DNA of 15,756 nucleotides, taken from a virus. Lineage: Duplodnaviria > Heunggongvirae > Uroviricota > Caudoviricetes. Location of the stretch: positions 1 through 15,756 of the IMG/VR virus record IMGVR_UViG_2778261543_000003; one strand, given 5' to 3'. Position 1 is the stretch's first letter. Each line of letters begins with the position of its first letter. Of this stretch, positions 1 to 15,756 are shown piece after piece. The notes under the pieces are model-generated. The model searched no databases. It had not been told where the DNA came from and was given only the letters and a program-made list of their open reading frames with translations. Both the position numbers and the translations under genes were made by a program.

Positions 1-25
1 CACGTTGTTTTTTCGTCAGTGCCAT
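1..25 (-). CDS. 5' end of an ORF running off the window edge (ATG at 25-23)
   Basis: ATG preceded by AAAGGAGAG on the minus strand, overlapping the stop region of the 27-515 gene; only about 8 codons visible. Confidence 0.2.
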
Positions 26-26
26 T

Positions 27-515
27 TCACTCTCCTTTGATGCGAATGCCAGCGGCGCGGATTGCAGCGATGACTTCAGAAACTTTGTATGCCATTACCG
101 TTTGGTAATCATCGTGAAAATCTGTTCGATGAAGCATACTGCTACGTTCCGGGATCAGTATTTCCCGCGCTTCCAGTTCTGCAATGCGCTTCTCTGCGGC
201 TTCCAGCTCAACACGCAGCCTCCCAACCGTAAGCGCAATATCCTCGTTCTCCTGGTCGCGGGATTTGATGTATTGCTGGTTCCTTTCCCGTTCATCCAGT
301 AGTGCCAATGCAATCTTTGGATTAAAGGCAGCAATAAATTCAGCGTTGTTTTTCAGAACGTGTTGCGCAATGGCCTGACTACTTAGTCGGACCTCATAAC
401 CACGTGCGCCACGGTGTGGTTTATATGAGTCCCAGTCTCCCCACGTTGCTTTTTCTGCCGCCTCACGCAGTACCTGATAGTCAATCTTGCTCACTGGTTG
501 CCTCCTTTGCGCCAC
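27..515 (-). CDS. Phage protein with coiled-coil character, possibly Ead/Ea22-like
   Basis: 162-aa ORF in the Ea22-equivalent position distal to the recombination genes; heptad-like [16 protein letters not shown] segment. Family name is from memory only. Confidence 0.55.
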
Positions 516-658
516 ATCGCATTCAGATATTTGTTTTGATTCACTGACGGAAAAGAATTTCTCTTAAGCAATTCCTCTCTCGATGGCATTGGCTTTACGC
601 GTTGGCGAATAATCATTTCTGCCGGAAGAATGCTGGGATTGTATGCAAGTCCTCTCAT
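491..658 (-). CDS. Small hypothetical protein (55 aa, start MRGLAY)
   Basis: ATG at 658 lies 6 nt after GAGGAA; the upstream gene's TGA stop overlaps this RBS. The longer track ORF (to 811) overlaps the upstream gene and is less likely. Confidence 0.35.
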
Positions 659-668
659 GGTAAATTCC

Positions 669-965
669 TCAGTCATTACTGATAGCGCCATAGCGTGAGC
701 GGTAATTACGCAGGCGCGGGTCGATATATTCAGGGAAGTGGGTATATGTGGCTTTGCGGAATGGTCGGATTGATGTCTGGTAAATTCGATCGCGTTCTTC
801 TTTCTCTGCAAGCCATATGCAGTGGCGAAACTCCTTTTCCTCTTTCGTTTCCTGCGGTAGCGACATTATCCGGTCGTAGTTTTTCCTGAATTTATCCAGC
901 ACCTCCGATACGGAATTGCCGGAACAGCGGCGCGCGTCATCCGCACCATACAAAGGCGCTGGCAT
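669..965 (-). CDS. Hypothetical phage protein (98 aa)
   Basis: AGGAG 6 nt upstream of the ATG at 965; tightly packed between the exonuclease and downstream genes on the same strand. Confidence 0.6.
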
Positions 966-981
966 GTTTTTCTCCTGTTGA

Positions 982-1530
982 TTATTTAGCTAACTTTTTC
1001 CAGATCGCTGAAACGTATTTGGCTTGGTGGATGGCATCATCAAGCGCGTTGTGGCGAGTTCCTTTGAATGGCATATCTCGCTTAGGGTTGAATCCTATTA
1101 CCTTTCCAAGCTCGACGATTGTTCTTACGTCGCGGTCATTCCACCACTGCCATGGAACTGGCTGCCCTGTCAGCGAATAACTGTTTCGGAGAATAACGCA
1201 GTCAAATGATGCTCCATTCCCCCAAACCTGAACGAATTTGTGGTTAGCGTTCTTTATGATGAATTCAGATAACCATGAAAGAGCCGTTGAAAGCTCCTGA
1301 GTGTTGCTGGTTAGCGATTTTCTGGCTTCTTCACTCTGTTCCAGCCACCATAAAATCGTTGAAGCGTCAGGACGCGCTCGATATCGCATTGATGATTCAA
1401 GCGAGATATTTACCGAGAACTCTTCTCCTGTTTCTCCGGTATTCGGGTCAAAGAATACCGCCCCAATAGAAATAACTGGCGCGTATGGCCCGTTGCCCAT
1501 TGTTTCAAGGTCAACCATCAAGTGATTCAT
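982..1530 (-). CDS. DEDDh-type 3'-5' exonuclease (DnaQ-like fold)
   Basis: N-terminal MVDLETMG (Exo I D-x-E motif) and C-terminal HNALDDA (Exo III H-x4-D motif); sits directly downstream of SSB. Confidence 0.8.
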   Translation of the reverse strand: MNHLMVDLETMGNGPYAPVISIGAVFFDPNTGETGEEFSVNISLESSMRYRARPDASTILWWLEQSEEARKSLTSNTQELSTALSWLSEFIIKNANHKFVQVWGNGASFDCVILRNSYSLTGQPVPWQWWNDRDVRTIVELGKVIGFNPKRDMPFKGTRHNALDDAIHQAKYVSAIWKKLAK

Positions 1531-1538
1531 GTAAGTCC

Positions 1539-2054
1539 TTAAATTGCGTGAATAGCGTGACGAGGGAAGGGGAGAGTTACTGGTGCAAAGGGGATATCGT
1601 CGTCAAAATCCATAGGTGGTTCGCTGTGATTTCCCTGCTGCTGAGGTTGCTGTCTTTGTTGCTGACCATTATTTCGCTGAGGTGAAGACTGTTCATTGCC
1701 TCCTTGCTTGCCACCAAGCATTTGCATGGTTCCACCAACGCCCACGATGACTTCGGTAGTGAACCGATCCTGTCCGCTTTGATCCTGCCATTTTCTTGTC
1801 CGCAATTTGCCTTCAAGATAAACCTCAGAGCCTTTTCGCAGATATTCGCTGGCAATTTCTGCCAGTTTCCCGCTCATTACCACGCGGTGCCACTCCGTCT
1901 GCTCCTTTTGCTCTCCAGTTTTCTTATCACGCCATTGTTCTGACGTAGCAACGGTAAGGTTTGCAAATGCCGTTCCTGATGGTGAATATCTGATTTCTGG
2001 ATCATGCCCAAGGCGACCAATAATGATCACCTTATTTACGCCTCTGCTTGCCAT
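1539..2054 (-). CDS. ssb: Single-stranded DNA-binding protein with extended C-terminus
   Basis: OB-fold N-terminus closely resembling E. coli SSB ([33 protein letters not shown]), Gly/Gln-rich linker and acidic tip [11 protein letters not shown], followed by 15 extra residues ([15 protein letters not shown]). Confidence 0.9.
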
Positions 2055-2762
2055 TTATGCCGCCTGTTTTAGTTCGTTAACTCTGATGTTCATTACCTGA
2101 ACGCATTTAGCCTGCGCCTCCTCGTTGCCAGCCATTAATTGCCAGTCACGCTGATAACGCTCGATGAGTTTTTTCTTGTCAGTTTCTGTTGACGCATAAT
2201 CGCTGAAGTCTTTCAGGATTTGTTCGCAGTCAACCGATGGAGATTTCTGGTTGGTATTTTCTGGTGATGGTTTGTTATCTGATGCTGGGATTGCCCATCC
2301 CGGCAGCGATGGAGGGAGCCAGTAAAATCCTGTTCCATCCTTGAGTTTTGCCCTGTGCCATCCCTGCTTTTTATCGAGAGATGTTTGTGCGAAACCTTCC
2401 TCAAGGTTATACAGATACCGACCGATTCCCCATTGAACGGCAGCACGCTTCATTGCACCGGAACGACCACCTTTGACGGCTTCTACCTGCGTGTTTTCAG
2501 CAGCATCCCATTTGGTTACCCATTCGGAATCAATCTTGATTGATATGCCGCATTCAACTCCGCCGTTGTTGGGAATATCGCGGTATTCATTGCGCCATCC
2601 TGCTTTGCCGCAAACATCGTCCAGGCGTTTCATGATTGCCCGGTTCGTGGCATAAGCCAGCACCATAGCCCACACTTTGCCATCGCGTGTTTTACCGCTT
2701 TGCTGTATTCGCCATTCGATATCTTCAGGGCTGAATGGCTCATCGAATTTATTCAAATCCAT
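2055..2762 (-). CDS. Rad52-family single-strand annealing protein (Sak-like recombinase)
   Basis: Motif GGRSGAMKRAAVQWGIGRYLYNL resembles the conserved Rad52/Sak hairpin region; gene is adjacent to SSB and an exonuclease; stop TAA abuts the ssb ATG. Confidence 0.65.
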   Translation of the reverse strand: MDLNKFDEPFSPEDIEWRIQQSGKTRDGKVWAMVLAYATNRAIMKRLDDVCGKAGWRNEYRDIPNNGGVECGISIKIDSEWVTKWDAAENTQVEAVKGGRSGAMKRAAVQWGIGRYLYNLEEGFAQTSLDKKQGWHRAKLKDGTGFYWLPPSLPGWAIPASDNKPSPENTNQKSPSVDCEQILKDFSDYASTETDKKKLIERYQRDWQLMAGNEEAQAKCVQVMNIRVNELKQAA

Positions 2763-2770
2763 AATTCACC

Positions 2771-2941
2771 TCAGAATGGACACGGCCCAAGGAAATAACG
2801 CTGATTTAATACTTCGACTCGGGACAAATTAAGGCATACCCGCATTCCTTCGCGGTCGCCATTATGGCGATACCAGAGAGCTTTCTGCGTGTACATGCGT
2901 CTCTGTAACTTGCTCTCCTTCACTGTGGTTGCAAGTGACAT
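2771..2941 (-). CDS. Small hypothetical protein (56 aa, MSLATTVKESK...)
   Basis: Not in the ORF track (under 60 aa). AAGGAGATATTC-ATG RBS; its stop overlaps the RBS of the Rad52-like gene. Confidence 0.35.
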   Translation of the reverse strand: MSLATTVKESKLQRRMYTQKALWYRHNGDREGMRVCLNLSRVEVLNQRYFLGPCPF

Positions 2942-3020
2942 GAATATCTCCTTCGTTACCGATTAATTCTTTCATCTGACGAATGAATTCTTCGTCTGAC
3001 CAGTTATCTGTAAAACTCAT
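2862..3020 (-). CDS. Small hypothetical protein (52 aa, MSFTDNWSDEEFIRQMKELIGNEGD...)
   Basis: ATGA stop/start overlap with the upstream small ORF; overlaps the 2771-2941 ORF in another frame, so at most one of the two may be complete. Confidence 0.25.
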   Translation of the reverse strand: MSFTDNWSDEEFIRQMKELIGNEGDIHVTCNHSEGEQVTETHVHAESSLVSP

Positions 3021-3169
3021 TTCCTGCGATACCATGGAAGGTTGATAGCTGATTTCATCGCTTTATTTGCTTCAAGCCACATTTTTGAATCACCAATAAA
3101 TCTGGCTATTACTGCTTTGTTCTGTGCAGCACGAAGCATCTGGTGATTGATGGCTATTTCATTGCGCAT
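3017..3169 (-). CDS. Small hypothetical protein (50 aa, MRNEIAINHQMLRAAQNKAVIARFIGDSKMW...)
   Basis: GGAGG 6 nt upstream of the ATG at 3169; occupies the kil-equivalent position just upstream of the recombination genes (positional inference only). Confidence 0.4.
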   Translation of the reverse strand: MRNEIAINHQMLRAAQNKAVIARFIGDSKMWLEANKAMKSAINLPWYRRK

Positions 3170-3288
3170 AACGCCTCCAGTTGTTTCTTTGCTGCTCTGA
3201 TTAATTGTTTAACTCGGCGTGATAATTCAGATTCGTGCGGGTAGAAAGCGGACATGACGCCGCTACCCGCGAGCTGAAAGTGCATCAT
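3154..3288 (-). CDS. Small hypothetical protein (44 aa, MMHFQLAGSGVMSAFYPHESELSRR...)
   Basis: TAAGGAG 7 nt upstream of ATGATG at 3288; the track's longer form (start 3363) has no RBS and would abut the upstream stop. Confidence 0.45.
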   Translation of the reverse strand: MMHFQLAGSGVMSAFYPHESELSRRVKQLIRAAKKQLEALCAMK

Positions 3289-3363
3289 GGGTAACTCCTT
3301 ATATTTGATTGCATAACGAAAACGCCTCGAGTGAAGCGTTATTGGTATGCGGTAAAGCCGCAC

Positions 3364-3732
3364 TCAGGCGGCCTTGATCGTCATATCATCTGAATCAAAT
3401 ATTCCTGATGTATCGATATCGGTAATTTTTATTCCTTCACTACCATCCATTGGAGGCCATCCTTCCTGACCATTTCCATCATTCCAGTCGAACTCACACA
3501 CAACACCATATGCATTTAAGTCGCTTGAAATTGCTATAAGCAGAGCATGTTGCGCCAGCATGATTAATACAGCATTTAATACAGAGCCGTGTTTATTTAG
3601 TCGGTATTCAGAGTCTGACCAGAAATTATTAATCTGGTGAAGTTTTTCCTCTGTCATTACGTCATGGTCGATTTCAATTTCTATTGATGCTTTCCAGTCG
3701 TAATCAATGATGTATTTTTTGATGTTTGACAT
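3364..3732 (-). CDS. Strongly acidic hypothetical protein (122 aa)
   Basis: Clean ORF with GAGGAA upstream; by my count about 22 Asp/Glu against about 8 Lys/Arg; lies between the pL-proximal cassette and the recombination module. Confidence 0.7.
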   Translation of the reverse strand: MSNIKKYIIDYDWKASIEIEIDHDVMTEEKLHQINNFWSDSEYRLNKHGSVLNAVLIMLAQHALLIAISSDLNAYGVVCEFDWNDGNGQEGWPPMDGSEGIKITDIDTSGIFDSDDMTIKAA

Positions 3733-3750
3733 CTATTCATTTCCTCATAG

Positions 3751-3778
3751 ATAAAAAATCGCCCTCACATTGGAGGGC
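3751..3778 (-). terminator. Intrinsic terminator (minus strand) between the AT-rich cassette and the acidic-protein gene
   Basis: Plus-strand ataaaaaatc-GCCCTC-acattg-GAGGGC; on the minus strand a 6-bp GC stem followed by a run of 6 U. Confidence 0.6.
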
Positions 3779-3884
3779 AAAGAAGATTTCCAATAATCAG
3801 AACAAGTCGGCTCCTGTTTAGTTACGAGCGACATTGCTCCGTGTATTCACTCGTTGGAATGAATGCACAGTGCTTATTCGCAGT

Positions 3885-4211
3885 CTACATAATCATTCCG
3901 GTTATTATTACCATTTCAATATCACTATCTTTCATAATGATTGGAGTTGAGTTATCAACTTTACTTTTACTCCATTTTCCTGCATCAGTTTTTACCGCTC
4001 CACAATAAGAAAGCCAATCATTATCACAATGTTCTGGATCGCTGATTCTGACAAGAACACGTGATAGTGCTTTTTCGATACTTTCATCACAATTAGCATT
4101 TGTGTAATTGCCGTGAGACAATTTTAAATCGTTAACTTCATCTTCATTGGCATCAAAAATATAGATTTCAGTCGACTCTGGAACATTTTCATAAACCATT
4201 AAAACTTTCAT
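3885..4211 (-). CDS. Acidic hypothetical protein (108 aa, start MKVLMVYENVPE); second gene of AT-rich cassette
   Basis: Start chosen at the ATG at 4211 (GGGGTAAAA-ATG) because the track's longer start at 4331 overlaps the upstream gene; region is visibly AT-rich. Confidence 0.5.
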   Translation of the reverse strand: MKVLMVYENVPESTEIYIFDANEDEVNDLKLSHGNYTNANCDESIEKALSRVLVRISDPEHCDNDWLSYCGAVKTDAGKWSKSKVDNSTPIIMKDSDIEMVIITGMIM

Positions 4212-4257
4212 TTTTACCCCATATTGTTTATGCCAAAAATAAAGTCGGCCATGCGGC

Positions 4258-4728
4258 CTAGTAGAATACCCAATTTTCTGCTTCTTGGTTGTGTCCAAAG
4301 TTATATTCAATATCTGGTGTTGATGTATCAATATTCTTCATCCCATCAACAAGAGTTGATACAACAGCCAAATCTTGTTTGATTCTCATTAAATGGTATT
4401 TCTTCCGGCGCAATAAACTTTCAATGGCAAGTTTCTTCGTTGGGAATGCAAAAGATCTTTCTGCATTTTTTGCTACTTTCTTAATTGCATATCTATTTCT
4501 CCTTTGTTTCCATTCCTGTAACCACTGATTTGGTGCTGGTTTAAAACCAACAACCCAATGCGCAGGAACCAACCATGCATAATGCTCTGTCTGATGAAAA
4601 GCTATATATTGAAGTGCGAATATTTTTATCCCATCTTCTTCAACTGTCGCCTGGAATCTCCAGAAAACAGGCATTCCATCATGTTCAGTTTCTGATTCAG
4701 GAAAAGGTACGCTCCATGATTTTGTCAT
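4258..4728 (-). CDS. Hypothetical protein (156 aa) translationally coupled to N
   Basis: N stop TGA, then GGTGAGAT, then ATG at 4728; AT-rich relative to N; no family recognised. Confidence 0.7.
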   Translation of the reverse strand: MTKSWSVPFPESETEHDGMPVFWRFQATVEEDGIKIFALQYIAFHQTEHYAWLVPAHWVVGFKPAPNQWLQEWKQRRNRYAIKKVAKNAERSFAFPTKKLAIESLLRRKKYHLMRIKQDLAVVSTLVDGMKNIDTSTPDIEYNFGHNQEAENWVFY

Positions 4729-4736
4729 ATCTCACC

Positions 4737-5036
4737 TCAAATAAGTGGTTTGCTGCCTAATTTCATTTTCTGGCGACCAACACAAGTCACACCCATTTCA
4801 CTGCGTGGCTTGCGGTAGTAAATACGATTCTGTTTACTCTCGACTTCTTCTGCCTTCTTGCAGCGAAGGCTTCCGAGTGATGCTGCTTTGTCTGCTCTGA
4901 CGCAACCAGAGAGCTTTAGCGCATTTTTTCGCGCCAGTCGCTGCTCTTGCATTGCCTGTTCACGTTGAGCCTGTCTGCGTGCTCTGCGGCGATTTCTGGC
5001 GTTATCGTCAGCCAGATATGTAATGACTACTGTCAT
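4737..5036 (-). CDS. N: Antitermination protein N
   Basis: Arg-rich N-terminal motif (DDNARNRRRARRQAQREQ) and C-terminus YYRKPRSEMGVTCVGRQKMKLGSKPLI closely matching the lambda N C-terminus as I recall it; GGAGG 7 nt upstream of the ATG at 5036; nutL lies upstream. Confidence 0.75.
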   Translation of the reverse strand: MTVVITYLADDNARNRRRARRQAQREQAMQEQRLARKNALKLSGCVRADKAASLGSLRCKKAEEVESKQNRIYYRKPRSEMGVTCVGRQKMKLGSKPLI

Positions 5037-5076
5037 GTTGACCTCCGGGAAGGTACACATCCTTGTGTGTCGATGA

Positions 5077-5196
5077 TTATTTGTTTTTGCGTTCCCACAT
5101 CCAGTCATCTACTTCAGACCAGATAGTGAAACCGAAGCAGATGGCGAATGTGGTAACTAAACCACCGAGAATTGGGTTGGTCATGATGTCTAACAT
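5077..5196 (-). CDS. Small predicted membrane peptide (39 aa, MLDIMTNPILGGLVTTFAICFGFTIWSEVDDWMWERKNK) in the N leader
   Basis: Not in the ORF track. GAGGAA 6 nt upstream of ATG; one hydrophobic helix plus a charged Trp-rich tail; lies between the leader inverted repeat and N. Confidence 0.35.
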   Translation of the reverse strand: MLDIMTNPILGGLVTTFAICFGFTIWSEVDDWMWERKNK

Positions 5197-5367
5197 TTTC
5201 TGTTCCTCAGATGATTAGCTTTGGTGGTGTGGTAGGTGGGAGACCCATTTCGACCCGCTTCGTCCGACTTCAATTCGGCAATAGTCCCGCAGGCCTCGCC
5301 GCTTTACGTGCGACATATTCCCGTCCATGAACCCTTCACCACACCCCAAAGCCAACTACTCTTTGGT

Positions 5368-5408
5368 TCCCGCATTTCGGCGGGACAATCCCATCAATGT
5401 TAAAGAGC
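5368..5408 (-). promoter_or_regulatory. nutL (boxA GCTCTTTAA plus boxB hairpin)
   Basis: Minus-strand GGCTCTTTAACA ... TCCCGC-cgaaau-GCGGGA; the same arrangement occurs on the plus strand at 7082-7125; boxA matches the lambda CGCTCTTA consensus. Confidence 0.6.
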
Positions 5409-5454
5409 CTGCCAATCTGTTCCGTTTGGCTACCAGCGTCCTGCTGATGGCTTA

Positions 5455-5496
5455 AAGATAACTTAGGTTATAGGTGTGGTCAATAACCTAATTTAT
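5455..5496 (-). promoter_or_regulatory. pL promoter with operators OL1/OL2
   Basis: Minus-strand TTGACC (5483-5478), 17-nt spacer, TATCTT (5460-5455); operator ATAACTTAGGTTAT at 5458-5471 overlaps the -10 and ATAACCTAATTTAT at 5483-5496 overlaps the -35. Confidence 0.55.
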
Positions 5497-5660
5497 ATTT
5501 TGTGGTAAATAAGTTATAAGTGATGGATAACAAAGGTATTTTATTTTTGTAAATGTTGCTGATTGATTGGTGTTTGAGGGCTTGCGTGCGGGGTGAAGGT
5601 GTTACCTTTGGCTTGATGCTTGTCTATGATGATGATGGGTGATTGGGTGGTGAACGGCAG

Positions 5661-5695
5661 GAAAAGAAAACCCGGCGCTGAGGCCGGGTGTTTTT
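5661..5695 (-). terminator. Intrinsic terminator ending the cI operon (potentially bidirectional)
   Basis: CCCGGC-gctgag-GCCGGG stem-loop flanked by a T-run on the plus strand and an A-run (U-run on the minus strand); starts right after the stop of the 5694-5990 gene. Confidence 0.7.
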
Positions 5696-5990
5696 AGTCT
5701 TTTCTTTTGCTTAGCATTTCGTCGATTTCTAAGTCAATACGATATTGATCTATTGCTTTTCTCTCGTTTGGGGTTGGTATTTTATATTGTTCAATTAGAT
5801 CTGTTGTGTATTTTATTTCATCTAATGTGATTTTTATATCAGAGAGAATCTCTTTTATATCAATTAGATGCTCTTCTTCTTTTGCGCGATTAGAGCTATG
5901 TTCAATCATTTGAGATAGCTTTTTACTAATGCTTAGCAAAACAAAAAGAATGATGATCAAAACAACAACAAAAACTATCAGAAATTCCAT
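5694..5990 (-). CDS. AT-rich single-pass membrane protein with coiled-coil-like C-terminal region, cotranscribed with cI
   Basis: GGAGGGATA-ATG RBS 40 nt downstream of the cI stop; hydrophobic N-terminus EFLIVFVVVLIIILFVLLSI, then a charged, periodic Ile/Leu segment; followed by a terminator. Confidence 0.7.
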   Translation of the reverse strand: MEFLIVFVVVLIIILFVLLSISKKLSQMIEHSSNRAKEEEHLIDIKEILSDIKITLDEIKYTTDLIEQYKIPTPNERKAIDQYRIDLEIDEMLSKRKD

Positions 5991-6030
5991 TATCCCTCCG
6001 CACTTCCGTAAGTCTTCTTCTGATTATCGG

Positions 6031-6738
6031 TTACCAACTATGAGACGACCAGAATACTCTGCCAATAATCCTTACGGTTTCATGAAATTCATCTCTATCC
6101 ATTACTTCATCCGGGTACTCTTCGCGATTTATTGATCTGATTATCACCGATGTAGGGGTGGCGATTAATGTTTTTACTCGTAACAAATCAGACTGGCAAA
6201 TAGCGTAGGTTTTACCATCTCTGATTGTGGTATCTTGCGTGTTAACACCAACAACATCGCCATCGTGAAGCGTTGGTTCCATGCTTTGCCCTACAACCCT
6301 AACTAGCTTGGCTGATCTTTCAGATACTCCCATCTTTTTCAGATAGTGCTTTCTGAAAACCAAAGAGAACTCCGATGATTCCTCTAGCTCGCAGCTACCG
6401 CTTCCAGCTGAAAGCGAAACGTTAAGAAGAGGCAACGCAACAAACTCGTCATCGTTTCTTTTAATGTCTTCCCATACCACAGCTTTTAAAGATGACTCAC
6501 GGACATTGGATGGTTCTTCATGTGCACCATCCCTCATTTCACCAATACCAGAACTAAGCCATTCAGGGCGCACTTTTAAAGCATTGGCTAATTCAACCAT
6601 CTTGCGAGATCCGTTTGTTTTACCGGACGACATCTTCTGTATGGCTGGCTGAGATATTCCAACCATGTCAGCAAGCTGTGATTGTGATACCCCTGCCGAG
6701 CTCATGGCTGCATTTAGTCTTTCTGCGAATGTTTTCAT
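6031..6738 (-). CDS. cI: cI-type repressor (HTH plus S24 LexA-like peptidase domain)
   Basis: HTH SQSQLADMVGISQPAIQKM; S24 signature GQSMEPTLHDGDVVGV and a downstream Lys (LRVKTL). Start taken at MKTF (6738) because the longer track start at 6768 would overlap an operator. Confidence 0.85.
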   Translation of the reverse strand: MKTFAERLNAAMSSAGVSQSQLADMVGISQPAIQKMSSGKTNGSRKMVELANALKVRPEWLSSGIGEMRDGAHEEPSNVRESSLKAVVWEDIKRNDDEFVALPLLNVSLSAGSGSCELEESSEFSLVFRKHYLKKMGVSERSAKLVRVVGQSMEPTLHDGDVVGVNTQDTTIRDGKTYAICQSDLLRVKTLIATPTSVIIRSINREEYPDEVMDRDEFHETVRIIGRVFWSSHSW

Positions 6739-6750
6739 ACCCACAAATCT

Positions 6751-6816
6751 ATAACTACGGTTATCCAAAGTAAAATAACAAAGGTTATTGCTATTTTTTA
6801 TAACTTGAGTTATCTT
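6751..6816 (+). promoter_or_regulatory. OR operator triplet with pR (and divergent pRM) region
   Basis: ATAACTACGGTTAT (6751-6764), ATAACAAAGGTTAT (6775-6788) and ATAACTTGAGTTAT (6800-6813) at 24-25 bp spacing; candidate pR -35 TTGCTA (6788-6793) and -10 TATCTT (6811-6816). Confidence 0.6.
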
Positions 6817-6849
6817 TGGTTATAAGTAATGACCACAAGAGGTATGCTC

Positions 6850-7074
6850 ATGAATTTAGTAATTCAACGAGCCTTGAAAATTGTCGGTAGCCAAAAGCGC
6901 CTTGCCGACAAGTGTGGTGTAACGCAGCCAGCAGTACACAAATGGCTGAAAGGCGGGTTGGTCTCTCCAGAGAAAGTTACCGCCATCGTTAACGCCACTG
7001 GAGGGCAGATCAAGGCTTACGAAATTCGCCCCGATTTGCCACACCTGTTTCCAAAACCGAATCAGGCAGCATAA
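6850..7074 (+). CDS. cro: Cro-like HTH regulator (YdaS-like)
   Basis: First rightward gene after OR; AAGAGG 7 nt upstream of the ATG at 6850; HTH SQKRLADKCGVTQPAVHKWLK; C-terminal YEIRPDLPHLFP. Confidence 0.65.
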   Translation: MNLVIQRALKIVGSQKRLADKCGVTQPAVHKWLKGGLVSPEKVTAIVNATGGQIKAYEIRPDLPHLFPKPNQAA

Positions 7075-7081
7075 GTAACAC

Positions 7082-7125
7082 CGCTCTTTAACAGTCATGG
7101 TCCTCATTCCCGCCGAAATGCGGGA
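7082..7125 (+). promoter_or_regulatory. nutR (boxA CGCTCTTTA plus boxB hairpin)
   Basis: CGCTCTTTAACA then TTCCCGC-cgaaau-GCGGGAA between cro and cII; inverted counterpart of nutL. Confidence 0.6.
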
Positions 7126-7183
7126 ATGCAACGCGCATAAGTTGATGCGCATAACTTCTTATTAGTTAAGGAAATACTTACAT

Positions 7184-7462
7184 ATGCAACTTACAAGTAC
7201 TCGCAAGAAAGCGAATGCAATTACAAGCAACATCCTGAATCGAATTGCTGTACGTGGTCAGCGAAAGGTTGCCGACGCGTTAGGGATTAATGAATCGCAA
7301 ATTTCGCGATGGAAAGACAGCTTCATCCCAAAAATGGGAATGCTTCTGGCTGTTCTTGAATGGGGTGTTGAAGACGAGGAGTTGGCGGAACTGGCTAAGA
7401 AAGTAGCCAGAATGCTGACAAAAGAAAAAGCCCCGAAGAACGGCGAATTCTTCGAGGCCTGA
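7184..7462 (+). CDS. cII: Transcriptional activator cII
   Basis: Strong resemblance to lambda cII as I recall it (ILNRIA, SQISRWK, IPKMGMLLAVLEWGV). Confidence 0.85.
   Translation: MQLTSTRKKANAITSNILNRIAVRGQRKVADALGINESQISRWKDSFIPKMGMLLAVLEWGVEDEELAELAKKVARMLTKEKAPKNGEFFEA
7418..7454 (-). terminator. Minus-strand intrinsic terminator inside the cII 3' end (candidate OOP-like antisense RNA terminator)
   Basis: 7-bp stem CGAAGAA/TTCTTCG (7434-7440 with 7448-7454) followed on the minus strand by GGGCUUUUUCUUUU. Confidence 0.45.
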
Positions 7463-7496
7463 TGTAGAAAGACTGGATCAATCCACAGGAGTAATT

Positions 7497-7658
7497 ATGA
7501 CAAAACGTCGTAAGAAATACCAGGAAAAAGAAGAGATTCGACACCCTGATTCACCTGAGGGATTAGTGGTAGCCGCAGCAAATAACAGGGCGTTCGCAGA
7601 GCGCCTTGTTGGTGTTTACAGACTAGCCAAAGCAGGAGTGAAACATGGGCGTCGTTAA
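7497..7658 (+). CDS. Small basic hypothetical protein (53 aa, MTKRRKKYQEKEEIRHPDSPEG...)
   Basis: AGGAG 5 nt upstream of ATG; its 3' end overlaps the O start by 14 nt; not in the ORF track. Confidence 0.35.
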   Translation: MTKRRKKYQEKEEIRHPDSPEGLVVAAANNRAFAERLVGVYRLAKAGVKHGRR

Positions 7659-8466
7659 GTTAGCTGATTACAGGCCTCAACTGGAGGTCGTGGAGCATCG
7701 CGTGGCAGATACCGAAGATGGTTTCATGCGCGTTGCTAACGAGATTACCGACAGTCTGCTGATGGCTGATTTAACCGTCCGGCAGTTGAAGGTGATGCTC
7801 GCTATCATGCGCAAGACATACGGATTCAATAAGCCGATGGATCGACTCACAAACACGCAGATAGCAGCCATGACAGGTATTCATCACACTCATGTTTGCG
7901 CTGCCAAGCGCCAGCTTATTGAGCGTAAATTCCTCATTGCTGATGGCGTGAAAATCGGAGTGAACAAGGTGGTTTCTCAGTGGATTAGCCAGGACAGCTT
8001 AACATTAGCTAAAACAGCTAATAAAACATTAGCCAAGTCGGCTAATGGGTATAAGCCAAGTCAGCTAAACACAAAAGACAATATACAAAAGACAATAAAT
8101 ACAAATACCCCCTTACCCCCTAACGGGGGCGGCGATGGGCAGGTTAAACCTGAACGTCGCAAGGCAGAACGAATCGACTACGAATCCTTCCTGAACGCCT
8201 ACAACACCGAAGTCGGTGACAGACTTCCGCATGCTGTTGCGGTCAACGAGAAACGCAAACGCCGCCTGAAGAAAATCATCCCGCAACTGAAAACGCCAAA
8301 CGTGGACGGTTTCAGAGCGTATGTCAGGGCGTTTGTGCATCAGGCCAAGCCGTTTTACTTCGGAGACAACGACACGGGCTGGACGGCCGATTTTGATTAC
8401 CTGCTGAGGGAAGATTCGTTAACGGGAGTACGGGAAGGGAAGTTTGCAGACAGGGGGATTGCATGA
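7645..8466 (+). CDS. O: Replication initiation protein O
   Basis: N-terminal domain resembles lambda O ([28 protein letters not shown]); AGGAG RBS; iteron-like repeats inside the linker; ATGA overlap with the downstream helicase. Confidence 0.8.
7990..8105 (+). repeat. Candidate replication origin: iteron-like repeats plus AT-rich tract inside O
   Basis: AGCCAAGTCGGCTAA (8031-8045) and AGCCAAGTCAGCTAA (8054-8068), further AGCTAA motifs at about 10-bp phasing, then an A-rich tract with ACAAAAGACAATA repeated. Confidence 0.45.
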
Positions 8467-9839
8467 GACAGGATATCGAAGCGAGCGTTATCGGTGGCCT
8501 GCTGATTGGTGGATTAACACCAACCGCCAGCGACGTTCTGGCAACGCTGGAGCCGGAAGCGTTTTCAATTCCGCTCTACCGGAAAGCCTTCGAGGTTATC
8601 CGCAAGCAGGCGAGAAACAGAAACCTAATCGACGCGCTGATGGTTGCAGAGGCGTGCGGAGAGGAGCATTTCACGTCAATCCTGATGACCAGCAAGAACT
8701 GCCCGAGTGCCGCAAACCTGAAGGGATATGCTGGAATGGTCGCGGATAACTATCACCGCCGTCTGGTGCTGGAAATCATGGACGAAATGCGTGAACCAAT
8801 TCAGAGCGGAACCATCGACGCATCGAGTCAGGCGATGGACGAGCTGGTAAAGCGTCTTTCAGCCATCAGAAAGCCACGTGACGAGGTAAAACCTGTACGG
8901 TTAGGGGAAATCATCACCGACTACACTGACACGCTTGACAGGCGTCTGAGGAACGGAGAAGAGTCAGATACCCTGAAGACCGGAATCGAAGAACTTGACG
9001 CTATCACCGGAGGGATGAACGCTGAAGACCTGGTGATTATCGCCGCTCGTCCTGGTATGGGGAAAACCGAACTGGCGCTAAAGATTGCCGAAGGTGTTGC
9101 AAGCCGCGTTATTCCTGGTTCTGACGTCCGGCGCGGAGTATTGATTTTCTCGATGGAAATGAGCGCATTGCAGATTGCAGAGCGAAGCATTGCCAACGCC
9201 GGGAGGATGTCGGTTAGCGTACTGCGAAATCCTGCATCGATGGATGACGAGGGCTGGGCACGTGTTGCTAACGGCATGAGTCAGCTTGCAGATTTGGATG
9301 TATGGGTAGTCGATGCCTCGCGGTTATCGGTCGAAGAAATACGCTCAATCGCAGAACGGCACAAACAGGAAAATCCAAACCTGTCACTCATCATGGCGGA
9401 TTATCTTGGCCTGATTGAGAAGCCGAAAGCAGATCGCAACGACCTTGCAATTGCTCACATCTCCGGAAGCCTGAAGGCGATGGCGAAAGACCTGAAAACG
9501 CCTGTTATCTCCCTGAGTCAGCTTTCGCGCGATGTTGAGAAGCGACCAAACAAACGCCCGACAAACGCAGATTTGCGTGATTCAGGAAGCATTGAGCAGG
9601 ACGCAGACTCAATCATCATGCTCTATCGGGAAGCGGTATATGACGAGAACAGTAGCGCCGCGCCATTTGCTGAAATCATTGTGACAAAAAACCGTTTTGG
9701 CTCACTTGGTACGGTTTACCAGCGGTTCTGCAACGGACACTTTGTTGCATGTGACCAGGATGAAGCCAGACAGATTTGCACAGCATCAAATGCACCTGCT
9801 GCGCGTGGCAGACGATATGCACAAGGGGCTGACGTATGA
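8463..9839 (+). CDS. DnaB-family replicative DNA helicase
   Basis: DnaB-like N-terminal domain followed by a RecA-type ATPase core with Walker [10 protein letters not shown]; sits directly after O. Confidence 0.9.
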
Positions 9840-9916
9840 CCATCTACATCACTGAGCTGATAGCAGGCCTGCTGGTAATCGCAGGCCTTTTTATTTGGGG
9901 GAGAGGGAAGTCATGA
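9836..9916 (+). CDS. Micro-ORF for a 26-aa hydrophobic peptide ([26 protein letters not shown])
   Basis: ATGA overlaps at both ends (with the helicase stop and the next gene start); could equally be chance. Confidence 0.25.
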
Positions 9917-10095
9917 ATCTGGACGAGCAAGATGCACAAACTATTAGCTCATACATAAGGGCATCAAGACCAGATTACAAAGGTCCGGTATTCGTAGATT
10001 TATCTCGCCTTGAGGAGATTTACATGTGGGAAGCAAAGCTACGTACGCATCTTTTTATTCGTAAGATGACTAGCAACATTACAAAACCAATGTAA
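9913..10095 (+). CDS. Hypothetical protein (60 aa, start MNLDEQ)
   Basis: GGGGGAGAGGGAAG upstream of the internal ATG at 9913; nin-region position. Confidence 0.5.
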   Translation: MNLDEQDAQTISSYIRASRPDYKGPVFVDLSRLEEIYMWEAKLRTHLFIRKMTSNITKPM

Positions 10096-10109
10096 CTGGA
10101 GAGGTGAAT

Positions 10110-10325
10110 ATGAGCACACTCGCAGACCTTATTCATGCCGATATGGCGGAAGATGGAGCAAGGCGTAATAGGTACTGGAAATCATCAAGCCTTCCAGTTT
10201 GTGAAAGATTCAACCACAGGCCAAAACCAAAACGTAGCCGACGAGACAAAGTGTTGAAAAAACTCATGCAAATTAACATGGCTGGTTTTGTCAGATTCGT
10301 GAGTGAAACGACTAACGGGGATTGA
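10110..10325 (+). CDS. Hypothetical basic protein (71 aa)
   Basis: GGAGAGG RBS upstream; same-strand tight packing. Confidence 0.5.
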   Translation: MSTLADLIHADMAEDGARRNRYWKSSSLPVCERFNHRPKPKRSRRDKVLKKLMQINMAGFVRFVSETTNGD

Positions 10326-10326
10326 T

Positions 10327-10593
10327 ATGGACGAATCAAGAAAGCAGTTTGAAGAATGGTTTGAAAATTACACCGGATGTGATCCTAAAAATAAAATATA
10401 CGCCAATATGGTTGAGATGTATTGGCAAGCGTGGCAGGCATCGCGAGCAGCTATCGAGATTGAGTGTCCTGGAAAAAGAGAGCGTGAGGCATTTTCTACC
10501 GATTTCGAGGATGGGGTCACATTTGGTTATAACGACGCAATTAGTGAATGCGAAGGACGGATTCGCGCTGCTGGAGTCAAAGTGAAGGAGTGA
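10327..10593 (+). CDS. Hypothetical protein (88 aa, start MDESRKQFEEW)
   Basis: Start 1 nt after the previous stop; the alternative frame 10322-10585 looks less protein-like. Confidence 0.5.
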   Translation: MDESRKQFEEWFENYTGCDPKNKIYANMVEMYWQAWQASRAAIEIECPGKREREAFSTDFEDGVTFGYNDAISECEGRIRAAGVKVKE

Positions 10594-10595
10594 CG

Positions 10596-11006
10596 ATGAA
10601 GCAAACAATCTTCCTCCGAACTAAGCAACAACAGCAAGCCGCAATCAACGCCATCCTCGCAACACCACTCGATAAAGACAAGCCAGTCACCATCCGCATT
10701 ACTGACTACAAGCGCAACCTTGACCAGAACGCAAAATTTCACGCGATGGTCGCAGATATCGCTAGGCAAGTTCAGTGGCGCGATAAATGGTTAAAACCAG
10801 AACAATGGAAGGTTTTGTTGATCAGCGGTCATGCAGTGGCAACAAAGCAGGAAGCTGATGTTTTGCCCGGGCTTGAAGGCGAATACGTCAACATTCGCGA
10901 AAGCAGCGCGCAGATGAGTGTGAAGCGTATGGCAAGCCTGATTGAGTACACAACAGCCTGGGCTATTGGTCAGGGTGTCAGATTTACTGACAGGAGGTAT
11001 GAATGA
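10596..11006 (+). CDS. ninB: NinB-family recombination protein (Orf-like)
   Basis: AAGGAG RBS upstream of MKQTIF; pattern LDQN.K ... W..KW...E.WK resembles lambda NinB as recalled; followed by NinE/F/G. Confidence 0.75.
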
Positions 11007-11185
11007 GACGACAGCGACGAAGTTTCACCGACATAATCTGCGAAAACTGCAAATACCTTCCAACGAAACGCTCCAGAAATAAACCCAAGCCAATCCCAAA
11101 AGAATCTGACGTAAAAACCTTCAATTACACGGCTCACCTGTGGGATATCCGGTGGCTAAGACATCGTGCGAGGAAAACAAGGTGA
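11003..11185 (+). CDS. ninE: NinE
   Basis: 60-aa protein [23 protein letters not shown]... matching my recollection of lambda NinE; ATGA overlap with the ninB stop. Confidence 0.65.
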
Positions 11186-11352
11186 TTGACCAAAATCGAA
11201 GTTACGAACAAGAAAGTGTCGAGCGAGCTTTAACGTGCGCTAACTGCGGTCAGAAGCTGCATGTGCTGGAAGTTCACGTGTGTGAGCACTGCTGTGCAGA
11301 ATTGATGAGCGATCCGAATAGCTCAATGCACGAGGAAGAAGACGATGGCTAA
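11182..11352 (+). CDS. ninF: NinF (GTG start)
   Basis: [37 protein letters not shown] matches lambda NinF as recalled; GTGA overlap with the ninE stop. Confidence 0.6.
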
Positions 11353-11950
11353 ACCAGCTCGAAGGAAATGCAAAATATGCAAGGAATGGTTTCACCCGGC
11401 ATTCTCAAATCAGTGGTGGTGCTGCCCGGAACACGGAACTCAATTAGCACTCGAACGACGAAGCAAAGAACGCGAAAAAGCGGAAAAAGCAGCAGAGAAG
11501 AAACGACGACGAGAGGAGCAGAAACAGAAAGATAAACTGAAGATTCGAAAACTCGCCTTAAAGCCCCGCAGTTACTGGATTAAACAAGCCCAACAAGCCG
11601 TAAACGCCTTCATCAGAGAAAGAGACCGCGACTTACCATGTATCTCGTGCGGAACGCTCACGTCTGCTCAGTGGGATGCCGGACATTACCGGACAACTGC
11701 TGCGGCACCTCAACTCCGGTTTGATGAGCGCAATATTCACAAGCAATGCGTGGTATGCAACCAGTACAAAAGCGGAAACCTCGTTCCGTATCGTGTCGAA
11801 CTGATTAATCGCATCGGGCAGGAAGCAGTAGAGGAAATCGAATCAAACCATAGCCGCCATCGCTGGACTGTCGAAGAGTGCAAGGCGATCAAGGCAGAGT
11901 ACCAACAGAAACTCAAAGACCTGCGAAACAGCAGAAGTGAGGCCGCATGA
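11345..11950 (+). CDS. ninG: NinG (Rap) recombination protein
   Basis: Near-identity over long stretches to lambda NinG as recalled ([43 protein letters not shown]). Confidence 0.8.
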
Positions 11951-11997
11951 CGTTCTCAGTAAAAACCATTCCAGATCACAAGGGAGAAGCCGCATGA
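11947..11997 (+). pseudogene. ninH: ninH remnant (16 codons, [16 protein letters not shown]) bridging ninG and Q
   Basis: First 10 residues match the lambda NinH start as recalled, then the frame ends after 6 more codons; ATGA overlaps with both ninG and Q. Confidence 0.4.
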
Positions 11998-12512
11998 GCA
12001 TAAGAGAACTAAACCTCACCAAAGAACAGCATGAGTGGCTGAATGGCTGGCTTGAACTGTGGGGCGCATGGGTTTATTCAGGTCGTCTGGAAAAGCGCAT
12101 GAGCAGCGTAATAGCGAAGTTCATGGAGAGCGTAGAGCCGGGAAGAGTTATGACAAGGCCAATGTGCAATGATGATGATGGAATGTTGATTTCTCAGGTC
12201 GTCGATTCCGTCATGTGCATTGACAAGAAAGCCTTTGGCATCCTCCTCAGCTACTACGCTCATGGTTCATCTAAGCGAGCAATTGCATCCTACTATCACG
12301 CGACTGCAAAGCCACGCAAGATGTGTGGACGTGGTGGCGAGGGATGGAGAAAACCTTCACTGGCAACCTGTAGAAACGAAATTGACGACATCCTGAAAGC
12401 GTCGTTATTTGTTTTGTACCAGCCAATGCAAAATGCTTTCAAAATGCGCAAACGTGTTGAGAAAGTTAAGCATGTTGCTGTTAAAAGCCTTGACATGCAA
12501 TTATCCATTTAG
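11994..12512 (+). CDS. Q: Late-gene antiterminator Q-like protein (non-lambda Q type)
   Basis: Occupies the Q position immediately after the nin genes and before the pR'-like promoter, tRNAs and lysis genes; contains Cys/His-rich segments; family assignment from memory only. Confidence 0.6.
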   Translation: MSIRELNLTKEQHEWLNGWLELWGAWVYSGRLEKRMSSVIAKFMESVEPGRVMTRPMCNDDDGMLISQVVDSVMCIDKKAFGILLSYYAHGSSKRAIASYYHATAKPRKMCGRGGEGWRKPSLATCRNEIDDILKASLFVLYQPMQNAFKMRKRVEKVKHVAVKSLDMQLSI

Positions 12513-12519
12513 CCATAAT
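12490..12519 (+). promoter_or_regulatory. Candidate late promoter pR' (overlapping the Q 3' end)
   Basis: Perfect -35 TTGACA (12490-12495), 18-nt spacer, -10 CATAAT (12514-12519). Confidence 0.45.
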
Positions 12520-12533
12520 TAGAAGGTAAGCTG

Positions 12534-12571
12534 CCGTTAGTGACTCTTAAGTTGCAACGGTGGCTTTTTTT
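12534..12571 (+). terminator. Possible tR'-like terminator (non-canonical)
   Basis: CCGTT ... AACGG stem with a large 17-nt loop followed by a run of 7 T; structure is weak. Confidence 0.3.
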
Positions 12572-12575
12572 ATTT

Positions 12576-12650
12576 GGGTCAGTCGTATAAAGGTCATTAC
12601 GGAAGGCTGTTAACCTTCTTATCGTGGTTCGAGTCAACGCTGTCCCGCCA
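12576..12650 (+). tRNA. tRNA-Asn-like (anticodon GUU), possibly degenerate
   Basis: Cloverleaf foldable by hand: anticodon arm GAAGG-CTGTTAA-CCTTC, T-loop TTCGAGT, 3' CCA; but one acceptor mismatch, one T-stem mismatch and an odd D-arm. Confidence 0.4.
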
Positions 12651-12655
12651 AATAT

Positions 12656-12731
12656 GCTGGTTTAGCTCCAATGGTAGAGCAGTCGCCTTGTAAGCGAATG
12701 GGTAGCGGTTCAAGTCCGTTAACCAGCACCA
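12656..12731 (+). tRNA. tRNA-Thr (anticodon UGU)
   Basis: 76 nt; perfect 7-bp acceptor stem GCTGGTT/AACCAGC, D-stem GCTC/GAGC with GG in loop, anticodon loop CTTGTAA, T-loop TTCAAGT, 3' ACCA. Confidence 0.75.
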
Positions 12732-12974
12732 TAACTGAGCCGTAGCCACTGGCTATCCTGAATTCATCAGTGATAGTTATGCTGCGGCCTTCTGCACATG
12801 ACCTTCGTGAAAGCGGGTGGCAAGAGGCTGCGCTAACAACCTCCTGCCGTTTTGCCCGTGCATATCGGTCACGAACAAATCTGATTACTAAACACAGTAT
12901 CCTGGATTTGTTCTATCAGTAATCGACTTTATTCCTAACTAAATAGAGCAAATCCCCTTATTTGGGGGTAAGAC

Positions 12975-13298
12975 ATGAAGATGCCAGAAAAACATGACCT
13001 GTTAGCCGCCATTCTCGCGGCAAAGGAACAAGGCATCGGGGCAATCCTTGCGTTTGCAATGGCGTACCTTCGCGGCAGATATAATGGCGGTGCGTTTACA
13101 AAAACAGTAATCGACGCAACGATGTGCGCCATTATCGCCTGGTTCATTCGTGACCTTCTCGACTTCGCCGGACTAAGTAGCAATCTCGCTTATATAACGA
13201 GCGTGTTCATCGGCTACATCGGTACTGACTCGATTGGTTCGCTTATCAAACGCTTCGCTGCTAAAAAAGCCGGAGTAGAAGATGGTGGAAATCAATAA
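12975..13298 (+). CDS. S: Holin (lambda S type, dual-start MKM)
   Basis: Essentially the lambda S sequence as recalled ([39 protein letters not shown]...). Confidence 0.9.
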
Positions 13299-13758
13299 TC
13301 AACGTAAGGCGTTCCTCGATATGCTGGCGTGGTCAGAGGGAACTGATAACGGACGACAGAAAACCAGAAATCATGGTTATGACGTCATTGTTGGCGGAGA
13401 GCTATTCACTGATTACTCCGATCACCCTCGCAAACTTGTCACGCTAAACCCCAAACTCAAATCAACAGCCGCCGGACGTTACCAGCTTCTTTCCCGTTGG
13501 TGGGATGCCTATCGTAAGCAGCTTGGCCTGAAAGATTTCTCTCCGAAAAGCCAGGACGCTGTGGCATTGCAGCAGATTAAAGAGCGTGGTGCTTTACCGA
13601 TGATTGATCGCGGTGATATCCGTCAGGCAATCGACCGCTGCAGCAATATCTGGGCTTCACTGCCGGGTGCTGGTTATGGCCAGTTCGAGCATAAGGCTGA
13701 CAGCCTGATTGCAAAATTCAAAGAGGCTGGCGGAGCGGTCAGAGAGATTGAGGTATGA
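13282..13758 (+). CDS. R: Endolysin (lambda R-type lytic transglycosylase)
   Basis: Matches lambda R as recalled ([39 protein letters not shown]). Confidence 0.9.
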
Positions 13759-14222
13759 GCAGAGTAACCGCGATTATCTCCGCTCTGGTTATCTGCATCA
13801 TCGTCTGTCTGTCATGGGCTGTTAATCATTACCGTGATAACGCCATCGCCTACAAAGAGCAGCGCGATAACAAAGCCAGTGAACTGGAGAAGGCGAACGC
13901 GATCATTACTGACATGCATCAGCGTCAGCGTGATGTTGCTGCGCTCGATGCTAAATACACGAAGGAGTTAGCTGATGCGAAAGCTGAAAATGATGCTCTT
14001 CGGCGCAAGCTTGATAATGGTGGCAGGGTGCTCGTCAAAGGAAAATGCCCTGTGCCATCCTCAGCCGAAGCCTCCAGCGCCTCCGGCATGGGCAATGATG
14101 CCACCGTCGAACTCTCTCCAGTTGCTGGACGAAACGTTCTCGGTATCCGGGGCGGAATTATCCGCGACCAAACAGCACTGAGAACGCTTCAGGGATACAT
14201 AAGGACGCAATGCCTTCGATGA
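13755..14222 (+). CDS. Rz: Rz (inner-membrane spanin)
   Basis: N-terminal half matches lambda Rz as recalled ([31 protein letters not shown]...); C-terminal half diverges. Confidence 0.85.
13975..14181 (+). CDS. Rz1: Rz1 (outer-membrane lipoprotein spanin) embedded in Rz in the +1 frame
   Basis: Signal peptide ending in a lipobox-like VAGCSS followed by a Pro-rich segment ([11 protein letters not shown]), as in lambda Rz1. Confidence 0.7.
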
Positions 14223-14362
14223 TAGCGATAATTTTACTCATCATCCTTCACATCTGGCTCTGTAGACAGGGTGGTGATCACTTCTGGAGTGAATCCAGAT
14301 TAAACATCTCATTGCTGATGCTTGATATTGAGCATCTGGCGCGCGGTAAGGGGCTGCGTTGA
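14210..14362 (+). CDS. Small hydrophobic ORF (50 aa, [22 protein letters not shown]...) overlapping the Rz stop
   Basis: AAGGA 5 nt upstream of ATG; hydrophobic N-terminus; not in the ORF track. Confidence 0.3.
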
Positions 14363-14396
14363 GATAAGAGCCAGTCATCACAAACACCAGGATTTA

Positions 14397-14420
14397 GCCT
14401 CGCATTTGCGGGGCTTTTTT
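14397..14420 (+). terminator. Intrinsic terminator downstream of the lysis cassette
   Basis: GCCTCGC-attt-GCGGGGC stem (with one G-U pair) followed by TTTTTT. Confidence 0.6.
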
Positions 14421-14568
14421 ACATCTGCAGTAAACCGCGCATCGCAGCGCGTAACAATCCCGAGTCTTTCAGAAAGCTGAGCCTGAGAACTGCCGTATAT
14501 GGTGGCGACCATCTCGGGGACGGCTTTTCTGTGCGAACAGGCTCATCTTTCTAAAAGGTAAAGACGCA

Positions 14569-15111
14569 ATGAACTACCCAACCGTTGTTAACGATATAGA
14601 TTTCAGAGACCTAATTTTTGTAGCAAACAACGATCCGGTTACAGATTCTTTTATGGTGGCAAAAGCATTTGGAAAGCTGCCGAAGAACGTAGTTCGCGAC
14701 ATTGAGCGAACCATAGAAGCTTGCCCTCCTGAGTTTGATACAAAGCTCAACTTTGAGCTTTGCTATAAAAACAATGAGTTACAGAATGGTAAGCCGCAAA
14801 AATTCTACCGTCTCCGCAAGGATGGGTTGATGCTTTTGGTTATGTCCTACACCAAAAAAGAAGCAATGCGTATCAAAATTGCTTACATCAACGCATTTAA
14901 CTGGATGTACGCCATGCTTCAGGTTGGTCATCGTCAATTTGAAGAAGAGAGAAATGCCGTAATGCTGGAGTACATGAAAGAGAAGGATGTTGCCAGCATG
15001 TCAGGTCGCCTGCTAAATCGCTGGGGCAAAATTAAGAAGCCACAGTTGCTGGCTAGAATTGAACGCCTTGAACAGCACGGGCAAACCGTAATCCCCGGAC
15101 TCATCAATTAA
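14569..15111 (+). CDS. Rha-family phage regulatory protein
   Basis: N-terminal pattern V..FGK...NV.RDIE ... NFE ... Y.L.KDG.MLLVM..T...A...K.AYINAFN typical of the Rha domain as I recall it. Confidence 0.65.
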   Translation: MNYPTVVNDIDFRDLIFVANNDPVTDSFMVAKAFGKLPKNVVRDIERTIEACPPEFDTKLNFELCYKNNELQNGKPQKFYRLRKDGLMLLVMSYTKKEAMRIKIAYINAFNWMYAMLQVGHRQFEEERNAVMLEYMKEKDVASMSGRLLNRWGKIKKPQLLARIERLEQHGQTVIPGLIN

Positions 15112-15330
15112 CGGCAGTACCGCGAAACAACCCAAGCCAGTAAGTGGGGAAATAACACTGGCAGCCACTGAAAGATGAACCTCCAGCCTTATGGCAAAAA
15201 AGATTCTTTGTGGTGGCGGACTGATGGAAAGACATCGGATAGAATAAAACAGTGGCTAGGGTAGCTCCCGAAAAGCGGAATCGTCACCGCCAGCCACTGA
15301 ATCTATGACGAACAACTAGACGAGGTTGAT

Positions 15331-15573
15331 ATGAGTGAAATTGATAAAATAATAAATGGTACATGTAACTTTCAATCAATGCCGCCAGGTAGTTATGTAA
15401 AACAATGTAGTGAAATAGTTAATGGTCAGCTTGTAATGTCAAATGCAGGACGTGGAGTTTCTACGGATGAAAAAAAATCAATAAATGAAGCCCTATTAAG
15501 CATCAATGTTTTTGACTTGTTTCGCCCATCTTGGGTTATTTTGCAAAATAGTAGTCAATTCCCACATTATTGA
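15331..15573 (+). CDS. AT-rich hypothetical protein (80 aa)
   Basis: GAGG 6 nt upstream of ATG; markedly AT-rich by eye; no family recognised. Confidence 0.45.
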   Translation: MSEIDKIINGTCNFQSMPPGSYVKQCSEIVNGQLVMSNAGRGVSTDEKKSINEALLSINVFDLFRPSWVILQNSSQFPHY

Positions 15574-15756
15574 TAAATTAATTAATAAATTGGTCGCTAA
15601 GTCGGCCTTTTTTATTGCCATCACAAAAGCCATTCCTTACTGAGTGGCTTTGATAATGGCTTATACCCTACACGGGATAACTTAACTGATATCCCTTTTA
15701 AGGAAGGTGCGAATAAGCAGGTCATTTCTTCCCAAGCTGACTCGCTGATTAAAATT

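Follow-up and report, generated by a model that had tools for sequence, protein, structure and literature searches.

The window, the whole 15,756-nucleotide stretch of viral DNA analyzed here (IMG/VR record IMGVR_UViG_2778261543_000003), carries, from a P22-like or lambdoid temperate phage whose closest relatives are Sf6, HK446 and CUS-3, the 5′ end of the late operon. Judged by its sequence, the region at positions 12490-12731 is the late-gene control region already known from temperate phages of the phage-21/Sf6 type. A late promoter, a hairpin with a run of seven T residues, a tRNA-Asn(GUU) and a tRNA-Thr(UGU) follow one another in the order and at the positions proposed in a sequence-only reading of this DNA, and the arrangement that reading had described, of pR′, a Q-controlled tR′ and two phage tRNAs followed by the lysis genes, agrees with what curated records give for the homologous regions in phage 21 and Sf6. 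In an alignment, positions 12527-12745 are the phage 21 sequence except at two bases, 12636 and 12653. The same layout is annotated in Sf6, BTP1, SfI and others; annotation of this kind dates back to phage 21 (1991) and Sf6 (2004), and hundreds of phage and prophage records carry it. We consider it likely that the region as a whole is explained as a late leader under Q control, in which tRNA-Thr serves as a replacement resistant to the P2 prophage nuclease OLD and tRNA-Asn likely has a similar role. The evidence comes from sequence, homology and covariation, together with published in-trans tests of the identical tRNA-Thr. The features of the region are as follows.

11994-12512, plus strand: Q antiterminator gene, phage-21 Q type (start codon ATG at 11994, 172 aa; stop codon TAG at 12510-12512)
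12490-12519, plus strand: late promoter pR′ (−35 TTGACA at 12490-12495, 18-nt spacer, −10 CATAAT at 12514-12519)
12499-12514, plus strand: putative Q-binding element (QBE); the promoter spacer holds AATTATCC and ATTTAGCC, a pair of direct 8-bp repeats
12526-12533, plus strand: predicted start of transcription at G12526, followed by the sigma-dependent pause element TAAGCTG (12527-12533); both positions come from the phage 21 annotation
12528-12571, plus strand: intrinsic terminator tR′ (hairpin 12528-12566, T7 run 12565-12571)
12576-12650, plus strand: tRNA-Asn, anticodon GUU, discriminator G73, CCA encoded (ARAGORN; Rfam 47.7 bits)
12656-12731, plus strand: tRNA-Thr, anticodon UGU, CCA encoded (ARAGORN; Rfam 61.5 bits)
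12732-12974, plus strand: untranslated 243-nt stretch from tRNA-Thr to the holin start, with a CCCC/GGGG hairpin a short way upstream of that start and a short ORF at 12770-12922
12975-13298, plus strand: holin/antiholin gene with the dual start ATG AAG ATG (PHROG holin/anti-holin, E = 1e-40)

Residues 1-162 of the Q protein match the solved Q21 structures 6jnx and 6p18 (E = 1.5e-90), and the Pfam family Phage_antitermQ scores 90 bits. The protein is nearly identical to Q21 up to about residue 100 and diverges from it beyond that point. As a Q21-type region requires, this Q21-family antiterminator gene ends at the promoter, and the −35 hexamer falls within the 3′ end of the Q open reading frame. 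The TTGACA and CATAAT hexamers overlapping the 3′ end of Q had been picked out from the sequence alone; they are present as an 11/12 match to the consensus, the best of those reported across 11900-13300. In the alignment they occupy exactly the columns of the −35 and −10 annotated for phage 21 pR′, and the Sf6 annotation labels the corresponding stretch P R′. Within the spacer, the repeats AATTATCC and ATTTAGCC share alignment columns with the phage 21 QBE (ATTGAGCA/AATGAGCA) but do not match its sequence, and represent instead the L/Sf6 variant, with a correspondingly diverged Q C-terminus. This repeat pair has been proposed as the QBE of the L/Sf6-type Q (phage L genome paper, PMC8022706), and we treat it as a putative QBE here. 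The architecture is that of phage 21, with a specificity that is probably different.

The start and pause positions were transferred by alignment A2 from the phage 21 annotation (start L128:900, pause element 901-907), and the pause element TAAGCTG has the same sequence in phage 21. A pause element just past the start and an intrinsic terminator about 45 nt downstream are likewise required of a Q21-type region, and both are found here. The hairpin and T-run noticed after the promoter are confirmed as a terminator by a fold of −20.2 kcal/mol (z = −4.6), which none of 200 shuffles equaled in stability, and by 100% identity to the phage 21 late terminator, itself annotated from Guo et al. (1991). 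A simple consensus terminator scan did not include tR′ in its output; we overruled this result, since the strong fold and the phage 21 identity show a real terminator.

From these elements we infer the start site, the loading of Q at the repeat element, and the processing and native expression of the tRNAs. RNA polymerase would start constitutively at pR′, at about 12526, and pause at the sigma-dependent TAAGCTG. Without Q, transcription would stop at tR′ and yield a leader RNA of roughly 45 nt, while accumulated Q would load at the spacer repeat element and render the polymerase resistant to the terminator. Both tRNAs, with their encoded CCA ends, would then be cut from the head of the late transcript by host tRNA-processing enzymes. 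A literature search for expression data on the Asn and Thr tRNAs in BTP1 or other lysogens returned nothing relevant.

Downstream of the tRNAs, the stretch at 12732-12974 is common to Sf6 and the tRNA-less phage HK75, and its short ORF matches phrog_22751, a family of unknown function (E = 4e-27). The holin/antiholin gene is the first protein-coding gene of the late operon, and the Sf6 genes 60 and 61 are annotated as lambda S107/S105-like. In place of the tRNAs, HK75 has a tmRNA/tRNA-like 3′ end that scores below threshold (20 bits, threshold 47). Other related phages carry at the pR′-tR′ junction a tRNA-Gly(UCC), which is another preferred OLD target, or a thrU-like tRNA-Thr with weakened anticodon stems.

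The proposal of two tRNA genes separated by 5 nt stands: the spacer is AATAT, both genes encode CCA, ARAGORN calls both, and the Rfam tRNA model (RF00005) places both above its threshold of 29 bits (E = 1e-7 for tRNA-Asn and 2e-11 for tRNA-Thr). The tRNA-Thr is identical at 76/76 positions to the HK446 tRNA-Thr and to tRNA-Thr21, the latter identity being established from the phage 21 genome sequence, and among related loci this allele predominates, accounting for 69 of the copies that ARAGORN called there. It folds cleanly, as had been claimed, with two exceptions: the anticodon stem has G27·A43 at its top, and position 14 is an unusual C instead of the core A, a substitution that this phage lineage conserves. 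The remaining core nucleotides (U8, G18 G19, U33, the T-loop UUC, purine 57, A58 and CCA) are present. Across its relatives the cloverleaf is 95% paired, with nine pairs changed on both sides, and none of 500 shuffles reached these values. In E. coli, the threonine identity elements are G1-C72, C2-G71, G35 and U36; all four occur in the window tRNA-Thr, which would thus be expected to accept threonine.

The tRNA-Asn is 74/75 identical to the phage 21, Sf6 and HK446 copies and has all of the conserved core nucleotides (U8, A14, G18 G19, U33, the UUC of the T-loop, purine 57, A58 and CCA). The helices of its family are 90% paired, also with nine pairs changed on both sides and none of 500 shuffles reaching as far; as a control for both tRNAs, sliding the pairing partners by 1-3 columns gave far lower values. 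Asparagine identity in E. coli reportedly resides in the anticodon GUU and the discriminator G73 (Li, Pelka and Schulman, 1993). The window tRNA carries G34 U35 U36, and G73 before CCA, and on these elements would be an asparagine-accepting tRNA. The acceptor and T-stem mismatches first remarked on in this tRNA are real, namely U4·U69, which is conserved in the family, and G52·A62. The D-arm, in turn, is not really atypical as had been thought, with three pairs plus U13·U22 and with A14, G18, G19 and A21 retained. The suggestion of a degenerate or specialised tRNA fails for the family, which is conserved and covarying, and holds for this copy to the extent that it has a private destabilising change in the T-stem.

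This change, C62-to-A at 12636, occurs in none of the 118 related copies read from IMG/VR loci, all of which have C, and it is treated as private to the window because a search of IMG/VR found no contig with the exact allele. The substitution breaks the G52-C62 pair adjoining the universally conserved G53-C61. In a model that leaves modifications and tertiary contacts outside, the cloverleaf is predicted to weaken from −19.1 to −12.5 kcal/mol, a loss of about 6.6, and a cloverleaf is no longer the minimum-energy fold. Among complete E. coli genomes, the sampled matches do not exceed 99.4%. One reading of these results is that the family is functional and the copy in the window is a damaged, non-functional allele or a sequencing error. 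However, the tRNA with A62 still scores 47.7 bits against the Rfam model and is still called by ARAGORN, and some natural tRNAs tolerate single T-stem mismatches, and we regard damage or error as somewhat unlikely.

Work on OLD, the nuclease by which the P2 prophage destroys the host's tRNA-Thr(UGU) (PMC12445682), suggests a function for the tRNA-Thr. The phage 21 tRNA-Thr21, described as having a shorter anticodon stem and the changes C28U/G42A, protects cells in trans against OLD plus Gam and is partly resistant to cleavage (PMC12445682). Resistance of the phage tRNA-Thr to OLD requires both an altered CNG motif (positions 28-30 and 40-42) and the shortened anticodon stem (PMC12445682), and rescue depends on the UGU anticodon, according to the OLD paper. 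Similarly, the HK446 tRNA-Thr supplied in trans restored plating of the OLD-sensitive phages HK97, HK542 and Bas34 (bioRxiv 10.64898/2026.07.10.737580). The window tRNA-Thr has the sequence features of an OLD-resistant tRNA-Thr(UGU), that is, the UGU anticodon, an altered CNG motif and a shortened stem. Positions 28-30/40-42 read UCG/CGA compared to CUG/CAG in host thrU, including C28U/G42A, and G27·A43 is unpaired, leaving four anticodon-stem pairs. The 27:43 position is unpaired in 16 of the 19 variants of the tRNA-Thr family. Protection against OLD has been published for the identical phage 21 and HK446 sequences, expressed from plasmids rather than in the native Q-dependent context, and by analogy the window tRNA-Thr would be expected to protect as well. 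Because loss of the paired CNG motif together with a four-base-pair anticodon stem is the combination shown to confer OLD resistance, this tRNA probably acts as a nuclease-resistant replacement that keeps late translation going once thrU is destroyed, and would otherwise provide extra ACA-decoding capacity.

The timing of expression argues against counter-defence, as a late, Q-dependent supply of tRNA would come after the early genes would trigger OLD. A single tRNA-Thr alone is reported neither to rescue lambda nor to relieve OLD toxicity in recB-deficient cells. The authors of the HK446 study point to the protein inhibitor Oad2, which HK446 has as well, and suggest on this ground that the HK446 tRNA may be an adaptation to temperate life and not a device against OLD (bioRxiv 10.64898/2026.07.10.737580). 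Gp33 of HK75 and HK446 has been reported as an OLD trigger (bioRxiv 10.64898/2026.07.10.737580), and a Gp33 homolog is encoded in the window by ORF 2862-3035 (92% identical over 52 aa, tblastn). The overlapping ORF 2771-2941 was rejected as the homolog, having no similarity to HK75 gp33. Of the related loci, 14 have 10 kb or more of sequence upstream; in this set, which had no controls, Gp33 is encoded in only five, and therefore no linkage of cassette and trigger is demonstrated. Abc2 was also ruled out as a link to OLD, as the OLD paper reports that Abc2 does not trigger it.

The tRNA-Asn would most likely be the same kind of replacement, in this case for tRNA-Asn(GUU), a secondary target of AriB, the OLD-related PARIS nuclease, and an OLD substrate. 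We infer any role of this tRNA from its motifs: a counter-defence role is plausible because it is without those that OLD and PARIS-AriB use on host tRNA-Asn. The paired CNG motif is missing (AAG/CUU, compared to CGG/CCG in the host). Both window tRNAs also lack U39 of the AriB determinant U36AAUC, reading UAAGCG in tRNA-Thr and UAACCU in tRNA-Asn, where the host tRNAs have UAAUCA (thrU), UAAUCC (asnT) and UAAUCA (lysV). At the positions relevant to AriB, tRNA-Thr has G39, G41 and A16, and tRNA-Asn has C39 and U41. For AriB, changing U39 to A abolishes cleavage of tRNA-Lys, U16 in the D-loop contributes, and further unmapped contacts matter. The T5 tRNA variants that rescue from PARIS are likewise without U39 (PMC11464382, PMC12409363). 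The cassette does not supply tRNA-Lys(UUU), which is the chief target of PARIS. It is conceivable, and we propose it tentatively, that the Asn(GUU)-Thr(UGU) pair makes up a two-tRNA cassette dedicated to counter-defence against the Toprim tRNA nucleases of P2-like prophages (OLD and PARIS-AriB), with a tRNA-Asn that is cleavage-resistant too, and that it forms a swappable module at the pR′-tR′ junction.

Alternatively, the tRNAs may have no link to defence and only boost, in the burst of late protein synthesis, the decoding of ACA and the Asn codons, which are more frequent in the AT-richer phage than in its host. The tRNA-Thr is expected to read ACA, which in E. coli depends on the single minor tRNA thrU. 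A comparison of codon usage in the window ORFs and late genes with the host showed ACA enriched, at 16.5 per 1000 codons in the window ORFs versus 5.7 in a 49-kb E. coli sample (about threefold), or 36% versus 11% of the Thr codons. In the late genes of related loci ACA stands at 12.2 per 1000, about twice the host value, and Asn codons are about 1.5 times commoner than in the host. The SfI paper reports the same ACA bias (PMC3636060), and 24 of 25 coat-gene Asn codons are AAC (phage L paper, PMC8022706). However, HK75, which has the same Q, pR′, tR′ and holin without the tRNAs, is equally enriched in ACA (16.2 per 1000 in early and 11.1 in late genes), and carriers are therefore not set apart from non-carriers by their codon use. 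The peak of ACA use also lies in the early genes (17.7 per 1000), whose translation precedes the synthesis of a Q-dependent tRNA, the AAC/AAT ratio is that of the host, and the SfI authors found no bias accounting for tRNA-Asn (PMC3636060). Supplementation would further give no reason for the anticodon stems to depart from those of the host at precisely the nuclease determinants. While supplementation and nuclease-resistant replacement are not mutually exclusive, codon supply on its own seems to us an unlikely explanation.

Host origin of the two tRNAs can be set aside. Capture of host tRNA genes by misassembly, or a remnant of an attachment site, had been named as an artefact that could produce such a pair, and is excluded: identity to E. 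coli thrU is 55/78 aligned columns (about 70%) and to asnT 47/78 (60%), any match at all is found in 1042 of 5426 complete E. coli genomes and the full cassette in 361 of them, and an identical cassette lies between Q and the holin gene in the isolated phages Sf6, phage 21, HK446 and BTP1. In some related loci, a tRNA-Thr whose 3′ part is that of host thrU is followed by a glyT-like tRNA-Gly, showing that exchange with host tRNA genes occurs at this site, but nothing in the window itself favors such an origin, for which we see practically no chance. A further idea, raised by the authors of the OLD preprint on HK446 (bioRxiv 10.64898/2026.07.10.737580), is that the tRNAs make up for a host tRNA gene disrupted by integration of the prophage. 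Related phages do integrate into tRNA genes, and the HK446 attP resembles thrW. Yet the anticodons carried, UGU and GUU, differ from those of the named targets thrW (P22-like phages and HK446) and argU (epsilon34), and P22-like phages rebuild the target tRNA gene on integration. In addition, a cassette behind tR′ in the late operon is in the wrong place for expression in a lysogen, and the same cassette occurs in phages with different integration modules. Compensation for integration thus appears highly improbable, and the Q-controlled leader with a nuclease-resistant tRNA-Thr is the reading we retain.

Among known systems, phage 21 (OL657228; Guo, Kainz and Roberts, 1991; Q21 structures, Yin et al., 2019) has the same order of Q, pR′, QBE, pause element, tR′, tRNA-Asn, tRNA-Thr and holin, with literature-referenced annotation of the −35, QBE, −10, start, pause element, terminator and both tRNAs. 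The window differs from it in the −10 hexamer (CATAAT, compared to AACACT in phage 21), in the spacer repeats (AATTATCC/ATTTAGCC instead of ATTGAGCA/AATGAGCA), in the C-terminal, DNA-contacting part of Q, the N-terminal half being near-identical, in A62 of tRNA-Asn, and in a lambda-S-like holin where phage 21 has the S21 pinholin. The Sf6 genes 59-61 region (AF547987; Casjens et al., 2004), BTP1, SPN9CC, SfI and CurroJimenez_Bas106 are 97-99% identical to the window over 12400-13000 (97-98% for Sf6). They share the Q type, promoter repeats, terminator and both tRNAs, and Sf6 also has the lambda-S-like holin. This group is annotated as P R′, qut, t R′, tRNA-Asn and tRNA-Thr, and only point differences separate it from the window; Sf6 has C62 in tRNA-Asn and one T fewer in the terminator run. 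In HK446, the 156-nt Asn-Thr cassette differs solely at 12636, the tRNA-Thr being identical, and HK446 and the window both encode Gp33 and Abc2 homologs. Unlike in the window, the HK446 cassette lies behind a lambda-type Q, pR′ and tR′, and HK446 has the OLD inhibitor Oad2 (gp27), of which no homolog was found within the window.

Stx phages such as 933W carry the tRNA genes ileZ-argN-argO downstream of Q, before the lysis and stx genes. These are other isoacceptors than those in the window. For the Stx-phage tRNAs we refer to Schmidt et al. (1997), as cited in the SfI paper (PMC3636060). The T5 tRNA-Lys, tRNA-Thr and tRNA-Asn variants that neutralise PARIS (PMC11464382, PMC12409363) have the same Thr(UGU) and Asn(GUU) anticodons, and both sets are without U39. 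The T5 sequences are nevertheless unrelated to the window tRNAs; T5 is virulent and has about 24 tRNAs expressed from their own promoters, whereas the window lacks a tRNA-Lys(UUU). Neighbouring Asn(GUU) and Thr(UGU) genes in this order are also found, in another genomic setting, in P1 and an SSU5-like plasmid. Their tRNA-Thr keep the CUG/CAG motif and a five-base-pair anticodon stem, and the P1 tRNA-Asn keeps UAAUCA; the resistance features are therefore not universal in Asn-Thr pairs.

The cassette in the window provides a clean natural example of a temperate-phage tRNA with a newly testable selective rationale, as work from 2025-2026 showed that the identical tRNA-Thr can take the place of the host tRNA that OLD destroys. 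If the tRNA-Asn is also nuclease-resistant, small temperate phages would carry minimal, targeted sets of tRNAs for inter-prophage warfare and not for codon matching.

The stretch between the antiterminator gene Q and the lysis genes carries a late promoter (pR'), a terminator (tR') and two tandem tRNA genes, which confirms what the sequence-only reading had observed here and supports its interpretation of the region. The arrangement is already known and is annotated in several model phages. The region is 97-99% identical to that of many sequenced phages, among them Sf6, BTP1, SPN9CC, CurroJimenez_Bas106 and HF4s, and 184 phage records match window positions 12400-13000. In the Sf6 record, P R', a qut site, t R' and the two tRNAs (tRNA-Asn and tRNA-Thr, "similar to phage 21") are already marked ahead of a lambda-S-like holin pair, and the curated phage 21 genome gives a literature-backed -35, Q-binding element (QBE), -10, start, pause element, terminator and both tRNAs. 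From 12527 to 12745 the window equals phage 21 but for two bases, one in tRNA-Asn (12636) and one in the spacer (12653).

Features of the late control region and tRNA cassette
From ATG at 11994, + strand: Q protein, 172 aa, matching solved structures of the phage 21 antiterminator Q21 (E = 1.5e-90)
12490-12519, + strand: sigma-70 promoter match (TTGACA, 18-nt spacer, CATAAT; 11 of 12 consensus positions)
12528-12566, + strand: terminator hairpin (-20.2 kcal/mol, z = -4.6), then seven T at 12565-12571
12576-12650, + strand: tRNA-Asn(gtt), ARAGORN; 47.7 bits with the Rfam tRNA model
12656-12731, + strand: tRNA-Thr(tgt), ARAGORN; 61.5 bits with the same model

The promoter lies where it had been proposed, overlapping the 3′ end of Q, with its -35 hexamer inside the 3′ end of the ORF whose stop codon is at 12510-12512. 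The hairpin and T-run expected after it are also present, and none of 200 shuffled sequences folded as stably. Transfer of phage 21 coordinates places the transcription start at G12526, the sigma-dependent pause element TAAGCTG at 12527-12533 and the terminator at 12528-12575. Upstream of G12526, the window and phage 21 have only the -35 and the geometry in common: the -10 element of the window is the better one, and its direct repeats AATTATCC/ATTTAGCC occupy the place of the phage 21 QBE repeats ATTGAGCA/AATGAGCA. The Q protein departs from the Q21 structures beyond about residue 100, the DNA-contacting part. The Q/repeat pair of the window thus probably belongs to the Q21 family with a specificity differing from that of phage 21, the same conclusion that the phage L genome paper reached for identical repeats (PMC8022706).

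As in the homologous regions of phage 21 and lambda, pR' would fire constitutively; polymerase would pause at the sigma-dependent element and, lacking Q, stop at tR' to leave a short leader RNA. Once loaded at the promoter, Q would make polymerase terminator-resistant, allowing it to read the two tRNAs, a 243-nt stretch and then the holin, endolysin and spanin genes. The start of tRNA-Asn only 4 nt past the T-run leaves no space for a promoter of their own, and the tRNAs are predicted to be late and Q-dependent, tR' read-through aside, as the sequence-only reading had suggested. Host RNase P and 3′ trimming would process the tRNAs. The holin has a dual start (ATG AAG ATG at 12975), with a CCCC...GGGG hairpin (12950-12983) immediately upstream of this Met-Lys-Met; the pair resembles the lambda S107/S105 holin/antiholin, whose upstream structure sets the start ratio. 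Between tRNA-Thr and the holin lies a 50-aa ORF (12770-12922, + strand) that matches phrog_22751, of unknown function (E = 4e-27), and this stretch is conserved in phage HK75 too, though HK75 lacks the tRNAs. The ORF may be a genuine gene or belong to a conserved leader. Farther along, an Rfam int-alpA RNA match (RF02996; 15249-15311, + strand; 42 bits against a threshold of 35.8) sits just upstream of an 80-aa ORF (15331-15573) with no PHROG or Pfam family match.

ARAGORN finds exactly two tRNAs over the whole window, and both clear the Rfam threshold of 29 bits; they are 5 nt apart, as first noticed, and each encodes its 3′ CCA. The tRNA-Asn cloverleaf has the anticipated acceptor- and T-stem mismatches (U4·U69 and G52·A62), but the D arm, described earlier as atypical, is ordinary, with three pairs plus U13·U22 and with A14, G18, G19 and A21 present. 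The tRNA-Thr folds cleanly apart from a single mismatch, G27·A43, and has an unusual C14. Among about 120 related copies taken from IMG/VR loci, the tRNA-Thr sequence of the window is the majority allele (69 copies). Double compensatory changes occur among the variants, for example G5-C68 to U5-A68 and A49-U65 to G49-C65. Across 19 distinct sequences the tRNA-Thr cloverleaf is 95% paired and nine pairs are altered on both sides, values not approached in any of 500 shuffles or in any slid register. Position 27:43 is unpaired in 16 of the 19 variants and so is a conserved trait of the lineage. For tRNA-Asn, 90% of cells are paired across 17 distinct sequences, again with nine pairs altered on both sides. 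U4·U69 is retained in 14 of the 17, including a Klebsiella phage copy in which the neighboring pairs 6:67 and 7:66 both covaried; the mismatch thus characterizes the family and is no sign of decay.

This does not hold for the T-stem mismatch. It stems from a C to A change at 12636 (tRNA-Asn position 62) that breaks G52-C62, where 118 of 118 other copies have C, and the A62 allele has no exact match in IMG/VR. With A62, the cloverleaf is predicted to fold at -12.5 instead of -19.1 kcal/mol, a cost of about 6.6 kcal/mol, and the minimum-energy fold is no longer a cloverleaf. Private and predicted to be destabilizing, A62 may point either to an impaired copy or to a sequencing error. The earlier suggestion of a degenerate or specialized tRNA-Asn may thus apply to the A62 copy, but not to a family whose helices covary.

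The two are not host tRNAs: over 78 aligned columns each, tRNA-Thr agrees with E. coli thrU at only 55 and tRNA-Asn with asnT at only 47, and just 361 of 5426 complete E. coli genomes contain the cassette. The host-tRNA identity that the sequence-only reading named as a sign of an artefact is therefore absent. In phage HK446, the cassette, identical but for position 12636, lies behind a Q, pR' and tR' of lambda type, the junction being at the terminator T-run, while HK75 has the Q, pR', tR' and holin of the window, with the tRNAs replaced by an unrelated segment of roughly 200 nt. The cassette is therefore a mobile and optional module heading the late operon.

Related loci show further variation. 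The replacing segment of HK75 (locus coordinates 972-1185) terminates in a T-arm and acceptor 3′ half resembling those of a tRNA (GCCGGTTCGATTCCGGCCGCCACAACC); ARAGORN finds no tRNA in it, and Rfam gives only a sub-threshold tmRNA-like match (20 bits against 47). In phage L (locus coordinates 781-852), ST64T and relatives, the second tRNA is 72 nt, annotated as tRNA-Leu(UAA) and not called by ARAGORN; both ends are as in the window tRNA-Thr and the middle differs, which suggests an internally replaced derivative. P1 (locus coordinates 625-778) and an SSU5-like phage-plasmid, the 108-kb E. coli plasmid p1448_4 (locus coordinates 2473-2720), likewise have Asn(GUU) and Thr(UGU) genes side by side; in the plasmid, a tRNA-Ser comes next. 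Over the matched part, the p1448_4 pair has ~76% identity to the window cassette, and the tRNA-Thr of P1 is ~80% identical. Both tRNA-Thr retain CUG/CAG, and the P1 tRNA-Asn retains UAAUCA, motifs used by the nucleases OLD (P2 prophage) and AriB (PARIS), respectively. In six IMG/VR loci (L016, L037, L081, L082, L092, L110), a chimeric second tRNA directly follows tRNA-Asn, its 5′ part of phage 21 type and the remainder thrU-like. In five of these, an altered anticodon-stem 3′ strand (UCAUC) costs one CNG motif and introduces two mismatches, and these tRNAs are missed by ARAGORN. Downstream of the chimera comes a tRNA-Gly(UCC) that closely resembles host glyT; Gly(UCC) is reported to be another preferred OLD target.

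The classical explanation for such tRNAs is codon supply. ACA is indeed commoner in the window ORFs than in a 49-kb E. coli sample (16.5 against 5.7 per 1000 codons), reaches 12.2 in late genes of related loci, and Asn codons are about 1.5 times commoner than in the sample. AAC is not shifted relative to AAT. The paper on SfI describes this codon pattern too and regards the role of tRNA-Asn as unclear (PMC3636060). However, HK75, a non-carrier, is equally ACA-enriched (16.2 in early and 11.1 in late genes), and ACA use peaks in early genes, ahead of tRNA expression. Codon use alone therefore fails to explain the carriers, and the proposed codon comparison bears out the ACA excess but not a link to carriage.

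For tRNA-Thr, function has recently been tested on an identical sequence. OLD destroys host tRNA-Thr(UGU), and phage tRNA-Thr(UGU) rescues cells by substituting for it; resistance requires a shortened stem in addition to an altered CNG motif, and the protective phage 21 tRNA-Thr (tRNA-Thr21) has C28U/G42A and the shorter stem (PMC12445682). The window tRNA-Thr is identical to tRNA-Thr21 (76/76), with G27·A43 unpaired and UCG/CGA in place of the CUG/CAG of thrU. The HK446 tRNA-Thr, also identical, restored plating of OLD-sensitive HK97, HK542 and Bas34 when supplied in trans (bioRxiv 10.64898/2026.07.10.737580). These protection tests used plasmid-expressed tRNA, and one tRNA alone did not rescue lambda or recB-deficient cells in the OLD sources. 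The preprint authors doubt a counter-defence purpose in HK446 because it also has a protein inhibitor of OLD, Oad2 (gp27) (bioRxiv 10.64898/2026.07.10.737580).

Host tRNA-Asn(GUU), a secondary target of AriB, was also a substrate in the OLD kinetics experiments (PMC12445682). U36AAUC is the determinant for AriB, which no longer cleaves tRNA-Lys once U39 is changed. Where host thrU, asnT and lysV have UAAUC, the tRNA-Thr of the window reads UAAGC and its tRNA-Asn UAACC, both lacking U39 like the T5 variants that rescue from PARIS. At the sequence level, these motifs fit a possible resistant replacement role for tRNA-Asn, but AriB requires further, unmapped contacts, the cassette has no tRNA-Lys, and the related P1 pair retains sensitive motifs.

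The early-left region holds an Erf-type recombination module with Abc2, and includes the following.

Features of the early-left region
27-515, - strand: left-most ORF, Ead/Ea22-like protein (PF13935)
669-965, - strand: Abc2 anti-RecBCD homolog, 97% identical to HK446 Abc2
2862-3035, - strand: Gp33 homolog, a 57-aa ORF between erf and kil (92% over 52 aa to HK75 Gp33; 88% to HK446 Gp33)

Abc2 is reported not to trigger OLD (PMC12445682), and Gp33 is reported to be sufficient to do so (bioRxiv 10.64898/2026.07.10.737580). An Oad2 homolog is absent from the window but might be encoded past its left end. Cassette and Gp33 co-occur in 5 of 14 related loci with at least 10 kb of upstream sequence, which is not consistent. 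With a Gp33 homolog and a tRNA-Thr of the OLD-resistant type, this one genome therefore appears to hold both a trigger of OLD and a tRNA that would withstand it.
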